NCBI GenBank assembly: GCA_001823065.1
Contig: MHTJ01000003.1
Coordinates: 253,283-317,282 of the forward strand
From: Candidatus Vogelbacteria bacterium RIFOXYD1_FULL_44_32
GTDB taxonomy: Bacteria; Patescibacteriota; Minisyncoccia; Phycocordibacterales; XYD1-FULL-46-19
Length of the DNA stretch: 64,000 bases
Direction: 5' to 3'
In this document: positions 1-64,000 of the stretch, one piece after another
Position numbering within the stretch: position 1 is the first letter of the stretch
How the letters are laid out: each line of letters opens with the position of its first letter
Position numbers and translations under genes: made by a program
The notes under the pieces: generated by a model
Database searches by the model: none
What the model was told of the DNA's origin: nothing
Seen by the model: only the letters and a program-made list of their open reading frames with translations

Positions 1-1
1 A

Positions 2-529
2 CTAGCCACATTTTCCGCTATCAACGATGCGCTGACTAAATATTCAGATTTCGTTATTTTAGATATTAGTGGAGAAATTACTGACATCATAATTGTCCGA
101 CATCATACTATTGCTACGATTGCTTCCATCCCAATCGGCACTTACACGGTCGCTAGACGTTTGGCTAAAAAGACTGGTCAAAATGTAGTTAGTGCTTATT
201 CCTCACTAAAATTACTTGGTGAAAATATTCTCCAAAATCATTCTCACCACGATTTTGATACCCTGGTCGCCGATGTAAAGCAAGAATGGCTGTATGACTT
301 AATGACTGTTTTAAATTCCTACGAAACAAAAGATGAAAATTTACCCCTAGTTGTTGTTGGCGATGACAAAAGCGCGACAGTTTTGGGGGATTGGGCCAAA
401 TTTGCGGGTAGTCGAGAATCAATGATAGCTGATGAAGAATTACTAGCTGATCTATACCCTAGTAGGCGGTCACCGTCAAGAGTGACTGGGCACCTTGTTG
501 GCCAGTTGTTTGCTCAGAAATACTTGTGA
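2..529 (+). CDS. C-terminal portion of an FtsA/PilM-family actin-fold protein (gene starts upstream of window)
   Basis: Frame is open from the window edge to TGA at 527-529. Motif VILDISGEITDIIIV resembles the nucleotide-binding Gly/Thr-rich motif of FtsA/PilM/MreB-type ATPases. The ORF track begins at an internal TTG (161). Confidence 0.4.
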   Translation, partial: LATFSAINDALTKYSDFVILDISGEITDIIIVRHHTIATIASIPIGTYTVARRLAKKTGQNVVSAYSSLKLLGENILQNHSHHDFDTLVADVKQEWLYDLMTVLNSYETKDENLPLVVVGDDKSATVLGDWAKFAGSRESMIADEELLADLYPSRRSPSRVTGHLVGQLFAQKYL

Positions 530-570
530 TATACTAGATTGAGTATTATCGGAGGTTAAATAATAATGCT

Positions 571-1905
571 GTGTCAGAAGAACTTACCAATAATCATAAG
601 AAGAGTTTGCGCGAAATTTTACCAAAAGGGAACGGTCGATCATATCGCCGTTCTATCCCTTTTAATCCTGGCACAATTGGCCAAGAGGAAGAGGGAGTTA
701 ATAACCATATTGCGGGGGATGCGGAAGCTATCCTTCGCTCACGCCGTATGCCAAAAATTCCAAAATATCTGATTTGGGGGCTAGGACTTGCCTTCATCAT
801 AATTATAGTTTTTGTGGTTAGCTCTGTTTTTGCTCAAGCGACTGTCTATATATCACCCAAACAAGCCAAAATAAATTTGACAGAGACTTTTACGGCCTAT
901 CAATCGGCCGCCGCGGGCGAGTTGGAATTCGGAACAATTACCAATTCAATTTCAGAAGCAGTCGTTGTTAAAGCTTCAGGAACTAAAGATGTAGCTGAAA
1001 AAGCGACTGGTCAAATAACAATTTTCAATGATTTTAGCTCGGAACCACAAACTCTAATCGCCAAGACCCGTTTTGAGACTAGTGATGGTAAAATTTTTCG
1101 CATTACTAAAGAAGTAGTGGTTCCGGGCCAAAAGATTGAAACTGGTAAATCTACCCCCGGGCAGGTTACCACTACTGTTGTAGCCGATGTCGCCGGAGCT
1201 GAATATAATGTCGGTCCAGCGGAATTTACTATTCCAGGGTTTAAAGACACTCCTCGTTATGATAAATTCTCCGCTCGCTCCAAAACAGCCATGGTTGGCG
1301 GGTTGGTTGGCAAAACTAGTACTATTTCCGAAACTGATCGCCAGGACGCAGAGGCTGAATTAAAACAAAAATTAGCTACAAAATCTGGCGACAAATCAGC
1401 TATTACGGTCCCGTCTGGACAAATCCTATTCAAAGATTCTTTGTTGACCAGCACCACCTTTGAAACAAAAGCTGGATCAAAAAGTGGTGAAGCCCAAGTC
1501 GTCGGCACACTGACCTATACTGGGATTGTGTTTAATGAAGAAAAGTTGGCTGGCTATCTCGCTTCTCGCTATATTCCTGATTATGATGATGAGCCAGTTA
1601 CAATTGCCAATGAAGATGCCTTAAATTTAACTATTGTTGATAAAGATAAAATTGACCCTCAAGCACTAACTGAAATAAACATTAAAGCGGGCGGAACTGC
1701 ATACCTAATTTGGCAGGTTGATATTGCTGGGTTTAAAAAAGCTTTGACTGGCTACAATAAAGGAAATTTTGAAATGGCCTTGGCCGATTTTCCAGCCATT
1801 GAGAGCGCTAAACTAAAGCTATCTCCACCGTGGGCCTCATCCATACCAGATGATACTGAAAAAATTACGATTGAGGAGGTGCTTCAAGGTGAAACAGCTA
1901 AATAA
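571..1905 (+). CDS. hypothetical bitopic membrane protein (about 60-aa cytoplasmic N-terminus, one TM helix, about 370-aa extracytoplasmic domain); possibly pilus-assembly related given the upstream PilM-like gene
   Basis: 444-aa ORF with GTG start. Hydrophobic segment YLIWGLGLAFIIIIVFVVSSVF. A GGAGG lies about 15 nt upstream, so the exact start is uncertain. Confidence 0.55.
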   Translation: MSEELTNNHKKSLREILPKGNGRSYRRSIPFNPGTIGQEEEGVNNHIAGDAEAILRSRRMPKIPKYLIWGLGLAFIIIIVFVVSSVFAQATVYISPKQAKINLTETFTAYQSAAAGELEFGTITNSISEAVVVKASGTKDVAEKATGQITIFNDFSSEPQTLIAKTRFETSDGKIFRITKEVVVPGQKIETGKSTPGQVTTTVVADVAGAEYNVGPAEFTIPGFKDTPRYDKFSARSKTAMVGGLVGKTSTISETDRQDAEAELKQKLATKSGDKSAITVPSGQILFKDSLLTSTTFETKAGSKSGEAQVVGTLTYTGIVFNEEKLAGYLASRYIPDYDDEPVTIANEDALNLTIVDKDKIDPQALTEINIKAGGTAYLIWQVDIAGFKKALTGYNKGNFEMALADFPAIESAKLKLSPPWASSIPDDTEKITIEEVLQGETAK

Positions 1906-1971
1906 TAGTTATTCCTATCGACATCTTGACTAATATTACCAAAATCTGCTACTATATATCGGGTATCAAAA

Positions 1972-2205
1972 ATGAATACCAATAAAGAAGGCTCGACACC
2001 AAAAAGTGGCGAGCAGATAGTGTCTGGTGTGGTTTTGGAGGCATTGCCTAACACCCACTTTAAAATAAAGGTGGGTGATAATGTTTTGCTTTCATATCTC
2101 GCTGGCAAGATGCGTTTACACCGAATTAGAGTCTTGGTTGGCGACAAAGTAGAGGTTCTCCTCGATTCATATGGTGGCAAAGGCAGAATTATAAAACGGT
2201 TGTAA
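1972..2205 (+). CDS. infA: translation initiation factor IF-1
   Basis: 77 aa. S1-like OB fold sequence GVVLEALPNTHFKIKVGDNVLLSYLAGKMRLHRIRVLVGDKVEV is typical of IF-1. It lies immediately upstream of rpmJ as in the conserved cluster. Confidence 0.9.
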   Translation: MNTNKEGSTPKSGEQIVSGVVLEALPNTHFKIKVGDNVLLSYLAGKMRLHRIRVLVGDKVEVLLDSYGGKGRIIKRL

Positions 2206-2222
2206 TTTATTGTTTATATAAG

Positions 2223-2339
2223 ATGAAAGTTCGGTCAACAATCAAGCAACGTTGTCCACAGTGCAAGATGGTAAAGCGTCGTGGTCATCTATACATAATT
2301 TGTAAGAATAAGCCTCGACATAAGCAGAAGCAGGCTTAA
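2223..2339 (+). CDS. rpmJ: 50S ribosomal protein L36
   Basis: 38-aa ORF MKVRSTIKQRCPQCKMVKRRGHLYIICKNKPRHKQKQA with CxxC...C...H zinc-ribbon pattern. It is too short for the ORF track and was found by reading the infA-rpsM spacer. Confidence 0.9.
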   Translation: MKVRSTIKQRCPQCKMVKRRGHLYIICKNKPRHKQKQA

Positions 2340-2352
2340 TTTAATTTATTAT

Positions 2353-2733
2353 ATGTTACGTATTTCTGGTATTACAATTCCTGATAATAAAAGACTAGAG
2401 ATCGGTCTGACCGCTATTTATGGTATTGGGCGTAATCGCGCTAAATCCATTCTTAATAATCTCAAAATTGAACACGGTCGCCGTCCCGCCGAACTTTCAG
2501 CTGGTGAGGAAAACGATATTCGTAAAGCTGTCGAAATATTTAAAATTGAGGGTGACCTAAAACGAGAGGTTAGTGGCAATATTAAAAGATTGAAGGATAT
2601 TAAATCCTATGTCGGCATTCGACACACTCGTGGGTTACCAGTCAGAGGCCAAAGAACCAAAACCAATGCGCGGACTCGTAAAGGTCCTAAAAAGACTATG
2701 GGTTCAGGTAAAAAGAAAGTTGATAAAAAATAA
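2353..2733 (+). CDS. rpsM: 30S ribosomal protein S13
   Basis: 126 aa with a lysine/arginine-rich C-terminal tail. The family match (MLRISGITIPDNKRLEIGLTAIYGIGRNRA) is unambiguous. Confidence 0.95.
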   Translation: MLRISGITIPDNKRLEIGLTAIYGIGRNRAKSILNNLKIEHGRRPAELSAGEENDIRKAVEIFKIEGDLKREVSGNIKRLKDIKSYVGIRHTRGLPVRGQRTKTNARTRKGPKKTMGSGKKKVDKK

Positions 2734-2740
2734 TTAATTT

Positions 2741-3172
2741 ATGGGAAAAAAACGAATTATTAAGCAAGGCGGTCATGATTCAGGGGGAGCAAAAACCCGG
2801 GCTCTTGGTCGAGTGTCAAAAAAGAAAATTGAGCTGGGGATTTTGCACGTCAAGGCCACCTACAACAATACGGCCCTCCTCCTCACCGATGCCACAGGCA
2901 ATGCCATTTTGGCCTCATCGAGTGGGGCGCTAGGTTACAAAGGTTCTAAGAAAGGAACGCCCTACGCGGCTGGTAAAGTCGGTGAGCTCCTAGCCGAAAA
3001 GGCTCAAGCGATGGGTTTAAAGGAGGTTGATGTGATTATTAGGGGTGTCGGTTCGGGTCGAGAATCATCCGTTCGGTCTTTTATTGCTAAAGGAATAAAT
3101 ATTTTGTCGATAAAAGATAAAACACCGGTGCCGTTTAATGGCCCGAAGGCTCCGAAGCCAAGACGGGTTTAA
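2741..3172 (+). CDS. rpsK: 30S ribosomal protein S11
   Basis: 143 aa. Conserved S11 core GILHVKATYNNTALLLTDATGN...GYKGSKKGTPYAA. Confidence 0.95.
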   Translation: MGKKRIIKQGGHDSGGAKTRALGRVSKKKIELGILHVKATYNNTALLLTDATGNAILASSSGALGYKGSKKGTPYAAGKVGELLAEKAQAMGLKEVDVIIRGVGSGRESSVRSFIAKGINILSIKDKTPVPFNGPKAPKPRRV

Positions 3173-3196
3173 TTTTAATTTAATTTTTTTAATACT

Positions 3197-3817
3197 ATGG
3201 GACTTCGCATTGGACCAAAATATAAAATTGCTCGCCGGTTAGAAGAAAAAATATTTTCTAAAACCCAGACGACTAAATTTGCCATCTCTGGTTCGGAAAA
3301 AAGCGGTAAACAAGGTGGTCGGAAAAAAACTGTTAGTGAATACGGCCGACAGCTTTTAGAGAAGCAAAAAGCTAAATACACTTATGGTGTCAATGAAAGG
3401 CAGTTTTCAAATTATGTCAAAGAGGTGAGGGGTCTTAAAAATATTAATACCTCATCTGAAATGTTTAGACTACTTGAGTCCCGCTTAGATAATATTGTCT
3501 TTCGGCTTGGTTTAGCTAACTCACGCCTTTTGTCGCGGCAGATGGTCTCCCATGGGCATATTCTCGTCAATGGTCGGCGGGTCACAGTACCTTCGGCGCG
3601 GGTGCGAATCGGCGACAAAATTTCGGTCCGAGTTCAAAGCCAGCAAAAAGGAATGTTTGCCAGTTTAGCAGAAAGATTAAAAACCTATACCACACCAAAT
3701 TGGCTAATATTTGATGATAAGAGTATGGCCGGTGAAGTGAAGGGTAGTCCGGAGTATGGAGGAAACGAATCCAATCTTAATTTCGCTTCAATCCTGGAGT
3801 TTTACAGCCGGGTTTAA
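3197..3817 (+). CDS. rpsD: 30S ribosomal protein S4
   Basis: 206 aa. S4 N-terminal region and S4 RNA-binding domain (LESRLDNIVFRLGLANSRLLSRQMVSHGHILVNGRRV). Confidence 0.95.
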   Translation: MGLRIGPKYKIARRLEEKIFSKTQTTKFAISGSEKSGKQGGRKKTVSEYGRQLLEKQKAKYTYGVNERQFSNYVKEVRGLKNINTSSEMFRLLESRLDNIVFRLGLANSRLLSRQMVSHGHILVNGRRVTVPSARVRIGDKISVRVQSQQKGMFASLAERLKTYTTPNWLIFDDKSMAGEVKGSPEYGGNESNLNFASILEFYSRV

Positions 3818-3859
3818 AACGATTTATTTTATTTATTAGTATAGCCTAGAAACCCAACT

Positions 3860-4843
3860 ATGCCTGATTTTAATATCATTTTGCCATCCAAACCAATCAT
3901 CGTCTCCGAAGGGGACAATTTTGGGGTGTATGAAATTGAGGGCCTTTATCCCGGATACGGTCATACCTTAGGTAACTCTCTGCGCCGGATTATTTTGTCC
4001 TCCCTACCCGGCTTTGCTGTTACAGCAGTAAAAATAGACGGGGCCAATCATGAGTTTGCGACCCTCGATGGTGTTAAAGAAGATGTGATTTCGATTGTGC
4101 TAAATCTCAAAAAATTAAGATTTAAGGTAGTAGGTGATGATAAAAAAATTGTTACTATTGACTGTTCTGGTATTAAGGAAGTAACCGCCGGTGATATTAA
4201 AACCAGTGGTGATGTTGAAATAGTCAATCCAGATTTGTATATTGCTTCAGTAACTGAAAAGACCGCTAGCCTAAAGATTGAATTAACTCTAGAAAAAGGG
4301 ATGGGGTATGTGCCGAAAGAAGTGCTCCAAAAAGAAAAAGTAGATATCGGAACTATTGCGCTTGATGCTATCTTTACACCTATTCGTCGCGCTAGTTATG
4401 AGGTTGAACAGATGCGGGTTGGTAATCGTACTGATTATAATAAACTTAGGGTTTCGATTGAAACTAATGGCGATGTTTCCCCTCGGGAGGCACTTGAACA
4501 ATCTATTGCTATTATGATCAATCAGCTTAAAGCAATTGTTGGCTTTAAAGAGGACATCGAAGATTTAATAGTGGAAAATGCTGGCACCAATTCTGATGTG
4601 GAAAAGGAAATGGAGGGTGCCCTAAATTCCGAACCGGAAGATGAGGATGTACTAAAGACAAGAATTGACGATTTGAACCTTTCCGGCCGAACTCAAAAAG
4701 CCCTAGCCAATGCTAGTATTCGAACTGTCGGTGGGTTGATTCGCAAAAAAGAAAATGATTTACTAGACATCGAAGGTTTGGGGGATAAGGGTGTACAGGA
4801 GATAAAACGGGCCTTATCAAACTTTGGCATTTTGCTTAAATAA
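3860..4843 (+). CDS. rpoA: DNA-directed RNA polymerase subunit alpha
   Basis: 327 aa. N-terminal dimerisation domain (GVYEIEGLYPGYGHTLGNSLRRIILSSLPGFAV) and C-terminal alpha-CTD helix-hairpin-helix (DLNLSGRTQKALANASIRTVGGL). Confidence 0.95.
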   Translation: MPDFNIILPSKPIIVSEGDNFGVYEIEGLYPGYGHTLGNSLRRIILSSLPGFAVTAVKIDGANHEFATLDGVKEDVISIVLNLKKLRFKVVGDDKKIVTIDCSGIKEVTAGDIKTSGDVEIVNPDLYIASVTEKTASLKIELTLEKGMGYVPKEVLQKEKVDIGTIALDAIFTPIRRASYEVEQMRVGNRTDYNKLRVSIETNGDVSPREALEQSIAIMINQLKAIVGFKEDIEDLIVENAGTNSDVEKEMEGALNSEPEDEDVLKTRIDDLNLSGRTQKALANASIRTVGGLIRKKENDLLDIEGLGDKGVQEIKRALSNFGILLK

Positions 4844-4851
4844 TCCTAAAT

Positions 4852-5202
4852 ATGCAACACCACGGACATACCAGTAAATTAGGGCGAAAAAGCGGCCCGC
4901 GCGAGGCGCTTATTCGTGGTCTCGCTAAAAGTCTAATCGAAAAAGGTCGGATCAAAACGACCGAAGCCAGAGCCAAAGCTTTACGACCATATGTTGAAAA
5001 ATTGGTGACCATAGCCAAAAATAATACAGTCACCGCCAAACGAACTGTGACCGCCCGTTTGGGTGGGGAGGTAAAACTAGAAAAATTGTTCAATGAAATT
5101 GGCCCCCGCTATAAAGAAAGAGCGGGGGGCTTTACCCGTATTATAAAAATGCCCGCCCGCGCTGGTGACGCTAGCCCGCAAGCTATTATTGAATTTGTCT
5201 AA
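4852..5202 (+). CDS. rplQ: 50S ribosomal protein L17
   Basis: 116 aa. Pattern RKLGRKSGPREALIRGLAKSLIEKGRIKTTEARAKALRPYVEKL is typical of L17. Confidence 0.95.
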   Translation: MQHHGHTSKLGRKSGPREALIRGLAKSLIEKGRIKTTEARAKALRPYVEKLVTIAKNNTVTAKRTVTARLGGEVKLEKLFNEIGPRYKERAGGFTRIIKMPARAGDASPQAIIEFV

Positions 5203-5210
5203 ATTATTAT

Positions 5211-5555
5211 ATGGAACACATTCTTGACGCTAGCAATATTAGTTTAGGTCGAATCGCGAGTTCGGCGGCAGTCCTTTTGCGTGGCAAAAACACCCCGGCC
5301 TTCGAGCGGTACGAAAAACCCACTAATAAAGTCAAAATAATAAATGCCTCCAAAATGACAGTGACGGGGCGTAAAATGTCGGATAAAATTTATCTAACTC
5401 ACAGTGGCTATCCCGGTGGCCAAAAGGCTCGCACCTTGACCCAGGTTATTGCCAAAAAAGGTGTTGACGAGGCGATTCGCCAAGCTATTTATGGTATGTT
5501 GCCAGATAATAAGTTGCGAGCAATTATGATGAAAAATTTAGTTATTACTGAATAA
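5211..5555 (+). CDS. rplM: 50S ribosomal protein L13
   Basis: 114 aa with L13 family similarity. The usual rplM-rpsI pair follows directly after rplQ. Confidence 0.93.
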   Translation: MEHILDASNISLGRIASSAAVLLRGKNTPAFERYEKPTNKVKIINASKMTVTGRKMSDKIYLTHSGYPGGQKARTLTQVIAKKGVDEAIRQAIYGMLPDNKLRAIMMKNLVITE

Positions 5556-5560
5556 ACCTT

Positions 5561-5968
5561 ATGGCTACTGAAACTACTAAAAATAAATATATTGAAGCCG
5601 TGGGGCGCCGAAAGACGGCGGTGGTTCGCGTCCGACTTACTGCGGCTAGTAAAAGTTCGTACATTGTAAATGGTAAACCATTGACTACTTATTTTCCGGT
5701 CAAAGAATTGCAGGTGATTGTGCAAAAACCTATGATTGATGCCGCGACCAAGGATTATAGTGTGTCTATTGTAGCCAGAGGTGGGGGTATTCATGCTCAA
5801 GCCGAGGGCGCAGCCATGGGAATAGCTCGGGCCCTAACCAAAGCCGATGCCCTATTACGTTTACCACTTAAAAAAGCTGGCCATCTTACCCGTGACCCGC
5901 GCGCCAAAGAACGCCGTAAATTTGGCCTTAAGAAAGCAAGAAAGGCTCCCCAGTGGAGCAAACGGTAG
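5561..5968 (+). CDS. rpsI: 30S ribosomal protein S9
   Basis: 135 aa. GRRKTAVVRVRL...GGGIHAQAEGAAMGIARAL, with a C-terminal KR-rich tail ending in R. Confidence 0.95.
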   Translation: MATETTKNKYIEAVGRRKTAVVRVRLTAASKSSYIVNGKPLTTYFPVKELQVIVQKPMIDAATKDYSVSIVARGGGIHAQAEGAAMGIARALTKADALLRLPLKKAGHLTRDPRAKERRKFGLKKARKAPQWSKR

Positions 5969-6045
5969 TCCGTGCTCCACTGGGGCTAGGAAAAGGGTCG
6001 GGAAGACTACGAGTTTTCCCGTGGAGGAAGGATTGGGAAAACCGA

Positions 6046-6125
6046 GGGTTTCCCAGACCGCAAGCGGTGCAAGCGGTAGTCCTTTTTTCAATCAAAAAAT
6101 GCCGACTTTGCTGGTCGGTATTTTT
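6046..6125 (+). terminator. tandem hairpins with U-runs downstream of rpsI (intrinsic terminator GCCGAC-TTTGCT-GGTCGG + T-run at 6101-6125)
   Basis: Second hairpin GCCGACTTTGCTGGTCGG is followed by TATTTTT. The first GC-rich hairpin (CCGCAAGCGG...) is followed by TTTTTT at 6084-6089. Confidence 0.6.
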
Positions 6126-6174
6126 AAATTATGAGTCCTTGACCTCTGGCTCTAATATTGTAATATAACCACAT

Positions 6175-6768
6175 ATGGATACTGAACAAACATCATTTCG
6201 CGATGAAGTATCGCGCAACGAGCCAAATAATGAATGGCGCAGTTTAGTCATAACCGCAATCATCGGCATCATTCTTGGCTTTATTATTGGTTATTTTGTG
6301 TTTATTAAAAATATTTTTAACCCCTTGGCCAACAACCCAGCCAATACCGCTACATCAACCTTAGAAGATCTAACTACTAAAACGAGTACTTCGACCGCCA
6401 CAACCAAAACCAATGGGCTGATGACAGTGGAAGTACCAGACCAAACACCTAGTTTGCGCACCAAGATTACCAAACTTGTTTTAAGCGAGGGGGCATGGGT
6501 TGTCACCTTTAGTTCAACCGAAGATATGAGCCGACCTAATTTGATTATTGGCGCCCAATATTTTAACCCGGGGACCTATACCGATATTACCTCATATTTG
6601 GCCCAAGGTTTAGTTGCTGGTGAAAAATATTTTGTGGCATTGTATCAAGACGACGCCGCTGGTTCAACCGAACATGTTTTTGATAGTGTGAAGGATAAGC
6701 CATTTACCAAGGGTGCTTATTGGATAATGGATTCGTTTGAGGTTACAGCTGTTGGAGCACGAGGTTAA
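6175..6768 (+). CDS. hypothetical membrane-anchored protein (N-terminal TM helix, Thr/Ser-rich linker, soluble domain)
   Basis: 197-aa ORF. TM segment LVITAIIGIILGFIIGYFVFI. No recognisable family. Confidence 0.55.
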   Translation: MDTEQTSFRDEVSRNEPNNEWRSLVITAIIGIILGFIIGYFVFIKNIFNPLANNPANTATSTLEDLTTKTSTSTATTKTNGLMTVEVPDQTPSLRTKITKLVLSEGAWVVTFSSTEDMSRPNLIIGAQYFNPGTYTDITSYLAQGLVAGEKYFVALYQDDAAGSTEHVFDSVKDKPFTKGAYWIMDSFEVTAVGARG

Positions 6769-6814
6769 CTAGCTGAATATATTTAGTTTTGCCCTTTAGC
6801 AAATAATTTTTGTT

Positions 6815-7378
6815 GTGATGATTAAAAAGCCCTCAACAGATAGCCATAATAGCGATGACTTTACCTTTGAAGATGAGGAAGCCAGCGCTGATATTGCCAA
6901 AAAACTAAAACAGCTACGGGACAAACTAAAAAACAGCGAGGAAGAAAAGATGACCAACCTGGCCGGTTGGCAGAGAGCCCAAGCCGACTACTCTAATTTA
7001 AAAGCCAATAGTGAAAAAGAGCGACAGGTACTAGCGGAAATAATTAAAGCCGGGCTAATTGATGATTTTATTCCGCTGGCCGACAGCTTTGCTATGGCGA
7101 TGGCCAACCACGAGGCTTGGGAGGCCGTGCCGGCCAATTGGCGCAAAGGAGTTGAACATATTTACAGTCAATTAGGAAATATTTTAGCTAATCAAGGTGT
7201 AGAAGTTATTGACCCGATTGGTAAAATATTTGACCCGATTTGGCATGAGTCGGTTGGGCTAGTGACCACCACTAAACCAGACGAGGATCATATGGTTTTA
7301 GAAGTTATTAAGAAGGGTTATCGTTTAGGTGAGAGGATTATTCGCCCCGCGCAGGTCAAAATAGGGGAGTACAAGTAA
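6815..7378 (+). CDS. grpE: nucleotide exchange factor GrpE
   Basis: 187 aa. Coiled-coil N-terminus then a GrpE C-terminal beta-domain (LADSFAMAMAN...GVEVIDPIGKIFDPIWHESV). It sits immediately upstream of dnaK. Confidence 0.9.
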   Translation: MMIKKPSTDSHNSDDFTFEDEEASADIAKKLKQLRDKLKNSEEEKMTNLAGWQRAQADYSNLKANSEKERQVLAEIIKAGLIDDFIPLADSFAMAMANHEAWEAVPANWRKGVEHIYSQLGNILANQGVEVIDPIGKIFDPIWHESVGLVTTTKPDEDHMVLEVIKKGYRLGERIIRPAQVKIGEYK

Positions 7379-7430
7379 AATATGTTAAAATTAAATTCAG
7401 TCATTAATAATCTAAATTAAATAATACGCT

Positions 7431-9320
7431 ATGGCAAAAATACTTGGCATTGATTTGGGAACTACCAACTCCGCAATGGCGTACGTGGAGGGTGGCCAAC
7501 CAAAAATTATCGAAAATAGCGAGGGGGCGCGAACGACGCCTTCGATTGTCGCTCAATCAAAAACCGGTGAACGCCTCGCCGGCCTTTTGGCCAAACGCCA
7601 AGCTGTGACCAACCCACAAAACACTATTTATGGGGTCAAGCGCCTTATGGGTCACAAATTTGAAGACCCCCATGTGCAAAAAGACAAGGGGCTGGTTTCT
7701 TATACTATTGAACGCTCCGACGATGGTGGGGTCAAAGTGGGTATGGGCGACAAAAAATACCGGCCCGAGGAAATTTCGGCCATGATCTTGTCTAAGTTAA
7801 AGCGTGATGCTGAAGCTCATCTCGGTGAAAAAATCGAGGAGGCGGTTATTACCGTGCCAGCTTATTTTGATGACTCACAACGCAAAGCCACTAAAGATGC
7901 CGGTGAAATCGCTGGTTTCAAGGTCCGCCGGATTATCAACGAACCTACTGCCGCCGCACTTGCCTACGGCCTCAACAAAAAGAAAGATGAAAAAGTTGTA
8001 GTTTATGACTTTGGGGGTGGGACTTTTGATGTATCAGTCCTTGATATTACTGGCGAAGGTGGTGAGCAATCGATCGAAGTAAAGTCAACCGACGGTGATT
8101 CGCATATGGGCGGTGAAGATATTGACCAAAAAATTATTGAATGGCTATTGCACGAATTTAAGGCCGAAACCGCTCTCGACATTTCCAAAGACCACCTCGC
8201 TTTACAACGACTCAAAGAAGCCGCCGAAAAAGCTAAACACGAGCTTTCTAGTGCCGTAGATTCGGAAATTAATATTCCCTTTATTACATCCGATGTCTCT
8301 GGCCCCCAGCATCTAGTCAAAAAAATGACCAGAGCCAAGCTCGAAGAAATCGCTGATGAATTTATCAAAAAATCAATTGAGATTACTAAGCGAGCGGTAG
8401 ACGCATCGGGCTATAAACTTGGTGATATCAACGAGATTATTTTAGTCGGTGGTCAAACACGGATGCCTGGTATTCAGGAGGCGGTGAAAAATCTGTTTGG
8501 CAAAGAGCCAAACCGCTCCATTAACCCCGACGAAGTGGTGGCGATTGGCGCCGCCGTGCAGGCTGGTATTTTCCAAGGTGATGTGAAAGATGTGCTTCTA
8601 CTTGATGTCACCCCGCTTTCTTTGGGGATTGAAACTCTCGGTGGAGTCGCCACTAAGCTGATTGACCGCAATACTACTATTCCCACCTCGCGCAGCCAGA
8701 CTTTCTCCACCGCCGCCGACAACCAGACTTCGGTCGAGATTCATATTGTCCAAGGCGAAAGGGAGATGGCCGCCGATAACAAGACATTGGGGCGCTTTAT
8801 TTTAGACGGTATTCCACCCTCACCTCGCGGTCTACCGCAAGTTGAGGTAAGCTTTGATATCGACGCCAATGGTATTTTGTCAGTCAAAGCCAAGGACAAA
8901 ACTTCTGGTAAAGAACAGTCTATTCGCATTGAGGCCCAATCCTCATTATCTAAAGAGGATATTGAAAAAATGAAGGCCGAGGCACAAACACATGCCGACG
9001 AAGATAAGAAAAAACGCGAAATTGTTGATGCTAAAAATACCGCCGAGCAGATGATTTACACCGCCGAAAAATCACTTCGTGATGCAGGAGATAAAATCAC
9101 AGCCGAAATAAAGGCGGAGGTTGAGGAAAAAATAAAAAATCTTCGTGAGGCCAAAGATAAAGAAGACTTAGAATTGATAAAAAATACCACCCAAGAACTT
9201 TCCACCGCGATGATGAAAATTGGCGAAGCGATGGCTAAAGCGGGTGAGGCCGATAAAACTGCGCCAGAAAACAAGGAGGGGGAGGTGCGGGAGGCGGAGA
9301 CGGAAGAGAAGAAAGATTGA
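7431..9320 (+). CDS. dnaK: molecular chaperone DnaK (Hsp70)
   Basis: 629 aa. Hsp70 signatures [20 protein letters not shown] and [15 protein letters not shown], plus an EEVD-like acidic C-terminus. Confidence 0.97.
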
Positions 9321-9356
9321 GTAAATTAAGGAGCGGGGCGACTATAATTTACCAAA

Positions 9357-9455
9357 CCCGCCCTGTTCTGATACTGACTGTCGGTGAACATTTCAAATAA
9401 AATTGCCGATCGCCAGTTGAGAGGAAGATTAAAGTGAGTATCAGAACAGGGCGGG
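9357..9455 (+). repeat. 19-bp perfect inverted repeat (CCCGCCCTGTTCTGATACT ... AGTATCAGAACAGGGCGGG) enclosing 61 nt in the dnaK-dnaJ spacer
   Basis: Read directly from the sequence. Arms at 9357-9375 and 9437-9455. Confidence 0.8.
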
Positions 9456-9496
9456 GTGAAGAAAAATATATTCACTCCATTCATTATTTTTCATTC

Positions 9497-10579
9497 ATGG
9501 CTAAAAACTATTACGAAATTTTAGGAATTGACAAGAAAGCGTCGAAAGACGATATTAAAAAACAGTTCCGTAAATTGGCCCATAAATATCACCCCGACAA
9601 GGAAGGGGGGGATGAAGCCAAGTTTAAGGAAATCAGCGAGGCTTACCAAACCCTCTCTGACGACAAAAAACGCTCCGAATACGATATGTATGGCCGAGCT
9701 TTTGCTGGTGGAGGCAACCCAGGAGCGGGCCAGGGTTTTAATGGTTTTGGTGCCGAGGGTTTTGATTTTTCCAATTTCGCTGGTGGCCAAGGTTTTGAGT
9801 TTGACCTCGGAGATATTTTTGGTGATATTTTTGGCGGTGGGAGGCAACAACAAAAGCGCGGTCGAGATATTTCTGTTGATATTCAAATTTCGTTTGAAGA
9901 ATCAATCTTTGGCGTCGAGCGAAAAATACTTATCAACAAAGTTGGCACCTGTGAAAGTTGTGCTGGTTCCGGCGCGGAAAAGGGTAGCAAAACTAAGACT
10001 TGTCCCACTTGCAACGGTAAAGGAAAAGTCCACGAAACTCGCCGGTCTTTTTTGGGTTCGGTTTCGGTCAACAAAATTTGTGAAGCCTGTCATGGTAAAG
10101 GTGAAATACCCGAAAAAGCTTGTGCAACCTGTCGGGGCGAAGGAGTGCGCAAAAAAAGTGAGGAAATTAAAATTCAAATTCCCTCTGGGATTGAGTCAGG
10201 TGAAATGATCCGCCTGTCTGGTAAAGGTGAGGCTGTACCTGGTGGCCAAACTGGTGATTTATATATCAAGGTTTATGTGGAGGCCCACAAAATCTGGAAG
10301 CGGGAGGGTGCTGATTTGCGGATGGATTTAAATGTTAAACTAACCGACGCTCTTTTGGGCGCCGAATATAATATTAAAACTTTAGAGGGCGGGGATTTAC
10401 AGATAAAAATTCCGGCGGGTATTTCTTTTGGCGAGATATTGCGGGTCAAAGAGAAAGGGGTACCCATCGACGGCAAACATCGGGGCAATCTGCTTATCCG
10501 CGTCATAATTAACACCCCCCAAAAACTTACCAAAAAGGCCCAGAAACTAGTGGAAGAGCTAAAGGAGGAAGGGGTGTAA
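9497..10579 (+). CDS. dnaJ: molecular chaperone DnaJ
   Basis: J-domain with HPD ([11 protein letters not shown]), a G/F-rich region, four CxxCxGxG zinc-finger repeats and a C-terminal domain. ATG at 9497 ([11 protein letters not shown]) is preferred over the ORF-track start at 9434. Confidence 0.95.
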
Positions 10580-10582
10580 AAG

Positions 10583-10609
10583 TTTGATTTTATTTTGATT
10601 CGGTATAAT
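10583..10609 (+). promoter_or_regulatory. putative sigma70-type promoter (TTGATT-N14-TATAAT) driving a non-coding transcript
   Basis: TATAAT at 10604-10609; TTGATT at 10584-10589 (short spacer). Immediately after the dnaJ stop. Confidence 0.4.
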
Positions 10610-10615
10610 ATATCG

Positions 10616-10945
10616 CCTAGGTGGATGTAGTTAGGTTATGTGGCCAGCTACAGGATATCCACCTTCTTGAGTTCTTTTTTGTGCGGAGGATTTGCTGTGG
10701 GTAATACTTCCTAGCTCCTAGGGCTTGCTTACCGGTTGGTAAGCCCGGATCACGACACAGGTCTTTTGCTACCTTGTGCGTGATCTATTTTAACCGGCGT
10801 CAAAGAGGGCGCATCAAGCCCCAGGGTAGTCTGTTGCTGATTTAAAGCCACCTCACCTCAATGAGCTCTGGACTACTTCAAAACAGTAACCACCCCACCA
10901 TCTTGCCCGAGAGGGAGGATTTGATTCCTCCCCCGGGCCTTTTTA
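10616..10945 (+). ncRNA. candidate structured non-coding RNA of unknown family (about 330 nt) ending in an intrinsic terminator
   Basis: No ORF of 60 aa or more on either strand. Multiple nested hairpins (GGTGGAT...ATCCACC, GCTTACCGGTTGGTAAGC, GATCACG...CGTGATC). Terminator GCCCGAGAGGGAGGA-TTTGA-TTCCTCCCCCGGGC + TTTTT at 10905-10945. Confidence 0.4.
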
Positions 10946-11108
10946 TTTGACAAAAAATTTAGGTATAGTATAGATATAATATGAATCAGTTTTATCACAA
11001 GCGAGATATGGCCACTCTATCCGTCATCGACAACGGCGATTTTTGCCTTTTTCCTAGCTGTGATAATTCTAAAACTATCTAAATAACCCCTCAATCCTGA
11101 TTTAGAAT

Positions 11109-11147
11109 CACCTCAGCTGGGCAAAAGCACCACTGAGGTGATTTTGT
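11109..11147 (+). terminator. intrinsic terminator (CACCTCAG ... CTGAGGTG + ATTTTGTT) just upstream of the GNAT gene
   Basis: 8-bp stem, 16-nt loop, T-run. Confidence 0.55.
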
Positions 11148-11178
11148 TGCAGTTTGGTCTTTGACAAGGAGATTAATC

Positions 11179-11727
11179 ATGGAAAGAGTAATGTGCTTGG
11201 TTGGAAAAGTGGTCTCGCTTGGGCTTTTAACGATTGATGACGTGGACACGCTCACTCGTTGGATAAATCAGGAGGAGATGAGGGAATATCTCTCCACCTA
11301 CCTGCCAATGTATGCGAGCCAAGAGAAAGAGTGGATCGAAAAGTTACCGAGCCGAATGCCAAATGATTTTGTCTTCGGAATCATCGATAACGAGACCAAA
11401 ACATTACTAGGCAACATCGGACTTCATCGGGTAAAGCAAAAGGACGGCCTAGCCCACGCTGGCATATTTATCGGCGATAGGCAAAACCGCAAAAAAGGGG
11501 TAGCAACCGAGGCGGGACAACTACTCTTGAAGTATGCCTTCGACACCCTGAACCTTCGCAAGGTGATACACGAAGCTTTTGCTCACAATGAGGCAAGTAT
11601 TGCCCTGGGTAAAAAGTTGGGAGCCAAACAAGAAGGGGTGATGAAAAGTCACCTCTTCATTAACGGTCGCTATGTCGATGTGGTGATCATGTCTTACTTC
11701 CGACCTGGTTGCGAACCAAAAGATTAG
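11179..11727 (+). CDS. GNAT-family N-acetyltransferase (RimJ/RimL-like)
   Basis: 182 aa from the ATG preceded by AAGGAG. GNAT acetyl-CoA motif region IGLHRV...GIFIGDRQNRKKGVATEAGQLLLKYAFDTLNLRKVIHEAFAHNEASIALGKKLGAKQEG. Confidence 0.85.
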   Translation: MERVMCLVGKVVSLGLLTIDDVDTLTRWINQEEMREYLSTYLPMYASQEKEWIEKLPSRMPNDFVFGIIDNETKTLLGNIGLHRVKQKDGLAHAGIFIGDRQNRKKGVATEAGQLLLKYAFDTLNLRKVIHEAFAHNEASIALGKKLGAKQEGVMKSHLFINGRYVDVVIMSYFRPGCEPKD

Positions 11728-11773
11728 AAAGCCATCTCTGCTACGCCATGGTTGCAAATGCCAGTGTCTCTGC

Positions 11774-11808
11774 GCCGCCTACCCCCACCAGGGAGAGGCG
11801 GCTTTTTT
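11774..11808 (+). terminator. intrinsic terminator (GCCGCCT-loop-AGGCGGC + TTTTTTG)
   Basis: Follows the GNAT stop. Confidence 0.7.
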
Positions 11809-11873
11809 GTTTCAAAATCTACGGTACAGTCAAAATAATTGATTTAAACCCCTTATTTAATATACTAAACTAT

Positions 11874-12872
11874 ATGGAAAAATTTTTATCGCCAGAAAAT
11901 GAACAAAACAATTTTGTCGAAACAAAACTAGATGCTGACCCCAAGCCTGAGTATGATGAAGATATCAATCCTGATGAGATATTTAGAAAAGCGGGAATAG
12001 AAATACAAGAAAATGAGGTTCGGGCAGAAATCATTCAAATAGTTGAGCAGTGGTTTGCCGAAAAAGAATCTCAATTTAAAGAAAAATTGACTGGCTTTGG
12101 CATGAGTGAAAAGGACATCAATCTTAAATTAAGTGTGACAAAAAGTATTTTATTTAACGAACTGCGCACAATCGGCCAATCGTTTAGTGATATAAAGAAA
12201 AAATTACCTGAGATAAAAGACCAATTAAAGAAAACGGCTGATGTAGAATCGGTATACAGCTGGCTGGAAGTGTCTTCACCACTGGCCCTTCTGATATTAT
12301 TTAAACGCAAACTAACAGGCGATATCAATGAGCAGGATAGGAAGATTTTAGCAATAATAGACCACCTTATTCACAATCAAGTGAAAGGGAGCTACAACTC
12401 AATTACAGAAGAGCTAACAATTTCATTTTTTAATGACAGCCCGTTTGAAGACTGGAACAAAACCTTGACCCATGAATTGACTCACTGCGGTCTTAGTCAC
12501 GCCGTACCAGAGGCAACAGATATTTCGTTTAATCAAAGCCTAAAAGCTCGAACTACAGAAAATAACAGAACCAATCAAGTGGCTATTAATAGTTATTTAC
12601 GATTACTACTGGCTATAGACGAATCGGCGGCCCACTTAGCCGAAGGTAGGTCGCCCTCCTATAAATCTTATGCCAATAAAATTAGCCCTCGGACTTTTGC
12701 AATGATTTATGAAGCGCTAAAAAATATTACTGACGGCAAAGATAAAAAAGAAGCCGACCAAATTTTTGTCAAAATCTATAAAGAAATCACTAGTCGATGG
12801 CACGAGGACATAACCCTAGAAGAAGTCGCCGGAATGATTATTGACATCAAAAACAATAAGATAATTCTATAG
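11874..12872 (+). CDS. hypothetical protein with an HExxH (HELTH) metallopeptidase-like motif
   Basis: 332 aa from ATG 11874 (MEKFLSPENEQ...). The longer ORF-track start at 11709 overlaps the upstream terminator. Motif LTHELTHCGLSH. No confident family assignment. Confidence 0.55.
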   Translation: MEKFLSPENEQNNFVETKLDADPKPEYDEDINPDEIFRKAGIEIQENEVRAEIIQIVEQWFAEKESQFKEKLTGFGMSEKDINLKLSVTKSILFNELRTIGQSFSDIKKKLPEIKDQLKKTADVESVYSWLEVSSPLALLILFKRKLTGDINEQDRKILAIIDHLIHNQVKGSYNSITEELTISFFNDSPFEDWNKTLTHELTHCGLSHAVPEATDISFNQSLKARTTENNRTNQVAINSYLRLLLAIDESAAHLAEGRSPSYKSYANKISPRTFAMIYEALKNITDGKDKKEADQIFVKIYKEITSRWHEDITLEEVAGMIIDIKNNKIIL

Positions 12873-12911
12873 GTTTTCAGATATTTGAATTCGCGGTATA
12901 ATCTAAAAACT

Positions 12912-13886
12912 ATGTCTACTAAAAAAATTCTTCTGTCGGGTATCAAACCCACCGGTCGGCCCCATATTGGTAATTATTTTGGGGCGATGAAGCAGTTTGT
13001 CGAGCTCCAGGACGCCCACGACAGCTTCTATATGATCGCCAACTATCATGGACTTAACTATATCCAAAATGGCCCAGAAATGGCCGATTTGACCCTAAAT
13101 CTGGCTATTGACTACCTAGCCGTCGGTCTTGACCCAGCTAAATCAGTTATTTTCAAACAATCCGATATTCCCGAGCATACCGAGTTGGCTTGGATTTTTG
13201 ACACTATTACCACGATGCCTTACCTAATGCGAGCGCATGCCTTTAAGGATGCGGAAGCTAAAAACAAGGAAATCAGCGTGGGCGCATTTAATTATCCCAT
13301 GCTAATGGCGGCCGACATTTTAATTTACGATACCGATGTCGTACCAGTGGGCCAAGATCAAAAACAGCATGTCGAATATGCCCGCGACACCGCCGAAAAA
13401 TTTAACCGCATTTTTGGTGAGACTTTTAAATTACCAGAGCCGAAAATTTTAGAAGATGTTGCCGTGGTACCCGGTCTCGACGGTCAGAAAATGTCTAAAA
13501 GTTATAACAATACCATTCCACTTTTTGCGGAGGACAATGAGATCCGCGCCTTGTGTATGAAAATAGTGACCGACTCTAAATCGCCCGACGAACCCAAAGA
13601 CCCAAGTACCGACAATATATTTGCCCTTCATAAATTATTTGCTCTCGATAATTTAGCCGAGATAGAAACTCGTTATCGCGAAGGTAAAATATCCTACAAG
13701 GAATCTAAAGAAATTTTAGCCGATAATATTATTAAATTTGTTACTCCACTACGAGAGAAAAGAAAAGCTATTGCCACTGACCCAGCTAAAGTCAAAGCGA
13801 TACTAGCCGAAGGCGGGGAAAAAGCCCGTGCTCGCGCTGTCGCCAAAATGAAAGACGTGAAAGAAAAAACTGGGCTTAGTTTCTAA
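12912..13886 (+). CDS. trpS: tryptophanyl-tRNA synthetase
   Basis: Class I HIGH-like motif (KPTGRPHIGN) and KMSKS (GQKMSKS). Length about 324 aa, typical of TrpRS. ATG at 12912 (MSTKKILLSGIKPTG). Confidence 0.92.
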   Translation: MSTKKILLSGIKPTGRPHIGNYFGAMKQFVELQDAHDSFYMIANYHGLNYIQNGPEMADLTLNLAIDYLAVGLDPAKSVIFKQSDIPEHTELAWIFDTITTMPYLMRAHAFKDAEAKNKEISVGAFNYPMLMAADILIYDTDVVPVGQDQKQHVEYARDTAEKFNRIFGETFKLPEPKILEDVAVVPGLDGQKMSKSYNNTIPLFAEDNEIRALCMKIVTDSKSPDEPKDPSTDNIFALHKLFALDNLAEIETRYREGKISYKESKEILADNIIKFVTPLREKRKAIATDPAKVKAILAEGGEKARARAVAKMKDVKEKTGLSF

Positions 13887-13906
13887 TTATTAATAACACC
13901 TAACCA

Positions 13907-15697
13907 ATGGCCAAAAAGAAAACTCTCACTAAAGAGGACTATTTAAAAGGTCTCAAGACTATTTTCCATTACCTAGCCGAACACCGCCAAGCCATGAAAA
14001 TATTGATTGGCGTGGCTTTGGTTTTGTCAGTGACTAACCCGCTTATCCCGTACATCACGGGGAAAATGCTAGATACTATTCTCAAGACTGAAACATTCCA
14101 TTTTGGCTCGTTTGGTTTTCAGGCTGTATATGGCTGGCTCTTGGTTTGGCTTTTAGTTCAACTAATTACCTACACCCTCGAGCAGGTGCGCAGTTTCCAA
14201 ACTGGTGTATTAGATATGACCTTATACGCTAGATACGTGGCCAATGGCTACAACCATCTATTAAATTTACCCCTTTCCTTTCACAAAAAGAAAAAAATGG
14301 GGCCACTTTTAAACTCGATTCAACGTAGTGCCAATATGTTTTCGGATATTTCCACTCGAGTCATCATCAATCTAGCACCACAATTTTTAAGTATTTTAGT
14401 GGCAATCTCTATTACTATTACCGTCAACGCCCAGATTGCTGGCCTGATGCTCTGTGGTGTTTTGGCCTATATTTTAGTACTGATGCGCACGATTGCTCCC
14501 GGCACAGTTATCCAAAGGAAAATCCAAGCGGGGTGGATGAAAGCCTGGCGCGCTGGTCACGATAGTCTAGACAACCTAATGGCTGTCAAGCAGATGACTG
14601 CTGAAAGTTATGAGCAACGAAAAAATATCCGCAATTTCCTGACTGGTGCTCTAGGCAACAATATTCTAATGGTCCAGTTGATGAAAAAAATAGGTTTTTA
14701 CCAAAAACTTATTATTTTGGTCACGCAGACGATCGTCTTTGTCTTGGCTATTATTTTTATTCAAAGAGGTGAGATGACGATTGGCCAGCTGATCGCAATT
14801 ACTAGCTACACAGGTATGCTTTTTGCCCCATTCATAACCCTCGGTGACTACTGGCGCACCGTGCAAAACGGTTTCATTTCTCTAGAAGAGTCTGAAAAAA
14901 TCCTTAAGGCCGTACCCGAGGAATATGAGCCAGCTGGGGCTATCTCCTTACCAAGTATTAAAGGGAAAATTAGTTTTCAAAATGTTCACTTTTCTTATGA
15001 ACCCAAGACACCAGTCCTAAAAAATATTAATTTTGAAATTAAAGCCGGCGAAGTGATTGCTCTAGTGGGAAAATCTGGTGAAGGTAAGAGCACCTTGATA
15101 GATTTACTGTCGGGCTATAATTTTGTCAACAAAGGAAAAATTCTAATTGATGATGTTGATGTCAAAAAAATAAATCTAAAATTCTTGCGTTCCCATATTG
15201 GCATCGTGCCCCAAGAAGTTGTGCTTTTTAATGACACCATCGGCACTAATATAAAGTATGGCAACTTTGAGGCAACTGAGAAAGCGATGTCCCTAGCCGC
15301 CGAAAAAGCCCACGCTCTAGAATTTATTACTAAGTTTCCCAAAAAATGGAAGCAAGTTGTGGGGGATAGAGGGGTAAAACTGTCGGTCGGTCAAAAACAA
15401 AGAGTGGCGATTGCGCGGGCCATTCTCCGTAATCCAGCAATTCTAATTTTAGATGAGCCCACATCGGCCCTCGATGCCGAATCAGAACACTTTATTACCA
15501 ACTCGCTAGAAGAACTAATGCGGGGGCGAACTACCTTTATTATTGCTCACCGCCTTTCTACGGTCCGCCGCGCCGACAAAATTTTTGTTTTTCAGGGAGG
15601 TGAGATTGTCGAAACCGGTAAACACGACGAACTTATTACTAGAGAAAACGGTGTCTACCGCCACCTCTACGAACTTCAGATTGGGCTACATAAATAA
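13907..15697 (+). CDS. ABC transporter, fused permease/ATP-binding protein (type I exporter, MsbA-like)
   Basis: 596 aa with six predicted TM helices. Walker A GKSGEGKST, ABC signature LSVGQKQRVAIARA, Walker B ILILDEPTSALD. Confidence 0.9.
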   Translation: MAKKKTLTKEDYLKGLKTIFHYLAEHRQAMKILIGVALVLSVTNPLIPYITGKMLDTILKTETFHFGSFGFQAVYGWLLVWLLVQLITYTLEQVRSFQTGVLDMTLYARYVANGYNHLLNLPLSFHKKKKMGPLLNSIQRSANMFSDISTRVIINLAPQFLSILVAISITITVNAQIAGLMLCGVLAYILVLMRTIAPGTVIQRKIQAGWMKAWRAGHDSLDNLMAVKQMTAESYEQRKNIRNFLTGALGNNILMVQLMKKIGFYQKLIILVTQTIVFVLAIIFIQRGEMTIGQLIAITSYTGMLFAPFITLGDYWRTVQNGFISLEESEKILKAVPEEYEPAGAISLPSIKGKISFQNVHFSYEPKTPVLKNINFEIKAGEVIALVGKSGEGKSTLIDLLSGYNFVNKGKILIDDVDVKKINLKFLRSHIGIVPQEVVLFNDTIGTNIKYGNFEATEKAMSLAAEKAHALEFITKFPKKWKQVVGDRGVKLSVGQKQRVAIARAILRNPAILILDEPTSALDAESEHFITNSLEELMRGRTTFIIAHRLSTVRRADKIFVFQGGEIVETGKHDELITRENGVYRHLYELQIGLHK

Positions 15698-15734
15698 TTT
15701 GCGAGCCATACGCTTGTTTGCTAGACTCTAAACT

Positions 15735-17054
15735 ATGAATGAACGAACTCTAATTGGCGATTTAAACCAAAAAATTGGGGAAGAGGTACTCATTAAAGGC
15801 TGGGTAGATGTCCGGCGTGACCAAGGAAAAATGGTGTTTTTTGATTTCCGCGATCGTAGCGGTAAAGTCCAGGGAGTGGTCCTGCCTAATAGTCCAGCCA
15901 TTGATATTGCCAAAGAAACCCGCAATGAATTTGTAGTGGCTGTTACTGGTCTTGTTAATAAACGACCAGAAAAAAATATCAAAATTAGCGTCCAAAACGG
16001 CGATATTGAATTGGAAATAATTGGTATCGATGTTTTAGCGGAAGCCGAGGCTCTACCATTTGATATGTCGGCTGATGGTTTTAATCTAGACCTCGTGACT
16101 GAACTAGAGCACCGGGCACTATCGCTCCGCCACCCCAAACTGCAAGCGATTTTTAAAGTGCAAGCAGTTATTATTGATTCCTTCCGTGAGTTTATGAAAT
16201 CTCAAGATTTTTTCGAATTTCAAGCACCAGCGATTGTCCCAGCCACCGCTGAAGGGGGAGCGGAGGTTTTCAAAATAGACTACTTTGACAAAAAAGCTTA
16301 TCTTAGCCAGTCACCTCAGCTTTACAAACAAATTGTTATGACCGCCTTTGAGCGTGTTTTTTCCGTAAATAAAATTTTTCGCGCCGAACCCAGTGCCACC
16401 ACTCGCCACCTCACTGAAGTTGTATCACTCGATGCCGAGATGGCGTTTATTGATTCTTGGCGTGATGTTCGCGATATGTCAGAAAGCTGCGTGCGCCATA
16501 TATTGGAACAAGTAAAAACAAAATGTGAACATGAATTAACTTTTCTAGAAGCCGAGCTACCGGTTATGATAAAAGAAACTCCGACTCTCTCTCTAACAGA
16601 AGCGTTAGAAAAATTAGGAGCACCCACCGACAAAGACCTAAACCCGGAACAAGAGCGTAAACTCTGTGAAATGATTAAAACTGAAACCGGCTCGGACTTT
16701 GTTTATGTTTACGGCTACCCAACCAAACAAAAACCTTTTTATGTTTATCCCAACCCAGCCAACCCTGAATTTAACGAAGGTATGGACCTTCTTTGTCGCG
16801 GTGTTGAGTGGCTTTCTGGTGGCCGGCGTATTAATGACTTCAAACAATTAATGAATCACGTCGAGGAGTGGGGGATGGACCCAGCTAAGATAGAAATGTT
16901 CCTAGAGGCCTTTCGTTATGGTGCCCCTCCCGAAGGGGGGTTTGCCTTTGGCGCCGAGCGGATGACCATGCAGATTTTGGGCCTAAAAAATGTGCGCGAA
17001 GCATGTATGTTCCCGCGTGACCTCAACCGTATTGACGGCCTTTTGTCAAAATAG
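15735..17054 (+). CDS. aspS: class IIb aminoacyl-tRNA synthetase, archaeal-type aspartyl- (or asparaginyl-) tRNA synthetase
   Basis: 439 aa. N-terminal OB anticodon-binding domain, motif 2 FRAEPSATTRHLTEVVSLDAEMAF, motif 3 GGFAFGAERMTMQILGLKNVREACMFPRD. AspRS and AsnRS cannot be separated by eye. Confidence 0.85.
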   Translation: MNERTLIGDLNQKIGEEVLIKGWVDVRRDQGKMVFFDFRDRSGKVQGVVLPNSPAIDIAKETRNEFVVAVTGLVNKRPEKNIKISVQNGDIELEIIGIDVLAEAEALPFDMSADGFNLDLVTELEHRALSLRHPKLQAIFKVQAVIIDSFREFMKSQDFFEFQAPAIVPATAEGGAEVFKIDYFDKKAYLSQSPQLYKQIVMTAFERVFSVNKIFRAEPSATTRHLTEVVSLDAEMAFIDSWRDVRDMSESCVRHILEQVKTKCEHELTFLEAELPVMIKETPTLSLTEALEKLGAPTDKDLNPEQERKLCEMIKTETGSDFVYVYGYPTKQKPFYVYPNPANPEFNEGMDLLCRGVEWLSGGRRINDFKQLMNHVEEWGMDPAKIEMFLEAFRYGAPPEGGFAFGAERMTMQILGLKNVREACMFPRDLNRIDGLLSK

Positions 17055-17058
17055 AGTA

Positions 17059-17086
17059 TTGACAAAAAACTCCTATCTGCTATAAT
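17059..17086 (+). promoter_or_regulatory. consensus sigma70 promoter TTGACA-N16-TATAAT
   Basis: TTGACA at 17059-17064 and TATAAT at 17081-17086, directly after the aspS stop. Confidence 0.7.
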
Positions 17087-17093
17087 ATTTGGT

Positions 17094-17297
17094 AGATGCT
17101 CATTCCTGCCTTGGGACCGTGGCCGAGAGCGGTTGGTAGAGTAGGACCTCCAAGCCTACCTTTACTCCAAACGCCCTAGTGCCGACCGTGATCGCCATGG
17201 TCCCAAGCAGCTGTCTCATAGGGGGCTATCATAATTTCATCTGCCCCCGTTTTATTCCCGAGGCCGACACACCCAGTGTTGGCCTCCTTTTTGTTTT
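17094..17297 (+). ncRNA. candidate small RNA (about 200 nt): long imperfect hairpin closed by an 18-bp stem, then two intrinsic terminators
   Basis: Closing stem CCTGCCTTGGGACCGTGG / CCATGGTCCCAAGCAG. Terminator 1 GGGGGC...GCCCCC + GTTTTATT (17221-17256). Terminator 2 GAGGCCGACA...TGTTGGCCTC + CTTTTTGTTTT (17260-17297). No coding potential. Confidence 0.5.
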
Positions 17298-17324
17298 AAA
17301 GGAAAAAAGTTACAATATAAAAAT

Positions 17325-18053
17325 ATGACAGCCTCCTTTGCCTTAAAACTTGATGATTTTGAGGGACCACTTGACCTATTACTACAACTTATTGAAAAAA
17401 GGAAATTGCATATTAGTAAGGTTAATATTGCCGCTGTTACCGACGATTATATTGCCTATCTTTCACAATTTGAGCATCTACCTAAACACGAGACCGCCGA
17501 TTTTTTGGTGGTGGCTTCAACTTTAATGTTGATAAAATCGTCATCACTACTACCAAATCTAAATCTAACTACCGAAGAAGAAACCGATGCCGCCGAATTA
17601 GAAAGACGATTAAAACTCTATCAATATATTCAAGAAGTAGCCCAGAAACTTAAAAATATTTATGGTCAAAATTCTTTGTATTTTCGAGAACCAAATAAAA
17701 ATATTGTACCCGTCTTTGTCACTACACCAGAAATTACCACACCAAACCTTTTAATGGCAGTAAAAACCGTCCTTCAATCACTTCCTAAACTAGAACTCAC
17801 CCCCCAAGTCATTGTTAAAAAAATACGGAGTTTACAAGAAACGATTGATGACCTGGCGAGCCGGATTCAGCGAGCGATCTCGCTAAAATTTAGTGAGTTT
17901 GCTCCCCGTGACAAAGCGGAAAAAGTAAATGTCATTGTTAGTTTTTTGGGTATGCTGGAATTGGTTAAACAAGGAATGATCGAAGTCGAGCAACATACCC
18001 ACTATGCCGATATAGATATGCAGAGCACTAGACCGGGAATGCCTAGGTATTAA
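17325..18053 (+). CDS. scpA: segregation and condensation protein A
   Basis: 242 aa. N-terminal FEGPLDLLLQLIEKRKLHISKVNIAAVTDDY is the ScpA signature. Confidence 0.88.
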   Translation: MTASFALKLDDFEGPLDLLLQLIEKRKLHISKVNIAAVTDDYIAYLSQFEHLPKHETADFLVVASTLMLIKSSSLLPNLNLTTEEETDAAELERRLKLYQYIQEVAQKLKNIYGQNSLYFREPNKNIVPVFVTTPEITTPNLLMAVKTVLQSLPKLELTPQVIVKKIRSLQETIDDLASRIQRAISLKFSEFAPRDKAEKVNVIVSFLGMLELVKQGMIEVEQHTHYADIDMQSTRPGMPRY

Positions 18054-18057
18054 AAAT

Positions 18058-18084
18058 CCGCGAGCAGGCTAGGCCTGCTCGCGG
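18058..18084. terminator. perfect 12-bp palindromic hairpin (CCGCGAGCAGGC-TAG-GCCTGCTCGCGG) between convergent scpA (+) and the lipoprotein gene (-)
   Basis: A T-run follows on the minus strand and an A-run precedes on the plus strand, so it may act bidirectionally. Confidence 0.6.
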
Positions 18085-18105
18085 TATCGAAGAAATTAGA
18101 AATTT

Positions 18106-18456
18106 TCATTCCTTTTTCTCCGGTGGAATTGACTCGGTTTTGATATGGTAAACCACATCACCCCCGACCTGTTCGGCGACCTCGAGTTTGACTCGGTCAC
18201 CAAATCGGATATTTTCACCAATAGGCATATCCACCGTCACCAGACGGGTAATTGCCCGCCCTCCGCCATCAAACACCACCACACAGACACCGGTCTGCGC
18301 CCCTTTGAAGGCGGTGGGCTTGGTGGTGACCACCCCCTCGGTCATTACCACCCGAAAACCAACTTCAAGTGGGGTGTTGGGGGTTTCGTTTGTGTCTATA
18401 GTGGCACAGCCACAAACAAACCCGGCAAGCACCCCGGCAATAAAAAATCTATTCAT
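18106..18456 (-). CDS. putative lipoprotein (signal peptide with lipobox-like FVCGC)
   Basis: Start assigned at MNRFFIAGVLAGFVCGCATID. No family recognised. Confidence 0.5.
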   Translation of the reverse strand: MNRFFIAGVLAGFVCGCATIDTNETPNTPLEVGFRVVMTEGVVTTKPTAFKGAQTGVCVVVFDGGGRAITRLVTVDMPIGENIRFGDRVKLEVAEQVGGDVVYHIKTESIPPEKKE

Positions 18457-18575
18457 CTCTTTCCTTTTCCTTTCTTGTTCAAACCCGCTTTTTTTTATCA
18501 TATTTAGACCAACGTGTCAATGTTTAACATAACCCCAAGTTTTGATTGGTCAAGATGGTTTTTAAACGGTATAAT

Positions 18576-19148
18576 ATGCCTATTATGAATCTCGCATGCC
18601 AAATAGAGGCGGTGCTTTTTTATAAGGCCGAACCGATGTTATTTTCGGTTTTGGCTAAAATGCTTAGTATCAGTGAAGGCGAACTAAAAGAAGCGGGCGC
18701 TGATTTAGAAAAAAACCTAGCGGGGCGGGGAATAAGGTTGCTATCCACCGAAAGCAGCTACGCCTTAGTAACCGCTGGCGACGCTAGCGAGCTAATTGAA
18801 AAAATTACCAAAGACGAATTAGCTAGAGATATAGGTAAAGCGGGTCTCGAAACCCTGGCGATAATCCTATATCGGGGCCAAGTCAGCCGAGCGGAGATCG
18901 ACTATATCCGAGGAGTTAATTCCAGTTTTATTTTACGTCACCTATTAATTCGCGGTTTAATCTTAAGGGAGACGAGTCCCACCGACCAACGTAGTTTTCT
19001 TTATCAGCCTTCGACTGAACTTATGGCCACCCTTGGTATTGAAAAAGCTCAACAACTGCCAGACTTTGCGGAAATCGAGGAAAAAATTAAAATATTTATG
19101 TCCACCCAAGAGGAAATAGAAGCTAAGGCCACGGAAAATGAGAAATAA
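18576..19148 (+). CDS. scpB: segregation and condensation protein B
   Basis: Winged-helix pair typical of ScpB (IEAVLFYKAEPM..., LETLAIILYRGQVSRAEIDYIRGVNSSFILRHL). Start at MPIMNLACQIEAVLF. Confidence 0.85.
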   Translation: MPIMNLACQIEAVLFYKAEPMLFSVLAKMLSISEGELKEAGADLEKNLAGRGIRLLSTESSYALVTAGDASELIEKITKDELARDIGKAGLETLAIILYRGQVSRAEIDYIRGVNSSFILRHLLIRGLILRETSPTDQRSFLYQPSTELMATLGIEKAQQLPDFAEIEEKIKIFMSTQEEIEAKATENEK

Positions 19149-20061
19149 TTTTAAGCATCCAAAAATTTTAACACGCTTGATTGTTGGTACTATTAGTTTA
19201 GTTCTATTATTTTTTTTGGCCTTATTAATTTGGCCGGCCTGGCAAAATACAAAAAGATTAGAGAGCCAAGTGAGGGCCCAGGTAACAGTGCCTCCTAAAA
19301 TTTTCCCTGCCCTAGAGCTAGAAGCTGATGGCGCCATAATTATGGAAGCCAGAACTGGTAAAATTATTTTTGCCAAAAATTCAACTGCCAAACTACCACT
19401 AGCCTCGATTACTAAGCTGATGACAGCTTATACCGCCAACCAAATATTAGGGGAAACTGAAATTATTCCTATCACCAATTTGGCGCTAGCAGGAGGAAGT
19501 AATGCTGGTCTCTTGGCTGGAGACAGCTGGACAGTGCGCAATTTGACCGACTATATGCTAACCACTTCAAGCAATGGTGCAGCCACCGCTTTAGCGGAGG
19601 CAGTCAACCAACGTGGCTTAAATTTTGAAATTGCGATGAATGATAATGCCGCCAAATTGGGGTTAAGCGCCACCCGCTTTATGAACGAAACAGGGCTCGA
19701 TTTAGCCCAAAATTTTGGGGGCTCATTTGGTTCGGCGGTCGATATTGCCAACCTAATGAAATATATTCTATATAATAATTCGACCTTGCTGGCCACCACT
19801 GTTAAGCCGGTTATATCTGCCACTTCTGCTTCTGGTTTAACCTATTTTGGTAATAATACCAATGATATTGTGAGTAAGATCCCCGGTCTAATCGCTTCTA
19901 AAACCGGTTATACTGATAGTGCAGGAGGAAATTTAGTGATTGCTTTTGATGCTGGCCTCGCTCAACCAGTAATAGTAGTAGTATTGGGTTCGACCAAGGA
20001 TGGGCGCTTTACCGATGTACTAGCCCTGACCCGAGCCACCATTGATTATTATTCCGAATAA
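19138..20061 (+). CDS. D-alanyl-D-alanine carboxypeptidase (S11 peptidase, PBP5/6-like)
   Basis: N-terminal TM anchor. Active-site SxxK (ASITKLMT), SxN (TTSSNGAA) and KTG (ASKTGYT). Confidence 0.85.
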   Translation: MRNNFKHPKILTRLIVGTISLVLLFFLALLIWPAWQNTKRLESQVRAQVTVPPKIFPALELEADGAIIMEARTGKIIFAKNSTAKLPLASITKLMTAYTANQILGETEIIPITNLALAGGSNAGLLAGDSWTVRNLTDYMLTTSSNGAATALAEAVNQRGLNFEIAMNDNAAKLGLSATRFMNETGLDLAQNFGGSFGSAVDIANLMKYILYNNSTLLATTVKPVISATSASGLTYFGNNTNDIVSKIPGLIASKTGYTDSAGGNLVIAFDAGLAQPVIVVVLGSTKDGRFTDVLALTRATIDYYSE

Positions 20062-20076
20062 TATAATGATTATAAA

Positions 20077-21138
20077 ATGATTCTCTCTGTCATAAAGGTT
20101 TTTGCCCCGACCGCCATGGCCTTTTTTGCTGGTATCGCTATTACCCCAATCCTGACTCACTATTTATATAAACATCGGATGTGGAAAAAGAAGGCGGGGA
20201 AAATTGCCCCCGACGGGCGAGCCACTCCAATTTTTGATAAACTCCATGCCCACAAGGAAACTGGCACACCGCGGATGGGTGGAATAATAATCTGGACTAG
20301 TGCATTACTGACGATTGCCCTGATTTGGCTTATCGCGCAAGTTTGGCCAACTGATGTCACCACAAAATTAGACTTTCTCTCCCGTAATCAAACCTGGCTA
20401 CCCCTTTTTACCTTAATTATTGCCTCACTCCTCGGCTTGCTAGACGATGTTTTACAAATTAGAGAACCAAAGGATGGGCGCCCTAATGGTGGTTTGCCGT
20501 TTTGGAATCGATTGGGAATTGTCATTACTCTCGGCCTGGTTGGTGGTTGGTGGTTTTATGCCAAGCTAGGGGTGAGTGCTATTCACATTCCATTTTGGGG
20601 CGATTTAACCATCGGCCTGTGGATTATTCCGCTATTTATATTTGTAATGTCGGTCTTATTTTCCAGTGGTGTCATTGACGGTCTCGATGGTTTGTCAGGG
20701 GGAGTAATGGCCATTATTTTCACCGCCTACGCGGGGATTGCCTTCTTCCAAAATCAAATTGACCTAGCGGCCTTTTGTGCCGTGGTCGCCGGTGGCACCT
20801 TGGCCTTTTTATGGTTTAATATTCCGCCGGCTCGTTTTTATATGTCGGAAACGGGGATTTTGGGCCTCACTACCACCCTAACTGTCGTAGCTTTTCTAAC
20901 CGATTCTGTTTTATGGTTACCGCTAATTGCTTTTCCACTATTAGCCACCTCCGCTTCAGTCGTAATACAACTGACATCAAAAAAACTTCGTCAGGGCAAG
21001 AAAGTTTTTCTAGTCGCACCACTACACCACCATTTTGAGGCCATCGGCTGGCCAGCCTATAAAGTGGTTATGCGCTATTGGATTATTGGCCTCATTACCG
21101 CGATTATTGGTATGATTTTAATTTTACTTGATAAATAA
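20077..21138 (+). CDS. mraY: phospho-N-acetylmuramoyl-pentapeptide transferase
   Basis: 353 aa with 10 TM helices. Conserved GLLDD and PLHHHFE motifs. Confidence 0.93.
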   Translation: MILSVIKVFAPTAMAFFAGIAITPILTHYLYKHRMWKKKAGKIAPDGRATPIFDKLHAHKETGTPRMGGIIIWTSALLTIALIWLIAQVWPTDVTTKLDFLSRNQTWLPLFTLIIASLLGLLDDVLQIREPKDGRPNGGLPFWNRLGIVITLGLVGGWWFYAKLGVSAIHIPFWGDLTIGLWIIPLFIFVMSVLFSSGVIDGLDGLSGGVMAIIFTAYAGIAFFQNQIDLAAFCAVVAGGTLAFLWFNIPPARFYMSETGILGLTTTLTVVAFLTDSVLWLPLIAFPLLATSASVVIQLTSKKLRQGKKVFLVAPLHHHFEAIGWPAYKVVMRYWIIGLITAIIGMILILLDK

Positions 21139-22244
21139 TGCAGACGGCCGCCAAAAATCAAAGTCGTTTTTTTTTATTTTTAGTGGCCCTATTGGCAGGC
21201 TTTGGTTTTTTTATCTTTTTGTCAGCTTCTTTAGGGATGATTGGTACCAATATGGCTGGTTTTATTCATATTGGACTAAAACAATTGGCCGTTCTCGCTG
21301 GTAGTCTAGTCCTAATGCTGGTTTTAGCCAATATTCCATACCGGCTTTGGCGTGAATATTCACTACCCATCTTGATTGCTGGCATAATTGCAACCGCGAT
21401 TATTTTTATTCCTGGTCTAGGCATATCAGCTGGTGGCGCCACCCGTTGGCTAAATTTAGGTTTGTTTTCTATCCAACCAGCCGAACTATTAAAGCTAGGT
21501 CTGGTTATGTACTATGCCGCCTGGCTTACTAGGGCCAAGGATAAAGCGGGGACCCTGTGGTCAGGCCTCGCCCCAATGCTTGTCCTCCTCGGCATAGCTG
21601 GGATTTTACTTATTCAACAGCCAGATATTGGTACATTTATTGTTATTGCTTCTGCCCTCGCTACCCAATATTTTGTGGCCGGTGGAAAATGGCGACATTT
21701 TTTGGGGCTATTCTTTGTGGCTATTTTGGTTTTAGGGTGCCTGGCGATTGCTATGCCCTATGTTCGCGATCGCATAACAACTTTTTTTAATTCCGACAAA
21801 GATGTTTTAAACTCGGCCTATCAAATAAACCAATCACTGATTGCCATCGGTTCAGGCGGACTGTCTGGGCGGGGGTTCGGGCAAAGCCTGCAGAAATTTA
21901 ATTTTTTGCCTCAACCAATCGGCGACTCAATTTTTGCGGTTGCCGGTGAGGAGTTTGGTTTTATTGGTACGATGATTATTTTAATTTTATTTTTACTATT
22001 TGCAGTTTATGGTCTAAAAATTGCCAGTGGTAGTCGTGACAGCTTTGGTGGACTCCTGGCAACTGGTCTTGTTATACTAATAATAAGCCAGTCATTTGCC
22101 AACATTGGAGCCATGCTTGGTTTGATCCCACTAACCGGGGAACCTCTCATATTTGTCTCCCAAGGTGGTAGTGCTCTTTTGTTTGGCTTGTCGGCAGTTG
22201 GGATAATTTTAAATATTTCCCGTTATCAAAAACACTCTAATTAA
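21138..22244 (+). CDS. ftsW: SEDS-family peptidoglycan glycosyltransferase FtsW (FtsW/RodA)
   Basis: 368 aa. SEDS core IFAVAGEEFGFIGTMIILILF. It lies between mraY and murG as in dcw clusters. Confidence 0.88.
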   Translation: MQTAAKNQSRFFLFLVALLAGFGFFIFLSASLGMIGTNMAGFIHIGLKQLAVLAGSLVLMLVLANIPYRLWREYSLPILIAGIIATAIIFIPGLGISAGGATRWLNLGLFSIQPAELLKLGLVMYYAAWLTRAKDKAGTLWSGLAPMLVLLGIAGILLIQQPDIGTFIVIASALATQYFVAGGKWRHFLGLFFVAILVLGCLAIAMPYVRDRITTFFNSDKDVLNSAYQINQSLIAIGSGGLSGRGFGQSLQKFNFLPQPIGDSIFAVAGEEFGFIGTMIILILFLLFAVYGLKIASGSRDSFGGLLATGLVILIISQSFANIGAMLGLIPLTGEPLIFVSQGGSALLFGLSAVGIILNISRYQKHSN

Positions 22245-22246
22245 AA

Positions 22247-23374
22247 ATGAAAATTGCACTGACCGGTGGGGGAACAGGGGGACATTTTTATCCAATTATT
22301 GCTGTAGCCGAGGAACTACGAGATGTTATTTTTGACCAGAAATTAATAGGCACCAAATATTATTTTTTTTCCGACCACCCCTACAGTCCGAAACTACTAG
22401 CGGACAATGAATTAATATTTATCAAAATACCAGCTGGTAAGTGGCGCCGCTATTTTTCGCTCAAAAACTTTACCGACCTTTTTGTATTAGCTTTCGGTTT
22501 TATTGTGGCCCTCTGGAAAATGTTTTGGATTTATCCCGATGTTCTTTTTTCTAAAGGTGGCTATGCTAGTATACCCGCCGTTATGGCCGCCCGAATCTTG
22601 GGCATCCCAATATTTATTCATGAGTCCGACTCACACCCCGGTCGAGCCAATCTTTGGGCGAGCAAGTTTGCTACCCGAGTTGCCCTATCCTACCCCGATG
22701 CCACAACTTTTTTCCCGCCAGAAAAAACCGCCGTGGTTGGCAACCCCCTAAGGCGCGAGATCATGAATCCAGTGCCCGAAGGTGCTAAACGATTTTTGAA
22801 ATTAGAAGAAAATCTACCAATACTTTTTGTCTTGGGGGGTTCCCTCGGTTCTCAGTCTATCAACAATGCTCTCCTAGAAACTCTGCCCGATTTGGTCCAA
22901 AAATATCAGATTATTCACCAGACGGGACGACAAAATTATGATGATGTAGTGGCGAGAGCTGGTGTTATTTTAGCCGGTGATGCTTATCAGGGACATTATC
23001 AAGCCTTTCCCTATTTAGAAAGTTTGGCAATGCGAATGGCGGCTGGTGTCGCCGACTTAGTGATTTCCCGCGCTGGTTCAGCTATATTTGAAATTGCTCA
23101 TTGGGGTATTCCCGCCATAATTATTCCCATCCCTGAAACTGTCAGCCACGACCAGCGCTCCAATGCTTTTGCTTATGCCCGCACAGGGGGAGCAGTGGTA
23201 ATTGAGGAAAATAATCTTGCTCCATCTATTTTAATCGCTGAAATAGATCGTATTTTAAATAATCCGGAGCTAAAAACAAAAATGAGAACCGCGACCAAAA
23301 GCTTTGCCCAACCCGAAGCTGGTCATAAAATTGCCACCGAAATTGTGCAGATGGCCCTCCAACATGAAAGCTAA
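22247..23374 (+). CDS. murG: undecaprenyldiphospho-muramoylpentapeptide beta-N-acetylglucosaminyltransferase
   Basis: 375 aa. N-terminal GGGTGGHFYP motif (LTGGGTGGHFYPIIAVAEEL). Confidence 0.93.
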   Translation: MKIALTGGGTGGHFYPIIAVAEELRDVIFDQKLIGTKYYFFSDHPYSPKLLADNELIFIKIPAGKWRRYFSLKNFTDLFVLAFGFIVALWKMFWIYPDVLFSKGGYASIPAVMAARILGIPIFIHESDSHPGRANLWASKFATRVALSYPDATTFFPPEKTAVVGNPLRREIMNPVPEGAKRFLKLEENLPILFVLGGSLGSQSINNALLETLPDLVQKYQIIHQTGRQNYDDVVARAGVILAGDAYQGHYQAFPYLESLAMRMAAGVADLVISRAGSAIFEIAHWGIPAIIIPIPETVSHDQRSNAFAYARTGGAVVIEENNLAPSILIAEIDRILNNPELKTKMRTATKSFAQPEAGHKIATEIVQMALQHES

Positions 23375-24659
23375 TATCGTCACTCGCTTTGCCCCCAGCC
23401 CCACTGGGCTACTCCATGCCGGCAACTATCGCACGGCGGTTTTTTCCTATCTCTTTGCTCGCCAAAATGGTGGTAAATTTATTTTACGCATTGAGGATAC
23501 CGACCGCGAGCGGAGTAAACCAGAATACGAAGCCAATATTTTAGAATCGCTGGCTTGGCTGGGTTTAGATTTTGATGAAAAATATCGCCAATCGGAAAAT
23601 GCGCCGGTGCACCGTGAATATTTAGAAAAAATGATTGCCTCCGGCCACGCCTATATTTCTAAAGAAACTCCTGTTAAAGAAGGAGACCGGAGTGAGGTCA
23701 TCCGCTTTAAAAACCCCAACAAAGTCGTAACCTTTTCCGACCTTATTCGCGGTGAAATTTCCTTTGACACCACCGAGCTGAAAGACTTCGTGATTGCCAA
23801 GTCCCTAGACGAGCCGGTCTTTCACCTCGCGGTGGTGGTAGACGATTTTACCGAAGGGATGACCCATATTATTCGCGGGGAAGACCATATTTCCAATACT
23901 CCTAGGCAAATCCTCATCCAAGAGGCCATCGGGGCTCCACGGCCTATTTATGCCCATTTACCGCTAGTTTTGGCCCCTGATCGGTCTAAGCTGTCTAAAA
24001 GAAAGGGGGCCTTGGCCCTGACCGAGTACCGCGACCGCGGGTACCTACCCCAAACCCTTTTAAACTTTATGGCCATGCTCGGTTGGAATCCGGGTACCGA
24101 AGAAGAAGTTTTTACTCTGGACCAACTAATTGAAAAGTTTGATTTGGCTAAAGTTCAAAAATCAGGTGCCATTTTCAATGACGAAAAACTCTTGTGGTAC
24201 AACCGCGAGCATCTAAAAAAATTGTCACTCTCCGAGCTAACAAATATTGCCACCGAACGCATTCCCGATTTAGCCCAATTAAATAGCAACCAACTGAAAA
24301 TTTTGGTCCCAGTTATTTTCGAACGTTTAAGTACTTTAGCCGAGCTAGATGAAATGCGCGAGGGCGGGGAGTGGGACTACTTGTTCACCGCCCCCGCTGT
24401 TTCAAAAGAGCTTTTGGGGGAGACCAAATATTTAGCCGAAACGATCGCCCTGCTTGAGAATATTTCAGCCGATAAATTTGTTCCCGAAAAAATAAAAGAT
24501 GCTATTTGGGATTTTGCCACAGAGAAGGGGAGGAAGGAGGTGCTGTGGCCAATGCGCGTGGCCCTAACTGGGAAGGAAAAATCTCCCGACCCTTTTACTG
24601 TCGCCGCGATTTTAGGGAAGGAGGAAACCAAAACTCGACTTTTGGCTAAACTTGACTAA
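23364..24659 (+). CDS. gltX: glutamyl-tRNA synthetase
   Basis: ATG at 23364 (MKANIVTRFAPSPTGLLHAGNYRTAV) overlaps the murG end by 11 nt. HIGH-like HAGN and KMSKS-like KLSKRKG. Confidence 0.9.
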   Translation: MKANIVTRFAPSPTGLLHAGNYRTAVFSYLFARQNGGKFILRIEDTDRERSKPEYEANILESLAWLGLDFDEKYRQSENAPVHREYLEKMIASGHAYISKETPVKEGDRSEVIRFKNPNKVVTFSDLIRGEISFDTTELKDFVIAKSLDEPVFHLAVVVDDFTEGMTHIIRGEDHISNTPRQILIQEAIGAPRPIYAHLPLVLAPDRSKLSKRKGALALTEYRDRGYLPQTLLNFMAMLGWNPGTEEEVFTLDQLIEKFDLAKVQKSGAIFNDEKLLWYNREHLKKLSLSELTNIATERIPDLAQLNSNQLKILVPVIFERLSTLAELDEMREGGEWDYLFTAPAVSKELLGETKYLAETIALLENISADKFVPEKIKDAIWDFATEKGRKEVLWPMRVALTGKEKSPDPFTVAAILGKEETKTRLLAKLD

Positions 24660-24707
24660 GTGTAATATTTAATGCTATAATACAGAAAGAAAGGAGGTGA
24701 CACGGTA

Positions 24708-24851
24708 TGCCCAGACAGAACAAACTAAGGCTTAGCCCGCAGCTAGTCATTAAAGCATACGCTGAAGTGGCTAAAGAATTTGCTGATGCCACAAGAAGAA
24801 CCCTGCCGACACTCACGGAAACCAAAAAACCACCACCCATCCGCAAGTAAG
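24708..24851 (+). CDS. candidate small protein (47 aa, Lys/Pro-rich C-terminus)
   Basis: ATG preceded by the strongest Shine-Dalgarno in the window (AAAGGAGGTG, 7-nt spacer) and a TATAAT at 24677-24682. Below the ORF-track size cutoff. Confidence 0.35.
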
Positions 24852-24922
24852 ACCAGCTCGAGCTGGTCTTTAATTTTAATCACCCTTAATTATTGAACAC
24901 CGAGTGTTCAATAATTAAGGGG
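24852..24922. repeat. two consecutive perfect palindromes: GACCAGCTCGAGCTGGTC (24852-24869) and CCCTTAATTATTGAACAC-CGA-GTGTTCAATAATTAAGGG (24884-24922)
   Basis: Read directly from the sequence. The first is followed by TTTAATTTT (terminator-like). The second, with 18-bp arms, sits about 45 bp upstream of the -10 of the M23 peptidase gene. Confidence 0.8.
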
Positions 24923-24974
24923 TTGAAAAATTTTTAAAATAGACCAAAAGGTTAAAAAAAACTATAATTAACTG

Positions 24975-26258
24975 ATGAATGAAAGGCCTCTACAACTAGC
25001 CACAGTTTTTTTGATTCTAATATCTTTATTTTTGTCATACAACCAAGTTCGCGCCCAATCGGTGGATGAACTGAAAAACCAAATCACTTCTAAAAATAGT
25101 GAAATCGCCCAACTGGAAAAAGAGATTGCCGAATATCAAGTCAAACTAACAGCGACTAAAGGCCAGTCTTCGACCCTAAAAACCGAGCTAGCGCGCCTGG
25201 AGGCCACCAAGAAAAAGCTTGAGACTGATGTAGTTTTGACCAAGAAAAAAATTGATTCCACCACCCTGACCATCAAAAAACTAGGGGGCGAGATAGTCAC
25301 CAGTAGCCAGAAAATTACTAAAAGCGAGTTAGCGGTAGCCGAGGCAATCCGCGCCATTAGTTTTTCTGATAAAGACAATTTGGCAGTGGCCTTACTGGAA
25401 TATGAAAGTTTATCTACTTTTCTCGGTAATACTTTTTCTCTCCAAACTCTCCAACAAAAACTAGGTGACCATATTAAAGAGCTCCGGCAAGCGAAATCTT
25501 CCTATGAAGCCGAAAAAACTGCCTCTGAAAAAGAAAAAGACCGTTTGGCTGGCCTGCAGGTCAAGTTGGCTGACCAAAAGAAAATTGTTGCCCAAAACCA
25601 AAGTCAGAAAAGTACATTATTAACCCAAACCCAAAACCAAGAACAAACCTACCAGCAAATTTTGGCCGACCGTATTGCCAAGAAAAATGCCGTCGAGGCC
25701 GAAATCAAAAATGCAGAAAGTAAATTAAATTTAATTGTGAACCCAAGTGCCCTACCAACCACAGGTAGTGGGGTAATCAAGTGGCCGATGGATAAAGTTA
25801 TCATTACTCAATATTTCGGCAACACCCCTTTTGCCACCGCCAATGCCCAAATTTACCAAGGCAAAGGTCATAACGGGATTGATTTAGCAGCCGCGGTAGG
25901 TACCCCAATTAAAGCTGTTCTCGATGGGGTAGTGCTAGGAGTAGGTGACACCGACACCGCCTGCAAAGGGGCCTCTTATGGTAAGTGGGTAATGATAAAG
26001 CACCCCAATGGCCTGTCGAGCGTTTATGCCCACTTATCACTCGCTAAAGTAAGTGAAAGTCAAACCGTGAAAACAGGGGAGGTGGTCGCTTATAGCGGCG
26101 CCACCGGCTATGTCACCGGTCCGCATTTACACTTCACCCTTCTTGCATCCGACGGTTCACAAGTTGGAACCCTGCAGTCGGCTGTCCCCGGTTGTGGCGT
26201 CTATCGCTTACCCCTAGCCAAACGGGAAGCTGTACTTAATCCATTATCTTATTTATAA
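24975..26258 (+). CDS. M23-family metallo-endopeptidase with N-terminal coiled-coil (EnvC/NlpD-like peptidoglycan hydrolase activator/hydrolase)
   Basis: Signal/TM segment, about 230 aa of heptad-rich coiled coil, then the LytM domain (HNGIDLAA...HLHFTL). Confidence 0.85.
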   Translation: MNERPLQLATVFLILISLFLSYNQVRAQSVDELKNQITSKNSEIAQLEKEIAEYQVKLTATKGQSSTLKTELARLEATKKKLETDVVLTKKKIDSTTLTIKKLGGEIVTSSQKITKSELAVAEAIRAISFSDKDNLAVALLEYESLSTFLGNTFSLQTLQQKLGDHIKELRQAKSSYEAEKTASEKEKDRLAGLQVKLADQKKIVAQNQSQKSTLLTQTQNQEQTYQQILADRIAKKNAVEAEIKNAESKLNLIVNPSALPTTGSGVIKWPMDKVIITQYFGNTPFATANAQIYQGKGHNGIDLAAAVGTPIKAVLDGVVLGVGDTDTACKGASYGKWVMIKHPNGLSSVYAHLSLAKVSESQTVKTGEVVAYSGATGYVTGPHLHFTLLASDGSQVGTLQSAVPGCGVYRLPLAKREAVLNPLSYL

Positions 26259-26265
26259 TTAATTT

Positions 26266-26547
26266 ATGAGAAAAAAAACTTCTTCTGGTTTTATTCAGCT
26301 TGTTGTTATTGTTGTCGTGGTAATAATTCTCCTGGCATATTTTCAAGTCAATCTGCGTGAATTATGGGGATCGGAGACTACGCAAAATAATTTAGATTTT
26401 CTAAAAACAATAGGGGAGAAGGTTTGGGCTGGTTTAGTCTACCTTTGGACCAACTTTATCCGCGAACCAGCCACCTGGATATGGGAAAATTGGATTTTGG
26501 GCTGGGCCTGGCCATTGGTCTCGGGCTGGTTCGCGTCCCAGACTTAG
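26266..26547 (+). CDS. small Trp-rich membrane protein, hypothetical
   Basis: 93 aa. TM helix FIQLVVIVVVVIILLAYF. Confidence 0.5.
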   Translation: MRKKTSSGFIQLVVIVVVVIILLAYFQVNLRELWGSETTQNNLDFLKTIGEKVWAGLVYLWTNFIREPATWIWENWILGWAWPLVSGWFASQT

Positions 26548-26593
26548 CCAAAATACCCTTATTTTAAGCCATAGTTTCACGGACTAAAAATGC

Positions 26594-26622
26594 TTGACAG
26601 CCAATATGGCCTCTGCTATAAT
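26594..26622 (+). promoter_or_regulatory. consensus sigma70 promoter TTGACA-N17-TATAAT
   Basis: TTGACA 26594-26599, TATAAT 26617-26622. Confidence 0.7.
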
Positions 26623-26628
26623 ATTGAC

Positions 26629-26702
26629 GGTTATATATTGTGTGTGTGATAATATATAACCTCAAACAATAATCACGCAAAACACTGCCAAGTGTTTTTT
26701 TG
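26629..26702 (+). ncRNA. short hairpin RNA / leader: 11-bp (TA)-rich hairpin (GGTTATATATT-GTGTGTGTGA-TAATATATAACC) followed by a weak terminator (ACACT-GCCA-AGTGT + T7)
   Basis: Lies between the consensus promoter and the lysozyme-like gene 90 nt downstream. Confidence 0.35.
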
Positions 26703-26795
26703 GTTAAAGTCAGTCGTTCCCACTACAAGTTTCGACTGGCTCTGGCCAATTAAAATCTAGCCCAACGGCTTATATTACGTACTTTACAAATAGGC

Positions 26796-27257
26796 ATGGC
26801 AAGCCTGATAGCTTTCTCGAATATTACTCCCACCGTCGCTGAAGGTCCGGTTTCGACCAGACCCGACGCCCAGGTGGCAGTTGTGCAAATAGTCCAAACA
26901 CCAGCAGTAAGTAAGACTGACAAAAATAATTTGATTCCTGAGCTAATTAATCAAAAAAGCAAGGAACAAGCAGTTGACCCAAACCTGGCCCAAGCTATTG
27001 CATTCTGTGAAAGCACCTACCAGCAATTTAATGCTGATAGTGGGACAGTCCTCCGCGGAATTCATAATCCGCTCGATGTGGGTATTTTCCAAATCAATGA
27101 AAAATACCACTTGGAAAAAAGCCAAACCCTCGGTTTCGATATTTATACGGCTGAAGGAAATATCGACTATGCTTTGTGGCTCATGAGTCACGAAGGCGCC
27201 GGCCATTGGAAATGGAGCAAGCCGTGCTGGTCCCAAAAAATAAACCCTGCTGTTTAA
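26796..27257 (+). CDS. lysozyme-like / lytic transglycosylase-like protein
   Basis: 153 aa. Motifs AFCESTYQQFN ... DVGIFQINEKYH resemble the catalytic Glu and GLMQI-type motifs of SLT/goose-type lysozyme folds. Confidence 0.55.
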   Translation: MASLIAFSNITPTVAEGPVSTRPDAQVAVVQIVQTPAVSKTDKNNLIPELINQKSKEQAVDPNLAQAIAFCESTYQQFNADSGTVLRGIHNPLDVGIFQINEKYHLEKSQTLGFDIYTAEGNIDYALWLMSHEGAGHWKWSKPCWSQKINPAV

Positions 27258-27311
27258 ACCCAGCGGGGTTTATTTTATAAAAATTATCCACAAGGGGAGT
27301 CAGGCACAATT

Positions 27312-27320
27312 TGGTATAAT
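27312..27320 (+). promoter_or_regulatory. extended -10 element TGgTATAAT
   Basis: TGGTATAAT at 27312-27320, upstream of a 41-aa hydrophobic ORF. Confidence 0.4.
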
Positions 27321-27372
27321 AGAGGAGTCGCAATTTACGCGATTTTAATTTTTCAAATTTCCGCCTCACCAT

Positions 27373-27498
27373 ATGGAGCAACTGCAAAGTGATCTGGTTG
27401 AACTTTTTTGGCACCTACCAGCTATTATGCTCTGGGTGCTTTATTTATTATTTAAAAAAGCTAAAACTACCCTGATCAAGGTTAAAGTTGAGGAATAA
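27373..27498 (+). CDS. candidate 41-aa small membrane protein
   Basis: MEQLQSDLVELFWHLPAIMLWVLYLLFKKAKTTLIKVKVEE. No Shine-Dalgarno. Confidence 0.25.
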   Translation: MEQLQSDLVELFWHLPAIMLWVLYLLFKKAKTTLIKVKVEE

Positions 27499-27634
27499 TA
27501 TAAATATATTAATTAAATATTTAAAAAGTAATTTGACTCCCCTGATTTTTGATGAAAAAAGGGGAGGTCTAGCTATTTGGACCATACCAGCCAGCCAAAG
27601 GGATTTTTTATTATAAAGAGACAAAGGTGAGAGG

Positions 27635-27826
27635 ATGACGGGTACATTGGTGCCAGTCCAATACCTAACTTTCGTCTCCGGCGATTTTAGAGGCCAAGAA
27701 ATTAGTGCTCTCAGATTGATTATTAAGATGAGGGCGGAACTGGTTTATTATATAGGCCGTGTCGCAAAAGGTATATTGTGCGACACTATATTCACCAAAC
27801 CTCTGACCTTGACATATACCTATTAA
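27635..27826 (+). CDS. hypothetical small protein (63 aa)
   Basis: ORF-track entry. RBS-like AAGGTGAGAGG precedes the ATG. Lies inside the gene-poor region. Confidence 0.3.
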   Translation: MTGTLVPVQYLTFVSGDFRGQEISALRLIIKMRAELVYYIGRVAKGILCDTIFTKPLTLTYTY

Positions 27827-27921
27827 TATTAAAATTGGGTGGGTTTTTTGTCTCTCCTCTCCCCTTGTTTAACTCACTAATAATTTAAAATATACAAAAT
27901 TATAAATATTATTTCCTCCCT

Positions 27922-27960
27922 CTCCCCCGCGGGTCCACTGGGGGAGTCACTTGCTTTTTT
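27922..27960 (+). terminator. hairpin CTCCCCC-GCGGGTCCACT-GGGGGAG followed by a T-run (GCTTTTTT)
   Basis: One of three hairpins in this region that share the CTCCCC/GGGGAG stem. Confidence 0.45.
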
Positions 27961-28047
27961 ACTAAATTTGTGGAAAATTAAAGGTTGGTGCGCACCTCGA
28001 AAAACCTAACTCTCCTCCCCCAGCGGGAGGAATAGGAGACGGTGACT

Positions 28048-28221
28048 ATGAAGAGCTTTGGCGACAGGCGGTCTCGTTTTTCTCATGAATACCGTTCCTG
28101 CGGAGGGACCAATCCTCCGCCTGCGCTCGTGCACTCCGTGCACATGCTCATGCACAGCAAAATGTTGCCGTGCCAAAAGCGACATCCGAATCCGGAGATT
28201 GAAACCTCCGAAATCTGATTT
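28048..28221 (+). CDS. candidate 57-aa His/Cys-rich peptide inside a GC-rich, highly structured block (could alternatively be non-coding)
   Basis: AGGAGA lies 11 nt upstream of the ATG. The block contains hairpins GCGGAGG...CCTCCGC, GTGCAC-TCC-GTGCAC and CGAAATC-TG-ATTTCG, and ends in the terminator at 28246-28276. Confidence 0.25.
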
Positions 28222-28245
28222 CGCTTTTCGTTCCTGAGTCCCAAG

Positions 28246-28276
28246 CCCCGCAAGCGCACCGCGGGGCTTTTTTTTG
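28246..28276 (+). terminator. intrinsic terminator CCCCGC-AAGCGCAC-CGCGGGG + T9
   Basis: Canonical GC stem with a long U-tract. Confidence 0.7.
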
Positions 28277-28398
28277 TGATAATATAATTTGGATCACCTA
28301 CAAACCCAATGGCAGGATTTCAGCCCTCTTGTCAGCTGGTAAAAGTACGGCCTTTTGAAGCCTGTCGCCAGAAAGACCGTTCCTAGTAGGTGGTCTTT

Positions 28399-28872
28399 TT
28401 ATATTCCCGAGCAATTGGCCGCTGGCGTATAGCCCGCTGACTTGGCCTCGTCGATAGTATTAAACCAAACTTTGTTTTCTTCTTTTATTCGCTTTACCCC
28501 CGAGCAAGTGGGCAAATAATATCTTGTCCCTGATTTAGACGCGACATATTTGGCCTGGGAGGCTAACGGCTGACCAATAGAACTCTCCACCGCTTTAGCT
28601 CCCGCCTTATTATTAGCCAAGATAGCCCCAGCTAATGATCCCGTCACCAGCGCCGGTTGGGTAATTTTGATCGGTTCCCTCTCCCCCACTATTTTAGTCA
28701 GACGACCGAGACCAAAAAATAGGCCAGCAACTAAAATCACCACTAGTAAAATCCAAATGTCTTTTTCGTTTTGCCGAAGCTTTTCAACTAGGGCCAAGGG
28801 CCGGTCCCCCACCCCGCCCAAGCCGACCCTGACTCGGCCCTTGATTTTTTCAGTGATTTCTCTTATACTCAT
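28399..28872 (-). CDS. membrane-anchored protein with a C-terminal Ada-like zinc-binding domain
   Basis: TM helix ILLVVILVAGLFFGL. C-terminus YVASKSGTRYYLPTCSGVKRIKEENKVWFNTIDEAKSAGYTPAANC matches the Ada_Zn_binding pattern (Y..K.....Y....C....I...N...F.S..EA..AGY.PC). Confidence 0.5.
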   Translation of the reverse strand: MSIREITEKIKGRVRVGLGGVGDRPLALVEKLRQNEKDIWILLVVILVAGLFFGLGRLTKIVGEREPIKITQPALVTGSLAGAILANNKAGAKAVESSIGQPLASQAKYVASKSGTRYYLPTCSGVKRIKEENKVWFNTIDEAKSAGYTPAANCSGI

Positions 28873-28903
28873 ATAGTTATTTTAAACACATTATAGTCAT
28901 AAT

Positions 28904-29185
28904 ATGGCCCATCGAAAAGCGGGCGGTACCGCTAAAAACCTCCGCGACTCCAATCCAAAATATTTAGGCACCAAGCTCTATGATGGCGAAGACGCCAAAC
29001 CGGGTGCAATTATTGTCCGTCAGCGTGGCACCAAAGTGCTCGCCGGCGCCAATGTGAAAATTGGCAAAGACCACACATTGTTTGCGGTGGCCCCCGGCCA
29101 AGTCAAGTTTACCCAAAAACGCAAACTCTCCTTCACTGGCAAAACCAAGGTGCACAAGGTGGTGAGTGTGGTTACTAAACAATAA
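28904..29185 (+). CDS. rpmA: 50S ribosomal protein L27
   Basis: 93 aa. [29 protein letters not shown]... is typical of L27. Confidence 0.95.
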
Positions 29186-29203
29186 ATTTTGATTAGAAAA
29201 AAC

Positions 29204-29227
29204 CCGGACCTCTAGTCCGGTTTTTTC
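29204..29227 (+). terminator. intrinsic terminator CCGGAC-CTCTA-GTCCGG + T7
   Basis: Follows the rpmA stop. Confidence 0.75.
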
Positions 29228-29263
29228 TTGCTACTAATATTTTATTACTCCTATTTTCTGAGC

Positions 29264-30067
29264 TTATTTCCGCCAAAAAGCAAGCTTGCCAAAAGTTTTT
29301 TTGAGGAAACCAGCTGGTTTGTTATTGTCTTCATTAGAAGAAACACTACTAGATGTTGAGCGAGCATTTTCAATCTCTTGCTTAAGCATTATTCGCACCT
29401 TACCCCTAATACCCGAGTCATGTGGAATATCTTTGACCAAAGAATCAAGCTCTACCTCATGAGAATCTAGAGGCATCTGCACCCATTTTTTATCATTAAG
29501 TAAAATGCGAAGATTGTCTCGCACTTGATTTATTTTATCAATTGTGGCTGGAGCAGATAGAAATGGCTCCTCATTTTCCCTGCCTAAGTTAACCTGCTTA
29601 AATTGCCCAACTACTTTATAGAGGGTATCAAAGGTCCTTGACTCAGCTACTGCTCCAGTTACATATTCCTTTCGGTTATTTTCGAAAGATTGAGCCATTT
29701 CTTTCTTTAATAGTTCTTTAACTTCAGCTCTAATCCTCTGATCAGCAATCTGGTCTAGATGTTGGCCCAAGGCATTGCGATAGTTATCATTACCGCCATT
29801 TAAAACTCCAATTTGTATCTCCCTCATATGTTGATCAAGATATTTTTTGGTCTCACCGATAGCCTGAGCCGTGGCCTCATCTGATTCACTTAAAATAGCT
29901 TCGAGCGACCGGCTTTGGTTATCAACTGGAACCACTGTTTCTAAAACTGGCTCGGTTGGTTTTGACAGTTCTGTTTCCACCGCCACTGGACCATTTTCTT
30001 TCTCAGTCACTGCTGGTAATTCAGCCGGAACAACTTCTGGTAATCCTTCAAATTTGGGAGACGACAT
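29264..30067 (-). CDS. hypothetical protein (267 aa, acidic N-terminus, no TM segment)
   Basis: Long ORF with no recognisable motifs. Confidence 0.55.
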   Translation of the reverse strand: MSSPKFEGLPEVVPAELPAVTEKENGPVAVETELSKPTEPVLETVVPVDNQSRSLEAILSESDEATAQAIGETKKYLDQHMREIQIGVLNGGNDNYRNALGQHLDQIADQRIRAEVKELLKKEMAQSFENNRKEYVTGAVAESRTFDTLYKVVGQFKQVNLGRENEEPFLSAPATIDKINQVRDNLRILLNDKKWVQMPLDSHEVELDSLVKDIPHDSGIRGKVRIMLKQEIENARSTSSSVSSNEDNNKPAGFLKKTFGKLAFWRK

Positions 30068-30123
30068 AGTTTAAAATAATTATCTGGTTAATTAGATTAA
30101 GTATACTAAATCCTGTTAAAAAT

Positions 30124-30163
30124 ATAACCCCCGCGGCCTTCGGCCGCGGGGGTTATATTTTTG
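30124..30163. terminator. bidirectional intrinsic terminator ATAACCCCCGCGGCC-TTCG-GGCCGCGGGGGTTAT flanked by A/T runs
   Basis: Lies downstream of rplI (-). Confidence 0.75.
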
Positions 30164-30174
30164 TCTATTTAAAT

Positions 30175-30609
30175 TTACTCCGCTTCGACAACCACTATCA
30201 GCTTGTTCCCCTCCCCTATTTCTATCTCGTGCGAACCAGTCGATTTTAGAGCGTGGCCTAAATGAATTTCCGTCGTATCAACTTCAATACCAAGTTGGGT
30301 TTTGATCGCTTCAGCCACTACATCCTTACCCAGACCAGCAAACAAATGCCCATCTTCATTGGCTTTACCAGCCAAAACTATTTTTTTGTCTTCTAGTGCG
30401 CCAAAAATAGCGGTCAATTCGGCGAGGCGATTGGCGGCTGCGTGTAGATGTTTGTCTTGCAAGGCCTTTAGTTTGTCTGCCGAAAAAGACTCGGGTGCAA
30501 CCGCTTTCCCTGAAGGTAGAAGGAAATTACGCGCAAAACCAGACGCGACCTCCTTGACCTCATATTTTTTACCTACCTTGGCCACATCTTGCATCAATAA
30601 TACTTTCAT
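30175..30609 (-). CDS. rplI: 50S ribosomal protein L9
   Basis: 144 aa. MKVLLMQDVAKVGKKYEVKEVASGFARNFLLPSGKAV is the L9 N-domain signature. Confidence 0.9.
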   Translation of the reverse strand: MKVLLMQDVAKVGKKYEVKEVASGFARNFLLPSGKAVAPESFSADKLKALQDKHLHAAANRLAELTAIFGALEDKKIVLAGKANEDGHLFAGLGKDVVAEAIKTQLGIEVDTTEIHLGHALKSTGSHEIEIGEGNKLIVVVEAE

Positions 30610-30686
30610 ATATTTTATTATTTATAGGTTAAAGACCTGTCGATAATATCCTTTTTCAGCCAATTTGTCCAGAGTAAAAATAGGAA

Positions 30687-30717
30687 CACCGCCTCGTGGG
30701 TAGACCACGAGGCGGTG
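30687..30717 (-). terminator. 13-bp perfect hairpin CACCGCCTCGTGG-GTAGA-CCACGAGGCGGTG with a downstream U-run on the minus strand
   Basis: Lies 3' of the minus-strand gene 30723-31082. Confidence 0.6.
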
Positions 30718-30722
30718 AGTTT

Positions 30723-31082
30723 CTAAGCAACAGCAAGTTTCTCGATGGCCATTTGCACCCAGCCATTTTGGGCAGTGGCGTGCTCATAGACCATCGGGTG
30801 GTGAAAATTAGGCACCAGCAAACGTACTGTGACCAATCCTTCCGTGGGAATAATTTCATCGGTCACAATTCCGACAATGCCAGTCCCATTACTGATACCT
30901 TTATAAAGGATAACGAACAAACTCGTCCCAACCGCAACGTAAGGGTAGGTACACCCCACATCGTAGCCCATATATTCGGGCGGTCGAAGCCGAAGCTCGC
31001 ACTCATTTACAAAAATATCCTCACCACACATTAAAACCGTTGTCGCTCTTTCGGTGAGCGAGGGTCTGCCGTCTTCTGGCAT
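30723..31082 (-). CDS. hypothetical protein (119 aa)
   Basis: Start assigned at MPEDGRPS because AAAGGAGAGAGGT precedes that ATG. The longer ORF-track N-terminus would run through a 10-bp hairpin. Confidence 0.5.
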   Translation of the reverse strand: MPEDGRPSLTERATTVLMCGEDIFVNECELRLRPPEYMGYDVGCTYPYVAVGTSLFVILYKGISNGTGIVGIVTDEIIPTEGLVTVRLLVPNFHHPMVYEHATAQNGWVQMAIEKLAVA

Positions 31083-31104
31083 ACCTCTCTCCTTTCCGCC
31101 TTTT

Positions 31105-31130
31105 AGAAGCAAGGCCAATCCTTGCTTCTT
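31105..31130. repeat. perfect 10-bp hairpin AGAAGCAAGG-CCAATC-CCTTGCTTCT between ctpA and the downstream gene
   Basis: On the plus strand it is followed by CCTTCTTTTTTTA. On the minus strand it sits between two co-directional genes. Confidence 0.6.
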
Positions 31131-31176
31131 CCTTCTTTTTTTATCTTAAACCTAAATATTTGGCCTGGCAAATTTA

Positions 31177-32421
31177 CTATTTTTTCAAAAGTTCCACTGC
31201 CTTTTCCAGTTGAGTGTCTCGCCCCTTCTTAAAGGCCTCCACATCCAATTCAACCGGCACGGCCGGCCTCAAACCGGCTTTGGAAATAGACACTCCTTTT
31301 GGTGTCAGCCAGCGGGCAATAGTCACCTTTAGTGAGGTATCAGCGGTCACTGGTACTAATTCCTGCACCGAACCCTTACCAAAAGTAGTCTCCCCGACCA
31401 AGGTCGCAATGTTATATTCGGCCAAGGCCCCTGCCAAAATCTCGGAGGCCGAAGCGGAACCACGATCAACCAAAATAATCATCTTTAGATTTTTATTAAA
31501 GACATTATAGCCCTTGCTCCGATAAGCAGTGTCGGCTTGTTTGTCCCCTTGGTGCTCCCAAACTACCACCTTGCCCTTGGGTAAAAACCAACTGGCCATA
31601 TCCACCGCAGATTCTAAATACCCACCTGGGTTCCCCCGTAAATCTAGGATTAAACGATTGGTCTGGGCTTTAGAAAATTCATTTAAGGCACTGGCAAATA
31701 ATTCCGCTGAATTGGCACTAAAATTATACAAGCGAATAACAAAAACTTTATCGGAACGTAATTCAGTTTCAATAGTTGGGATAGCAATTATCGCCCGCAC
31801 AATTGCCACCTCGCGGGGTAATTTTTCAGCTTCACCCACCGTTAGTGGTGACAGCACCGTCAATTTTATAACACTACCTTCGGGGCCACGAATTTTACTG
31901 ATGGCTTCATCAATCGTCATCTCGGCGGCAATCGCCCCATTTATTTCTAAAATTTTATCCCCCGCCAAAATACCGGCTTTTTTAGCTGGACTATTGGCCA
32001 AAGGCGCCACCACGGTCAAAACCCCATCTTTCACCCCCAGTTCCATTCCCACGCCACTAAAATTCCCGGCAATATCATCTTCAAATTGTTTTTTTTCTTC
32101 TGGTGGCAGAAAAACAGTGTAGGGGTCACCCAAGGCCCCCACCATCCCAGAAATGGCCCCCCAAACTTTTTCTTCATTTTTGACTGCAGTCGTTGAGGTG
32201 CTATTACCATTGACATATTTTTCATTTATAATATTCCACGCTTGCCAAAACGGCGTAAAGTCGACTTCGGCTGGCTTCAACGCTTCTTTATTGGCAACAC
32301 CAACCACTTGCTCAATCTCTGGACGAGAATTAAAACCAATATAAACCCCGCCAAAAAATGCCCCCCCTAAAGCGCAAAGGGCAACTACCACCATCACAAA
32401 AGTTCCCGAGAAACGATTCAT
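31177..32421 (-). CDS. ctpA: carboxyl-terminal processing protease (S41 family, PDZ domain)
   Basis: 414 aa. N-terminal TM anchor, PDZ domain, S41 catalytic region LILDLRGNPGGYLESAV and DRGSASASEILAGAL. Confidence 0.9.
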   Translation of the reverse strand: MNRFSGTFVMVVVALCALGGAFFGGVYIGFNSRPEIEQVVGVANKEALKPAEVDFTPFWQAWNIINEKYVNGNSTSTTAVKNEEKVWGAISGMVGALGDPYTVFLPPEEKKQFEDDIAGNFSGVGMELGVKDGVLTVVAPLANSPAKKAGILAGDKILEINGAIAAEMTIDEAISKIRGPEGSVIKLTVLSPLTVGEAEKLPREVAIVRAIIAIPTIETELRSDKVFVIRLYNFSANSAELFASALNEFSKAQTNRLILDLRGNPGGYLESAVDMASWFLPKGKVVVWEHQGDKQADTAYRSKGYNVFNKNLKMIILVDRGSASASEILAGALAEYNIATLVGETTFGKGSVQELVPVTADTSLKVTIARWLTPKGVSISKAGLRPAVPVELDVEAFKKGRDTQLEKAVELLKK

Positions 32422-32478
32422 ATTTATGTCTTAATTTTAGCACGAGCTAGGCACTAGTGCACGCTTCTTGTAGTTAAA

Positions 32479-33429
32479 ATGCTGACAGGATATAATTTAA
32501 CCCATATGATAAGACAATTTAAACATCGCGAAACAACTTGGATCGATGTCACTTCACCAGCCAAGGAGGAATTAGCCACCCTGGCCCGTGATTATGGCTT
32601 GCATTCGCTAGTAGAAAATGAACTTGGCTCTCCTTCCACCAGAGCTCATGCCGACCTTTATGATAATTATATTTATTTGGTGCTACATTTTCCTCATTGT
32701 GATTTTAGTTTAGGCCCAAATAAAGACGAAGGCGACCAAGAAGTAGATTTTATTGTCGGCAAGGATTTTCTTATTACTATTCACTACGAACCAATTCAAT
32801 CATTAGATGAATTTGGTCAAATTTTTGAAGCCAATTTAGTCAACGAAGATACTAGTAAGAAAAATCAGGCCGGTATTCTTTTCTATCACATTGCCTTATC
32901 TATCTACAAATCACTAGACGCTGGCCTGCTAACGATTAGTGATGAATTACGAAAAGCCGAAAAAGAAATATTTAATGGTAAAGAAAAAGAGATGGTGGTA
33001 GTTTTGTCTAATATTAATCACAAATTGTTTGATTATAGCTGGGCCCTAAAAAATCACGCCGATATATTATTATCCTTTGATGCAGCCTCCGCCACTTTAT
33101 TTGGTAACGATTATAGTCGCTATACTAAAAAAATCTACCATACCTACCGCCGGATCTACTCGACACTAGAGAGTCTAAAGGAAATGTTCGATGATTTACA
33201 GACTACCAATGACTCGCTTTTGTCGATTAAAACCAATGAAATTATGAAGGTGTTAACTATCATGGCTTTTACTACTTTCCCTTTAACAGTCCTGACTTCG
33301 ATGTTTGGGATGAATACTATTCACAACCCAATTCTCGGTATGCGCTACGATTTCTGGGTTATTGTCGCTATGATGCTGGGCGCCGTCGGCGCAATGTTTA
33401 TTTTCTTCCGTTATAAACGTTGGTTTTAA
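32479..33429 (+). CDS. corA: magnesium/cobalt transporter CorA
   Basis: 316 aa. Two C-terminal TM helices and the signature FGMN (MFGMNTIHNP). Confidence 0.9.
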   Translation: MLTGYNLTHMIRQFKHRETTWIDVTSPAKEELATLARDYGLHSLVENELGSPSTRAHADLYDNYIYLVLHFPHCDFSLGPNKDEGDQEVDFIVGKDFLITIHYEPIQSLDEFGQIFEANLVNEDTSKKNQAGILFYHIALSIYKSLDAGLLTISDELRKAEKEIFNGKEKEMVVVLSNINHKLFDYSWALKNHADILLSFDAASATLFGNDYSRYTKKIYHTYRRIYSTLESLKEMFDDLQTTNDSLLSIKTNEIMKVLTIMAFTTFPLTVLTSMFGMNTIHNPILGMRYDFWVIVAMMLGAVGAMFIFFRYKRWF

Positions 33430-33432
33430 GGA

Positions 33433-34836
33433 ATGATGAATCAGCAACCATTATATTTTTTAAATACTCTTTCCCGCCAAAAAGAGGAGTTTGTGCCAAT
33501 TAATCCCAACCTGGTTGGTTTATATTCTTGTGGCCCCACTGTGTATAACTATGCCCATATTGGCAATATGCGTTCGTATCTTTTGTCAGATATTGTCAGA
33601 CGAACCCTCGAACAAAACGGCTACCCAGTTAGGCAAATTATAAATATCACTGATGTCGGCCACCTGGTGGGCGACGCTGACAATGGTGAAGACAAGGTCG
33701 AACAAGCCGCTCGCGCCAGCAACCATACCGTTGCCGATATTATTACCCAATACAAATCGGCTTTTTTGAGTGATTTGAGTGGTTTAAATATCAAGACCAC
33801 CGAGACTATTTTTCCCCATGCCAGCCAACATATTGCCGAACAAATCGAGCTCATTAAAAAATTAGAAAACAAAGGTTTTGTTTACCACCTCGATGATGGT
33901 ATTTATTTTGATACAAAGTTATATGACAAGTATCCCGAGTTGGGCCACCTAAATCTAGACGGACAAACAGCCGGCACTCGCATTGAAGAAAATGCCCAAA
34001 AAAGAAGTCCGGCCGATTTTGCCTTGTGGAAATTTTCTGGTTTGCAATCAACCCGTCTGCAAGAATGGGATTCCCCTTGGGGTGTTGGTTTCCCCGGCTG
34101 GGCTATCGAGTGTTCGGCTATGAGTATCAAATATCTTGGTGCCCATTTTGATATTCACACTGGTGGTGAAGACCATATCCCCGTCCACCACACCAATGAG
34201 CGCGCCCAATCAGAATGTGCCACTGGTGAGACTTTCGTCAATTATTGGCTTCATAATGCTTTTATTACAGTTGACGGTAAAAAAATGGCCAAGTCTGAAC
34301 AAAATTTTTATACCATCACTGATCTAGTCGCCAAGGGCTATTCTCCTCTGGCCTACCGCTATTTTATTTTGGGCGCTCATTATCGTAGTCCGCTTAATTT
34401 TACTTTTGAGGCTCTAGCTGGGGCCAAACGCGCGTGGCAGAAAATCAATAACATGGTTTGGGCTTGGCCTAGTGGTGGACAATGTGATGAGCAATTGCTC
34501 ACTACTTTTATGACCGCCATCAATAATGATTTAAATACTGCCAAGGCCCTAGCAATACTCCACGAAACAATGAATGCCAACTTGGAACCAAGTACTAAAA
34601 GAGCAACAATTGAAAAATTTGACGAGGTGCTAGGTATTTTAAATGAAGCTGAAGTGCTTTCTGCCAGTGAATTGACTCCTATCCCAGAAGAAATTCTCTC
34701 TTTGGTTCAAGACCGCGAAATTGCCCGCGAGCGAGCTGATTGGGGCCGAGCCGACCTTATTCGAGCTGAAATCGAGGCCAAAGGTTATGAAGTAGAAGAC
34801 ACCCCCGAGGGGCCAGCCATAAAATCCAGGAACTAA
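33433..34836 (+). CDS. cysS: cysteinyl-tRNA synthetase
   Basis: 467 aa. HIGH-like HIGN (YNYAHIGNMRSY), KMSKS-like KMAKS and zinc-binding Cys residues. Confidence 0.93.
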   Translation: MMNQQPLYFLNTLSRQKEEFVPINPNLVGLYSCGPTVYNYAHIGNMRSYLLSDIVRRTLEQNGYPVRQIINITDVGHLVGDADNGEDKVEQAARASNHTVADIITQYKSAFLSDLSGLNIKTTETIFPHASQHIAEQIELIKKLENKGFVYHLDDGIYFDTKLYDKYPELGHLNLDGQTAGTRIEENAQKRSPADFALWKFSGLQSTRLQEWDSPWGVGFPGWAIECSAMSIKYLGAHFDIHTGGEDHIPVHHTNERAQSECATGETFVNYWLHNAFITVDGKKMAKSEQNFYTITDLVAKGYSPLAYRYFILGAHYRSPLNFTFEALAGAKRAWQKINNMVWAWPSGGQCDEQLLTTFMTAINNDLNTAKALAILHETMNANLEPSTKRATIEKFDEVLGILNEAEVLSASELTPIPEEILSLVQDREIARERADWGRADLIRAEIEAKGYEVEDTPEGPAIKSRN

Positions 34837-34860
34837 TCCCTAGGTTATCCCCTACTAATA

Positions 34861-34890
34861 CCCAAAATGACAATTTTGGGACTTTTAGAT
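34861..34890 (+). terminator. hairpin CCCAAAAT-GACA-ATTTTGGG followed by a T-rich tract
   Basis: Follows the cysS stop. Confidence 0.5.
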
Positions 34891-34932
34891 AGGATTGTTT
34901 ACCCCAACTTCAGTGTTAGAATATAGTTACCT

Positions 34933-36300
34933 ATGTCTGAAACCGCCACCAAACAAGGCTTTGTTCAATCTCCCCTTAAAATTCCGCCCCAAGATATTGG
35001 AGCGGAGCAAGCTTTGTTGGGGGCAATTATGATCAAGCCCGACTCTATTCATGAAATTCTCGACTTGATCTCAGCTGACAGTTTTTACTCCAACAAACAC
35101 CGTCTTATTTTTAAGGCAATGGTTGATTTAAAGGAAAAAAATGAACCAATCGATGTGGTCACCATGACTTCCTACCTCCGAGGAAAAAAACAATTGGAGC
35201 AGATTGGTGGTGGTAGTTATTTGGCGGAACTAATCTCGGTTGTACCCTCGGCAGCCAATATTGGCTCATACGCTGAAAATGTCAGTAAAAAATCGGCCCT
35301 CCGTAAATTAATTGACTCCGCTGATCGTATTTTAGAACTGGGCTACAATGAATCAGAGTCAATCGACACTATTTTTGATAAAGCCGAGCAACTTATTTTT
35401 AGTCTCGGTTCTTTTGGTCGCAAAACCTATACTGCTCTAAAGGATACCTTAGCCGATGCCTGGGAGCGTTTTGACAAGCTCCACAAATCTCCCGATGGGC
35501 ACCGTGGTATTCCGTCTGGATTTCGCGATTTAGACAATTTGCTGTCCGGTTTTCAAAATTCCGACCTTATAATTTTAGCCGCCCGTCCTTCGGTTGGTAA
35601 AACTTCACTCGCCCTTGATTTTGTCCGTCATGCTGCCTGCAAAGAAAACATTCCAGTTGCTGTTTTTTCACTAGAAATGAGCTCTCAACAGCTAGTTGAC
35701 CGCATCCTCGCCGCCGAAAGCCGAGTCGATTCCTGGAAGATGCGCACAGGGAAAGTCACGGCTCAAGAAGATTTTGACCGTATTCGTGATGCGCTTGAAA
35801 GTTTATCCAAAGCCCCGATTTTTATTGATGACGAACCGGGTAATAATATTATGAAGATGAAGACAGTAGCTAGACGACTAAAGGCTGAGCACGGTTTAGG
35901 TCTAATAGTGGTCGACTATCTCCAACTCATGGTTCCTCGGCGCGAGTCCGACTCAATGGTGCAAATGGTCACCGAAATTTCCCGTTCGCTAAAAGGTTTA
36001 GCTCGTGAGCTTGAGGTGCCGGTTATTGCTCTGTCTCAGCTCTCTCGAGCAGTGGAACAACGCGGGGGTAAACCACGTCTGTCGGACTTGCGTGACTCGG
36101 GTTCGATTGAGCAAGACGCAGATGTGGTAATGTTTATTCACCGGGAAGACCGTTTTGACGAATCGTCGGAAAGAAAAAATATTGCCGAAATTTTGGTCGA
36201 AAAGCACCGCAACGGTCCGGTTGGCAAAGTCGATTTGTATTTTGATGAACACCGTGTCTCCTTTAACACGATTGAAAAAGGTGACTTTGGTTCTTTCTAA
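34933..36300 (+). CDS. dnaB: replicative DNA helicase DnaB
   Basis: 455 aa. N-terminal DnaB domain (QDIGAEQALLGAIMIKPDS). Walker A AARPSVGKTSLAL, Walker B LIVVDYLQLM and the H4 motif. Confidence 0.93.
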   Translation: MSETATKQGFVQSPLKIPPQDIGAEQALLGAIMIKPDSIHEILDLISADSFYSNKHRLIFKAMVDLKEKNEPIDVVTMTSYLRGKKQLEQIGGGSYLAELISVVPSAANIGSYAENVSKKSALRKLIDSADRILELGYNESESIDTIFDKAEQLIFSLGSFGRKTYTALKDTLADAWERFDKLHKSPDGHRGIPSGFRDLDNLLSGFQNSDLIILAARPSVGKTSLALDFVRHAACKENIPVAVFSLEMSSQQLVDRILAAESRVDSWKMRTGKVTAQEDFDRIRDALESLSKAPIFIDDEPGNNIMKMKTVARRLKAEHGLGLIVVDYLQLMVPRRESDSMVQMVTEISRSLKGLARELEVPVIALSQLSRAVEQRGGKPRLSDLRDSGSIEQDADVVMFIHREDRFDESSERKNIAEILVEKHRNGPVGKVDLYFDEHRVSFNTIEKGDFGSF

Positions 36301-36311
36301 TCTAGTCCTTT

Positions 36312-36938
36312 ATGGGAGGTAATTCTTTTGACCAATTAGTAGAAATATTTATTCGTTTTCCGGGAATTGGTCCCCGCCAAGCTCGGCGGTTTGTTTATTT
36401 TCTTTTGGCCCTAGACGCTAGTAGCCTACTGCGCCTAACCAATGCCATCAACTCTCTCCGAGAAGAGTCTGCGCGCTGTGAGCGTTGTGGCTACCACTTT
36501 CTCAAAAAAGGAGGTAAGACTAATCTCTGTCAAATTTGCGCTGACCCTCATCGCAATCGGGAACAATTAATGATTGTGGAAAAAGATTTAGATGTCGATA
36601 GCTTTAAAAAAACTGATTCTTACAACGGTCTTTTTTATATTCTAGGTGGGCTTGTTCCTATTTTAGAAAAGGACCCAAATAAAAAAGTTCGATTGGTACC
36701 CCTCCAGAAAATAGTCAAAGAGGAAACAACAAATAGTAAGCTTAAAGAAATTATTATTGCCCTATCGGCCAACCCCGAGGGTGACTACTCCACACAATAT
36801 ATAAAGGAATTACTGGCACCCCTATTGACCAATACTGCCACTAAAATTTCGATCCTTGGTCGGGGGCTCTCGACCGGTACTGAGGTAGAATATTCCGACC
36901 CCGATACCCTGCGTAGCGCTTTAGAAAATAGACATTAA
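36312..36938 (+). CDS. recR: recombination protein RecR
   Basis: 208 aa. HhH FPGIGPRQARRFVYFLL, C4 zinc finger CERCGY...CQIC and a Toprim domain. Confidence 0.92.
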   Translation: MGGNSFDQLVEIFIRFPGIGPRQARRFVYFLLALDASSLLRLTNAINSLREESARCERCGYHFLKKGGKTNLCQICADPHRNREQLMIVEKDLDVDSFKKTDSYNGLFYILGGLVPILEKDPNKKVRLVPLQKIVKEETTNSKLKEIIIALSANPEGDYSTQYIKELLAPLLTNTATKISILGRGLSTGTEVEYSDPDTLRSALENRH

Positions 36939-36941
36939 AAA

Positions 36942-36980
36942 TTAACCCCCGCCGGCGTAAGCCGGCGGGGGTTAATTTTA
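36942..36980. terminator. bidirectional intrinsic terminator TTAACCCCCGCCGGC-GTAA-GCCGGCGGGGGTTAA
   Basis: Lies between convergent recR (+) and rplU (-). Confidence 0.8.
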
Positions 36981-36981
36981 C

Positions 36982-37299
36982 TTAAGCATTTATTTTTAAA
37001 ATCTTTACTTTCGTATATGGCTGGCGGTGGCCTTTTAGTTTACGGTAATTTACTTTGTTTTTATAGCGGAGAACAAGCTTTTTAGCACCTTTGCCCTCCT
37101 CCACAAATTCTGCGTCCACTGTTACCCCCTTGATAGTTGGGGTACCAATAGTGGCTTTGCCACCGGCTTCCACCAAAAGAACTTCGTCAAATTTTAGTTT
37201 GCCATTATCCTTAAAATCTGGCAGTTTTTCCACGGTCAAAATATCGCCCTCGGCGACCTTATATTGCTTCCCACCTGTCTTAATAACAGCAAAATTCAT
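36982..37299 (-). CDS. rplU: 50S ribosomal protein L21
   Basis: Start at MNFAVIKTGGKQYKVAEGD (105 aa), typical of L21. It is not adjacent to rpmA here. Confidence 0.9.
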   Translation of the reverse strand: MNFAVIKTGGKQYKVAEGDILTVEKLPDFKDNGKLKFDEVLLVEAGGKATIGTPTIKGVTVDAEFVEEGKGAKKLVLRYKNKVNYRKLKGHRQPYTKVKILKINA

Positions 37300-37325
37300 A
37301 CCCGAGTATTGTACTAAAATATATA

Positions 37326-37376
37326 AAAAAAGCAAGAAAAAAGCCCCGGGGCGCGTCTAAACGCGCGCCCCAGGGC
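37326..37376 (-). terminator. GC-rich hairpin GCCCCGGGGCGCGT-CTAA-ACGCGCGCCCCAGGGC with a downstream U-run on the minus strand
   Basis: Follows the gmk stop on the minus strand. Confidence 0.65.
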
Positions 37377-37385
37377 CACAGTCCC

Positions 37386-38153
37386 CTAATACTGCCTCTT
37401 CATCTTGGAGATGACGTGGGCCAGCTCCTTGACGACAGGCAACAAAATGTCGTGGTGGCAGTTCTCGATCCGCCAGAAACCGATGCCGGAATGTGCCACC
37501 ATTGTGTCCCAGCGCTTGTTCCGCGCTTCGCGGAACTCGAGCTCAGATTCGGTCAACCCCCCACGCAATCCCATCCACTCGACCCGGTGGGGCGAGTCGA
37601 TATACAGAGGCACAATGTCCCCCTGGTCAATCCAGGTCACCTCGAGACACTGGAGGATCGTCTCGGGGGTGGCAGTCAAGATACCCACCACCGGCTGAGT
37701 AATAGCCAGGTGGATATCCTCGACAGTGGTACCGTAGAGATACTGTCCCACTGTCACCACCCAAGCAAACTCCCCTTGGGCGGACAAAGCCTTGAACTCC
37801 GCCTCAGTGTGGTGGATATACTCCCCACGGAAGTCGCCCGCCCGCTCTGGCCGAGTGGTATGGCTCGGTATGAGCCGAAACTTGGGCGCCAACCCATAGT
37901 GGGCGGACAACAGATCATCCTCGAAGTACCGGCTCGCTGCCCGCAGGGTATCCTCGTCGATACTGGACCCGTTGTACTCCCGGAGGAGGATACGGAGGAC
38001 AGTGGACTTCCCAGAGCCCATCGTCCCGCTGGGGATCAGGATATGACCCTTGCGAGGCCAATCTTTCTCCGGGTGCCAGCGAAAGCGCTTGGGCTGAGCC
38101 ATCTGAGCCACTTCCCCCACTTGGATCATTTCCCTCATTGTTGTCGGCGGCAT
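37386..38153 (-). CDS. gmk: guanylate kinase, compositionally atypical (about 58% GC)
   Basis: Start at MPPTTM, preceded by AAGGAGA. P-loop GTMGSGKST, guanylate-kinase signature SHTTRPERAGDFRGEYIHH and the YGT motif. Strong G/C bias at third codon positions. Confidence 0.75.
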   Translation of the reverse strand: MPPTTMREMIQVGEVAQMAQPKRFRWHPEKDWPRKGHILIPSGTMGSGKSTVLRILLREYNGSSIDEDTLRAASRYFEDDLLSAHYGLAPKFRLIPSHTTRPERAGDFRGEYIHHTEAEFKALSAQGEFAWVVTVGQYLYGTTVEDIHLAITQPVVGILTATPETILQCLEVTWIDQGDIVPLYIDSPHRVEWMGLRGGLTESELEFREARNKRWDTMVAHSGIGFWRIENCHHDILLPVVKELAHVISKMKRQY

Positions 38154-38276
38154 GTTTTTCTCCTTCTTTTGCCGATGTAAACAAAAAAAGACCACCGAGC
38201 AACAGGCTCGTGTCTGTTTATAACCTTACCACACATAGCCACTTTAAGCTAGGGTAAAATCGCCCAGCTCAGGACT

Positions 38277-39353
38277 TTACTCTTCATCCACTGGTTTATC
38301 TAAAATCAGGGTCTCTACCCCCGCCGACTCGCCCGCAATGCGAAACACATCTTTATCAATCTTTTTAAATTCTTTGTAGGCATTGTTATAGTGGCTCACG
38401 GTCGTCCCTAAAGAACCGCCCATTTTCTGCATAAAGCTGTCATAAACGCCAATATGTTTACCGAGCTCCTCTACCCTCTTCCTTATCTCTTTGGCCGATT
38501 CTTCAATCTGTAGTGCTTTTAGCCCCTGCAAGACTGTTTGTAAATAGGCCAAGAAGGAAGTGGGCGAAACAATAATGACATGGTACTTGTTGGCGGCGCG
38601 CTGGATGAGGTTTTCGGTATCGTCCGTGATGGCGCCAATTTTGTTGACCAACAGGTCGTAGTAAATGGCCTCGTGGGGAATAAACATAAAAGCAAAGTCT
38701 AGTGTCCCCTCGCTTGGGCGAATATATTTGGCTGTTTCTTGAATCCGATTTTTCAGGTCGTTTACAAACAGTTTTTCCAGCCGGTCGCGCTCGGCTTCGT
38801 TTTTCTCTTCCGCCACACGGTTGTAGTTTTCCAGTGAAAACTTAGAGTCCACGGGAATAATTTTATCTTTCACAAACACCGCCGCGTCCACTATTTCCCC
38901 ATCGGCAAACTTGTACTGCATTTGAAAACCCGTCGGCGGTAAAATATTTTTTAGCAAAGTTTCCAAATAATATTCACCTAGTATCCCCCGCTGTTTGGGG
39001 TTCTTCAAAATATCTTGCAAGTCTTTTAGCTGGTCGGTAAAGTTCATGACTTGGCGGTTGGTCTCGTCGAGCTTGGTGAGACGCTCGGTGACATCGGTCA
39101 CTATTTTCATGGAGTCGGAAAATTGGGTCCGCATGGAGTCTTGCATAAAACGCGACGACTCTTTTAGCTCGGTCCGGACATGACCCATACCGTCATCCAT
39201 TCGACGCAACATCTCATTCAGTTGGTTTTGCATTAGCACCAAAGATTCACTATTCCCCTCAGTCGGCTTTTTTCCCCGCGCTAAAAATATAGTGATTATA
39301 GCCACCAAGGAGCCCCCCACCACTACGCCTGCAACGATATAGACAATTTCCAT
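38277..39353 (-). CDS. rmuC: DNA recombination protein RmuC
   Basis: 358 aa. N-terminal TM helix, coiled coil, and the RmuC C-terminal nuclease-like region (GEYYLETLL..., FAFMFIPHEAIYYDL). Confidence 0.88.
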   Translation of the reverse strand: MEIVYIVAGVVVGGSLVAIITIFLARGKKPTEGNSESLVLMQNQLNEMLRRMDDGMGHVRTELKESSRFMQDSMRTQFSDSMKIVTDVTERLTKLDETNRQVMNFTDQLKDLQDILKNPKQRGILGEYYLETLLKNILPPTGFQMQYKFADGEIVDAAVFVKDKIIPVDSKFSLENYNRVAEEKNEAERDRLEKLFVNDLKNRIQETAKYIRPSEGTLDFAFMFIPHEAIYYDLLVNKIGAITDDTENLIQRAANKYHVIIVSPTSFLAYLQTVLQGLKALQIEESAKEIRKRVEELGKHIGVYDSFMQKMGGSLGTTVSHYNNAYKEFKKIDKDVFRIAGESAGVETLILDKPVDEE

Positions 39354-39533
39354 TTGTTTATAATATCAGTAAGCTAGGATTAAATCTAATCACCAAAAAG
39401 ACCACCGTGAGGTGGCCTTTAGGACATCCGAAGATTTGATTCAAAGGATGTCTAATAATTCTAGACCTCTGACAAATAATTAAAATAGCAACTAATAAAT
39501 ATCTGTGGACAAGTCCAAAATCCCCTTTACTGG

Positions 39534-39788
39534 CTAGGATAAATCGCTGTCTATTTTCACCTCCTCAGCTTCGGCACTGGTCGCCAAGTCCAGGATGTCA
39601 GCTGGGGCCCTTGAGGCACTTTTTTCGGTACCATTTTTACCATTACTCCCACTTCTATACTTAGCCGGTAAAAGCTCTTGGGCTAGCTCAAAATCCTTGT
39701 CCTCGGCCTCTTTGACGAGTCTCCTACCCTCTTCATCGAAAATAGGAGTCGGTTTCATCGCTGGGTTTTCTATACCAAATTTTTTCAT
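39534..39788 (-). CDS. hypothetical small protein (84 aa)
   Basis: ORF-track entry. A U-run terminator follows on the minus strand. Confidence 0.4.
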   Translation of the reverse strand: MKKFGIENPAMKPTPIFDEEGRRLVKEAEDKDFELAQELLPAKYRSGSNGKNGTEKSASRAPADILDLATSAEAEEVKIDSDLS

Positions 39789-39902
39789 ATACCCCTTATT
39801 ATACGCCTAAAAAAATTAAACGGAATATATTTGCAAATTTTCATAATCGGGCTAAGATGCAAGCAGAGTATTTCTCACCAACCCAAGAAAGGGGGTACCG
39901 CG

Positions 39903-40001
39903 ATGAATGCCATGTTTTATTTGTTGGAATTTCTCCAGCAAGTTGCCCAGTGGTTGTTGGCCATCTTCGACTTGTACGAGTTGGTCTTGGGGTTCTTTTA
40001 A
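39903..40001 (+). CDS. candidate 32-aa hydrophobic peptide immediately upstream of the BNR lipoprotein gene
   Basis: RBS GAAAGGGGG lies 7 nt upstream of the ATG. Peptide MNAMFYLLEFLQQVAQWLLAIFDLYELVLGFF. Confidence 0.3.
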   Translation: MNAMFYLLEFLQQVAQWLLAIFDLYELVLGFF

Positions 40002-40017
40002 CTGAAGGGGTCTAATC

Positions 40018-40554
40018 GTGAAGAACATATTTGCCTTTATTTTCATCCTCCTCGCCTGTGGCTGCGCTCCAACGGTCAGCCACGAGGCGACATCCGGTAA
40101 CGCCCAATTCCGGATTGAGGGCACAACCCTCCAACGCCAAATTGACGGCGGCGGCTGGGAAAACCTGCAAGAAGCCACGGCCGTAAGTGCCGACCAAGGC
40201 AAGGTGTACATGATTAGTGCTGGCAATGTCTACGAGTCAACTGACCTCGGCGACACCTGGCAAGCAATCTTTTCGCCCTATGACCCCGCCACCGATGTTG
40301 AGGCGGTTGGTGGTTACCTGTGGGTTAGCGTCGCTAGCTGGGGTACATCGTCGGGTATCAACCGCCGTGATTCAAACGGCAATTGGGAAAACCTGCTTTG
40401 GAACAGCTGCTATGCGGTGGACGTCAACCCACGCCACCCAGACAAGCGAGCCAAAGCTCTGGTCAAAGAGGGTGGCTATGACCGCTACTGGGTGTACGCC
40501 CCCCTCTTTCCACCATACCTTTGGGTCAAGCTGTGGCCAGCGTTTACGCCATAG
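40018..40554 (+). CDS. lipoprotein with BNR/Asp-box repeat (STDLGDTW), compositionally atypical (about 55% GC)
   Basis: GTG start after AAGGGG. Signal peptide with lipobox LLACGC. Asp-box SxDxGxTW. Confidence 0.6.
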   Translation: MKNIFAFIFILLACGCAPTVSHEATSGNAQFRIEGTTLQRQIDGGGWENLQEATAVSADQGKVYMISAGNVYESTDLGDTWQAIFSPYDPATDVEAVGGYLWVSVASWGTSSGINRRDSNGNWENLLWNSCYAVDVNPRHPDKRAKALVKEGGYDRYWVYAPLFPPYLWVKLWPAFTP

Positions 40555-40575
40555 CGTCAGAGTCCACCCGTTCCC

Positions 40576-40610
40576 ATGTCCCCCGAAGAATCGGGGGACA
40601 TTTTTCATTT
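40576..40610 (+). terminator. intrinsic terminator ATGTCCCCCG-AAGAAT-CGGGGGACAT + TTTTT
   Basis: Follows the lipoprotein stop. Confidence 0.75.
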
Positions 40611-40651
40611 TAGAATTTTTTAGGTTAGCATATTAAACCTTAAACTATTTG

Positions 40652-40723
40652 TGACCCTACAGAGAATCGAACTCTGATTTAAACCTTGAGAAGGCCTTGT
40701 CCTAACCGTTAGACGATAGGGCC
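40652..40723 (-). tRNA. tRNA-Glu (anticodon CUC)
   Basis: Cloverleaf folded by hand: acceptor GGCCCTA/TAGGGTC, D-arm GTCT-AACGGTTA-GGAC, anticodon stem AGGCC/GGTTT with loop TTCTCAA, T-arm CAGAG-TTCGATT-CTCTG, discriminator A. CCA is not encoded. Confidence 0.85.
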
Positions 40724-40863
40724 AAATAATTGTTAACATCGTGAGTATAGCGAAAAAAATATTTAAAGACAATTGTATTCTATTGTCTACCATAATCCCT
40801 CGATTAGCCGCCTTTTACTTTTACTACCCAATCCGCTAATATTTTTATAGAAAGGAGGCCCCT

Positions 40864-41046
40864 ATGCGCCAAAGATCAGACTTAGAGCTCTCCGCCGAGA
40901 GTGGAGAGTTCCGGCCGTTCATGACCGCCGAGGAATACTACGACTTTCAGGACAGGTTTCAAAAACAGGTTGGCCCCGAGCTCGACCGCCACGCTGAAGC
41001 CAGGCAAGCCAGTGAGAAAGTGGCGAGAGAACATTATGTCCACTAA
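40864..41046 (+). CDS. hypothetical 60-aa acidic protein whose 3' end is duplicated about 760 bp downstream
   Basis: Strong RBS AAAGGAGG. GC-rich. Confidence 0.5.
   Translation: MRQRSDLELSAESGEFRPFMTAEEYYDFQDRFQKQVGPELDRHAEARQASEKVAREHYVH
40974..41039 (+). repeat. direct repeat copy 1 (66 bp; also the 3' coding end of the 60-aa ORF)
   Basis: 63/66 identical to 41738-41803. Confidence 0.85.
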
Positions 41047-41125
41047 CCTCTGTTCGCCCCCTACCCGCGTCTGCTCCCCCGAGCCGGCGCGGATTTTTTA
41101 TTGGGACAGGAGCGCAAACAAGTTT

Positions 41126-41677
41126 TTAGATTAGTTTAGTTTCTAAAAATTTAACGATATGACTAACAAGCAAATAATAATAGTTTGCAATAATTGTCGA
41201 AATAGCTAAAACGCTGAAAATTATAGTCGAGACTGATAGAAATCCATATTTTTGAGCAAAAAAATAAATAACTAGGGCATATCCTGCACAGACAACCAAA
41301 GATATCGCAATCATTTTATGTTTTGTCTTAATAATCAAATCGGCCCCAAATCGTTTATACCACCATTTTTCTACAAAATAAACTATCAAGGTGATAAATA
41401 AGTAAGCATACCAAAAAAAATTTTCTAAATGATAAGTTCTTTGATACTCACCATCAGCAATTGAGAATCCTTGAATTAAAAAATTAAGAATGTTTATAAG
41501 GAAGTCACCAGAATTTACCAAGACAAGCGATATTAAAGCTCCAAATCCTAAGAAAATTGATACGACATTTAATGTGTAGACAAAACTAAATTGACTGGCC
41601 TTAAATAGAAGTAACAATTCTCGCCAAATCATTCTGACAAGATCGGGTTTTTTGTTCACATCTGGAACGATGGACAT
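41126..41677 (-). CDS. hypothetical polytopic membrane protein, AT-rich (about 32% GC), bracketed by the 66-bp direct repeats
   Basis: 183 aa with about 5 TM helices. Composition differs sharply from its GC-rich flanks. Confidence 0.55.
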   Translation of the reverse strand: MSIVPDVNKKPDLVRMIWRELLLLFKASQFSFVYTLNVVSIFLGFGALISLVLVNSGDFLINILNFLIQGFSIADGEYQRTYHLENFFWYAYLFITLIVYFVEKWWYKRFGADLIIKTKHKMIAISLVVCAGYALVIYFFAQKYGFLSVSTIIFSVLAISTIIANYYYLLVSHIVKFLETKLI

Positions 41678-41737
41678 AATAGGCTTATTATAACAATTTT
41701 TATGTTAACTACCCAAAAAAAAGTAAGCTAACCTCTC

Positions 41738-41810
41738 CCCCGAGCTCGACCGCCACGCTGAAGCCAGGCAAGCCAGTGAGAAAGCGGCGAGGGATCATTA
41801 TGTGTCCTGA
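41738..41810 (+). repeat. direct repeat copy 2 (66 bp) and a remnant 3' gene fragment (encodes PELDRHAEARQASEKAARDHYVS*) with its own terminator at 41822-41850
   Basis: Three mismatches against copy 1. Reads in frame to a TGA. Confidence 0.8.
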
Positions 41811-41934
41811 CACTGCTCCCCGCTCAATCCCCGCGCCTACGGCGCGGGGATTTTACTATTTACAATTTACATTTTTTATGTTAGATATATTGCCAGTAAA
41901 ACTGAACCAAAACAACTGAAGAAAGGAAAACCAA

Positions 41935-43191
41935 ATGCGTGATCGGTTGAAGTTTGACGTCACCAGACTCCCAAACGGCATTACTATCTACGCGATGCCT
42001 TGGGATGTCCCCTTTGCCGACATTCGTTTACTTGTCCCCGTCGGACATATAAACAACGTTGGTAAATATTTACCAGGTTCCGCTCACATGCTGGAACACT
42101 TGGTATTTCAACGTTCCGAGGCATTCCCCAAGCCCAGATCTTTTTCTCAAACAATCGAAATGGATGGGGGCGATGCCAGTGCTGGTACATCATTTTCGGT
42201 CACATCGTATGAAATGACGATTGCTGCCGAAGATGTTGACGAAAAACTTGCTTCTTTTATTGAGCATATCTTCCATCCCGTTATCGTCACCGCCGACATC
42301 ATGCATGAAGTCGGCATCATTAGTAACGAAAGACGGAGAGCAATGTCACCTTGGTACCCCGGTGAAGACAAGACCGAGCAACATTGTCGCCTGTATTGGA
42401 AACGCGACTCAGCCCTTTCTATTCGCCAAAGGTTTGGCGACGATCAGGACTTGGCCTTAATGGGGGAAAAGGATCTCCTGTCCTTGCACCAGAACTATTC
42501 TTCCCCAGACACCGTATTGTTTGTGGGCGGAAATTTCCATTTGGACACGATTGTGCGTGTAATGGAAAAAATCAAAACCACACCCCAACGGTTGGAGGAA
42601 AATTTTGAACACCTAAGCTGGGTCAACCCGGAGTATCACGAGGTGTTATGTGAAGAATCAAATCGGTTTTTTTACCACCTTGGTGGAATTGCCGAACCAT
42701 TCTCACCCTTGAGATTTTTTGGGACAAAATTCTTAGGTACCCTACTGACCAATACCGTACAAGGTACATTGTCAGACTGGCTCCGCCACGAACGGGGCTG
42801 GGTCTACAACATAGGGTTTACTGTCAACCGGTCACCAAAACAACGGGCCAACGACTGGGAACTGTATATCCCCCTCAGTGAGTATGAACAAGTGAAGGTG
42901 GTGAGAGGAGAAATTCATGACCGAATACTGAGGGCGATCTCGGATCGTGATCTAATCAACCGAGAGTTGCACCGACAACTTTCAGCCCAGCTCTTCAGCT
43001 ACCAGACATTGGGTTCGGCGATCGATGAGGGAATTTACAATCTCTTAGCCTTTGGCCAACCAATTTCAGAGACAAAAAAGCAAGACATTCTCTGCCAAGC
43101 GGCCAATTCCGAATTTCTCACAGTATTGTACGAGGAATCCTGGATACCCGGCGCCTCCGGAGAATTTCTGGCCCTGCCGGAAAATGTTTGA
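41935..43191 (+). CDS. M16-family (insulinase/pitrilysin-like) zinc peptidase
   Basis: 418 aa. Inverted zinc motif HxxEH (SAHMLEHLVFQRSE). Confidence 0.8.
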   Translation: MRDRLKFDVTRLPNGITIYAMPWDVPFADIRLLVPVGHINNVGKYLPGSAHMLEHLVFQRSEAFPKPRSFSQTIEMDGGDASAGTSFSVTSYEMTIAAEDVDEKLASFIEHIFHPVIVTADIMHEVGIISNERRRAMSPWYPGEDKTEQHCRLYWKRDSALSIRQRFGDDQDLALMGEKDLLSLHQNYSSPDTVLFVGGNFHLDTIVRVMEKIKTTPQRLEENFEHLSWVNPEYHEVLCEESNRFFYHLGGIAEPFSPLRFFGTKFLGTLLTNTVQGTLSDWLRHERGWVYNIGFTVNRSPKQRANDWELYIPLSEYEQVKVVRGEIHDRILRAISDRDLINRELHRQLSAQLFSYQTLGSAIDEGIYNLLAFGQPISETKKQDILCQAANSEFLTVLYEESWIPGASGEFLALPENV

Positions 43192-43200
43192 TCCACAAGT

Positions 43201-43238
43201 CCCGGGCGCTCCCAAGCGCCCGGGCTAAATTTTTATAT
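43201..43238 (+). terminator. intrinsic terminator CCCGGGCGCT-CCCA-AGCGCCCGGG + AAATTTTTAT
   Basis: Follows the M16 peptidase stop. Confidence 0.7.
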
Positions 43239-43322
43239 TTAATTTTTATTTTTGTCACTATATCCCATCAACAGCGTTCTAAAATAGACGCACAGTCTGG
43301 TTTATCTTATAATCATAAGTAT

Positions 43323-43694
43323 ATGAAAAAACTTCAAATATTTTTAGCCCTTGGTATTACTATTCCATATATATTAGCCTCCCTATATGGATTATATGCC
43401 TACGGAAATGATATGGATCCTGGTGATTGGGATGGTATCGAAATTATAATGTTTCTTATGTTGATTGCTTGGCCACTTATAGCGATTTGCTTCCTCTCTT
43501 TTATCTCTAGAATGATTTATTTGAAAGTAAAACAAAGACCGGTCTGGCCTGAATTTATCTGCTTTACAAAATCACTAATAATATTAGGGGTAATAGCAAT
43601 CGGCCTCTGGAATTTTGCTGGTTATTGTAATAAAAATAAATGTGGTTTTTTACCAACAAGAGAAATTCCTAAAAATTCAATGTACGATAATTAA
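43323..43694 (+). CDS. hypothetical membrane protein, AT-rich (about 33% GC)
   Basis: Start at MKKLQIFLALGITIPYIL. Three TM helices and a Cys-rich C-terminus. Confidence 0.45.
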   Translation: MKKLQIFLALGITIPYILASLYGLYAYGNDMDPGDWDGIEIIMFLMLIAWPLIAICFLSFISRMIYLKVKQRPVWPEFICFTKSLIILGVIAIGLWNFAGYCNKNKCGFLPTREIPKNSMYDN

Positions 43695-43716
43695 CTTTTC
43701 CCCGCCTCTCTCTTTG

Positions 43717-43973
43717 GCGCTAATCCAGAAAATTTTGATTATTGCGAGAAGGATAGTAAAAATTAATGAGCCAAGTCGAAAAATTAAACTGTTTGACCCT
43801 GTGGAATAAAAACTTTAGATTTTAGAGAAATAACCTATCACAACACCTATTTTTTTAGTTTGTATTACTTTCAACTTACCTATTCCACGGGGGAGTTTTT
43901 AATTTTTCGCAAACGAGGTGAATATAATTTTCCTAGACTGAAGCATACTAATCAAAATTTTCTGGATTAGCGC
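43717..43973. mobile_element. MITE-like element: 257 bp bounded by perfect 25-bp terminal inverted repeats (GCGCTAATCCAGAAAATTTTGATTA / TAATCAAAATTTTCTGGATTAGCGC), no ORF inside
   Basis: Read directly from the sequence. The right repeat overlaps the murF stop codon (43967-43969). No clear target-site duplication. Confidence 0.55.
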
Positions 43974-45280
43974 TTCAGCCACTCCTCTTCTTGCCGGCAC
44001 AACAGCTCCTCGGCTCTAAGCGGCTCGGCCATTATTTCCACCACCGCTTTTTCCATCCGCATCCCCTGCGACCCTTTTATTAGCACCACATCCCCGGCTT
44101 CAATTATTTTATCCAGCGCCTCACCAGCCTCGCTCGAATTATCAAAATGTTTGATAGCCTCTTCGGCCAAACCTATTTCTCTGGCTTTTTCTTCTATAAA
44201 TTTTGAGCGCAAGCCAACCGTCAGCAACATATCACAATTTTTCGCAACTAGCTCCCCGGCCGCGCGGTGAGCCTCGATCGTATGTTCCCCCAGCTCGAGC
44301 ATATCGCCCAGCACCGCAATTTTTCGGCCCGTAGACTTGATTCCCCCAACTGTAAGCAGAGCAGCCTCGAGCGCGGCTGGCGACGAATTGTAGGTATCAT
44401 CGAGAATAACTGAATTTTTGACTCCCGCCAAAAGGCGCAAGCGCCCCGGTGGAGTTTCGTGTAAATTTTGAATGGTTTCAGCGACCACCACAATATTTAA
44501 ACCCTCGGCGATAGCCACGGCAATGGCGCCTAAAACCGAATATATTTGATGCTTGCCTAATACGCCCCTCACTCTAATCGGGATAATTTGCCCTCGATAA
44601 TCGACCTTAAATGACAACCCGATTGGTAAATCTAGGCCATCTTTATTTTCATACAAAATTTGGGCATTAGATGCTCTAAGGTCGGCCGGCTCATTAAAAC
44701 CATAAGTAATTTTAGCGTGGGGTAAAATACTGATTTTGTCATGCAAAGTAGTATCATCGGAATTGTAAATAATATAGCCATCTTTCCTCACCCCTTGCGC
44801 GAGTGCTATTTTTTCCCTGACCACAGCTTCCCGGTCAGAAAAGAACTCAATATGAGCGGGAATATTAGGTAAGCGGGTCAACACCCCAATATCGGGCTTT
44901 AGCCATTTGGTCATTTTCCGGATATCCCCCGGTCGGTCGGCCCCCACTTCTAGTACCAGCCGTTCGGGGTAAAGGTCATGTTTTAGGCCCTCCAGAGCCC
45001 CTAGAACAATGATTTTCAGCCACCCTAGAGGATTTAGCCAGGCCGATTTTAGACCTAGGATCGTCAGGGGTATACCCATTTCACTGTTATAGCTTTTTTG
45101 GCTTTTACGAGTCCGGAAATGCCCCGCGAGAACGGTAAAAATAGCATCCTTGGTCGAGGTTTTGCCCACACTACCAGTAATGGCAATAATTTTAGGCCGA
45201 TTCTTTTTCAGCACTAAAATCGACTCCTTAATTAGAATCGCCGAAATAATTTGTTTAAAAATATCCTTGACAGCTGACAT
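43967..45280 (-). CDS. murF: UDP-N-acetylmuramoyl-tripeptide--D-alanyl-D-alanine ligase
   Basis: 437 aa. Mur ligase P-loop ITGSVGKTSTKDAI and MurF-like DDTYNSSPAALEAAL. It is the last gene of a minus-strand mraZ-rsmH-ftsL-ftsI-murF array. Confidence 0.85.
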   Translation of the reverse strand: MSAVKDIFKQIISAILIKESILVLKKNRPKIIAITGSVGKTSTKDAIFTVLAGHFRTRKSQKSYNSEMGIPLTILGLKSAWLNPLGWLKIIVLGALEGLKHDLYPERLVLEVGADRPGDIRKMTKWLKPDIGVLTRLPNIPAHIEFFSDREAVVREKIALAQGVRKDGYIIYNSDDTTLHDKISILPHAKITYGFNEPADLRASNAQILYENKDGLDLPIGLSFKVDYRGQIIPIRVRGVLGKHQIYSVLGAIAVAIAEGLNIVVVAETIQNLHETPPGRLRLLAGVKNSVILDDTYNSSPAALEAALLTVGGIKSTGRKIAVLGDMLELGEHTIEAHRAAGELVAKNCDMLLTVGLRSKFIEEKAREIGLAEEAIKHFDNSSEAGEALDKIIEAGDVVLIKGSQGMRMEKAVVEIMAEPLRAEELLCRQEEEWLKR

Positions 45281-45301
45281 ATTTTATTTTCCGTCCGATC
45301 A

Positions 45302-47011
45302 TTAGCGGTCCGGGGGGATTTCGTAATAGTTTAGCAGAAATTCTGCTGTTTCCATAAAGGGCCGAGATAAGCTATCGGAAGAAAACTGAACGCCTTTGGG
45401 ATTAATAATATAGACAAAGGTGATAAACCGAGGCTTGTAAGCCGGGTAATAACCGAAAAAGGAGTGGAGATACTGGTCCTCTAAATAACGACCCTTACCA
45501 TCAGACATCTGGGCCGTACCAGTTTTGGCGGCCACCGTCCAGTTGGCCAGCTTGAGTGAGCCCCCGAGGAGAGCCGTGTCCACCGCCTCAATCAACATCT
45601 CTGTCACGGCTTCGGTGGTCTCACGCTTTAAAACTGGTTTAGTATTAATGTCCGGTTTAATAGTTTTTACTGTCCCCACCGCGTAGCGGATTTCCTTGAC
45701 TACGTGGGGACGGACCATTTTCCCCCCATTGGCCAAAACGGCAAATGCTCGGGTAATACCAATGGGTGTGAGCGCAATCCCCTGACCAAAGGCCGCAGTC
45801 GCGTATTCAATATCCCGCGGGCTGCGTAAATTACTAATGAGACCCGCCACTTCACCCGGTAAATCGATACCCGTTTTTTCACCTAGCCCATAAGACAGCA
45901 TATAGCGGCGAAAACTATCCTTACCTAGCTTTTGCATAATAAACACCGCCCCCGTATTGAGCGAATTATTTATTACTTCTTGCATATTCACCACTCCCAT
46001 CGCTTTTTGGTCATGATTCATAATCGTGCGGTTGTTGAGAACAACCGAACCAGTATCATTGTAGGTGGTAGCCGGATTGACTACCCCCTTATCAATCCCC
46101 GCTGCCAAGGTGAGTGGCTTCACCACACTACCCATCTCAAACACCCTTTCCACGAGGGGGTTGGGTAAAGCGATAATATCTTTTTGTCTTTCCCCAGGAT
46201 TAAAATTGGGCAAAGCCACCATAGCGATTATTTCTCCGGTATGTGGGTCCATCACAACAGCACCTCCAGCATCGGCCTTATATTTGGTCACCGTCTCGGC
46301 CAACATTTTTTCAATCTGATTTTGAACGACAGGCTCAATTGTGAGTACAATATCACCCTCGCCACCCACCGCATCGGTGGACACTGCACTTTTGGCATTT
46401 AAAAATATCTCGGCAAAAAAGCTAGCAAATGAGCCACTACCGCGATGAGTCAGAACATTATTATATTCCCGTTCTAAGCCATAAAGACCAGTATATTCGT
46501 CGTCGCGATAGCCCATAAAGCCCAGTACATGCGAGGCCGTCCGCCCCACTGGGTAATAACGTTTTTTTTCCTTAAAAACGGAAATCCCTTTTATATTTAA
46601 GTTCTGAATTTTTTCGGCTTCGGTAGCTGTTAGTCCACTTTTTATTTCGACATATACTTTTTTCTTATTACCAACCTGAGCTAAAAACTCATCCTTATCT
46701 AGACCGGACAAAATTGGCAGCAAGAGTTTAGCCACTTCATCTGGTTTGGCAATATGTTGGGGATTAGCGGTTAGTAAAAATTCTTGTTTGAGTGACGCGG
46801 CCGGTACCACATTACCGTTTTTACCAGTAAAATAAATTGACCCCCGATCAAAAAAAGTGCGGGCCGAACGCAAATATTGGCGATCGGCCTGGTCATTGTA
46901 TTCCGAGCCCTTAACAATTTGTAAATAAAAAAGTCGGACCGCAAATATGGCCACCACTAAAAAAATTGCTCCACCAATCAACCGTAGGCGCCAAACCGAC
47001 CTAGATTTCAT
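45302..47011 (-). CDS. ftsI: peptidoglycan D,D-transpeptidase FtsI (class B PBP)
   Basis: 569 aa. N-terminal TM helix, SxxK (GSVVKPLT) and KTG (AAKTGTAQ). Confidence 0.9.
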   Translation of the reverse strand: MKSRSVWRLRLIGGAIFLVVAIFAVRLFYLQIVKGSEYNDQADRQYLRSARTFFDRGSIYFTGKNGNVVPAASLKQEFLLTANPQHIAKPDEVAKLLLPILSGLDKDEFLAQVGNKKKVYVEIKSGLTATEAEKIQNLNIKGISVFKEKKRYYPVGRTASHVLGFMGYRDDEYTGLYGLEREYNNVLTHRGSGSFASFFAEIFLNAKSAVSTDAVGGEGDIVLTIEPVVQNQIEKMLAETVTKYKADAGGAVVMDPHTGEIIAMVALPNFNPGERQKDIIALPNPLVERVFEMGSVVKPLTLAAGIDKGVVNPATTYNDTGSVVLNNRTIMNHDQKAMGVVNMQEVINNSLNTGAVFIMQKLGKDSFRRYMLSYGLGEKTGIDLPGEVAGLISNLRSPRDIEYATAAFGQGIALTPIGITRAFAVLANGGKMVRPHVVKEIRYAVGTVKTIKPDINTKPVLKRETTEAVTEMLIEAVDTALLGGSLKLANWTVAAKTGTAQMSDGKGRYLEDQYLHSFFGYYPAYKPRFITFVYIINPKGVQFSSDSLSRPFMETAEFLLNYYEIPPDR

Positions 47012-47321
47012 TATTAGAGGTAAAAGCCACGGTTGGTTTGGCTACTACCGCCACTGTCAGCCCAGCTGGAGCATCGACAAAACCCCGCTCGCGGGCCAGC
47101 TCCATCGTCACCTTCTGCGACAGGTCCATATACTGCGAAACCAAACCGGTAATTTCGGTTTCGGTCAGTGAAATCATTTCCTCGGCTTCTTTTCTGACAA
47201 CCACATTATAAATAGAATTATTAACCAAATAAATATAGACGAAGGCCTCGAGTAAAAGCACCGCACCAAAAACCAAAATAATTTTCTGTTCAAAATTTCT
47301 GAGGGCAAGAGACCTAGTCAT
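47001..47321 (-). CDS. ftsL: cell division protein FtsL-like (small bitopic protein)
   Basis: 106 aa with a single TM helix. Position between rsmH and ftsI. Confidence 0.6.
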   Translation of the reverse strand: MTRSLALRNFEQKIILVFGAVLLLEAFVYIYLVNNSIYNVVVRKEAEEMISLTETEITGLVSQYMDLSQKVTMELARERGFVDAPAGLTVAVVAKPTVAFTSNNEI

Positions 47322-47338
47322 CGCTATATATTTAATTA

Positions 47339-48241
47339 TTAATTTTTACTTATTACTCGAAGCTCGGCACTACGACTGCGGGGATTTGCTTTGACCTCGT
47401 CCCGAGTTGGCTTGATCGCATGTTTATTGATTAAAGTACCAATGCCTGCCTGTTTTTTACTCACAAAAAACTTTTTTACTATCCGTGCCTCTAAACTATG
47501 AAATGAAATGACGGCCAATCGACCAGAGACAGACAGGAGATCCCAAGCACCGGCCAATCCATCTTCTAAGGCCCCTAGTTCATCGTTGACGGCAATCCGT
47601 AATGCTTGAAAGGTTTTGGTGGCCGGATGAATTTTACGTTTGGTATACCAAACCGGTACTGCCCCTTCAATAATCTGCGTCAGGCGACCAGTGGTCGTGA
47701 TTGGCCCTCCGTCCGACCGGGCTTTGACGATGGCGTCGGCAATTTGACGAGAAAAACTTTCTTCACCGTAGCCATAAATGATCCCCGCCAACGCTTCGCT
47801 TCCTAAAGTATTGACCAAATCAGCTGCGGTCAGATTTTTTTTATCTGGGCTATCATCTAGAGTCATCAGTAGAGGTTCATCACGGCGGAAAGAAAACCCA
47901 CGCCCCGACAAATCCAATTGGCTAGAATTGACCCCCAAATCAAGCAGGATAGCGTTCGCACTTTCAATCTCGAGATCACGACACAAGCTTTTCAGCTGGC
48001 GAAAATTGCCTTTAACCAACAACTGTCGACATGGCTGGTTGGCTAGATTTTTTTCCGCTTGGTGCAAAGCCGTCGCATCGGCATCGATACCCACTAGCGT
48101 TCCGGTCGGACCGATTTCGTCACAAATTTTGGTCGCGTGCCCCCCAAAACCAAGCGTGCCATCGACTACGGTCGAGCCGATTGTCAAATTCAAATTTGCT
48201 ATAACTTCATTTAAAAGAACAGGCGTGTGGAGCTTTTCCAT
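47339..48241 (-). CDS. rsmH: 16S rRNA (cytosine1402-N4)-methyltransferase RsmH (MraW)
   Basis: 300 aa. HTPVLLNEV...VDGTLGFGGHA SAM-binding signature. Confidence 0.93.
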   Translation of the reverse strand: MEKLHTPVLLNEVIANLNLTIGSTVVDGTLGFGGHATKICDEIGPTGTLVGIDADATALHQAEKNLANQPCRQLLVKGNFRQLKSLCRDLEIESANAILLDLGVNSSQLDLSGRGFSFRRDEPLLMTLDDSPDKKNLTAADLVNTLGSEALAGIIYGYGEESFSRQIADAIVKARSDGGPITTTGRLTQIIEGAVPVWYTKRKIHPATKTFQALRIAVNDELGALEDGLAGAWDLLSVSGRLAVISFHSLEARIVKKFFVSKKQAGIGTLINKHAIKPTRDEVKANPRSRSAELRVISKN

Positions 48242-48244
48242 ATT

Positions 48245-48679
48245 TTAGATGGCTCCAATCTCACCCAATTTTTCGGCCAACATATCGGCCTGTTTTTTGA
48301 TCCGGCCGGTATACTCTTTCCACCGGTCCTCATCCCAAATTTCGAGCCGAGAGTGAATACCCGCGACAACCACCTTGGTGGAGAGTCCTGCAAACTCTCG
48401 CTGGAAGTCGGGTATGAGAATACGTCCCATGGCATCAACGTCTGTCTCCACTGCGCCTCCAAGTATAAAACGATTGAAGTCGCGAGTACTCGCCTGGCCG
48501 AAGGAGAGAGCAGCGAGCCCTTGCGCTACTTCTCCCCACTCCTTTAGGGGATAAACAAAAAGACAGTTATCGAGTCCATAAGTGACTACCACCTTTTTGC
48601 CTAACTCCTGCCTAAACTTTGCGGGTAAAGATAACCGATTTTTGGCATCAATTGTGTGTCGGTGTTCGCCAATTAGCAT
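48245..48679 (-). CDS. mraZ: transcriptional regulator MraZ
   Basis: 144 aa. Duplicated MraZ domain with the DAKNRLSLP motif. Confidence 0.92.
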   Translation of the reverse strand: MLIGEHRHTIDAKNRLSLPAKFRQELGKKVVVTYGLDNCLFVYPLKEWGEVAQGLAALSFGQASTRDFNRFILGGAVETDVDAMGRILIPDFQREFAGLSTKVVVAGIHSRLEIWDEDRWKEYTGRIKKQADMLAEKLGEIGAI

Positions 48680-48701
48680 GATAGTTTTCGGTTAATTATT
48701 A

Positions 48702-48748
48702 CCCCACTTCTTCCCACTACATAGATAGTATATCCCACCTCCCGCCAC
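48702..48748 (-). promoter_or_regulatory. MraZ-box-like direct repeats (GTGGG-N5-GTGGG plus additional GTGGG/GTGGCGGG copies) in the mraZ promoter region
   Basis: Minus-strand reading GTAGTGGGAAGAAGTGGGG, and upstream GGAGGTGGGAT. A TATACTAT -10-like element lies between them. Confidence 0.5.
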
Positions 48749-48775
48749 TTTACCAAATCAAGTTATCCACATCCG

Positions 48776-48841
48776 GTAGTGAATTTTGACCTCGCTGGAC
48801 TGTGAATTCAGCGCGCTAAGCGCAAGGTCAAAATTCACTAC
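48776..48841. repeat. 17-bp perfect inverted repeat (GTAGTGAATTTTGACCT / AGGTCAAAATTCACTAC) with a 32-nt spacer containing the GCGCGCTAAGCGC palindrome
   Basis: Read directly. Located about 100-160 bp upstream of mraZ. Confidence 0.8.
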
Positions 48842-48911
48842 TGGATTCACATAAAATAGGTCAAAAAAAGAAAACCGCCCCCAACAGTTTTCTTGTCGGA
48901 AGACGGCTAGA

Positions 48912-49547
48912 CTAAACCCACGCTCGCATTGCCCCAATTAGTTCCTCCGGATGTGTGACGACCGGAAAATTATATCGTGACAATTGAGAGTGGGTCGAAA
49001 AACCACTGGTTATTGCCACCACCTTGGTGAGACCAGCTAAAACTGCTTCATCCAAATCACGCTCCATGTCTGTGATGAAAGCAATCTGGTCAAGAGGTAT
49101 TTGGAAGCGCTCGGCCAACTCGGTAAACACTGCCGATTTCTTTTCCCCACCATGAATTTCAGCGAAAAAATCACGCAACCCAGCATGGTAGGAAATTTTC
49201 GCCTCTGTCACCTCAACACTACACGCACTAGCAAGATGGATAAGCACACCATACTGCTGGAGCAAAGATAAGATCGAGCGAATTCCCGGTCTTTCTTTAT
49301 AGCGCCAGGCTTGAGCAAATAACTCGTGGATATACCCATCAAAAGCCCCTAAATCCTCTTCGAGAACACCTTGGTTAAGGAGAAAATCCCGATGAGAACC
49401 GAGGGTATTTTTTTGGTACCAATCATACCCAATTACTTGCCCACGAAAGTTAAGGAAACCCTCGTTAAGGGCATCGACAACGCCAAAATGGGAATCAAGA
49501 ATGACCCCATCAACATCAAAGACGGCAAGTGCTATTTCCCCAGACAC
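48912..49547 (-). CDS. HAD-superfamily hydrolase (phosphatase)
   Basis: 211 aa. Motif I AVFDVDGVILDS and a later motif IV-like DMERD region. Confidence 0.75.
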   Translation of the reverse strand: MSGEIALAVFDVDGVILDSHFGVVDALNEGFLNFRGQVIGYDWYQKNTLGSHRDFLLNQGVLEEDLGAFDGYIHELFAQAWRYKERPGIRSILSLLQQYGVLIHLASACSVEVTEAKISYHAGLRDFFAEIHGGEKKSAVFTELAERFQIPLDQIAFITDMERDLDEAVLAGLTKVVAITSGFSTHSQLSRYNFPVVTHPEELIGAMRAWV

Positions 49548-49651
49548 TGTAAATCACCTCCTTTCAGTTTTTCTATTTAAATTACTACAACAAAAAAATA
49601 CTCACGTCAAGAGTTTTTAATTGGGAACTATATACTTAATTACCCTAGGGA

Positions 49652-49840
49652 TTAATATGACCTATCAGGGCTACCAACAACTTCTCTGGCATCCAGGTAC
49701 TGATTACATTCATATTCAGAAAAACCATAACAAGTTCCTCCTTCGTCATATAAACCAGGTTCTTGGCGAATAAACATTCCATAGATTACGGCTCCAATTA
49801 AAAGCGCTAGCGCTAATAAAAGTCCTAATCCGTCTTTCAT
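49652..49840 (-). CDS. IS passenger: 62-aa membrane peptide with a Cys-containing tail (GGTCYGFSEYECNQY)
   Basis: Its ATG overlaps the stop of the upstream 45-aa ORF (ATGA), and its stop lies next to the left IR. Confidence 0.45.
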   Translation of the reverse strand: MKDGLGLLLALALLIGAVIYGMFIRQEPGLYDEGGTCYGFSEYECNQYLDAREVVGSPDRSY

Positions 49841-49974
49841 TTTTTCTTGGACTTAACTTTTAATGTTTTCTTATCCTTATACCCAGAACCAGCAATAGCC
49901 CCTAAGACTTGGTCAAAGGAGGCTGGTACTGGTTCGTGTTTCTTTGGTTTTCGTCCCCTAGTTTCTTTTTTCAT
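49837..49974 (-). CDS. IS passenger: 45-aa highly basic peptide
   Basis: MKKETRGRKPKKHEPVPASFDQVLGAIAGSGYKDKKTLKVKSKKK. Overlaps the end of the 170-aa ORF and is coupled to the next ORF by ATGA. Below the ORF-track cutoff. Confidence 0.4.
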   Translation of the reverse strand: MKKETRGRKPKKHEPVPASFDQVLGAIAGSGYKDKKTLKVKSKKK

Positions 49975-50470
49975 CAGGTTTATCTAAGTCTTCTGGCTTA
50001 AAGTTGTATTTCTCTAATAAAATATCTCTGAAATAAATACCCCCTATCCTACGCATTGTTTCAATACTCCAACCATACAAGAAAGAACTTTGCTTTATTT
50101 TTTCGTTGAAATCTCCAAAATCCACAGAGTCGAATAATTTAAAAGCACATTCTTGAATGTTGTATTGATTTTGTATATCATTTTTTGTCTCACATTCCAT
50201 AAGTAGTTTTCCTTTATTTTTGTCTATCCAGTCTTTTAGTCCACTTTCTTCTAATGCTTTAATCCCAGTTGGTTTTAATGCAATGGGAGAAGCGTTAGCA
50301 AAAGCATCATTCATTCTTCCTTCAAGTTTTGTAATACTTTCTTTAATCCAAGTTATCGAAGTTTCTATAGCAGAAAAACGACTGCCTGATTTCCACGCAA
50401 TAACAATGAGAGCACCCATTATGCCCAAAAAATAAATCCAGTCTATTTGTATTACAAGAGGCTCAGTCAT
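49958..50470 (-). CDS. IS passenger: 170-aa protein with an N-terminal TM helix, no recognisable family
   Basis: Lies 20 nt downstream of the transposase stop on the same strand. Confidence 0.55.
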   Translation of the reverse strand: MTEPLVIQIDWIYFLGIMGALIVIAWKSGSRFSAIETSITWIKESITKLEGRMNDAFANASPIALKPTGIKALEESGLKDWIDKNKGKLLMECETKNDIQNQYNIQECAFKLFDSVDFGDFNEKIKQSSFLYGWSIETMRRIGGIYFRDILLEKYNFKPEDLDKPDEKRN

Positions 50471-50490
50471 AAATATATTATAACAGATAA

Positions 50491-51375
50491 CTAAGCAGTT
50501 AATTGTTTATATAATAATTTATCACTTTTTGCAATTTTTAGTGTCACTAGGTCGAATTTCTCGGCTAGACTATCTTGACGGTTATTGAAGCGAAAGGTTA
50601 TTTCATCAATGTAGCGCTGTAAGTGCTTTTTACTCATTGAGTGATAGGTACCGTGATAATTACGCTTAAACAAAGCCCAGAAGCTCTCGATTGAGTTGGT
50701 GTGGACATTGCCACGGACATACTGCTTGCGACTGTGTTTAATTGAATCGTGCTTAAAGCCAATCCGAACTAGTTTACGATAAACACCAGCGTCATCGGTC
50801 ATTAGATAGGCTTTAGGATTAACATTTTTTGTTACCGCATTAAGAACGGTGTGTGTCTGACGGTCTGGGATTTGGAAAGCTCGAAGTTTACCGCCTCGCT
50901 CTGTCATTCCCATAACAGCCGACTTTTTTGAGAAGCCGTGTTTGCGATTATGCTTTCCACCTAGATAGGTTTCGTCAATTTCTACAGTACCAATCAGTTT
51001 ACCTTTATTTTGCTTTAGAGCTTCACGAATACGCATATCCATAAACCAAGCGGTCTTTTGGGTTACGCCGACTTGCTCGGATAAGTAAATTGAAGAAACT
51101 CCCTTTTTAGAAGTTGTCAGAAGATAAATGGCAATAAACCATTTTTGCATCGGGATTTTGCTTTCACCAAAGAGGGTGCCTGTCTTAACAGTGAAGTCTC
51201 GTTTACAGCTATCACAACGAAAGCGTTTACCGTCTTTGAAACGGAAAATCTTATTGTGCTTACAGTGAGGGCAATAGTCCCCACCAGCAAAGCGCACATC
51301 CTCAAAGTGCTTTCGACAGACTTCCTCGTTGTGGAAGTGGGATATAAATTCGGCTAAGGTCTTAAAGTTTGTCAT
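50491..51375 (-). CDS. IS1595-family (ISXO2-like) DDE transposase
   Basis: 294 aa. N-terminal zinc ribbon CPHCKHNKIFRF...FRCDSCKRDF, then IPMQKWFIAIYLLTTSKKGVSSIYLSEQVGVTQKTAWFMDMRIREA and the DDE core (TVEIDETYLGGK...). Confidence 0.92.
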   Translation of the reverse strand: MTNFKTLAEFISHFHNEEVCRKHFEDVRFAGGDYCPHCKHNKIFRFKDGKRFRCDSCKRDFTVKTGTLFGESKIPMQKWFIAIYLLTTSKKGVSSIYLSEQVGVTQKTAWFMDMRIREALKQNKGKLIGTVEIDETYLGGKHNRKHGFSKKSAVMGMTERGGKLRAFQIPDRQTHTVLNAVTKNVNPKAYLMTDDAGVYRKLVRIGFKHDSIKHSRKQYVRGNVHTNSIESFWALFKRNYHGTYHSMSKKHLQRYIDEITFRFNNRQDSLAEKFDLVTLKIAKSDKLLYKQLTA

Positions 51376-51814
51376 ATTTATAGCTTATACCTATTCGATA
51401 GGGTTGTCAAGTTCCTTAAATAAATAGGGGTAGGTTGACAGCTTTTCTAGATTTGGTATTATTTACGGTAGCCTTTCACAATAAGTGGGACTGGTACTCC
51501 CCAATAAGAAGCAAACCAAAGACAGAAACCTGTCTCAAGTGTGGCGTGGGTATCTAAAAGTACCATACGCCTAGTGCGTATTCCCGAAAGGGTTTGCTCA
51601 CCTACGTCACACTTGGAACGGGTTTTTTCTGTAAACGAAAACACCCCCGTGAGGGGGCGGTAAGGTGACTGGAAGCCGGAAACTATCAAAATGGGGATAA
51701 GGGAGAGACAGACTCCCAAAACTTGTACAAGGTCCCAAGTCCTACTGCAGTAGGGCGAACTAAAGCTTCGAAGCGTGTCACTTTAATTCCTCCTCCTTGG
51801 GGGTGTTTTTGTAA

Positions 51815-51900
51815 GCGCCGATGACGAAAATGGTATCCGTCCTCGTTCTGTAAACGAGGGTTCCTCCCAGAACTTACGGGTTCGAATCCCGTTCGACGCA
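51815..51900 (+). tRNA. class II tRNA-like element (long variable arm), possibly a pseudo-tRNA, inside the IS
   Basis: Canonical T-arm ACGGG-TTCGAAT-CCCGT. Acceptor GCGCCGA/TCGACGC has one C-A mismatch. 3-bp D-stem with an 11-nt D-loop as in tRNA-Leu/Ser/Tyr. 17-nt variable arm. The anticodon loop TCTGTAA has C at position 33, so identity is unclear. Confidence 0.3.
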
Positions 51901-52085
51901 CAGAGTATTGACGAAAAGCGTCATCTGTATCCTAGCAGGATATGGGGACTTTGTCAATATTCAAAGTATAACACTTGGGGAGTTGTCCACGCCAACATTT
52001 TTATCAATTTTTCTGTTGATAAGGTGTACAGGGGCTATAATGGCAGCTTTTTATTATGGTAGGCGTAGTATGTTATAGTTAAGAA

Positions 52086-52244
52086 ATGACAATTATACCC
52101 TATATTATATTGGCAGTTTTGCTTTTTGGTTTGTTTAATGCCTACAGAGATTTTAAGAGTCAAATCGGATGGCTACATAGAAGGTTGGAGAAATTGGAGA
52201 AGAAAGTTGGTATTAGTGAGAAGGAAACTCAAGATTTACTCTAG
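52086..52244 (+). CDS. IS-internal small membrane peptide (52 aa)
   Basis: MTIIPYIILAVLLFGLFNAY... N-terminal TM helix and a charged C-terminus. Confidence 0.35.
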   Translation: MTIIPYIILAVLLFGLFNAYRDFKSQIGWLHRRLEKLEKKVGISEKETQDLL

Positions 52245-52293
52245 GGTAACGGATATAAATTTTAGAAAACATTAAAAGGTATAAAAATAAAAA

Positions 52294-52458
52294 ATGACAT
52301 TAATAATTATATTAGCTTTGGCTGTAATAATCTTTGGCCTTTTTGTTATAAGTAAGCAGTTAGGTGATACTTATAAATTACTTGACGGAAAGTTTAATAA
52401 TAATAAAGACGAGTCAGAAATTGTTGGTAAAAAGCATAAAATTGATTTAGAAGCCTAG
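52294..52458 (+). CDS. IS-internal small membrane peptide (54 aa), paralogous in architecture to 52086-52244
   Basis: MTLIIILALAVIIFGLFVIS... Its stop lies inside the right terminal repeat. Confidence 0.35.
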   Translation: MTLIIILALAVIIFGLFVISKQLGDTYKLLDGKFNNNKDESEIVGKKHKIDLEA

Positions 52459-52595
52459 GGTAATTAAGTATATAGTTCCCTTTTAATTTGTATTTTTCCC
52501 AACTTAGAGAGCTTCCTTCCTTTCCGACCACTGTAAAGGGATAGTAAAAATCAAGGGGTGAATAAACAGGCCGGTGGTCAATGATATTTTTTCTA

Positions 52596-52991
52596 CTAAT
52601 ATTTAGCCACCTTAGATTTTAGGTTAAACTGAAATATTATCTCAAATAAAGATAAAGCTATGGGCAGAATAATGTATGGCATCCATAATATATAATATAC
52701 AAAATCAGTTAAAAGTAGATAAATAAGCCAAATTAAATCAATAATAAATAAAATGTTCAATAAATAAGGCACTAGAGCGATATTTAATTTTTTAAAAATA
52801 CATATTGATATGTAAATTCTATTTGCAAACAAAAGAATAAAAACACCTACCCACAAGAAAAAGCGTAGTGGTACCGAATTTATATTAGCAAAACTACTAA
52901 TAAATAAAAATAAAAAAGAAAAATATAAAAAAATGACAAAATAAGCAAGATTAGAAATTATAAGATAATCTTTATTTATTATATTTATCAT
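52596..52991 (-). CDS. hypothetical polytopic membrane protein in an extremely AT-rich (about 22% GC) block
   Basis: 131 aa, very hydrophobic (Ile/Leu/Phe-rich). Lies between the IS and lysS. Confidence 0.4.
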   Translation of the reverse strand: MINIINKDYLIISNLAYFVIFLYFSFLFLFISSFANINSVPLRFFLWVGVFILLFANRIYISICIFKKLNIALVPYLLNILFIIDLIWLIYLLLTDFVYYILWMPYIILPIALSLFEIIFQFNLKSKVAKY

Positions 52992-53004
52992 AAAAATTTA
53001 TTTT

Positions 53005-54471
53005 CTAATTAAGGTCTTTCGGTCGCATTAAGGGGAAAATCTGCGTCTCACGAAGAGGTTTATCAAGCAAAATCGCTAATAAACGCTCCCCAAAACCATT
53101 ACCAAAGGCTGGGGGCATACCATGTTCCAACATTTCCACAAATTCCCAATCGGGCATCATGGCTTCTTTGTCCCCGCGGTCAATTAATTGTTGTTGAAGT
53201 TCAAACCGTGCCCGCTGGTCGAGTGGATTGTTAAGTTCCGAAAAACCATTGGTTGCTTCCGCCCCCGCCAAAATAAGCTGGACTCGGTTGGTCAGATCAG
53301 GATTGTCTATACGGGCCTTGGCTAAAGGCGAGACTAATTTAGGGTGTCCAACCAACCAAGCCGGCCCAGCAATCTGCTTGCGACAATATTTCCACAGAGT
53401 GTCGGTAAGACGCTCGCGATTGTCGCCGGTGTATTTAACCCCCAATTCATCTAGTTTATCTTTCATCTCCTCTTCACTGGCACTAAGCACATCAAGACCT
53501 GTCATTTCTTTAACTTTCGCCACATATTCAATTCGTGGCCATGCTCCGACGGGAAATTCAAAAGTAAAACCACGGGTAGAAAAAACTGTTTTACCAAAAA
53601 CATCACGAACCAAGCCGCGAATTAATTCTTCGGTTAATTTTATACCCCCCTCCAAATCCATATAAGCGGCATAAAACTCTAGATTAGTAAATTCTTGGGC
53701 ATGGTCAGGACTGGTGCCTTCATTGCGATAGACGCGCCCGATTTCAAAAGTCCGAGGTAAACCAGCCGCCAAAAGCTTTTTTTGCCACAACTCCCCCACT
53801 GAAATACGTAAATACACATCTAAATCATAATCATCGTGATGGGTTTTAAACGGATTCGCTTCAGCCCCGCCAGTGGTAATCTCCAGAGTCGGTGTTTCTA
53901 CTTCAATAAAACCAGCTTGAACCAAATAATTGCGCGTAAATTGCCAAAACTTGGCTTTGAGTTCGATCATTTCCCGCACCGCCGGATTCATTAAAATATC
54001 CAAATAGCGCTTGCGGAAACGCGCTTCTTCATCGGTTAAGCCGTGCCACTTTTCTGGTAGTGGCAACAAAGTTTTGGTCAGCATTTTCCAAGTTTTCACT
54101 TTCACGGTTTTTTCACCGCGATTGGTAACAAACAATAATCCAGATAATTCAACAAAGTCACCAATATCTACGGTGTCGGTAAACAAGTTAAAAACCGCTT
54201 CCTCCATCTCATCTTGTTTTAAAAGACCCTGGATCGTGGCGGTACCATCAAAAATATTGATAAAAACTATCGCCCCTTGGCCCCGAATCGCCATTACCCG
54301 GCCAGCCACAGTCACCGCTTCGCCAGCAGCGAGGCGGTCATCAAAATTGGCAAAAATAGTTTTTAAATCAGCGGTCCGCAAAGTGGCACCAGGATATGGG
54401 TCAATCCCAGTCTCTTTTAGTTTTCCTAACTTTTCCAGTCGCTCAGATTTTATTTCATCGAGAGATGCCAT
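53005..54471 (-). CDS. lysS: lysyl-tRNA synthetase (class II)
   Basis: 488 aa. N-terminal OB fold. Motif 2 FEIGRVYRNEG and motif 3 GFGERLLAILLDKPLRETQIFP. Confidence 0.93.
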   Translation of the reverse strand: MASLDEIKSERLEKLGKLKETGIDPYPGATLRTADLKTIFANFDDRLAAGEAVTVAGRVMAIRGQGAIVFINIFDGTATIQGLLKQDEMEEAVFNLFTDTVDIGDFVELSGLLFVTNRGEKTVKVKTWKMLTKTLLPLPEKWHGLTDEEARFRKRYLDILMNPAVREMIELKAKFWQFTRNYLVQAGFIEVETPTLEITTGGAEANPFKTHHDDYDLDVYLRISVGELWQKKLLAAGLPRTFEIGRVYRNEGTSPDHAQEFTNLEFYAAYMDLEGGIKLTEELIRGLVRDVFGKTVFSTRGFTFEFPVGAWPRIEYVAKVKEMTGLDVLSASEEEMKDKLDELGVKYTGDNRERLTDTLWKYCRKQIAGPAWLVGHPKLVSPLAKARIDNPDLTNRVQLILAGAEATNGFSELNNPLDQRARFELQQQLIDRGDKEAMMPDWEFVEMLEHGMPPAFGNGFGERLLAILLDKPLRETQIFPLMRPKDLN

Positions 54472-54499
54472 ATAAACAGAAAGGCTAATTGCCCTTCTT

Positions 54500-54970
54500 T
54501 TATTTTATATCAACAATCGAATATTGAACATCCCCTTTGGGGGTACTGACCAACACCTTGTCACTCTTTTTTTTATTGAGCAAGGCCGAGCCCAGTGGTG
54601 ACTGATGGGAAATTTTACCCATAGCGGCATTGGCTTCTTCCGAACCAACAATTTGATATTCTATTTTATCACCACCCGCTTTTTGAATTAAAACTTTTGA
54701 TCCAACTACCACTTTATCTTTAGTAGCGGAGCCAGAAATAATAACCGCATTTTTAAGCATCACTTCCAAATCGGCAATCCGATCCTCAATATCAGCTTGT
54801 TTATCACGCGCTTCGTGGTATTCGGCATTTTCTGACAGATCGCCAAGAGATTTGGCATATTCCAGTTGACCAGCAATGTTTTTCCGTTCCACCATTTTTA
54901 AATTTAAAAGTTCAGCCTCTAGTTCCTTTCTTTTTTGTTCACTTAAATATGCCGGGTCGATATTTGTCAT
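54500..54970 (-). CDS. greA: transcription elongation factor GreA
   Basis: 156 aa. N-terminal coiled coil (DLSENAEYHEARDKQ) and a C-terminal FKBP-like domain. Confidence 0.9.
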   Translation of the reverse strand: MTNIDPAYLSEQKRKELEAELLNLKMVERKNIAGQLEYAKSLGDLSENAEYHEARDKQADIEDRIADLEVMLKNAVIISGSATKDKVVVGSKVLIQKAGGDKIEYQIVGSEEANAAMGKISHQSPLGSALLNKKKSDKVLVSTPKGDVQYSIVDIK

Positions 54971-55187
54971 TGTAAATATAATATTGGCTTGATAATACCC
55001 GCCTGTCTAAAAAAGCACGAGTATTATAGCGTCCGGAGCTTCCAAATGCAAGTTGAAAATATTGCCCTACCAACATACCAATAACACGCAAACTCACTAT
55101 TAATATACAAATAAATTCAGCAAATGATACTAATTGGATGCATTATATTTGTTAAATTCGTATGTATTCGGATATTGGTATCGCCTA

Positions 55188-56864
55188 TTATTTTAGATAT
55201 TCTGGGGCATACACCACCATCCAATCTAATAATCGCCTCATCACCATCCCACCCCCAGCATTGGTCGAAAGTGGCCCATTTTCCATTACCACCACAAAAG
55301 AGTAACGCGGTTGGTCGTAAGGGAAAAAACCACTAATCCAAGCATTGATTCGGCTTTTACCCGCCCCCACTTGAGCCGTGCCCGACTTGGCTGCCACGGC
55401 TACCTGTGAAGTATTTAAGACAATGGCCGTACCATTGGTCACTGTCTGCCTCATCCCCTCTCTAATTACTTGAAAATCTTCGGACTTAATATTTATTTTT
55501 TGGGCCACACGGGATTCGGTTGGTCTAGCCCGCAAAGTGGGTTTAAACAATAGCCCATCACTGGCAATCACCGCCACGGCGCGGGCCACCTGTAGGGGTG
55601 TGACCAAATAGCCATATTGACCAATCGCGGTGTGATAGGTGTCGCCTAAACGCCACGGCTCACCATTAAAATTTAACTCTTTCCATTCGGGGTTGGGGAT
55701 AACTCCGGCCTCCTCGGCATTTAGTTCAATGCCCGTTTTTTGGCCAAAACCAAATAATCTTGAATATTTTTCAATTTTTTTAATTCCCAAACCCTTTTGA
55801 CCACCAAAACCACCACCAATAGTATAAAAATAAACATTAGAGGAAACGGCCAAGGCCCGTTTCATATCCACGGCCCCATGGGCCTTATTGTCTTTAAAAA
55901 TACTGGGGCTCTCCGGATGATAGGGATTGGGCACCACCAATTGGCCAGTCGAAACAATAGTTTTAGTCGGACTGATCAGATTTTCCGCCAGGGCCCCAAT
56001 CGCAATATAAAGCTTCATGGTTGAACCAGGGGCATAAAGACCAGACACCGGCCGATTTAAAAATAGGTTACGATTATCATTTAACTGCTGGCGAATGCCC
56101 GCTCCGTCACCGCTGGCCATAATATTAGAATCAAATTCGGGGTATGACACAAGGGCCAATACTTCACCCGTAGTGACATCCATAATAGCGGCCGCCCCAC
56201 CGCTAAAGCCATGTTCATCGGCTAAGTCCTTAATTATTTTATAGAGTTCAGCCTGGACTCGTGAGTCAATGGATATGGCCACACTTTCACCTGGTTTTGC
56301 AATTTTTAAAACATAATCTGACTCAATTTTTCCTAAAGCATTAATCTCTTCAATTTTTACCCCCTTGGCTCCCATTAAAATATCATTAAAAATATTTTCC
56401 ACTCCATTTTTACCAATATATTCTTTAGGATTGAAATCCTTATCTTTTAATTCTAATTCATTGGGAAAACCAATATAACCGAGAATCTGACTAAAACCAG
56501 CGGTCGGAATATATTCTCTCTTGGGGTCATTCCAAGCTAAAGGTACACCATTTCGATCATAGATTATCCCCCGATCGGCAAAAACCAGAGTTTGACGCAG
56601 GCGATTTTGATTACTGCGTTTGGCAAAAACTTCTCCCTCAACCACCTGCAGATATAAAAGTCGACCTAAAAAAAATAAGGCTAAAATAAAAAAAACGGCT
56701 AAAACAATAGTAATTGCCTTTTTACCAATTGGTTTTTCAATTACGCCCTCAAACTGTTGCGTATTAAATGATGGTAAATTACGGGAATCTAAAAAAATTT
56801 CATCCGGATCCAGAATTTGCCTCCGCCTGTAGCCTAACCACATCTTGCGCCATAAGTTCCACAT
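55188..56864 (-). CDS. mrdA: penicillin-binding protein 2 (elongasome transpeptidase)
   Basis: 558 aa. SxxK, SxN and KSGT (AAKSGTAQV). Lies downstream of mreBCD. Confidence 0.88.
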   Translation of the reverse strand: MWNLWRKMWLGYRRRQILDPDEIFLDSRNLPSFNTQQFEGVIEKPIGKKAITIVLAVFFILALFFLGRLLYLQVVEGEVFAKRSNQNRLRQTLVFADRGIIYDRNGVPLAWNDPKREYIPTAGFSQILGYIGFPNELELKDKDFNPKEYIGKNGVENIFNDILMGAKGVKIEEINALGKIESDYVLKIAKPGESVAISIDSRVQAELYKIIKDLADEHGFSGGAAAIMDVTTGEVLALVSYPEFDSNIMASGDGAGIRQQLNDNRNLFLNRPVSGLYAPGSTMKLYIAIGALAENLISPTKTIVSTGQLVVPNPYHPESPSIFKDNKAHGAVDMKRALAVSSNVYFYTIGGGFGGQKGLGIKKIEKYSRLFGFGQKTGIELNAEEAGVIPNPEWKELNFNGEPWRLGDTYHTAIGQYGYLVTPLQVARAVAVIASDGLLFKPTLRARPTESRVAQKINIKSEDFQVIREGMRQTVTNGTAIVLNTSQVAVAAKSGTAQVGAGKSRINAWISGFFPYDQPRYSFVVVMENGPLSTNAGGGMVMRRLLDWMVVYAPEYLK

Positions 56865-56876
56865 GGGCGGATTATA

Positions 56877-57164
56877 TCACGGTTGGAAGAAAAGACGGGA
56901 ATGAATCATTGTGCCAAATTTCATGGCAATGATTAGCAAAACTGTGCCTAGCCAGGCCCATGGGTGCCACCAAGGGCCAGCCGTAGCAGTAATAATTTGA
57001 TATAAAAAAAATAAAACTATTCCTTCCATATACCACGGGAAAATAACTACCCCCACTAAAGCCACCCCCCACAACCAAATTCCTGGCAAATAAAAAGCGG
57101 TCAGGAATAGCGTCAGACCTAAAATAATTCTAGCGCACAATAATAGCGGCGTATCGTAATTCAT
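56877..57164 (-). CDS. mreD: rod shape-determining protein MreD-like
   Basis: 95-aa polytopic membrane protein between mreC and mrdA. Confidence 0.6.
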   Translation of the reverse strand: MNYDTPLLLCARIILGLTLFLTAFYLPGIWLWGVALVGVVIFPWYMEGIVLFFLYQIITATAGPWWHPWAWLGTVLLIIAMKFGTMIHSRLFFQP

Positions 57165-57975
57165 ATATATTTACCGGCGGTTTAATATAAATTTTTTGAA
57201 AAGGGGTTTCCTCATTTTTTCTCACCGTTCCCACCACACCAAGAATATATTCTTGACCATTTTTTTCTGTGCGCACTAAATCATTGTGTAAGACGAGCGA
57301 CGCTGAGGGTAAATTTACTAGGTAATTACCACCACCTAAACCCTCGGCCAGAGCGGGAATATTTTTATTACCAATACGCACCGCTGTTTTGCGCCCCGCC
57401 GCCGAATAAAGTTTAGCTTTAGCTGTCTGGCTATAAACCGCAATAATCTCACCTAGGAGAATATTAGGGCCCGTAATTACCAATTGCCCCGGTTTGATTA
57501 GAGTTGAACTCCCTGTTTTACCCTGGTCGAGAAAAAAATTATCAAAGGAAAAGTAACCCGTCTTTAATATTATTTTACCCGCCACTAGTGAATTGTTTAT
57601 CTCTCCCGTCTGACCTAGTTCTTGTTCAAGAGTTTTTAGCGCTTCAATCCTAGCTTGAGCTGAAATGAGCTCGAGATTTAATAACTTAATTTCACGGCGT
57701 AATTTTTCATTTTCGCTGACAATAGCCGCCCGCCTAGTAAATGGCTGAAACTTCGCCTCAGGCCAGGCAAAAGTCGTCGCCGCCAGACCAATAGCTTGCG
57801 CCACTCTCCCCCCCACAGGACTTGAAATATTGAGCAATATCCCACCCCCAAGAATTAGAATCAAAATTAAAAAAAAATAACCAAAAGGGCCTCCGGTCTT
57901 AGGCCTAGGCCGGTTAGAAAATACCGTTTTCTTATCGAGGAGGTAATTCATCTTCATTGTCGAGGAGAATATCAC
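57130..57975 (-). CDS. mreC: rod shape-determining protein MreC
   Basis: 281 aa. TM helix, coiled coil (LELISAQARIEALKTLEQE) and a C-terminal beta domain. Confidence 0.85.
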   Translation of the reverse strand: MIFSSTMKMNYLLDKKTVFSNRPRPKTGGPFGYFFLILILILGGGILLNISSPVGGRVAQAIGLAATTFAWPEAKFQPFTRRAAIVSENEKLRREIKLLNLELISAQARIEALKTLEQELGQTGEINNSLVAGKIILKTGYFSFDNFFLDQGKTGSSTLIKPGQLVITGPNILLGEIIAVYSQTAKAKLYSAAGRKTAVRIGNKNIPALAEGLGGGNYLVNLPSASLVLHNDLVRTEKNGQEYILGVVGTVRKNEETPFQKIYIKPPVNIYELRYAAIIVR

Positions 57976-58984
57976 GATAATTGGCTAAATTTTCAAGCAC
58001 AATACCTGTCCCACGCACTACAGCAGTATAGGGCTCATCGACCAGGTGAATCGGTATTCGTATTTCCCTTTCCAGTAGGTCCTTCATCCCCAAAAGCTGG
58101 GCCGCCCCGCCGACCAAAACTATTCCCCGATGCATAATATCGGACACTACTTCCGGCGGTGTCGCTTCGAGCACTTCTTTTATTGCTTCGATCAATTGCA
58201 TTATTGAGTCTTGGATCGCTTCTCGAATATCTGAATCAGTAATAATCACTTCCCGCGGTAAACCAGTAACCAAATCCCGTCCGCGAATCGCCGCCTCTAA
58301 GGGTTCGGGCAATTTTTGGGCCGAACCAATGGCCACTTTTACTTCTTCGGCCGTGCGCTCGCCTAATAGAATTTTAAATTCATCGCGAACATAACTAATA
58401 ATATCTTGGTTCAATTTTTCGCCCGCAATATGTAGATTTTTAGCAATAACCACCCCACCCAAAGAAATAACGGCAATATCAGTCGTCCCCCCACCCATAT
58501 CAATAATCATATTACCAACCGGGTCATGCACTGGCAGACGAATCCCAATCGCGGCCGCCATCGGCTCTTCAATAATATGGACTTCCCCGGCCCCAGCATT
58601 TTTGACGGCATCTCTCACCGCTCGCCTTTCCACATTAGTAATACCGGAAGGAACACCAATCACCACCCGCGGGCGGAAAAATTTGCGAGGCATATTTAAA
58701 ATCGCTTTCCGCAAAAAATAAGCCAACATTTCTTCGGCCACTTCAAAATTAGAAATCACACCGTTTTCTAGGGGCCGAATCGCCGTAATATGAGCCGGGG
58801 TCCGACCAATCATTTGACTCGCATCTTCACCCACAGCCACCACCCGACCAGTTTTCTGATTGAGGGCCACAATCGATGGTTCAATCGCCACAATGCCACT
58901 ACCTCGCACATAAATTAAGGTGCTAGCGGTCCCTAGGTCAATGCCAATATCATTCGACATTATTTCGCGCAGACGATCGAGCAT
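57932..58984 (-). CDS. mreB: rod shape-determining protein MreB
   Basis: 350 aa. Actin-fold phosphate motifs GIDLGTASTLIYV and DMGGGTTDIAVIS. Confidence 0.93.
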   Translation of the reverse strand: MLDRLREIMSNDIGIDLGTASTLIYVRGSGIVAIEPSIVALNQKTGRVVAVGEDASQMIGRTPAHITAIRPLENGVISNFEVAEEMLAYFLRKAILNMPRKFFRPRVVIGVPSGITNVERRAVRDAVKNAGAGEVHIIEEPMAAAIGIRLPVHDPVGNMIIDMGGGTTDIAVISLGGVVIAKNLHIAGEKLNQDIISYVRDEFKILLGERTAEEVKVAIGSAQKLPEPLEAAIRGRDLVTGLPREVIITDSDIREAIQDSIMQLIEAIKEVLEATPPEVVSDIMHRGIVLVGGAAQLLGMKDLLEREIRIPIHLVDEPYTAVVRGTGIVLENLANYRDILLDNEDELPPR

Positions 58985-59000
58985 GGCAATTTAGCTTAAA

Positions 59001-60248
59001 TTATTTAATCAACGCTATTATTTCGGTCGCACCGGCAAAACTTGTTTCGCCACTTCGGCGGTTTTTAACTTCAAACTGACCACTCGCGATGGTTTTATCA
59101 CTGACAATTACCCGATAGGGTAACCCAAGTAAGTCGGCATCGGCTAATTTTTCCCCTGCCGATAGCCCCCGATCATCATATAAAACTTCCACACCTTGTT
59201 TCGTCAAATCTTCATACAAATTATCAGCGCCAGTTATCACAGCTGGTGTATTACCTAGCGCCACCAAGTGAATCTGAAACGGGGCAATCGCAAGTGGCCA
59301 AACCAAACCGCCATCGTCGGCATAAATTTCCACAATAGTGCCCATTAAGCGGGAAGGTCCAAGACCATAACAACCCATTATGACCGGCATAGACTTGCCA
59401 GCCTCATCTTGATAAACAAGTCCGAGCGCTTCCGAAAATTTAGTTCCCAGGTGAAAAATATTACCCACTTCAATTGATCTTTTTTCCACCAGCGATTTTC
59501 GGTCAAGCCCGAGCTCAGCCACTACTTCGTCGGACAAAACCTCTTTGTTTATTGCTACCTTTTTTTGCTCATCTAGATAAATTGTATCTTCGCCGGCTTC
59601 ACTCTCAGTCTGAAATTCTTCGGAAAATTTACTAAAAATACCGCCGGAAGCAAAAGTGATATGGGTCTCGTCCCCTAAACCAACTCGCTGGAAGATTTTG
59701 ACATAAGCGGAGCGGGCTTGGGCGTAAAAATTTTGGTGGTCAGCTTCGGTCGCCGAAAAAGAATACAAATCTTTCATTAAAAATTCCCGCCCGCGCATAA
59801 TACCGGCCTTGGCCCGCAATTCATTGCGAAACTTAGTTTGAAATTGATAAGCATAAACCGGTAGATCGCGATAAGACGAAATATGGTCTTTCATAATCTG
59901 AGTCAGTGGCTCTTCGTGAGTAATACCCAAGCCGACCTCCGAACCATTTTTTAGCTTCGTCTTAAACCAGTTATCGACTTTAATGTCATCCCAGCGATCA
60001 GTCTTTTCCCACAGCTCTTTGTCCTGCAAAGCGGTCAACATGATTTCTTGGCCACCAATAGCATTCACTTCCTCCCGAATAATATTTTTTATTTTTTCCA
60101 ATACCCGTAAGCCAAGTGGTAAAAAAGAATAAACCCCGGCCATTTCTTTGTGGATATAGCCAGCACGAATAAGTAGTTTGGCATTTTTGGCTACTTCGTC
60201 CGCCGGGTCCTCCCGCCTGGTTTTGGTAAAGAGTTTAGTTTGTCTCAT
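59001..60248 (-). CDS. proS: prolyl-tRNA synthetase lacking the large editing (INS) domain
   Basis: 415 aa. Class II motifs, bacterial-type N-terminus MRQTKLFTKTRREDPADEVAKNAKLLIRAGYI, and a C-terminal anticodon-binding domain. Confidence 0.88.
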   Translation of the reverse strand: MRQTKLFTKTRREDPADEVAKNAKLLIRAGYIHKEMAGVYSFLPLGLRVLEKIKNIIREEVNAIGGQEIMLTALQDKELWEKTDRWDDIKVDNWFKTKLKNGSEVGLGITHEEPLTQIMKDHISSYRDLPVYAYQFQTKFRNELRAKAGIMRGREFLMKDLYSFSATEADHQNFYAQARSAYVKIFQRVGLGDETHITFASGGIFSKFSEEFQTESEAGEDTIYLDEQKKVAINKEVLSDEVVAELGLDRKSLVEKRSIEVGNIFHLGTKFSEALGLVYQDEAGKSMPVIMGCYGLGPSRLMGTIVEIYADDGGLVWPLAIAPFQIHLVALGNTPAVITGADNLYEDLTKQGVEVLYDDRGLSAGEKLADADLLGLPYRVIVSDKTIASGQFEVKNRRSGETSFAGATEIIALIK

Positions 60249-60324
60249 AACTCTATCATAGACTAAAATACCGAGGGGGTCAAAATCATTTACAAATATT
60301 TATTTTATGTTATTATATAAAGTA

Positions 60325-60621
60325 GAGGAAGTGGGAATATCGGGATGACTTAGAGGAAGTCATTTAAGCTCCCCGTGCAAAGCCAGTGAAATTCTGGGGC
60401 AAAGTAATAGACGTCCGCGAGACTAGGCCAAACCGAGCGAGCTGGGCTAGACCCAGCTTTAAAGGTTGCTATTCCTTTCTGGCAATGGAAACATTGTTAT
60501 TTTGCTGAAAGGGTACCGGATGCAAGTACCCTGTCTATTACCAAGTCGGATTCCGTGATCCCGACGGTCTGGCACGGCCTTTAGCGGGCAGTTTGCGCAA
60601 GCAAACTGCCCGTCTTTTTTT
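60325..60621 (+). ncRNA. candidate structured non-coding RNA (about 295 nt) ending in a strong plus-strand intrinsic terminator (CGGGCAGTTTGC-GCAA-GCAAACTGCCCG + T7 at 60585-60621)
   Basis: No ORF of 60 aa or more. Hairpins GGGTACC...GTACCC, GTCGG...CCGAC and GGGCTAGACCCAGC. AT-rich promoter-like region at 60290-60320. The terminator's U-run is on the plus strand only. Confidence 0.4.
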
Positions 60622-61708
60622 AAAACAACCGCCAAATATCAAAGAAAGTTACCACCAGCATAAGACCGATGAGTAACAAAAAACCAACTAAATTGAAAAT
60701 ATTAGCAATTTTGGGCCGAATTGGTGAACCCTTGACCGCTTCAATTAAAAGGAAAAATAACCGCCCGCCGTCGAGGGCGGGAAAGGGCATTAAATTGATA
60801 ACAGCCAAATCCAGGGAAATAAAAGCGGCAAAAGTTAGCAGATAAACCCAGCCGAGGGAGCGGGCGTCCCCCACTAGACCAGCAATACCCACCGGCCCCA
60901 TCACCGTATCTTTAACACTGCCCCCCGCCCATAACCCTTGAACCATATCACCTAGCCCACTAAAAATCATTTTGGTCATTCCCCAAGTCTGGAAAAACCC
61001 CTTGCTGATAGCTTGTAGTGGTGGTAAGCGTAAGGTACCAATCCCACCCAGAGCAACCCCAATCGCTTTACCCTCTTCGATTAGGCCGGCTTCGGGAACT
61101 AATGATACTTGGCTTTTTTTATCACCGCGCTCATAGCCAATAGTGACTAGGTCAGGAGATTTTTTTATCACTTCTTGAAACCGCGCCACGGTCGGACGAT
61201 TTACATTTTGCCGACCAGAGGCAATATAAGTAATAACATCACCTGTTTTTAACCCCGCCTTGGCTGCGGGCGAACCAGCACTGACCTGAATAATAGCCGT
61301 CCGCACATCGGTCAATTGGACATCGGTCGCTTGGCTAGTGGCTAGTGGCAACCCCGACATAAAACCAATCGAAATAAACAACCACGCTAATAGCCAATTA
61401 AAAAAGACGCCCGCCACTAATATAGTCGCTTGTTGCCACTTCGGCCTAGCGGTCAGACTACGAGCGTGCTCTGGACCAGCTTCGGTATTGGCATCAGGGG
61501 TTTCACCAAAAATTTTTACGAAACCACCAAAAGGAATAAAATTGAGTGAATATTCAGTCTCTCCTAACCGGCGAGCATAAGCGCGGGGAGGAAAACCCAA
61601 ACCAAATTCATCGACGCGAACCCCAAAAAGCTTGGCCGCCAAAAAATGGCCGAGCTCATGGACAAATACCAAGACAGCAATAATAAAAATAAAAAGGACA
61701 ATAGTCAT
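60620..61708 (-). CDS. rseP: RIP metalloprotease RseP (site-2 protease)
   Basis: 362 aa. HExxH in TM1 (VFVHELGHFLAAK), a PDZ domain and the LDG motif (ALDGGRLFF). Confidence 0.9.
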   Translation of the reverse strand: MTIVLFIFIIAVLVFVHELGHFLAAKLFGVRVDEFGLGFPPRAYARRLGETEYSLNFIPFGGFVKIFGETPDANTEAGPEHARSLTARPKWQQATILVAGVFFNWLLAWLFISIGFMSGLPLATSQATDVQLTDVRTAIIQVSAGSPAAKAGLKTGDVITYIASGRQNVNRPTVARFQEVIKKSPDLVTIGYERGDKKSQVSLVPEAGLIEEGKAIGVALGGIGTLRLPPLQAISKGFFQTWGMTKMIFSGLGDMVQGLWAGGSVKDTVMGPVGIAGLVGDARSLGWVYLLTFAAFISLDLAVINLMPFPALDGGRLFFLLIEAVKGSPIRPKIANIFNLVGFLLLIGLMLVVTFFDIWRLF

Positions 61709-61730
61709 AAAATAGTGGTGACCAAATTAG

Positions 61731-62282
61731 TTATAAATTTATTTCTTTTTCCTTAGCCTCGGCCAGAGAAGTCAATTTGGCCGTCGAATTCTCCACTATC
61801 TTTTGCAAATCATCTTTAAATTGAAAACGATCATCTTCGCTTATTTCCTTATTTTTAGTCTTCTCCTCAATATCAATAATTATTTTTTCACGCTCTTTAC
61901 GAATAGAAACCTTACCCTCTTCGAGTTTTTCCTTAATCGCTTTGGCGAGCAGTAGACGCCGTTCACTAGTCAAATCAGGGAAAATTACCCTAATCCCCGT
62001 CGAGTCTGGGGCGGTGGACACTCCTAAATTGGCGGTCGCAATTGCTCCTTCAATATTTTTTACATGATTGCGGTCCCACGGCGTAATCCGTAAGGTTTTA
62101 GCATCTTCGGTCACAATTGTCGCAATATGTTTAATCGGCACCCGCGATCCAAAAGACTCGACCATTACTCCGTCTAATAAAAGGGGTGAGGCCTTACCGG
62201 TCCGGATCGAAGAAAATTCTTTTTTCAGCCAGTCTTCGATTTCAGCAGTGCGCAAATTAAATAGGGAAAAATTATAGCTCAT
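61731..62282 (-). CDS. frr: ribosome recycling factor
   Basis: 183 aa with RRF family similarity throughout. Confidence 0.93.
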   Translation of the reverse strand: MSYNFSLFNLRTAEIEDWLKKEFSSIRTGKASPLLLDGVMVESFGSRVPIKHIATIVTEDAKTLRITPWDRNHVKNIEGAIATANLGVSTAPDSTGIRVIFPDLTSERRLLLAKAIKEKLEEGKVSIRKEREKIIIDIEEKTKNKEISEDDRFQFKDDLQKIVENSTAKLTSLAEAKEKEINL

Positions 62283-62300
62283 AACTTAATTATATCATCA

Positions 62301-62957
62301 TCATTTGGTCTTGGAAAATTGAGGTAGAGCCACCGCTAGATATTCCAAAACCATTTTGGGGAGCAAGGCCCGGTCATAAATATAACGCCGAGCCTGAACT
62401 AAGGCCGAGAGACCAGAGCGATTGGCTTGGGCGACGATTGCTCTTTCAATATCATCAAGGAGACGCCCTAAAAATTCTTTGGATAATTGGTCTGCTTTGT
62501 GCCAGTCGGTGATTGTTTTTAGTCTTTGGGCTGGGCTTTGAATTAGAAATTCTGGCCAGCCAGTCGAGTCTAAAACCTCAGAGTCACTTACGAGTACGAG
62601 CTCACAACGAGAAAGAACTGTCGGTAAAAAAATCTTGGCCGAGCGCGCAATAATAAAAATATGCGCTTCCCCCGCCGGCTCTTCGAGCACCTTGAGCAAA
62701 GCATTTTGCGCTTCAGCGGAAGTCGAACCAATACTAATTAGGAAAAATTTCCGTCCGCCACCAAAAGCACGCGCATTGATCCGCTGTTTTAACTCTCGGC
62801 TGTCATCCACACCAAACAAGTCGTGGTCCGCCAAATAAAAATCAGGGTAACCAACTAATTCTAGACCTAAATTGGCAGTGATAGATTTTTTAATTAGCGC
62901 CACCGCCGCCTGTCGGTCACCAATGATCAGATATGAGTGATGGGCAAAAGAAATCAC
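62301..62957 (-). CDS. holB: DNA polymerase III delta-prime-like clamp-loader subunit (short form)
   Basis: 218 aa. AAA+ clamp-loader motifs NALLKVLEEP and LPTVLSRC. Confidence 0.7.
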   Translation of the reverse strand: MISFAHHSYLIIGDRQAAVALIKKSITANLGLELVGYPDFYLADHDLFGVDDSRELKQRINARAFGGGRKFFLISIGSTSAEAQNALLKVLEEPAGEAHIFIIARSAKIFLPTVLSRCELVLVSDSEVLDSTGWPEFLIQSPAQRLKTITDWHKADQLSKEFLGRLLDDIERAIVAQANRSGLSALVQARRYIYDRALLPKMVLEYLAVALPQFSKTK

Positions 62958-62963
62958 CGTCGG

Positions 62964-63977
62964 TTATTTTTTACTGATAATACTTTTTTTATAAGTATCC
63001 AAATGCTCCAACGCCACGCCGGTACCTTTGGCCACGCAAAATAAAGACTCATCGGCAAGCACCGCTTTCACACCAGTGCGCCGAAAAATAAGTTCGGGTA
63101 GGTTACGCAATTGGGACGAACCGCCAGTCATAATAATCCCTGACTCAATAATATCCCGCGACAGCTCCGGCGGTGTCTCTTGAAAAACATGTTTGATCGC
63201 TTTAATAATTTCCCGCAATTCATTGTCAATCGCTCGCACTATTTCATTGGTTTTTATTTCCGCGCCGCGGGGTAAACCGGTCATAAAGTCTCGCCCCTTG
63301 ATGGTGTAAGTCATTTCTTCCTCGGTCGGGATAGCCGAGCCAATGGCAATTTTTACTTCTTCGGCCGTTTTATCGCCAATCGCCAAGTTGAAAGTTTTTT
63401 TGATATAGTCGGCAATCGCTTGGTCGATTTTGTTGCCCGCATATTTGACGGAAGTGGACGCCACAATACCGCCGAGCGAAATTACCGCCACATCGGTCGT
63501 ACCCCCACCAATATCCACCACCATATGACCCTTGGCTTCATAAATCGGAATACCAGCCCCAATCGCCGCGAGGATCGGCTCTTTCACGACATAAGCATTT
63601 TTGGCGCCAGCTTTCATCGTTGCCTCAATCACGGCCCGTCGTTCGGTGGAAGTCACCCCGGCCGGCACCGAGACCATGACATCGGGTTTCCAAAAGTGCC
63701 ACGGCCCAAGTGCCTTGGCAATATAATATTTCAGCATCGCTTCGGTTACCCGATAATCAGCAATCACTCCATCTTTCATTGGTCGGTAGGCCCGAATATT
63801 ATCCGGCGTTTTACCAATCATTTCTTTCGCTTCATTACCCACCGCTACCACTTTATTATCAAATTCTGACACAGCTACCACCGACGGCTCATTTAAAACT
63901 ATCCCCTGCCCTGGCAAAAAAACCAAAGTATTGGCCGTACCCAAATCAATCCCCAATTTTTTAGTAAAAATTCCCAT
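62964..63977 (-). CDS. mreB: MreB-family actin-like protein (second paralogue)
   Basis: 337 aa. LGIDLGTANTLVFL and DIGGGTTDVAVIS. About 50% identical in the motifs to the MreB at 57932-58984. Confidence 0.88.
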   Translation of the reverse strand: MGIFTKKLGIDLGTANTLVFLPGQGIVLNEPSVVAVSEFDNKVVAVGNEAKEMIGKTPDNIRAYRPMKDGVIADYRVTEAMLKYYIAKALGPWHFWKPDVMVSVPAGVTSTERRAVIEATMKAGAKNAYVVKEPILAAIGAGIPIYEAKGHMVVDIGGGTTDVAVISLGGIVASTSVKYAGNKIDQAIADYIKKTFNLAIGDKTAEEVKIAIGSAIPTEEEMTYTIKGRDFMTGLPRGAEIKTNEIVRAIDNELREIIKAIKHVFQETPPELSRDIIESGIIMTGGSSQLRNLPELIFRRTGVKAVLADESLFCVAKGTGVALEHLDTYKKSIISKK

Positions 63978-64000
63978 ATTAAAAGGGTGTGGAGCTACTC

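Follow-up and report, generated by a model that had tools for sequence, protein, structure and literature searches.

The segment that begins directly after the dnaJ stop codon at position 10579 raises the question of what, if anything, it encodes. A sequence-only reading of the window (the whole 64-kb stretch of DNA analysed here) had described a promoter-like element followed by about 330 nt of hairpins without an ORF, a strong terminator, and a second short unit with a terminator of its own, and had offered a divergent housekeeping RNA or a novel small RNA (sRNA) as identities for the first unit. We asked which of these features hold, whether the element matches a known RNA family, and what relatives carry at the same position.

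Positions 9000–12000 of the window are 100% identical in a 495-kb groundwater scaffold from ENA and in the Logan assembly of SRR2090173. By DnaJ protein sequence, the nearest relatives are Paceibacteria/Vogelbacteria-like MAGs of the Patescibacteria (CPR). The lineage is thinly sampled, with just five DnaJ clusters >75% identical in a protein search. The comparison set comprised 41 related dnaJ or GNAT loci, cited below by number where needed, plus the two source copies, and searches were run over up to 55 loci. DnaJ identity to the window is 91% for L001 and 89% for both L002 and L003, the nearest genomes overall lying at 85–91%. The longest dnaJ ORF in the window opens with a GTG at 9434 and encodes 381 aa; all close homologues are shorter (353–362 aa), and their alignment begins at residue 22, which makes the ATG at 9497 the probable start. 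Coordinates of all features are collected in Table 1.

Table 1. Features of the grpE–trpS region, in window coordinates
Feature	Position	Strand	Details
grpE	6815–7378	+	Local gene order
dnaK	7431–9320	+	Local gene order
dnaJ	9434–10579 (ORF)	+	Homologues begin at ATG 9497
dnaJ-to-GNAT gap		+	581 nt; contains the element and the 33-aa ORF unit
Promoter-like junction J1	10584–10610	+	TTGATT, 14 nt, TATAAT (10605–10610); expected transcription start ~10617
Noncoding body	10617–10904	+	~290 nt; hairpins A, C and D plus C-rich stretch
Hairpin A	10619–10664	+	−20.5 kcal/mol
Hairpin C	10721–10746	+	−15.4 kcal/mol
Hairpin D	10748–10785	+	−18.1 kcal/mol
C-rich single-stranded stretch	~10888–10902	+	AACCACCCCACCAUC; within body
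Intrinsic terminator of the element	10905–10948	+	GCCCG-AGA-GGGAGGA, loop TTTGAT, TCCTCCC-CC-GGGC, then CTTTTTATTT; −17.6 kcal/mol
Promoter of second unit	10947–10974	+	TTGACA (10947–10952), 16 nt, TATAGA (10969–10974); conserved in L003, L002, L005
33-aa ORF	10981–11082	+	MNQFYHKRDMATLSVIDNGDFCLFPSCDNSKTI; conserved directly upstream of GNAT
Terminator of 33-aa ORF unit	11105–11149	+	Hairpin and T-run; −24.8 kcal/mol
GNAT acetyltransferase	11179–11727	+	Pfam Acetyltransf_3
ORF without known family	11748–12872	+	374–387 aa; 387 aa if started at upstream TTG
trpS promoter junction J3	12874–12914	+	TTTTCA, 17 nt, TATAAT, 9 nt, ATG 12912; from sequence
trpS	ATG at 12912	+	Local gene order

Anatomy of the segment downstream of dnaJ

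Positions 10580–10945 are stopped in all six frames and contain no ORF longer than 41 aa, so the claim of about 330 nt without an ORF holds. The hairpins that had been claimed are also present, with three stable local hairpins at folding energies of −15.4 to −20.5 kcal/mol. At the distal end, a G+C-rich, bulged stem (GCCCGAGAGGGAGGA/TCCTCCCCCGGGC) closes on a TTTGAT loop, giving a hairpin at 10905–10938 of −17.6 kcal/mol. The T-run TTTTTATTT lies 3′ of this stem on the + strand only; hence, 10905–10948 is a + strand intrinsic terminator, with the G+C-rich hairpin and following U-tract by which Rho-independent terminators are recognised, and the strong terminator described at 10905–10945 is confirmed. 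The bulge in the stem explains why a simple terminator scan does not pick it up. No terminator precedes it downstream of grpE-dnaK-dnaJ: we found none between the dnaJ stop and 10905, either in the sequence or with the terminator scan. Transcription of the dnaK operon should therefore run on through the segment and end at the same terminator.

The promoter-like element, which we refer to as junction J1, holds up in part. Its −10 is a perfect TATAAT (10605–10610), but the best −35, TTGATT, stands at a spacing of 14 nt, and a sigma-70 scan reported no + strand promoter there, an omission explained by the 14-nt spacer. Well-defined noncoding or small-ORF units elsewhere in the genome have canonical promoters matching at 11 or 12 of 12 positions (for example at 17059, 24652 and 26594).

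We compared the folding of the element with shuffled sequences and with the genome background. The whole unit, terminator included, has a z-score of −4.4 (−4.7 for the reverse strand), and the body without its terminator scores −2.6. Across 42 sampled 300-nt windows of the genome, z-scores average −1.0 (sd 1.5) and are about −2.4 or below in seven. Because the body lies within ~1 sd of this background, with 7 of 42 windows comparable, the predicted structure is real but not exceptional. The fold is multibranched, and a long-range closing helix appears in the minimum-energy fold only, being absent from the centroid. The G+C content of the element is 47.5%, compared with 43.5% for the window and 33–47% for other noncoding gaps, which places it at the top of their range. 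In an RNA–RNA duplex scan against 71 translation-initiation regions, complementarity was no better than for shuffled RNA. The element contains neither an antisense promoter nor a convincing small hydrophobic ORF with a ribosome-binding site.

Miniature inverted-repeat elements (MITEs) are recognised by terminal inverted repeats, a target-site duplication and multiple genomic copies. The element has no terminal inverted repeats, we found no convincing att-like repeats around the island at 10580–12884, and there is no second copy within the 64-kb window, the part of the 495-kb scaffold that was covered. On these grounds, a MITE or other small non-autonomous mobile element is not supported.

Other compact units were seen in the window. 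The one at 17055–17300 (+) is a far stronger sRNA-like unit than the element: it has a 12/12 promoter (TTGACA, 16 nt, TATAAT, at 17059–17086) with a TG, a predicted transcript of ~200 nt, a long hairpin at 17106–17210, and the terminator GAGGCCGACACACCCAGTGTTGGCCTC followed by a T-run. Its folding z-score is −7.35 and its G+C content 47%; neither Rfam at E≤10 nor the fetched loci gave a match to it. At 24652–24870 (+), an 11/12 promoter (TTGACT, 18 nt, TATAAT), a 47-aa ORF (24707–24850) and the hairpin AAGACCAGCTCGAGCTGGTCTT form a compact small-gene unit. Another 12/12 canonical promoter lies at 26594–26622.

Known RNA families and related genomes

Over the whole window, Rfam models at gathering score detected only a tRNA. 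When filters were relaxed and E≤10 was allowed, an 801-nt query (10450–11250) gave only chance-level matches of miRNA or snoRNA type, and ARAGORN found two tRNAs and no tmRNA in the window. Thus, the search at relaxed thresholds for which the sequence-only reading had called returned no relevant family for the element, and the absence of RNase P and tmRNA signatures, judged by eye in that reading, is borne out by Rfam at E≤10, by ARAGORN and by motif inspection.

We considered individual families in turn. RNase P RNA is a universally conserved single-copy gene with a conserved P4 helix; the element has no covariance-model match to RF00010 or RF00011, both P4 strands (AGGAAAGUCC and ACAGAA..GGCUUA) are missing, and the element is absent at L001, L002 and L003 and unalignable in the fetched loci. 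For tmRNA (ssrA), which combines a tRNA-like domain with a CCA-proximal acceptor/T-arm and a tag-peptide reading frame, ARAGORN was negative and no Rfam tmRNA match appeared at E≤10. 6S RNA is a rod of ~150–200 nt with a large central bubble and is conserved among related species; the element is ~330 nt long, multibranched and not conserved, and has no 6S match at E≤10, a negative that is weak by itself given the uncertain sensitivity of Rfam for CPR 6S RNAs. In SRP RNA (4.5S or small SRP RNA), helix 8 bears a GNAR tetraloop, and its symmetric and asymmetric loops are conserved; no covariance-model match to this RNA appeared at E≤10. In T-box and riboswitch leaders, the terminator directly controls a downstream gene without a promoter of its own; we found no relevant Rfam cis-regulatory match, and the unit downstream of the element has its own conserved promoter. 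Finally, TIGR arrays, the Tas-associated tandem guide RNA arrays, consist of tandem repeat/stem-loop units with box C/D motifs and adjoin a Nop-domain Tas protein (PMC12045711). The element lacks tandem units, and the neighbouring proteins lack a Nop domain (Pfam at E≤1, PADLOC).

Searches of related genomes gave the same picture of absence. The element had no match by blastn (word size 7) or tblastx in the window or any fetched locus, and local alignment to the dnaJ-downstream spacers of relatives, with shuffle controls, revealed no significant similarity. In L003, the dnaJ stop is followed after 18 nt directly by the 33-aa ORF unit described below, in DNA 91.6% identical to window 10938–11160; in L001 and L002, an unrelated 120-nt hairpin element occupies the position. 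GNAT neighbourhoods offered a second route to homologues, and none of the six GNAT homologues has a similar element upstream. A metagenome scan with the 19-mer GGTAAGCCCGGATCACGAC produced one chance match with unrelated flanks; this negative is weak because the scan also missed the source contig. Two viral-contig scans and a distant-mode blastn search of phages and plasmids yielded no match. By sequence comparison, the element is a singleton that amounts to an indel against the nearest relatives, and this excludes a housekeeping RNA. The sequence-only reading had named lack of conservation of the dnaJ-downstream spacer as one half of what would count against an RNA gene, and on that half the comparison does count against one. 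No homologue of the element, in sequence or in structure, as would be expected of a trans-acting sRNA gene, was found in the genomes compared; hence, neither covariation nor conservation speaks for a function.

The 120-nt element of L001 (6094–6213) and L002 (3982–4101) has perfect 18-nt terminal inverted repeats, and the two copies look identical by eye, without a formal alignment. Its ~85-nt core recurs, again by eye, in L051 (3089–3225) in the opposite orientation and with a different, 25-nt inverted repeat. The co-varying stem, conserved core and flipped orientation suggest a hairpin RNA or an invertible element.

A 33-aa ORF upstream of the GNAT gene

The second short unit proved to be of a different kind. 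The terminator attributed to it is real, but the unit is not an RNA: it contains a conserved, predicted leaderless 33-aa ORF. The −10 of its promoter lies so close to the ATG, with its end 6 nt upstream, that transcription is expected to begin on the A of that codon, at 10981, giving a predicted leaderless mRNA. The ORF is identical at 32 of 33 residues in L003 and has the same or nearly the same length in relatives. At the protein level it reads MQQFYHSMIKNFATVVRDGAFCLSSSCDSSTTS in L002 and MIQCYHKSIKASMTVLTDGRFRLFSDCGSSNN in L005 and L047–49, and the pattern M-x-Q-[FC]-Y-H ... [DN]-G-x-F-x-L ... C-[DG]-x-S is kept in L003, L002 and L005/L047–49. Every copy has the same promoter geometry and a GNAT gene just downstream. 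The terminator shows a compensatory T/A to C/G change, from CACCTCAG/CTGAGGTG in the window to CACCCCAG/CTGGGGTG in L003 and L002. From the conserved arrangement, the 33-aa ORF and the RimJ/RimL-type GNAT acetyltransferase may form a small-protein/GNAT module.

The unit occupies 10947–11149 of the window, 6099–6319 of L003, 4134–4340 of L002 and 6820–7020 of L005, and gene callers left the ORF uncalled on the source contig. A 22-nt direct repeat of 82% identity has one copy in the body of the upstream element (CTGATTTAAAGCCACCTCACCT at 10837–10858) and the other in the terminator of the second unit, in the region of its 5′ arm (CTGATTTAGAATCACCTCAGCT at 11097–11118); the significance of the repeat is borderline, about 10 of 500 shuffles doing as well.

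The dnaJ–trpS slot and the nature of the element

The backbone grpE-dnaK-dnaJ-[variable]-trpS-ABC transporter is conserved, whereas what lies between dnaJ and trpS is different in nearly all genomes compared. Six loci (L004, L006, L007, L050, L051 and L053) have a canonical promoter (TTGACA/T, 16–17 nt, TAnAAT) 3–13 nt past the dnaJ stop, then a 150–230-nt body with a long closing helix and a strong terminator; trpS comes next, behind a TATAAT of its own at the distance expected for a leaderless mRNA. None of these cassettes matches Rfam, and at gathering score the window and 11 related loci returned only a tRNA. As far as we can tell, the cassettes have not been described before. L006 and L050, whose DnaJ proteins are 99% identical, are 97.8% identical in DNA through dnaJ and 96.6% from the terminator onward, but their ~235-nt RNA-like bodies (L006 6071–6302, L050 3071–3310) are unalignable, a clean, allelic cassette replacement. 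L007 (6105–6286) and L053 (3101–3281), with DnaJ 96% identical, share a homologous ~180-nt body (82.5% identical) in which both an internal helix and the terminator show compensatory changes; at 88% column identity, two such sequences would lend a covariance model next to no structural power. By these substitution patterns, at least one slot RNA is under structural constraint. The L007/L053 unit may also contain a conserved mini-ORF, MEGSFEISG or MEGESFRIRG.

In other genomes the slot holds small ORFs or the 33-aa ORF/GNAT module. The window has the largest insert of all, and its ~330–345-nt element and its 374–387-aa ORF were seen nowhere else. That ORF has no counterpart in any relative and no family in Pfam or PADLOC; like the element it is strain-specific, and it contains an HExxH-like motif (HELTH). 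The ORF was considered as a candidate RNA-associated partner of the element, a role for which neither database gave a sign, and a TIGR-Tas system was rejected. The element resembles the cassettes of relatives in lying directly after the dnaJ stop, in consisting of a promoter or promoter-like junction, a structured body (150–330 nt across the set) and a strong terminator, in preceding an independently promoted leaderless gene, and in combining high turnover between genomes with the absence of an Rfam family. It differs from them in its putative promoter (TTGATT-14-TATAAT rather than TTGACA-16/17-TAnAAT), in its greater length (~330 nt), in having no sequence similarity to any of them, and in lacking the long-range closing helix in its centroid fold.

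The trpS promoter junction J3 forms the right-hand conserved edge of the slot and is kept upstream of trpS in L004 and L001 (GGTATAATCTAAAAACTATG). The 5′ end of the element, TTTTATTTTGATTCGGTATAATATA, aligns with the trpS junction of the window, TATTTGAATTCGCGGTATAATCTA (12881–12905), and with that of L004; 8–9 of 1000 shuffles score as well as J1 does against the trpS junction (p ~0.008). In addition, the terminator tail of the element, together with the promoter of the 33-aa ORF, weakly resembles the terminator/trpS-promoter junction of L004 (27 of 1000 shuffles). These likenesses suggest that cassettes were joined at terminator/promoter junctions. Since J1 resembles the trpS promoter, which likewise has no canonical −35, we infer that its TATAAT could serve as a promoter no less plausibly than that of trpS.

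We judge the chances to be about even that 10580–10948 is a strain-specific noncoding cassette in a hypervariable dnaJ–trpS slot. J1 would be an apparent copy of the lineage's leaderless trpS-type promoter. Polymerase leaving grpE-dnaK-dnaJ would meet no terminator and read into the body, possibly joined by polymerase starting at the TATAAT (~10617); both streams would transcribe the body and stop at 10905–10948. The product would be a long structured dnaJ 3′ UTR, a discrete orphan RNA of ~330 nt, or both, and the terminator would also end the dnaK operon and insulate the leaderless 33-aa ORF/GNAT unit. What the sequence shows is the anatomy of the segment, its absence from relatives and its lack of a match to known RNA families; its transcription, like any function of a transcript in trans, is inferred. 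Of the proposal of a novel sRNA, the plausible −10, the real terminator, the raised G+C content and the genuine-looking RNA cassettes that relatives carry in the slot survive, but the expected conservation does not; the element is at best an orphan sRNA in a fast-changing spot of the genome. We count against the cassette reading that the 14-nt spacing is poor for sigma-70, that the z-score is near background and that the reverse strand folds equally well.

The chief competitor, which we regard as possible though doubtful, is that the element is a non-functional recombination scar left by repeated cassette exchange, in which only the final terminator works and any transcript is a by-product. 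This would account for a singleton without conservation, for the wholesale replacement of the slot between near-identical genomes and for a structure z-score near background; hairpins A and D are each followed by a U-rich stretch (UUCUUGAGUUCUUUUUUG and CUAUUUUAA), like decayed terminators, and junction motifs repeat at 10589–10612, 10940–10975 and 12874–12905. However, the G+C content exceeds that of other noncoding DNA in this AT-leaning genome, which is unexpected of old neutral sequence and fits recent acquisition; the hairpin stems are intact and near-perfect, and relatives keep real transcription units in the same slot. A bolder reading, in which the slot is a dedicated exchange site for accessory RNA genes and the element one functional allele, seems to us unlikely. 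Under it, independently transcribed, structured RNAs of 150–330 nt may be swapped wholesale between otherwise near-identical genomes, and the element may be, for instance, an RNA by which an episymbiotic bacterium counters a toxin, defends itself or interacts with its host.

Three further explanations are less probable still. It is improbable that the element is a decayed tandem duplicate of the 33-aa ORF unit that lost the ORF and gained extra hairpins: the two units share short matches in the same order (TTCGGTATAATATA/TTAGGTATAGTATA, ATGTGGCCA/ATATGGCCA, and TTCCTAGCT in both) as well as the 22-nt, 82% match between 10837–10858 and 11097–11118, and a gap-tolerant local alignment is better than 99.0–99.75% of shuffles, p-values that are optimistic because several scoring schemes were tried; but global alignment is not significant, an nhmmer profile of the second unit built from four genomes misses the element even at E≤100 in the window, and no ORF remnant is recognisable. 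A cis-acting leader, attenuator- or riboswitch-like, that steers read-through, coming from dnaJ or starting at the TATAAT, into the 33-aa ORF/GNAT unit via 10905–10948 is highly improbable. The terminator of the structured region does lie 35 nt before the next start codon, and GGAGGATTTG occurs both at 10685–10694 and in the 5′ arm of the terminator (10914–10923), so that the upstream copy could compete for the 3′ arm. However, a conserved promoter of its own precedes the downstream unit, which in L003, L002 and L005 works in the absence of the element; no riboswitch or T-box model matches at E≤10, and the element is not conserved. The divergent housekeeping RNA proposed by the sequence-only reading (RNase P RNA, tmRNA, 6S or SRP RNA, too divergent for the models) we hold to be next to impossible. 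At ~330 nt, the element is about as long as an RNase P RNA or a tmRNA can be, the 64-kb window has no annotated RNA of these kinds, and CPR genomes often carry divergent RNAs; but no model matches at E≤10, ARAGORN is negative, and the element is missing both from the locus in genomes whose DnaJ is 85–91% identical and from everywhere else searched. Because recognisable conservation would be expected at that distance, a housekeeping RNA is effectively refuted.

A strain-specific noncoding cassette would have counterparts in other bacteria. In enterobacteria, variable intergenic regions harbour orphan sRNA genes that are strain-specific, as well as type I toxin-antitoxin loci; one example is the hokC/sokC locus downstream of dnaJ in E. 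coli K-12. The element is like such loci in being small and structured, in varying by presence and absence, in having its own terminator and in lying beside housekeeping genes. Unlike hokC/sokC-type loci, it has no hydrophobic small ORF with a ribosome-binding site, no antisense promoter, no paralogues and no homology to them. Another general bacterial class consists of sRNAs derived from 3′ UTRs and of long, structured 3′ UTRs reaching to the operon terminator; such sRNAs usually have a conserved seed beside the terminator. The element resembles them in that no terminator intervenes between the dnaJ stop and 10905, and differs in that nothing is conserved and no target is supported. Orphan noncoding units bounded by a terminator are a known kind, to which the element adds one more.

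Our analysis thus removes a false lead, in that the element is not a divergent RNase P RNA, tmRNA or 6S RNA. It also changes how the neighbouring unit should be annotated: as a conserved gene for 33 aa, predicted to be leaderless, and not as an RNA. As a single locus the element carries little weight, and the hypervariable cassette slot is of more interest. In a group of reduced CPR genomes whose intergenic spacers are short, it repeatedly contains noncoding cassettes bounded by promoter and terminator. If expressed, these cassettes would supply RNA diversity at the level of strains, in organisms with scarcely charted regulatory RNAs.

Follow-up and report, generated by a model that had tools for sequence, protein, structure and literature searches.

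A probable independent RNA gene with a consensus promoter in the aspS-scpA gap of a Vogelbacteria genome

The gap between aspS and scpA in a Vogelbacteria genome very probably holds a real, selected and independent RNA gene. Our leading explanation overall, which we put forward tentatively, is an independent, strongly promoted and structured noncoding RNA gene whose product would act in trans as a riboregulator; that it does so by base pairing with mRNAs is possible, and we regard this mechanism with some doubt. A sequence-only reading of the same DNA had proposed a candidate sRNA of ~200 nt between the two genes, and the proposal is supported by the ~94% conservation of the RNA, by promoter hexamers that stay fixed while the spacer between them drifts, by a -10 box belonging to scpA itself in 13/13 loci, and by the lack of any Rfam leader.

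The window, meaning the whole 64-kb stretch of DNA that was analysed, encodes a ScpA identical to the protein annotated from Candidatus Vogelbacteria bacterium RIFOXYD1_FULL_44_32. This is a groundwater CPR genome. The RNA element is intergenic and on the + strand, with aspS upstream and scpA downstream, in a neighbourhood made up of an ABC transporter, aspS, scpA, a small conserved lipoprotein-like gene (- strand), scpB and a D-Ala-D-Ala carboxypeptidase gene. Its features, in window positions, are the following.

17052-17054: stop codon of aspS, directly upstream of TTGACA.
17059-17086, + strand: sigma-70-type promoter, with TTGACA at 17059-17064, a 16-nt spacer, TGc at 17078-17080 and TATAAT at 17081-17086.
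17091-17105, + strand: predicted 5' end and single-stranded leader GGUAGAUGCUCAUUC, 15 nt unpaired.
17106-17210, + strand: HP1, a long irregular hairpin of 105 nt, seen in folding and as an inverted repeat.
17138-17161, + strand: apical stem-loop of HP1, with loop CUCCAA at 17148-17153.
17162-17180, + strand: 3'-side bulge of HP1, 19 nt, UUUACUCCAAACGCCCUAG.
17221-17256, + strand: HP2, a GGGGGC / GCCCCC stem (6 bp, 17221-17248) with the 16-nt loop UAUCAUAAUUUCAUCU, then GUUUUAUU.
17260-17297, + strand: canonical intrinsic terminator, with an 11-bp stem (17260-17286), a 5-nt loop and the tail CUUUUUGUUUU.
17311-17327, + strand: -10 box of scpA, TACAAT at 17311-17316, 8 nt before the ATG at 17325.

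The textbook TTGACA-N16-TATAAT promoter named by the sequence-only reading is there in full. It scores 12/12, carries an extended -10 (TG at 17078-17079) and is one of two perfect 12/12 sites on both strands of the 64 kb, where ~0.02 would be expected by chance (our own arithmetic, with uniform base composition). Both hexamers are the same in the window and in the second carrier of the RNA, a species represented by locus L006, and 5/16 bases of the spacer differ. Placed from the position of the -10 box, the transcription start would fall at ~17091-17094, and the 5' leader has one substitution in L006 (A17096G). The predicted length of the RNA is ~165 nt if HP2 terminates and ~205 nt if transcription ends at the canonical terminator.

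The whole predicted transcript folds at -88.9 kcal/mol against -61.1 +/- 4.5 kcal/mol for dinucleotide shuffles (z = -6.2), and HP1 on its own has a fold z of -6.1. The inverted repeat in HP1 pairs 17110-17123 with 17194-17207 (14 nt, 93% complementary), and the interior holds a tandem GA/GA internal loop followed by a second stem of 9 bp. The long hairpin of the earlier reading therefore stands, but the 18-bp closing stem that it was given does not: we count 17 bp, as 4 bp, a bulged C and 13 bp. The ACCUCC at the HP1 apical loop resembles the 16S anti-Shine-Dalgarno core. A 10-nt linker joins HP1 to HP2, which is a possible first terminator; with its 16-nt loop it is a hairpin plus U-tract rather than a textbook terminator, and the terminator scan did not call it. 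The second hairpin, with its stem at 17260-17286 followed by CTTTTTGTTTT, was called canonical by the same scan, and this is the one that holds good of the two consecutive intrinsic terminators reported earlier. In an alternative predicted pairing, the 5' end of the RNA could pair with the HP2 loop and 3' arm (8 bp with the loop), and this would compete with HP2; the A-to-G change in L006 keeps the pairing as G.U, and a 3-nt insertion in a third species, L203, interrupts it.

The three carriers are the window, L006 (ScpA 88% identical) and L203/L204 (ScpA 80% identical), the last on a contig that begins 6 nt into the RNA. A covariance model, R1, built from the window and L006 and searched against all loci, also with filters off, hit only the window, L006 and L203/L204, at the same place in each; the match in L203 scores 162 bits (E = 1e-35). 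A synteny search based on AspRS in 185,579 species genomes found the RNA in L006 only, and in the other 79 loci of that search aspS abuts scpA or protein genes lie between them. AspRS is a poor guide to relatives because it is xenologous in this lineage. A metagenome scan with a loop-based pattern gave chance matches, with no homolog among the matches listed. The spurious 39-aa minus-strand ORF of the RNA, tried as a protein proxy for it, found only itself and was dropped.

At four-fold degenerate sites the window and L006 have diverged by 56%, in aspS and in scpA alike; in the RNA they differ at 12/207 positions and by one indel. So small a divergence in the RNA, ~6% (~94% identity), between species so far apart at synonymous sites indicates that purifying selection acts strongly on almost all of its bases, and it is what the sequence-only reading had asked to see when it named conservation in relatives as a check. 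A sliding comparison gives 88-98% identity for the block at 17070-17340, for the most part higher than in the coding sequence on either side, and only 17-58% from the aspS stop to the -35 box.

The changes that did accumulate mostly fall where the predicted fold would tolerate them. Of the 16 columns substituted across the three species, 11 are unpaired; the other 5 are paired, and in four of these the pairing survives the change. The indels, 3/3, lie in loops or linkers. HP1 has 36 counted pairs, of which 32 never vary, and one pair varies on both sides (U-A / U.U / G.U). The apical stem-loop is invariant in the window, L006 and L203, with all 8 pairs unchanged; the HP2 stem is invariant and its loop takes the 3-nt insertion in L203; the canonical terminator keeps 11/11 pairs. 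A formal covariation test had only three near-identical sequences to work on, and 338/500 shuffles do as well; since it is uninformative, support for the fold is thermodynamic and comes from the placement of variation. Helices are as invariant as loops across the three species. The unpaired segments are G-poor (8% G, 31% C), and the invariant unpaired stretches are the 5' GCUCAUUC, the apical CCUCCAA, UUACUCCAAACG in the bulge and the linkers UGUCUCAUA and UUUUAUUCC. Within the HP1 bulge the first 12 nt are invariant, and no spot of the RNA varies more than the last 5 nt of this bulge (CCCUA / UUCCU / UUUCU).

With its own promoter and intrinsic terminator, its non-coding character, its conservation beyond the neutral rate and its seed-like invariant segments, the RNA has several generic features of a trans-acting sRNA. 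In the riboregulator that we tentatively favour, the two GC-clamped hairpins would hold the structure and, together with the terminator hairpin, give the RNA stability, and the invariant, G-poor and pyrimidine-rich unpaired segments would pair with purine-rich segments of mRNAs. The scarce Shine-Dalgarno sites, or AUGA starts at mRNA 5' ends, would be candidate targets. To a seed of the anti-Shine-Dalgarno type this genome would offer little to pair with, because only 7/65 genes of the window carry a Shine-Dalgarno-like motif; many have a TATAAT 6-10 nt before the ATG. No mRNA target emerged within the 64 kb, where the best complement, 12 nt between the RNA 5' end and codons 49-53 of scpA, is no better than chance (E = 0.78) and persists in L006 only via two wobbles. 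Pairing between the RNA and the scpA 5' end shows no cognate excess (cognate -23.0 versus non-cognate -22.4 kcal/mol), and a window-specific match, AGGGGGCUAUCAU / AUGACAGCCUCCU, was set aside, being weakened in L006 and L203. The invariance of the helices, equal to that of the loops, is more than a simple scaffold needs, an observation that goes against a riboregulator.

Beyond the three carriers, loci were gathered through ScpA homologs of 53-79% identity (L205, L206, L207, L208/L209, L210, L211, L212/L213, L214, L215 and L216). In each of them scpA is preceded by a non-coding gap, 266-712 nt long, with three cut short by contig ends, and eight other related species hold the same aspS-scpA slot. 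Where 5' ends are assembled, the slot usually has a strong promoter, in which TTGACA and TATAAT (or a sequence close to it) stand 16-17 nt apart, with promoters equivalent to that of the window in L205, L206, L207, L208 and L211; in a regular-expression scan the exceptions were L216, with a weaker candidate, and L215, with none. Except in L210, each gap closes with a terminator, after which comes TTTGTCT or a near copy, and TTTGTCT itself is present in 5/8 compared RNAs. All six RNA bodies that were tested fold far better than shuffles (z -5.6 to -9.6), and most full-length slot RNAs contain, on our own reading of the folds, a near-perfect GC-rich helix of ~14-19 bp.

The bodies themselves have no sequence in common with the window RNA and mostly none with each other; by our own count eleven species have at least nine bodies that cannot be aligned with one another, and no sequence motif of the RNA body is common across the RNAs of different species. 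Some exceptions are instructive. L207 carries the 3' module of the window, consisting of the HP2 3' arm, linker and lower terminator (z = 5.3, 0/300 shuffles), with a different upper terminator stem that is still paired, and at the position of HP1 it has a long hairpin of unrelated sequence with a 19-bp closing stem. A pyrimidine-rich loop containing UCAUUCC is common to L205, L211 and L212, clamped by stems of different sequence. Over the slot set, the only enriched 5-mers are ATAGA near the 5' ends (top, z = 5.8) and TGTCT in the tail, and most of the related RNAs have an (A/C)UAGA close to the 5' end. Enrichment of UCAU/CAU over the slot RNAs, the expectation of an anti-start-codon idea, is not significant (z = 1.2).

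Downstream of the slot, scpA appears to have a promoter of its own. In 13/13 related loci the distance from a -10-like hexamer (TACAAT, TATAAT, TATAGT or the like) to the scpA ATG is 7-11 nt, and the -35 of this promoter (TTGTCT in most relatives) overlaps the RNA terminator tail. With a -10 so near its ATG, scpA is probably a leaderless mRNA made from its own promoter, and the RNA a separate unit.

The RNA could be the by-product of a cis-acting transcription unit, in which transcription and the stable hairpins and terminators insulate the leaderless scpA promoter from aspS read-through; a variant is that the unit might tune the scpA promoter by interference or supercoiling. Insulation would be useful because a leadered scpA mRNA that lacks a Shine-Dalgarno would translate poorly. 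What is conserved across species is the position, the terminator tail over the scpA -35, strong folding and usually the promoter, and not the sequence of the body, which favours insulation; relatives further away, whose scpA abuts or overlaps aspS, need no insulator. However, insulation calls for a terminator and not for a consensus promoter, and it leaves the invariant loops and linkers unexplained where neutral sites differ by 56%. We consider this a serious alternative that is, on balance, unlikely.

A protein-binding or decoy RNA, titrating RNA polymerase as 6S does, a Ro-like protein as Y RNA does, or RNase III or another dsRNA-binding protein, has in our estimate a small though appreciable chance of being the right answer. 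The equal invariance of helices and loops favours it, as would be expected of an extended protein-contact surface, and so does the long GC-rich helix of most full-length slot RNAs. CPR genomes retain RNase III (PMC12641178). If the 5' end were paired to the HP2 loop, the RNA could even be drawn as a closing stem, an asymmetric bubble and a long terminal helix. But that pairing is interrupted by the insertion in L203, and the related RNAs have large terminal loops and not a central bubble. At E <= 10 neither 6S, Y RNA nor SRP is matched; a scan of the flanking genes and of the eight largest ORFs (427-629 aa) turned up no TROVE/Rsr domain; and a hypervariable body would need a co-evolving partner.

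The locus is also mosaic. The promoter spacer of L006 is that of L205 (29/30 bases), but its RNA body is that of the window; species whose ScpA proteins are 75-82% identical to each other have three different RNA bodies; the aspS of the window and L006 is 40-52% identical to that of other related loci and 84% identical to that of a 'Nomurabacteria' (Paceibacteria) MAG; and separate assemblies share one breakpoint, to the base, a little inside the RNA 5' end. This pattern marks the site as a recombination junction. The high identity among carriers could, for its part, partly reflect recent recombination. One interpretation would make the aspS-scpA gap of Vogelbacteria a hypervariable RNA expression slot, in which unrelated GC-clamped hairpin RNAs are swapped by recombination between a fixed promoter and terminator and each is near-invariant within its carriers, under diversifying or frequency-dependent selection on an RNA specificity determinant. 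We rate it as improbable. If it were true, RNA-based defence, incompatibility or kin recognition, and host interaction in these episymbionts would be examples of what such a slot might serve, and no system of this kind is known to have been described.

The same observations could instead describe a recombination hot spot with fast-turnover palindromic or selfish inserts, the identity of the window, L006 and L203 being due to recent exchange and not to selection. The spacer of L006, the discordant aspS, the different bodies in species with similar ScpA and the shared assembly break all fit such a hot spot. Nevertheless, we find it highly unlikely, since the limits of the conserved block coincide with functional limits, from the -35 box to the scpA start, and substitutions avoid or preserve helices. 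No second copy of the element exists elsewhere in the 64-kb window, phage and plasmid collections hold no DNA similar to it, and three patterns scanned against viral contigs gave zero matches. A MITE or repeated palindromic element was rejected on this absence of further copies in the 64 kb and of matches in those collections and because no duplication flanks HP1 on reading of the window sequence. More distant relatives have a HIT-family gene between aspS and scpA, and the idea that the RNA is a decayed form of it was likewise rejected, as no remnant can be detected.

That the RNA is a regulatory 5' leader of an scpA-scpB operon, a riboswitch or attenuator made from the consensus promoter in which the terminators serve as regulated attenuators, is suggested by its place directly upstream of scpA on the same strand and by the predicted competition of the 5' end with HP2, which the G.U in L006 would preserve. 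We think it extremely unlikely. No Rfam leader or riboswitch matches, the second, strong terminator has no evident antiterminator, the body is not conserved between species as a ligand-binding aptamer would be, and the competing pairing is interrupted in L203. The presence of a -10 box for scpA at leaderless distance in all relatives, together with two termination signals ahead of it, also argues against a leader.

The statement of the sequence-only reading that the region has no ORF is literally incorrect, as there are a 27-codon ATG ORF at 17096-17179 (product MLIPALGPWPRAVGRVGPPSLPLLQTP) and a 39-codon ORF on the - strand, but its substance, that the RNA is non-coding, is upheld, for neither behaves as coding sequence. 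A leaderless mRNA for the 27-residue peptide is barely credible: the distance from the -10 box to its ATG, 9 nt, does fall inside the 6-10 nt seen at other window genes, and a GTT to GTG change in L006 is synonymous, but the start is GTG in L006, the stop shifts from 27 to 31 codons and then to read-through in L203 (our own reading), only 1 of ~17 four-fold sites has changed where ~9 would be expected at 56%, a W becomes G in L203, Pfam has no match, and the RNAs of other species have no equivalent ORF.

CPR/Patescibacteria make up a large share of bacterial diversity. Our search of the literature on sRNAs in Parcubacteria or Vogelbacteria found nothing, and a 2022 preprint on the transcriptome of TM7x, a model organism among the CPR bacteria, states that no small RNA had been validated there (10.1101/2022.03.25.485537). 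An RNA gene with textbook expression signals that is conserved ~10x more strongly than neutral sites would open a testable entry to RNA-based regulation in reduced genomes with largely Shine-Dalgarno-less, leaderless mRNAs. The locus is also an unusually clean case of sRNA turnover, with one promoter/terminator frame around unrelated bodies in sister species, and as such it bears on the birth and replacement of bacterial sRNAs. The slot would gain further interest if its variability proves adaptive.

Comparison with known families gave none to which the RNA could be assigned. In Rfam 15 nothing reaches gathering score; at E <= 10, on 16950-17400, what comes up is noise, and 6S, SRP, Y RNA, tmRNA, T-box and riboswitch models are all absent from it. 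For 11 related loci, scanned like the window by gathering score and by E-value, nothing relevant came up. The Rfam check recommended by the sequence-only reading thus assigned neither a family nor a cis-regulatory leader of scpA, and its failure to see tRNA features is confirmed by ARAGORN, which finds no tRNA, tmRNA or tRNA-like element at the locus. Its suggestion that the helix is reminiscent of 6S, SRP or Y RNA is not supported by the model searches, the large terminal loops of the related RNAs or the domain scan of the eight largest ORFs.

With 6S RNA (SsrS, RF00013) the window RNA has in common its length (~165-205 nt), the great strength of its promoter, a rod that is double-stranded for the most part, and a sequence that evolves fast between lineages. 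Unlike 6S RNA, the window RNA matches no such model at E <= 10, and its long helix is a self-contained local hairpin in the 5' half; the 6S central bubble is formed by two helices from the 5' and 3' halves, and its equivalent here hangs on the 8-bp pairing of the 5' end with the HP2 loop that is interrupted in L203, while same-slot RNAs of related species show no such bubble. We find no support for 6S RNA as an identity.

Bacterial SRP (4.5S) RNA (RF00169 / RF01854) shares with the window RNA a long hairpin of ~100 nt and the string AGCAGC, which the earlier reading had missed and which lies at 17206-17211. There it sits within the basal helix and not beside an apical tetraloop, the apical loop is CUCCAA and not the GNRA type of domain IV, and no SRP model matches. 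The hairpin sequence is moreover replaced in closely related species, a poor fit to a universally conserved Ffh-binding domain, and SRP RNA is not supported either.

Y RNA and YrlA have in common with the window RNA a long stem, pyrimidine-rich unpaired stretches, a U-rich 3' end and a GGUCC, here in the stem. The window helix is, however, a perfect complement and not the bulged helix that binds Ro, and with neither an Rfam match nor a tRNA-like module this candidate gains no support.

For the slot as a whole, a close parallel is in enteric bacteria, where non-homologous sRNAs turn over at conserved intergenic sites. The likeness consists in the same intergenic site and expression signals with unrelated bodies in related species; the turnover in Vogelbacteria differs in being dense and in coexisting with near-invariance within one body type.

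For the RNA itself, a comparable kind is that of the C-rich base-pairing sRNAs of Gram-positive bacteria, the RsaE/RoxS type, which have UCCC/CCCC seed motifs. Like them, it has its own promoter and intrinsic terminator and stable hairpins showing G-poor, C/U-rich segments (ACCUCC, AUUCCC), and we assume that it shares their independence from Hfq. It differs in having no sequence or model similarity to them, and the classical class of Shine-Dalgarno targets is small in this genome. In sum, the orphan RNA family described here is new, its general kind is familiar, and the slot that holds it is unusually variable.

The aspS gene that adjoins the RNA slot, the gap between aspS and scpA in which related species carry different hairpin RNAs, looks to have been acquired by xenologous replacement, judging from sequence comparison with loci retrieved through ScpA homologs:

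Window 15735-17054: aspS, compared with L205, L207, L211, L215 and L216.

The AspRS of the window and of L006, a locus of a related species with the same RNA, has 439 aa and is 40-52% identical to the AspRS of other ScpA-related genomes, whereas it shares 84% identity with that of a MAG labelled Nomurabacteria. The aspS of another related Vogelbacteria genome is preceded by a possible leader, and a further relative has a different arrangement on the other side of the gene:

L215:703-840, 5' of aspS: weak T-box leader match (E = 6e-5) that, at 35.7 bits, falls short of the 93 bits of the gathering score.
L210:1567-2003: HIT-family gene, then two promoter-RNA-terminator units.

The window has no T-box leader at aspS because just 37 nt separate the ABC transporter gene from aspS. 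In L210, the HIT-family gene is retained 3' of aspS, and the two units lie in tandem between it and scpA. C-rich sequence in the first RNA (CUCCUUCCUCUCCCC) is matched by G-rich sequence in the second (GAGAAGGGGAGGG), so that these RNAs may be partially complementary to each other.

The assemblies of L203/L204, from a second species with the window's RNA, and of L212/L213, related loci whose RNA body differs, are independent and come from different samples, but break off at precisely the same base (position 1). This shared break lies ~235 nt 5' of scpA, barely within the 5' end of the RNA, and points either to heterogeneity among strains or to a recombination junction where promoter and RNA meet. 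On the other side of scpA, the stretch before scpB is GC-rich because of a conserved ORF:

Window 18106-18456, minus strand: 116-aa ORF between scpA and scpB, with a lipoprotein-type signal (…VCGCATI…).

It has no Pfam domain and is carried only by the window, L006, L203, L205 and L212, the L212 version being strongly diverged; in more distant relatives scpA is followed directly by scpB.

Besides that of the RNA, the window has a sole perfect promoter:

Window 26594-26700, plus strand: promoter (TTGACA-N17-TGnTATAAT), hairpin and terminator-like unit, 5' of an SLT-domain gene.

The short AT-rich hairpin, GGTTATATATT...AATATATAACC, is followed by the terminator-like AAACACTGCCAAGTGTTTTTTT, and the unit may encode a second tiny sRNA of ~75 nt.

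Across the window, Shine-Dalgarno-like motifs are found in 7 of the 65 predicted genes, the regions 5' of genes are A/T-rich, and TATAAT stands 6-10 nt before many of the ATG codons; from this combination, the genes of this genome seem, as a rule, to rely on leaderless or Shine-Dalgarno-independent initiation.

A promoter also precedes an unusual tRNA:

Window 51435-51901, plus strand: promoter (11/12) and non-coding stretch before a tRNA.

The GC-rich non-coding stretch of ~340 nt has no Rfam match and stops shortly 5' of the tRNA, which is 86-87 nt in length with anticodon UGU; its variable arm is long, and its acceptor stem contains a mismatch. Absent from the whole-window gathering scan, this tRNA scores 38.5 bits with the Rfam tRNA model in a local scan and is classed as tRNA-Thr by ARAGORN.

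Follow-up and report, generated by a model that had tools for sequence, protein, structure and literature searches.

A dif-like palindrome with converging, putatively FtsK-orienting motifs at a very probable replication-terminus junction of a Patescibacteria chromosome

The 1,141-bp gap at positions 27258-28398 of the window, a 64-kb stretch of DNA (64,000 nucleotides) from Candidatus Vogelbacteria bacterium RIFOXYD1_FULL_44_32, very probably marks the terminus of replication on a tiny Patescibacteria (CPR) chromosome and has a dif site at its centre. This gap was found to be the largest ORF-free gap of the window in a greedy ORF map, where the other ORF-free gaps are mostly shorter than 100 bp. 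Gene orientation changes at the gap from the + to the - strand, and the cumulative GC skew of the window turns down at about 28 kb. The GC content is 0.53-0.57 over positions 27925-28224 as compared with 0.435 for the whole window. An earlier sequence-only reading had described a gene-poor 1.1-kb stretch with a GC-rich block; both were borne out, and the hairpins, pyrimidine tracts and small ORFs that it had listed are all present at or near where it had placed them. It missed a 28-bp dif-like palindrome at 27759-27786 and the reversal of both gene strand and motif polarity there. The features are as follows.

27237-27276, + strand: terminator hairpin with an A-run before and a T-run after, behind an SLT-like gene (26796-27257)
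27293-27299, + strand: AGGGGAG polar motif pointing toward the dif-like site (permissive orientation)
27312-27320, + strand: extended -10-like TGGTATAAT upstream of the 41-aa ORF, a candidate promoter read in the sequence
27373-27498, + strand: 41-aa hydrophobic ORF, candidate lineage-specific small membrane protein
27535-27569, + strand: hairpin H1, GACTCCCC...GGGGAGGTC
27635-27826, + strand: 63-aa ORF overlapping the dif-like site, judged not to be a gene
27759-27786, no strand assigned: dif-like site, 28-bp imperfect palindrome
27759-27769: left arm of the dif-like site, GTGTCGCAAAA
27770-27775: central region of the dif-like site, GGTATA
27776-27786: right arm of the dif-like site, TTGTGCGACAC
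27852-27865, - strand: pyrimidine tract, reading AAGGGGAGAGGAGAG on the - strand, a polar motif copy toward the site
27916-27960, + strand: hairpin H2, CTCCCCC-loop-GGGGGAG followed by a T-run, terminator-like
27951-27994, + strand: clade-specific conserved block with TTGCTT, 16 nt and GAAAAT (promoter-like, a putative function) followed by GGAAAATTAAAGGTTGGTGCGCA
28010-28038, + strand: pyrimidine tract with a CCTCCC/GGGAGG hairpin (28014-28030) and an AGGAG ribosome-binding site (28034-28038)
28048-28218, + strand: 56-aa Cys/His-rich orphan ORF, MKSFGDRR...KRHPNPEIETSEI
28243-28275, + strand: intrinsic terminator of the 56-aa ORF (-17.3 kcal/mol, z = -2.2)
28288-28396, + strand: structured segment of about 110 nt closed by GGATCACCTAC/GTAGGTGGTC, weak small-RNA candidate

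The dif-like site has the 11-6-11 layout of dif, in which a 6-bp central region separates two inverted arms of 11 bp each, and by our own count 18 of its 28 positions are identical to E. coli dif (sequence taken from PMC3025954). Allowing up to three mismatches, the 64-kb window contains it once. A pattern scan recovered the site in at least 120 Patescibacteria metagenome contigs, again as one copy per fetched locus, and 118 distinct sites gave the consensus ATGTCGYAAAA-GRTATA-TTGTGCGACRT. The scan pattern consisted of the centre and the right arm only and the invariance of both among the 118 sites is therefore partly circular; in loci reached through a neighbouring protein they showed one to three differences. 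The left arm, which lay outside the search pattern, was about 80% conserved across the scanned sites. One arm was observed to be better conserved than the other and the central region to be as conserved as the stem. As an example, the left arm is degenerate with the right arm kept in several genomes, and in two of the loci (L008 and L017) it no longer pairs although the right arm and the centre are retained. Variation at position 2 of the outer arms is independent of that at position 27 (Fisher p = 0.8). We also noticed that the left arm lies one base nearer the centre in about 12% of the sites, giving a 27-bp variant, which is unusual among recombination sites whose central region is fixed.

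The dif-like site is intergenic and its gene neighbourhoods differ from locus to locus. The flanking genes were observed to be convergent in 35 of 44 loci and divergent in none of the 44, and the GC skew was higher left of the site than right of it in 38. Along with the strand and skew switch in the window, these counts give the site the terminus location of a dif.

The recurring GGGGAG/CTCCCC sequences represent a polar motif, RGGGNAG, which is the core of the FtsK-orienting sequence GGGNAGGG. Motif occurrences pointing toward or away from the dif-like site were counted in 124 loci covering 793 kb. AGGGGAG was found 190 times toward and 13 times away (94% skew), GGGNAGGG 127 times toward and 11 times away, and all 58 occurrences of AAGGGGAG point toward the site (none away), such that FtsK-orienting motifs converge on the site as they do on dif. 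AGGGGAG is also about 5-fold over-represented on the toward strand (190 observed, where an order-1 Markov model predicts about 37), and there is one copy every 3.9 kb, with the density peaking within 500 bp of the site. [quoted passage not shown] In the window itself the polarity of AGGGGAG flips exactly at 27771, with ten copies toward and one away. Two motif copies near the window site point away from it.

Motif polarity follows the site, or the replication arm, and not transcription. In genes transcribed away from the site, AGGGGAG still points toward it in 21 cases and away in one. The same was observed in counter-oriented genes for AGGGAAG (29 toward, none away) and, within the window, for GGGGA (12 toward, one away), whereas coding-linked control motifs flip in such genes (GAAGAAG 9:30, TGGAAAA 22:38). 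Coding-strand bias was therefore rejected as the source of the GGGGAG skew, because counter-oriented genes keep the polarity while the controls do not. The motif could have some other leading-strand function, for example a Chi-like one. A tblastn search with an approximate E. coli gamma-domain query gave no FtsK gamma domain in 1.5 Mb of loci.

Three hairpins had been proposed to share one CTCCCC/GGGGAG stem. Two of them are exact (27537-27566 and 27922-27946) and are the only exact CTCCCC...GGGGAG hairpins in 64 kb, where shuffles predict 0.05 and none of 100 shuffles reached two; the third (28014-28030) has a different stem, CCTCCC/GGGAGG. The U-run that was said to follow the second is there as the T-run after H2. 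H1 folds at -15.2 kcal/mol (z = -2.85). Of its arms, the inner one (27560-27566, + strand) is directed toward the site and the outer one (27537-27543, AGGGGAG on the - strand) away from it. Likewise, the inner arm of H2 at 27922-27928 (GGGGGAG on the - strand) points toward the site and the outer arm at 27940-27946 away from it. The related locus L003 keeps the stem sequence of H1 with a different loop, and the CTCCCC/GGGGAG stem of H2 is conserved in L003 and L141, again with different loops. In other loci, H1-type hairpins were enriched less than 600 bp from the site (8/10).

The pyrimidine tracts, found at 27852, 27915/6 and 28010, had been likened to anti-Shine-Dalgarno elements; they are better explained as reverse complements of the polar RGGGNAG. 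In the tract at 28010, GGGGGAG at 28015-28021 on the - strand points toward the site. The sequence of 28010-28038 is identical in L003 and its 28014-28030 hairpin appears in the centroid fold. A CTCYCCYCYCCCC-like pattern has 19 matches in the window where 7.7 would be expected; of the four closest (at most two mismatches, best first), three fall in the gap. At the left edge of the gap, the hairpin at 27237-27276 is a 16-nt inverted repeat with 94% complementarity and was terminator-like in our scan. The strong terminator that had been noted towards the right end corresponds to 28243-28275; it is identical in L140, the closest relative, and one of its stem pairs has a compensatory change from G-C to A-T in L003.

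Two of the small ORFs look real, in agreement with the small peptides that the sequence-only reading had considered. The 41-aa ORF, before which the extended -10 sequence noted earlier is present as a candidate, is probably a genuine lineage-specific small membrane protein, judging from sequence conservation. Its C-terminal 26 residues are identical at 13 of 26 positions to an ORF at the contig end of L003 with the same stop (PAIMLW..LL..KAK..L.....E), it was called as a gene in L002, and a homologue search gave no relatives beyond the same genome. The 57/58-aa ORF at 28042/28048-28218, listed here as 56 aa, is probably also a real small protein gene. Its frame is kept in L003 and L140 through indels of 3, 9, 9 and 15 nt, KRHPNPEI is encoded with five synonymous differences, and a third-position excess was observed (25/17/17 overall, and 10/3/3 over 28150-28200 in the C-terminal part). 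The same genome aside, it had no homologue in a word-indexed database or in a HMMER search of 1.84 billion representatives. None of the small ORFs of the gap had a Pfam match.

The 63-aa ORF, which had been listed with a ribosome-binding site, does exist at 27635-27826, but its overlap with the dif-like site led us to judge it spurious as a gene. Conservation in L003 is confined to the residues that the 28-bp site encodes, the start and the remainder differ, and the differences show no codon periodicity (26/31/23). Between H2 and the 56-aa ORF, positions 27950-28039 are 84% identical to L003, and L141 carries the 27951-27994 block upstream of a small ORF. The block sequence GGAAAATAGAAAGnTGGTGCRCA is missing from the other dif loci and was therefore rejected as a general feature of dif regions. 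The two lineage-specific genes for small proteins, along with the promoter-like and terminator elements that belong to them, would account for the greater length of the gap in this lineage.

Five virus-like IMG/VR contigs were found to contain elements of 4.5-5.9 kb between two direct copies of the dif-like site. The two copies of each element share only 17-21 bp, corresponding to the centre and the right arm, and one of them has a degenerate left arm. A concatemer artefact was rejected for these contigs because the flanks are about 30% identical and exact identity ends after the 17-21 bp. The element of L164, the sole one of the five that was annotated, encodes a rolling-circle Rep. No tyrosine recombinase or integrase was found in the five two-copy contigs by tblastn. 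In one metagenome locus (L084), a 297-aa Xer-type recombinase with the domains PF00589 and PF02899 is encoded at a distance of 300 bp from the site; in L052, Pfam finds both domains in a partial ORF close to the site, and four more metagenome loci gave recombinase-like tblastn matches. No Xer or FtsK gene was found in the window, where ten candidate ORFs proved by Pfam to be other proteins. The two-copy elements without an integrase and the Xer-type gene of L084 suggest that the 28-bp site is a putative Xer substrate.

The palindrome might instead be transcribed as an RNA hairpin within a cluster of small or cis-regulatory RNAs. As RNA it would fold at -13 kcal/mol (z = -2.45), and terminator-like hairpins come after it in some related loci. 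The segment at 28288-28396 folds well too (-36.3 kcal/mol, z = -2.9) and ends in a hairpin, with an A-run before and a T-run after, that adjoins the stop of a 157-aa gene; conservation of this segment is about 70% in L003, whereas L140, where the neighbouring protein is 92% identical, has mostly other sequence in its place. Rfam 15 gave no match in the gap at gathering scores, with only sub-threshold terminator-like hits at E <= 10, and no known RNA family was recovered; no tRNA or tmRNA was found there by ARAGORN. The polar motif converges on the palindrome from both strands, its would-be loop is as conserved as the stem, and integrated elements duplicate just the centre and right arm, all of which speak against an RNA. 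This explanation was rejected because covariation is absent at arm positions 2 and 27 and the conservation of the arms is asymmetric, and we regard it as hardly credible. As a separate observation, the 5' end of the 56-aa ORF (28059-28069) is complementary over 11 nt to 28360-28370; by our estimate, chance alone would give about 0.2 pairs of this kind per 1.2 kb.

A site for a terminus-linked protein other than Xer, whether a phage integrase (attachment), a replication termination protein or a terminus-organising protein, would fit the terminus location and the palindromic arms, which suit several DNA-binding proteins, and four viral contigs (L149, L163, L173 and L193) carry the site and encode integrase-like proteins. 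It is nevertheless quite improbable given the dif-like layout with inner arm bases TTnTG/AA, the lack of an integrase by tblastn in the two-copy contigs, the convergence of the FtsK-orienting octamer, the XerC/D domain pair adjoining the site in L084 and the single site per locus, where terminus-organising sites are multi-copy. Another proposal is that the extra DNA right of the site (27787-28398), which comprises the GC-rich orphan ORF and its conserved leader, was left behind by a now decayed element that had integrated at dif. It accords with an earlier suggestion of foreign-element remnants. Small elements do integrate at the dif-like site in related bacteria, the block is high in GC, the 56-aa ORF is without a homologue in two protein databases and the 28288-28396 segment differs in L140. 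However, no second dif-like site beyond chance marks such an element within 1.5 kb on either side (26.5-29.5 kb), the best match having 8/21 mismatches, which is the mode of the shuffles. The block is kept in L003, in which the flanking protein is 57% identical, and its ORF bears a signature of purifying selection; no remnants of replication or structural genes were seen. We therefore consider a decayed element unlikely.

Taken as a dif, the window site shares with XerCD/dif of E. coli and B. subtilis the length of 28 bp, the two 11-bp inverted arms and the 6-bp centre (PMC3025954). The inner arm bases (..AA-..TATA-TT.TG..) are also common to both, as are the location at a switch of GC skew and gene orientation, the better conservation of one arm, and the exploitation by integrating elements without a detectable integrase (reviewed in PMC5357621). 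In contrast, the outer arms GTCGY/GCGAC of the Patescibacteria sites are distinct, the arms are nearer to a perfect palindrome (TTTTRCGACAT for the reverse-complemented left arm vs TTGTGCGACRT for the right), and the one-base shift of the left arm sets them apart as well. The relatively symmetric arms resemble those of XerS/difSL and XerH/difH, and so does the recombinase gene adjoining the site in some contigs such as L084, since an adjoining gene is a possible hallmark of single-recombinase modules (PMC5357621). However, difSL is 31 bp long with an 11-bp central region, XerS and XerH have about 355 aa whereas the L084 recombinase has the XerC/D domain pair in 297 aa, and the window and most loci have no adjacent recombinase gene.

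The polar motif resembles KOPS and SRS sequences (GGGNAGGG, GAGAAGGG, GAAGAAG) in being G-rich, skewed by at least 90% toward dif independently of gene orientation, over-represented, frequent and denser near dif, and GGGNAG forms the first six bases of the E. coli KOPS. Whereas KOPS is an octamer, skew is strongest here for a heptamer that begins with a purine (RGGGNAG), and copies near the Patescibacteria dif frequently form hairpins with an inverted copy. The elements in related contigs resemble IMEX (CTX-phi, VGJ-phi, TLC and GGI) in being flanked by one full dif and one degenerate-arm copy, in the absence of an integrase by tblastn and, for L164, in the rolling-circle Rep; they differ in having Patescibacteria hosts, and the window contains neither an element nor a second site. 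In the searchable literature we found no described IMEX in Patescibacteria.

In the proposed mechanism, 27759-27786 is the site of chromosome dimer resolution, at which linked sister chromosomes are most likely separated by cutting. RGGGNAG on each chromosome arm points toward dif and would in this way steer the FtsK DNA pump. Some copies close to dif pair with an inverted copy, and the resulting hairpins are probably terminators keeping convergent transcription off the site. A wider reading, which we hold only tentatively and consider somewhat unlikely as a whole, joins a near-palindromic dif and a single Xer to functional RGGGNAG hairpins and a site targeted by rolling-circle viruses. Here the Patescibacteria dif may be served by a single Xer recombinase that is sometimes encoded beside the site, and the back-to-back RGGGNAG hairpins may be FtsK loading or stalling points or insulators rather than simple terminators. 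The rolling-circle integrators would be inovirus-like and the site would be a tag linking uncultured viruses to Patescibacteria hosts.

Patescibacteria (CPR), mostly uncultured, account for a very large share of bacterial diversity; the biology of their chromosomes is poorly known. Full-text literature searches found no paper describing a dif site or an FtsK-orienting motif in this group. The dif-like site would reveal small viruses that integrate there and could therefore be assigned to Patescibacteria hosts. An odd gene-poor region of the window becomes an explained landmark. With the 28-bp dif consensus and RGGGNAG, the replication terminus of metagenome-assembled genomes could be recognised by a simple sequence test, a help in assembly checking, contig orientation and estimates of replication rate. 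Furthermore, the FtsK/KOPS/Xer logic, even down to the GGGNAG core, would extend to the Patescibacteria radiation.

At 1,141 bp, the gene-poor region 27258-28398 exceeds every other ORF-free gap in the window (most are shorter than 100 bp), and all the features listed for it in the sequence-only reading are present in the sequence. Four further ORF-free gaps of 550-700 bp were noticed (10580-11160, 22752-23303, 40555-41125 and 51902-52595) and the one at 40.6 kb contains a tRNA-Glu. The suggested Rfam scan gave no match in the 1,141-bp gap, nor did ARAGORN, and Pfam gave none on its small ORFs. The gap is largely explained as a terminus/dif region.

Comparison loci were fetched via the neighbouring 157-aa protein, and the relatives of the flanking genes were all Patescibacteria MAGs. 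The conservation that had been proposed as a check was observed in locus L003, where the neighbour protein is 57% identical and most of the gap (27532-28393) is alignable (nhmmer E = 3e-61). In eight further Patescibacteria genomes with neighbour proteins only 35-45% identical, a core at about 27760-27790 retains 83-96% identity. This core corresponds to a 28-bp imperfect palindrome:

27759-27786: dif-like site, GTGTCGCAAAA GGTATA TTGTGCGACAC, 11-6-11 layout

The 11-6-11 layout is that of dif. By our own count E. coli dif, GGTGCGCATAATGTATATTATGTTAAAT (PMC3025954), shares 18 of its 28 positions with this site, the inner arm bases and the TATA centre among them. We also considered an RNA hairpin, which was rejected in favour of a DNA site because the arms show no covariation (no association between outer arm positions 2 and 27, Fisher p = 0.8) and because the left arm is unpaired in loci L008 and L017, where the centre and right arm are retained. 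We infer that Xer binding and catalysis would take place at this dif-like site.

A metagenome scan with the centre and right arm only (AAGRTATATTGTGCGAC) matched at least 120 contigs, with one copy apiece. Among the matches listed, the consensus is ATGTCGYAAAA GRTATA TTGTGCGACRT, in which the search pattern dictated the centre and right arm, and the left arm is about 80% conserved although it lies outside the query. In 44 loci at least 1.5 kb is present on each side. The site is intergenic in 41 of these (L011, L030 and L038 have a long ORF running across it), its closest neighbours are convergent genes in 35 and divergent ones in none, and in 38 the left side has the higher GC skew. Gene neighbourhoods vary, for example FtsQ with a type-IV-coupling-like ATPase or M23 peptidase with glutamate racemase, and therefore conserved synteny alone cannot account for these features. 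Genes in the window lie on the + strand up to 27257 and mostly on the - strand from 28399, and the cumulative GC skew falls from about 28 kb on. Uniqueness was checked locally, with one copy in the 64-kb window at up to 3 mismatches and one in each metagenome locus. A 27-bp variant with the left arm one A shorter (L004, L008, L009, L012, L017; about 12% of 118 sites) places the left half-site one base nearer the centre, giving either a 5-bp central region or a shifted arm register. In L101, L134 and L135 an additional left-arm copy (aATGTCGCAaaag / TGTGTCGCATAAG) lies 13-25 nt left of the full site and may be the scar of an earlier integration and excision.

The site is also the focus of a polar motif, counted on both flanks as read toward the site.

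Motif orientation relative to the site (124 loci, 793 kb)
AGGGGAG: 190 toward, 13 away
AAGGGGAG: 58 toward, 0 away
AGGGAAG: 158 toward, 17 away
AGGGGA: 443 toward, 57 away

AGGGGAG in the window
7363, 24526, 26075, 26412, 27293, 27560: + strand
27859, 30211, 34970, 37770: - strand
27537: - strand, away-pointing

Overall G:C on the toward reading is only 52:48. A position scan reduced the motif to R-G-G-G-N-A-G, and the known E. coli KOPS octamers GGGNAGGG read 127:11 toward the site. Genes whose transcription runs away from the site keep the skew (AGGGGAG 21:1, AGGGAAG 29:0; in the window, GGGGA 12:1) whereas coding-linked controls reverse (GAAGAAG 9:30, TGGAAAA 22:38), and thus the polarity follows the site rather than transcription. 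Apart from the copy at 27537, the window copies lie on + to the left of the site and on - to its right, so that the polarity flips exactly there. On the toward strand AGGGGAG is over-represented by a factor of about 5, at one copy per 3.9 kb with a maximum within 500 bp of the site, and these values agree with the published criteria for KOPS prediction (PMC3384302).

The pyrimidine tracts are indeed enriched in the gap; they are toward-pointing motif copies to the right of the site and are better read in this way than as anti-Shine-Dalgarno-like elements. The recurring CTCCCC...GGGGAG hairpin has two exact copies, not three, in 64 kb, both inside the gap (0.05 expected). In each, the inner arm is a motif copy that points toward the site and the outer arm one that points away. 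Such hairpins are rare across the dif loci (10 in 856 kb), yet 8 of them fall no further than 600 bp from the site (1.8 expected); for generic GC-rich hairpins the enrichment in this zone is only 1.3-fold. The motif-based hairpins probably act as terminators.

The remaining parts of the gap are lineage-specific, and the small peptides proposed for it fared differently. The 41-aa hydrophobic ORF (27373-27498) has its C-terminal half conserved in L003 with the same stop, and no relatives beyond L003 were found. The GC-rich block was confirmed, as was its terminator. Its 56-aa ORF (28048-28218) retains its frame in L003 and L140 through indels of 3, 9, 9 and 15 nt, with five synonymous differences in KRHPNPEI and a third-position peak of differences (10/3/3) in the C-terminal part; the terminator is identical in L140, and in L003 one change in it is compensated. 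Two very large protein searches gave no homologue of this ORF. The 63-aa ORF was rejected as a gene because its conservation is confined to the 28-bp site. Conservation of a promoter-like block with leader (27951-28038) is confined to the window, L003 and L141. Within it, GGAAAATAGAAAGnTGGTGCRCA (27972-27994; L141 about 1707-1735, - strand) lies about 200 bp from dif and 5' of dissimilar small ORFs in the three clade genomes; in L003 and L141 it forms the beginning of an ORF (MENRKLV), which a stop breaks in the window. A good fold was obtained for the segment 28288-28396 (z = -2.9), but the closest relative, L140, has other sequence in its place, and the segment is no more than a weak candidate for a small RNA. 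Its 3' part (28360-28370) is perfectly complementary over 11 nt to codons 4-8 of the 56-aa ORF (28059-28069), with 8 pairs left in L003, 3 of them G-U; about 0.2 such complements are estimated by chance for a region of this size.

Elsewhere in the window, an IS1595-family transposase (PF12762, PF12760; 50491-51375, -) lies beside a local GC skew reversal at 51000-53000 (+0.21 at 52-53 kb in an otherwise negative region), which suggests a recent insertion or inversion. ARAGORN predicts a tRNA-Thr(TGT) at 51815-51901 (+) that at 87 nt is unusually long for a type I tRNA and is absent from the Rfam gathering scan.

The gap had also been read as a possible foreign-element remnant, which found no support, as a second dif-like site was sought within about 1.5 kb of the first and none was found. 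Probable integration was seen in other contigs. The centre and right arm matched 63 IMG/VR contigs (L144-L206), and five (L164, L169, L181, L194 and L198) carry two direct copies each, 4.5-5.9 kb apart. A concatemer artefact was rejected because the copies share only 17-21 bp and their flanks are about 30% identical. One copy has a full left arm beside host genes (MurG, FtsQ) and the other a degenerate left arm, the configuration of IMEX, elements that exploit host Xer recombination (PMC5357621). The L164 element (2234-7562), the sole one annotated among the five, encodes a rolling-circle replication initiator (PHROG 3419, 2e-14; PF23343, 2e-10) and a weak Zot-like ATPase. No tyrosine recombinase was found in the five contigs by tblastn with an E. 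coli XerD sequence. Several 4-6-kb IMG/VR contigs hold a single copy with a degenerate arm (cttgacaaaatac...), as expected of free attP.

Neither Xer nor FtsK was found among ten candidate ORFs of the window checked with Pfam, nor FtsK in the fetched loci by tblastn with an E. coli gamma-domain sequence. Locus L084 (1467-2677) encodes, 300 bp from the site, a recombinase of 297 aa that carries the XerC/D domain pair (PF00589 and PF02899), L052 has the same Pfam pair in a partial ORF near it, and four further metagenome loci gave recombinase-like tblastn matches. Such pairs of recombinase gene and site resemble the modules of single-recombinase systems. Xer-type genes lie 0.2-1.4 kb from the site in L084, L043, L049, L052, L120 and L139, a minority of the metagenome contigs among the matches listed.

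No paper describing dif or KOPS in Patescibacteria turned up in full-text literature searches. By-products of moderate interest are a dif consensus that spans the phylum, the polar motif RGGGNAG and viruses that integrate at dif, and the dif motif could act as a host-linking tag for Patescibacteria viruses.

Follow-up and report, generated by a model that had tools for sequence, protein, structure and literature searches.

A 764-bp segment in the ~0.7-Mb genome of Candidatus Vogelbacteria bacterium RIFOXYD1_FULL_44_32, a member of the CPR found in the Rifle aquifer, is present in one strain and precisely absent from a near-identical one, and we regard it as rather likely that this segment is a miniature integrated islet without a recombinase (CIME-like) that occupies the 3' end of a 60-aa gene particular to this lineage. 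The filled allele lies in the window, that is, the whole 64-kb stretch of DNA that was analysed. Such an islet would consist of three parts: a 66-nt target-like segment (47 nt identical to the gene, then three differences) together with a substitute stop codon and a terminator; one cargo gene of foreign composition on the opposite strand, preceded by a promoter-like extended -10 box; and a 9-mer, CTAACCTCT, a copy of which would lie on either side of the homology segment if the islet were circular. Gene gain is little understood in CPR bacteria, which are mostly uncultured and whose genomes are tiny; the locus provides a strain-level gain or loss that is resolved to the base pair, with both alleles known. 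The features of the locus are listed below in window coordinates.

40651..40723, minus strand: tRNA-Glu(ctc), the anchor of the region, inverted relative to the related loci L006 and L007
40864..41046, plus strand: target gene of 60 aa, here as the filled allele; its final 7-8 codons (…EKVAREHYVH and stop) come from the insert
40974..41039, plus strand: repeat copy 1, attL-like; its last 19 nt hold three insert-type variants
41040..41803 (equivalent phasing 40974-41737), no strand: presence/absence segment of 764 bp, missing from the empty allele L025
41043..41051, plus strand: first copy of the CTAACCTCT motif, overlapping the TAA stop, 3 nt past repeat copy 1
41065..41099, plus strand: terminator 1, a nested hairpin (about 41065-41092) and then T6, insert-borne; the loop holds TCCCCCGAGC
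41126..41677, minus strand: cargo gene for a 183-aa all-helical hydrophobic membrane protein; GC 0.30, GC3 0.27
41687..41695, minus strand: TGTTATAAT, a putative extended -10 box that lies 9 nt ahead of the cargo start codon; a consensus match only
41728..41736, plus strand: second copy of the CTAACCTCT motif, 1 nt ahead of repeat copy 2
41738..41810, plus strand: repeat copy 2 with stop codon, attR-like; a remnant (…EKAARDHYVS and stop), the same as the functional gene end in L025
41826..41852, plus strand: terminator 2, native to the 60-aa gene; 12-bp stem, 3-nt loop, z = -5.3, with the architecture seen in relatives

The starting observation of an earlier, sequence-only reading of this DNA, namely 66-bp direct repeats with three mismatches, was recovered at exactly the same coordinates. 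The two 66-nt copies, 40974-41039 and 41738-41803, are identical at 63/66 positions, have a spacing of 764 and lie 698 bp apart. All three mismatches are at one end, as the first 47 nt match at 47/47 positions and the remaining 19 nt at 16/19; beyond the 66-mer, identity between the copies is near-random, and the comparison of tail with tail is only marginal (z = 2.6). The 47-nt identity was matched in 0 of 100 shuffles. There is no third copy of the repeat within the 64 kb of the window, folding of the 66-mer is no stronger than that of its shuffles (z = -0.9), and an Rfam search over 39000-44500 returned the tRNA-Glu only, with no match at the repeats.

Copy 1 had been described as the 3' coding end of a 60-aa ORF, and this ORF was found at 40864-41046. 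Its protein has two homologues only (P0002 and P0003, with 70-73% identity) among 5.8 billion proteins and protein clusters, both of which are encoded in one other MAG, GCA_964539475.1. A profile search with the gene gave no further homologues, and there was no match for the protein in Pfam, NCBIfam or PADLOC. Because the differences from the two homologues are biased by codon position (10/12/25 and 11/10/25), and because length, start, stop and ribosome-binding site are conserved with them, we take the ORF to be a real gene, though an orphan. Copy 2, described earlier as an in-frame remnant of a gene end, reads PELDRHAEARQASEKAARDHYVS and a stop, lacks a start and has an in-frame TAA stop four codons upstream; it is therefore a remnant. 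The sole ORF between the copies is, as had been claimed, the AT-rich gene of 183 aa on the minus strand (41126-41677, 30% GC). A GC hairpin terminator had also been proposed after each copy, and a GC-rich hairpin with a run of T does follow both. This holds well for terminator 2, which is canonical, whereas terminator 1 folds (-20 kcal/mol, z = -2.4) but is less canonical and was missed by the consensus scan.

The strongest evidence for an insertion comes from an uninterrupted locus with a single 66-mer, which had been set beforehand as the test of this idea and was found in contig L025, where exactly 764 bp are absent. L025 (ENA ERZ27254750) is a single short MEGAHIT contig of 2,824 bp, assembled from another sample with a final k of 141. 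Its positions 1-1526 correspond to window 39514-41039 and its positions 1461-2824 to window 41738-43101, so that one 66-mer of the copy-2 type is directly followed by terminator 2 and the M16 gene. The junction expected for the empty allele reads ...CAGGTTGG, then the 66-mer with the C/G/T variants, then GTCCTGAC. Besides the three variants that separate copy 1 from copy 2, the contig differs from the window by one private SNP, located in the terminator 2 stem, which amounts to 1 SNP in about 2.8 kb between the two strains. P0012, encoded on L025, is exactly the predicted hybrid of the window's N-terminal part and the copy-2 tail, with 60 aa ending in ...AARDHYVS, and differs from the filled protein by three residues within the last eight. 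Judged by this alignment, L025 is the same locus in a near-identical strain.

The filled arrangement is seen in other assemblies as well. L030, an independent JGI assembly, equals window 40990-43245 at 100% identity with no mismatch, so the arrangement does not stem from a misassembly of the source scaffold; the left junction of the filled allele was confirmed by L002 and L003. Doubt could instead be directed at the empty allele. If L025 were an assembly collapse, there would be no polymorphism, and the duplication would be a local rearrangement that has become fixed in the species, for example by partial duplication or template switching, an explanation that we consider very unlikely. It would draw on the status of L025 as a lone 2.8-kb MEGAHIT contig, on the short-snippet patchwork left of copy 2, which resembles templated junctions, and on the behaviour of other assemblies, which break at the repeat: L003 ends at 41043 and L029 starts at 41755. 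The further contigs found by way of the neighbouring 178-aa and M16 genes also stop at or inside it. However, a collapse across the 47-nt identity appears unlikely because L025 has a private SNP, is derived from a different sample and was assembled with a final k-mer of 141, longer than the identical block. The exact 183-aa protein, moreover, is recorded on no contig of that sample, though the assembly series keeps contigs of <900 bp, and a collapse would leave both the foreign GC3 of the cargo and the parallel case of L009, described below, unexplained.

The question of which gene end is native was addressed with L006 and L007, the only homologous loci. Both have a single 3' end of the 60-aa gene with one terminator, no remnant and no 183-aa gene, and these relatives differ at about 23% of sites in the repeat stretch. 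Copy 2 shares with them the GCx-Ala codon, the GTG-Val codon and the TGA stop, and copy 1 agrees at one site. The tail of copy 2 with its terminator gives z = 3.8 and 2.5 against L007 and L006, as compared to z = 1.7 and 1.0 for the tail of copy 1. This closeness to the relatives, seen at two outgroup loci and a handful of sites, supports copy 2 and terminator 2 as the resident native end, and likewise supports an arrival with the insert for the distal 19 nt of copy 1, the stop codon and terminator 1.

The same comparison bears on the possibility that the filled state is old or even ancestral, in which case L025 would be a derived deletion between the repeats that tells nothing of the origin of the duplication, and the duplication may be the relic of two paralogous copies, the second internally deleted. 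The presence of one gene end without the 183-aa gene in the relatives speaks against this, as does the foreign GC3 of the cargo, and an old duplication should not keep 47/47 identity beside tails at noise level unless gene conversion is added to the account. On the other side, direct repeats with a 47-nt identity are deletion-prone; L025 has the copy-2 variants, as expected from a crossover in the perfect block; ACTACCCAA is found 30 nt before copy 2, as if the upstream region of the gene had survived; and the excision of e14 yields just such chimeric genes. We consider an ancestral filled state rather unlikely, and it is compatible with an integrated-islet origin, since it reverses the last step only. 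The direction of this last event is drawn from the outgroups, and L025 could be the product of an excision or deletion and not the ancestral state.

The cargo gene differs in composition from its surroundings, with a GC3 of 0.27 vs 0.48-0.65 in the neighbouring genes, so its AT-richness is not just an effect of amino-acid composition. We had considered such an effect of the hydrophobic residues and rejected it, given a GC3 of 0.27 against ~0.5 in the neighbours and homologues that match their hosts only in low-GC genomes. The protein has no match in Pfam, NCBIfam or PADLOC. Its homologues fall into 7 clusters, and in an exhaustive profile search of 1.84 billion proteins the family comprised 11 representatives; it is rare and CPR-only. 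No homologue was found in the GTDB representative genomes, viral contigs held neither the cargo nor the att region, and a scan of metagenomes for the cargo returned 8 mostly short loci. The structure model (AlphaFold, with an 8-sequence alignment) is helical with a pLDDT of 50, and the family may bear on the cell-surface lifestyle of CPR bacteria. The promoter scan did not report the putative extended -10 box upstream of the gene.

A comparison of the loci that carry cargo homologues is consistent with a transfer between hosts of different composition. Where the genome is low in GC (L011-15, L018 and the left side of L008), the GC3 of the homologues matches the local value and there are no bracketing repeats; in L011-15, the homologue is in an operon with a 670-aa gene. 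In L009, a CPR genome of ~44% GC like that of the window, the homologue has a GC3 of 0.27 vs 0.41-0.48 and is bracketed by direct repeats of 74 nt, which are 89% identical and 942 nt apart. These repeats resemble tRNA-Asn in degenerate form (16/18 at the 3' end), and an intact tRNA-Asn is located next to them. In both of the two cases, the window and L009, a foreign composition co-occurs with long bracketing repeats. With one case besides the window, this co-occurrence fits a transfer of the cargo as a small islet into higher-GC hosts, and the source is probably a lower-GC CPR lineage. We also considered bracketing repeats as a universal property of the cargo gene family, and this was rejected, as L009 alone shares them.

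The sequence-only reading had gone on to propose a site-specific insertion that carries a replacement 3' end. Insertion and replacement end are supported by L025, the outgroups and the foreign GC3, but no tyrosine or serine recombinase (integrase or resolvase) was found in the insert or in the 64-kb window, so that the site-specific part of the proposal is left without an enzyme at the locus. An autonomous relative with the same att segment was found in neither the genome nor the viral collections; a degenerate pattern of the att region had matches in the orthologous genes of GCA_964539475.1 alone, and none in viral contigs.

If the segment is an integrated islet, a Campbell-type reciprocal recombination between the ~66-nt segment on a circular islet and the gene would insert it. 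At the attL side, the outcome would be the gene body, the repeat and the islet tail with its terminator, and the gene end would be altered at three amino acids; at the attR side, the islet and the repeat would be followed by the native tail with its terminator, pushed 764 bp downstream as a dead remnant. Loss would be the reverse reaction through the same repeats, and precise, with both states in the population. A circular or tandem form would be expected to show the junction ...GTAAGCTAACCTCTC, then the 66-mer with the T/A/A variants, then CCACTAACCTCT. The repeat, the two alleles, the polarity of the gene ends, the foreign composition and the lack of a recombinase in the window are shown, while the circular form, the enzyme and an insertion in place of a loss as the last step are inferred. 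As an islet with no recombinase, the segment would be a decayed att-flanked remnant that uses an integrase in trans, or it would be moved by host homologous recombination, and we consider site-specific recombination in trans and homologous recombination comparably likely. At 47-66 nt, the homology exceeds the usual length of an integrase core, and an exchange that depends on RecA explains the observations equally well.

Host recombination could also account for the locus without any dedicated element. In that case, the segment would enter and leave purely by homologous recombination, as a circularised fragment from a related donor (gene tail, terminator and membrane-protein gene) that undergoes a single RecA-type crossover in the 47-66 nt, with no integrase. 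Insertion-duplication through a single crossover is standard bacterial genetics, and the long shared segment with its perfect 47-nt block, the absence of a recombinase from the window and the weak similarity of the tails (z = 2.6), which is expected for a diverged homologous gene end, agree with it; the RmuC, RecR and DnaB genes next door are ordinary DNA metabolism genes. Nevertheless, a donor with an unrecognisable terminator should not match at 47/47 nt, since the relatives differ by ~23% there, and a donor locus with the 60-aa gene ahead of the 183-aa gene is not found among the loci of the cargo homologues. The case of L009 uses tRNA-like repeats beside a tRNA, which is a classical integrase signature, and the 9-nt motifs that flank the homology are left unaccounted for. 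We therefore judge this explanation unlikely on balance, yet one that deserves serious weight, and retain the integrated islet as the preferred reading.

The junctions themselves carry several short recurrent motifs. The octamer TAACCTCT, reported earlier after copy 1 and before copy 2, is present at both places and is really part of the 9-mer CTAACCTCT (at 41043/41044 and 41728/41729). The chance frequency of a junction recurrence like that of CTAACCTCT is about 0.0014, as a post hoc estimate. Neither the octamer nor the 9-mer is in the empty allele L025, and CTAACCTCT is for this reason not a target-site duplication. In the reconstructed circle, it would flank the homology on both sides, and we conjecture a role like that of arm-type binding sites. 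Within the 40 nt that precede copy 2 there is ACTACCCAA, which is found elsewhere only 5' of the 60-aa gene and recurs here 30 nt before the copy; this stretch then runs into TCCCCCGAGC, which is found elsewhere only in the loop of terminator 1. These CTAACCTCT, TCCCCCGAGC and ACTACCCAA snippets at the copy-2 junction may be a record of earlier recombination or template switching, and a messier origin of the latter kind would weigh against the islet.

The motif had suggested another origin, namely a transposon-like insertion with TAACCTCT as the target-site duplication; a related proposal, the alternative given in the sequence-only reading, is a tandem duplication of the gene end that was later invaded. 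The octamer does flank 677 bp between the copies, and the sole transposase in the window, about 9 kb away, is of the IS1595 type, a family that makes 8-bp duplications; its own duplication, TTTTAATT, is visible. However, the 677-bp segment has no terminal inverted repeats of the kind expected for an IS or MITE, the empty site is without TAACCTCT, and there is no allele with two adjoining copies. A recent duplication in situ should have left similar tails, but those of the two copies are almost unrelated (z = 2.6) while the strains differ by 1 SNP in ~2.8 kb. We find both of these origins hardly credible. A target-site duplication by the window's own IS1595 transposase was considered separately and rejected, in view of the empty allele without the motif and the segment without inverted termini. 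A simple tandem duplication was also rejected: the copies are not adjacent (698 bp apart), and their similarity falls from 47/47 to 16/19 to near-random.

The islet is a small, well-resolved case of an already known type of insertion, in poorly studied bacteria. Among integrative elements of the e14/icd type, the locus has the bounding direct repeats, the restored frame with a native remnant and the unoccupied single-copy site; an own recombinase beside att is missing, and the only ORF of the insert encodes a membrane protein. In E. coli, the excision of e14 at icd/icdC yields a chimeric gene with few substitutions (PMC13626634). The islet resembles e14 and phage 21 at icd in its integration into the 3' end of a coding gene, in the substitute end that keeps the gene intact and in the native end that becomes a downstream C-terminal pseudogene, with three amino-acid changes here between the filled allele and the empty one (P0012). 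In contrast, e14 is about 15 kb long and has its own integrase and excision functions, whereas the islet has 764 bp, a single cargo gene and no recombinase, and is found in a CPR bacterium whose genome measures ~0.7 Mb; its excision would be deduced from alleles and not from direct observation.

CIMEs (cis-mobilizable elements) are decayed integrative elements in which attL and attR persist after the loss of the genes for integration and transfer. They are known, for example, at the 3' end of fda in Streptococcus thermophilus. In the streptococcal literature, a CIME is an att-flanked element without integration genes (PMC5704250), and the islet shares with CIMEs the absence of integrase and transfer genes, the small cargo and the setting in a variable, accretion-prone region. 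It differs in being far smaller and in that no cognate autonomous element or integrase was found, so that an origin by decay is assumed. In Prochlorococcus, tycheposon islands accrete cargo with partial target copies between the pieces and include degenerate remnants without integrases (bioRxiv 10.1101/2020.12.28.424599). The hypervariable region beside a tRNA in a small genome is a common feature, and the L009 islet fits closely; in the window, however, the repeated target is the end of a coding gene and not a tRNA, and there is no tyrosine recombinase or replication module. Integron cassettes are alike in their size of 0.5-1 kb, in their single ORF and in their precise presence or absence, but the 66-mer has no attC-like palindrome, there is no IntI or attI (and no tyrosine recombinase) in the window, and long direct repeats are not a cassette feature. 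The cargo of the islet is also in the opposite orientation, with its own promoter-like box.

The region around the islet varies between genomes. In three genomes, the same chromosomal region is bounded by an 83/84-aa gene and tRNA-Glu(ctc) on one side and by murF on the other, while the gene content differs in each. In the window, it holds a 178-aa GC-rich lipoprotein-like gene, the inverted tRNA-Glu, and the 60-aa, 183-aa, M16 peptidase and 168-aa genes; L007 has an OLD-family nuclease gene and four other genes, followed by the 60-aa gene and a 186-aa gene; and L006 has a 195-aa gene, the 60-aa gene and a 189-aa gene. As far as these three gene orders tell, the 60-aa gene is the conserved piece in a tRNA-anchored hypervariable region.

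The combination of a substitute gene end and a displaced native end is a signature that can be used for mining CPR genomes, and for finding any recombinase involved. A wider generalisation, which we regard as unlikely and which is based on two cases, is that sub-kb single-gene CPR islets form a class of mobile cassettes, which would use a copy of a gene or tRNA 3' end (with a terminator) as attachment site, owe their movement to the host machinery or to a recombinase in trans, and build up hypervariable tRNA-anchored regions. If true, the window islet, the L009 islet and the remnant in L006 would be aspects of one system, and the CTAACCTCT repeats would be its recognition sites. This remnant in L006 is a stretch of 30 nt (IEELKAYDI and stop) from the terminal part of an HD-domain gene, of which L007 alone has an intact copy, and gene-end remnants at junctions therefore recur in the region.

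The stretch that runs from the 83/84-aa gene with tRNA-Glu(ctc) to murF (window positions 39534-43967, and the corresponding parts of L006 and L007, two homologous loci from the metagenome-assembled genome GCA_964539475.1) is hypervariable. The three genomes carry three different sets of genes between tRNA-Glu(ctc) and murF, and the tRNA-Glu itself is inverted in the window as compared to L006 and L007. Within this region, L007 encodes an OLD-family (GajA/Old-like) nuclease. A 215-aa HD-domain gene is intact only in L007, while L006 retains a 30-nt in-frame remnant of its 3' end (IEELKAYDI*; L006 1334-1365 compared to L007 7222-7251). This remnant is the second gene-end remnant found at a junction between variable and conserved DNA in the tRNA-Glu(ctc)-murF region.

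Downstream of the 60-aa gene, the two relatives have in common a promoter-like sequence followed by a leader (L006 1700-1880 and L007 7773-7985). This segment is strongly conserved, with about 83% identity between L006 and L007, and the products of the genes behind it share just 27% identity. The leader forms stems, nine pairs of which differ between L006 and L007 by compensatory changes, and a search of Rfam with it returned no matches. It could represent a small RNA, or else a structured 5' leader. In L007, an additional unit of about 190 bp, with a promoter-like box and a terminator of its own, separates the terminator of the 60-aa gene from the shared leader (L007 7550-7745). A 36-nt stretch at the terminator of this unit is repeated 884 nt downstream with 94% identity, and the second copy sits 3' of a 186-aa gene (L007 8606-8641).

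The 168-aa gene at window positions 43188-43694, which overlaps the M16 peptidase stop, is the second AT-rich membrane-protein gene in the region (GC3 0.29). Its product had no family matches, no counterpart was found in L006 or L007, and in composition it is another foreign gene of the tRNA-Glu(ctc)-murF region. Two patches (37386-38195 and 40018-40554) are GC-rich, at 55-62% GC as compared to 43.5% across the window. The first corresponds to a 269-aa gene that is guanylate-kinase-like. The second corresponds to a lipoprotein-like gene of 178 aa (GC3 0.65), which is located on the 3' flank of the inverted tRNA-Glu and is absent in L006 and L007. An AT-rich gap separates the 168-aa gene from the murF 3' end and holds a perfect 25-nt inverted repeat (43717-43741 and 43949-43973, arms 207 nt apart), whose right arm extends into the stop region of murF. 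No further copy is present in the 64-kb window, and the sequence would fit a MITE-like element or a long hairpin.

The window also contains an IS1595-family transposon, with these features:

49623-52480, IS1595-family transposon, about 2.86 kb
50491-51375, minus strand, its transposase
51815-51901, tRNA-Thr(tgt), inside the transposon

Its termini are inverted repeats of roughly 27 nt, GGGAACTATATACTTAATTACCCTAGG, flanked by a perfect 8-bp target-site duplication, TTTTAATT. A 170-aa ORF is also located within the element, and the tRNA-Thr(tgt) is an apparent passenger.

In L009, a locus of another CPR genome, the homologue of the 183-aa membrane-protein (cargo) gene is flanked by 74-nt direct repeats. 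These are degenerate tRNA-Asn-like copies, and an intact tRNA-Asn adjoins; the repeats and the tRNA gene lie at L009 2279-2352, 3221-3294 and 3493-3566. The 3' end of the L009 tRNA-Asn pairs with upstream sequence in a perfect hairpin of roughly 25 bp around a terminator.
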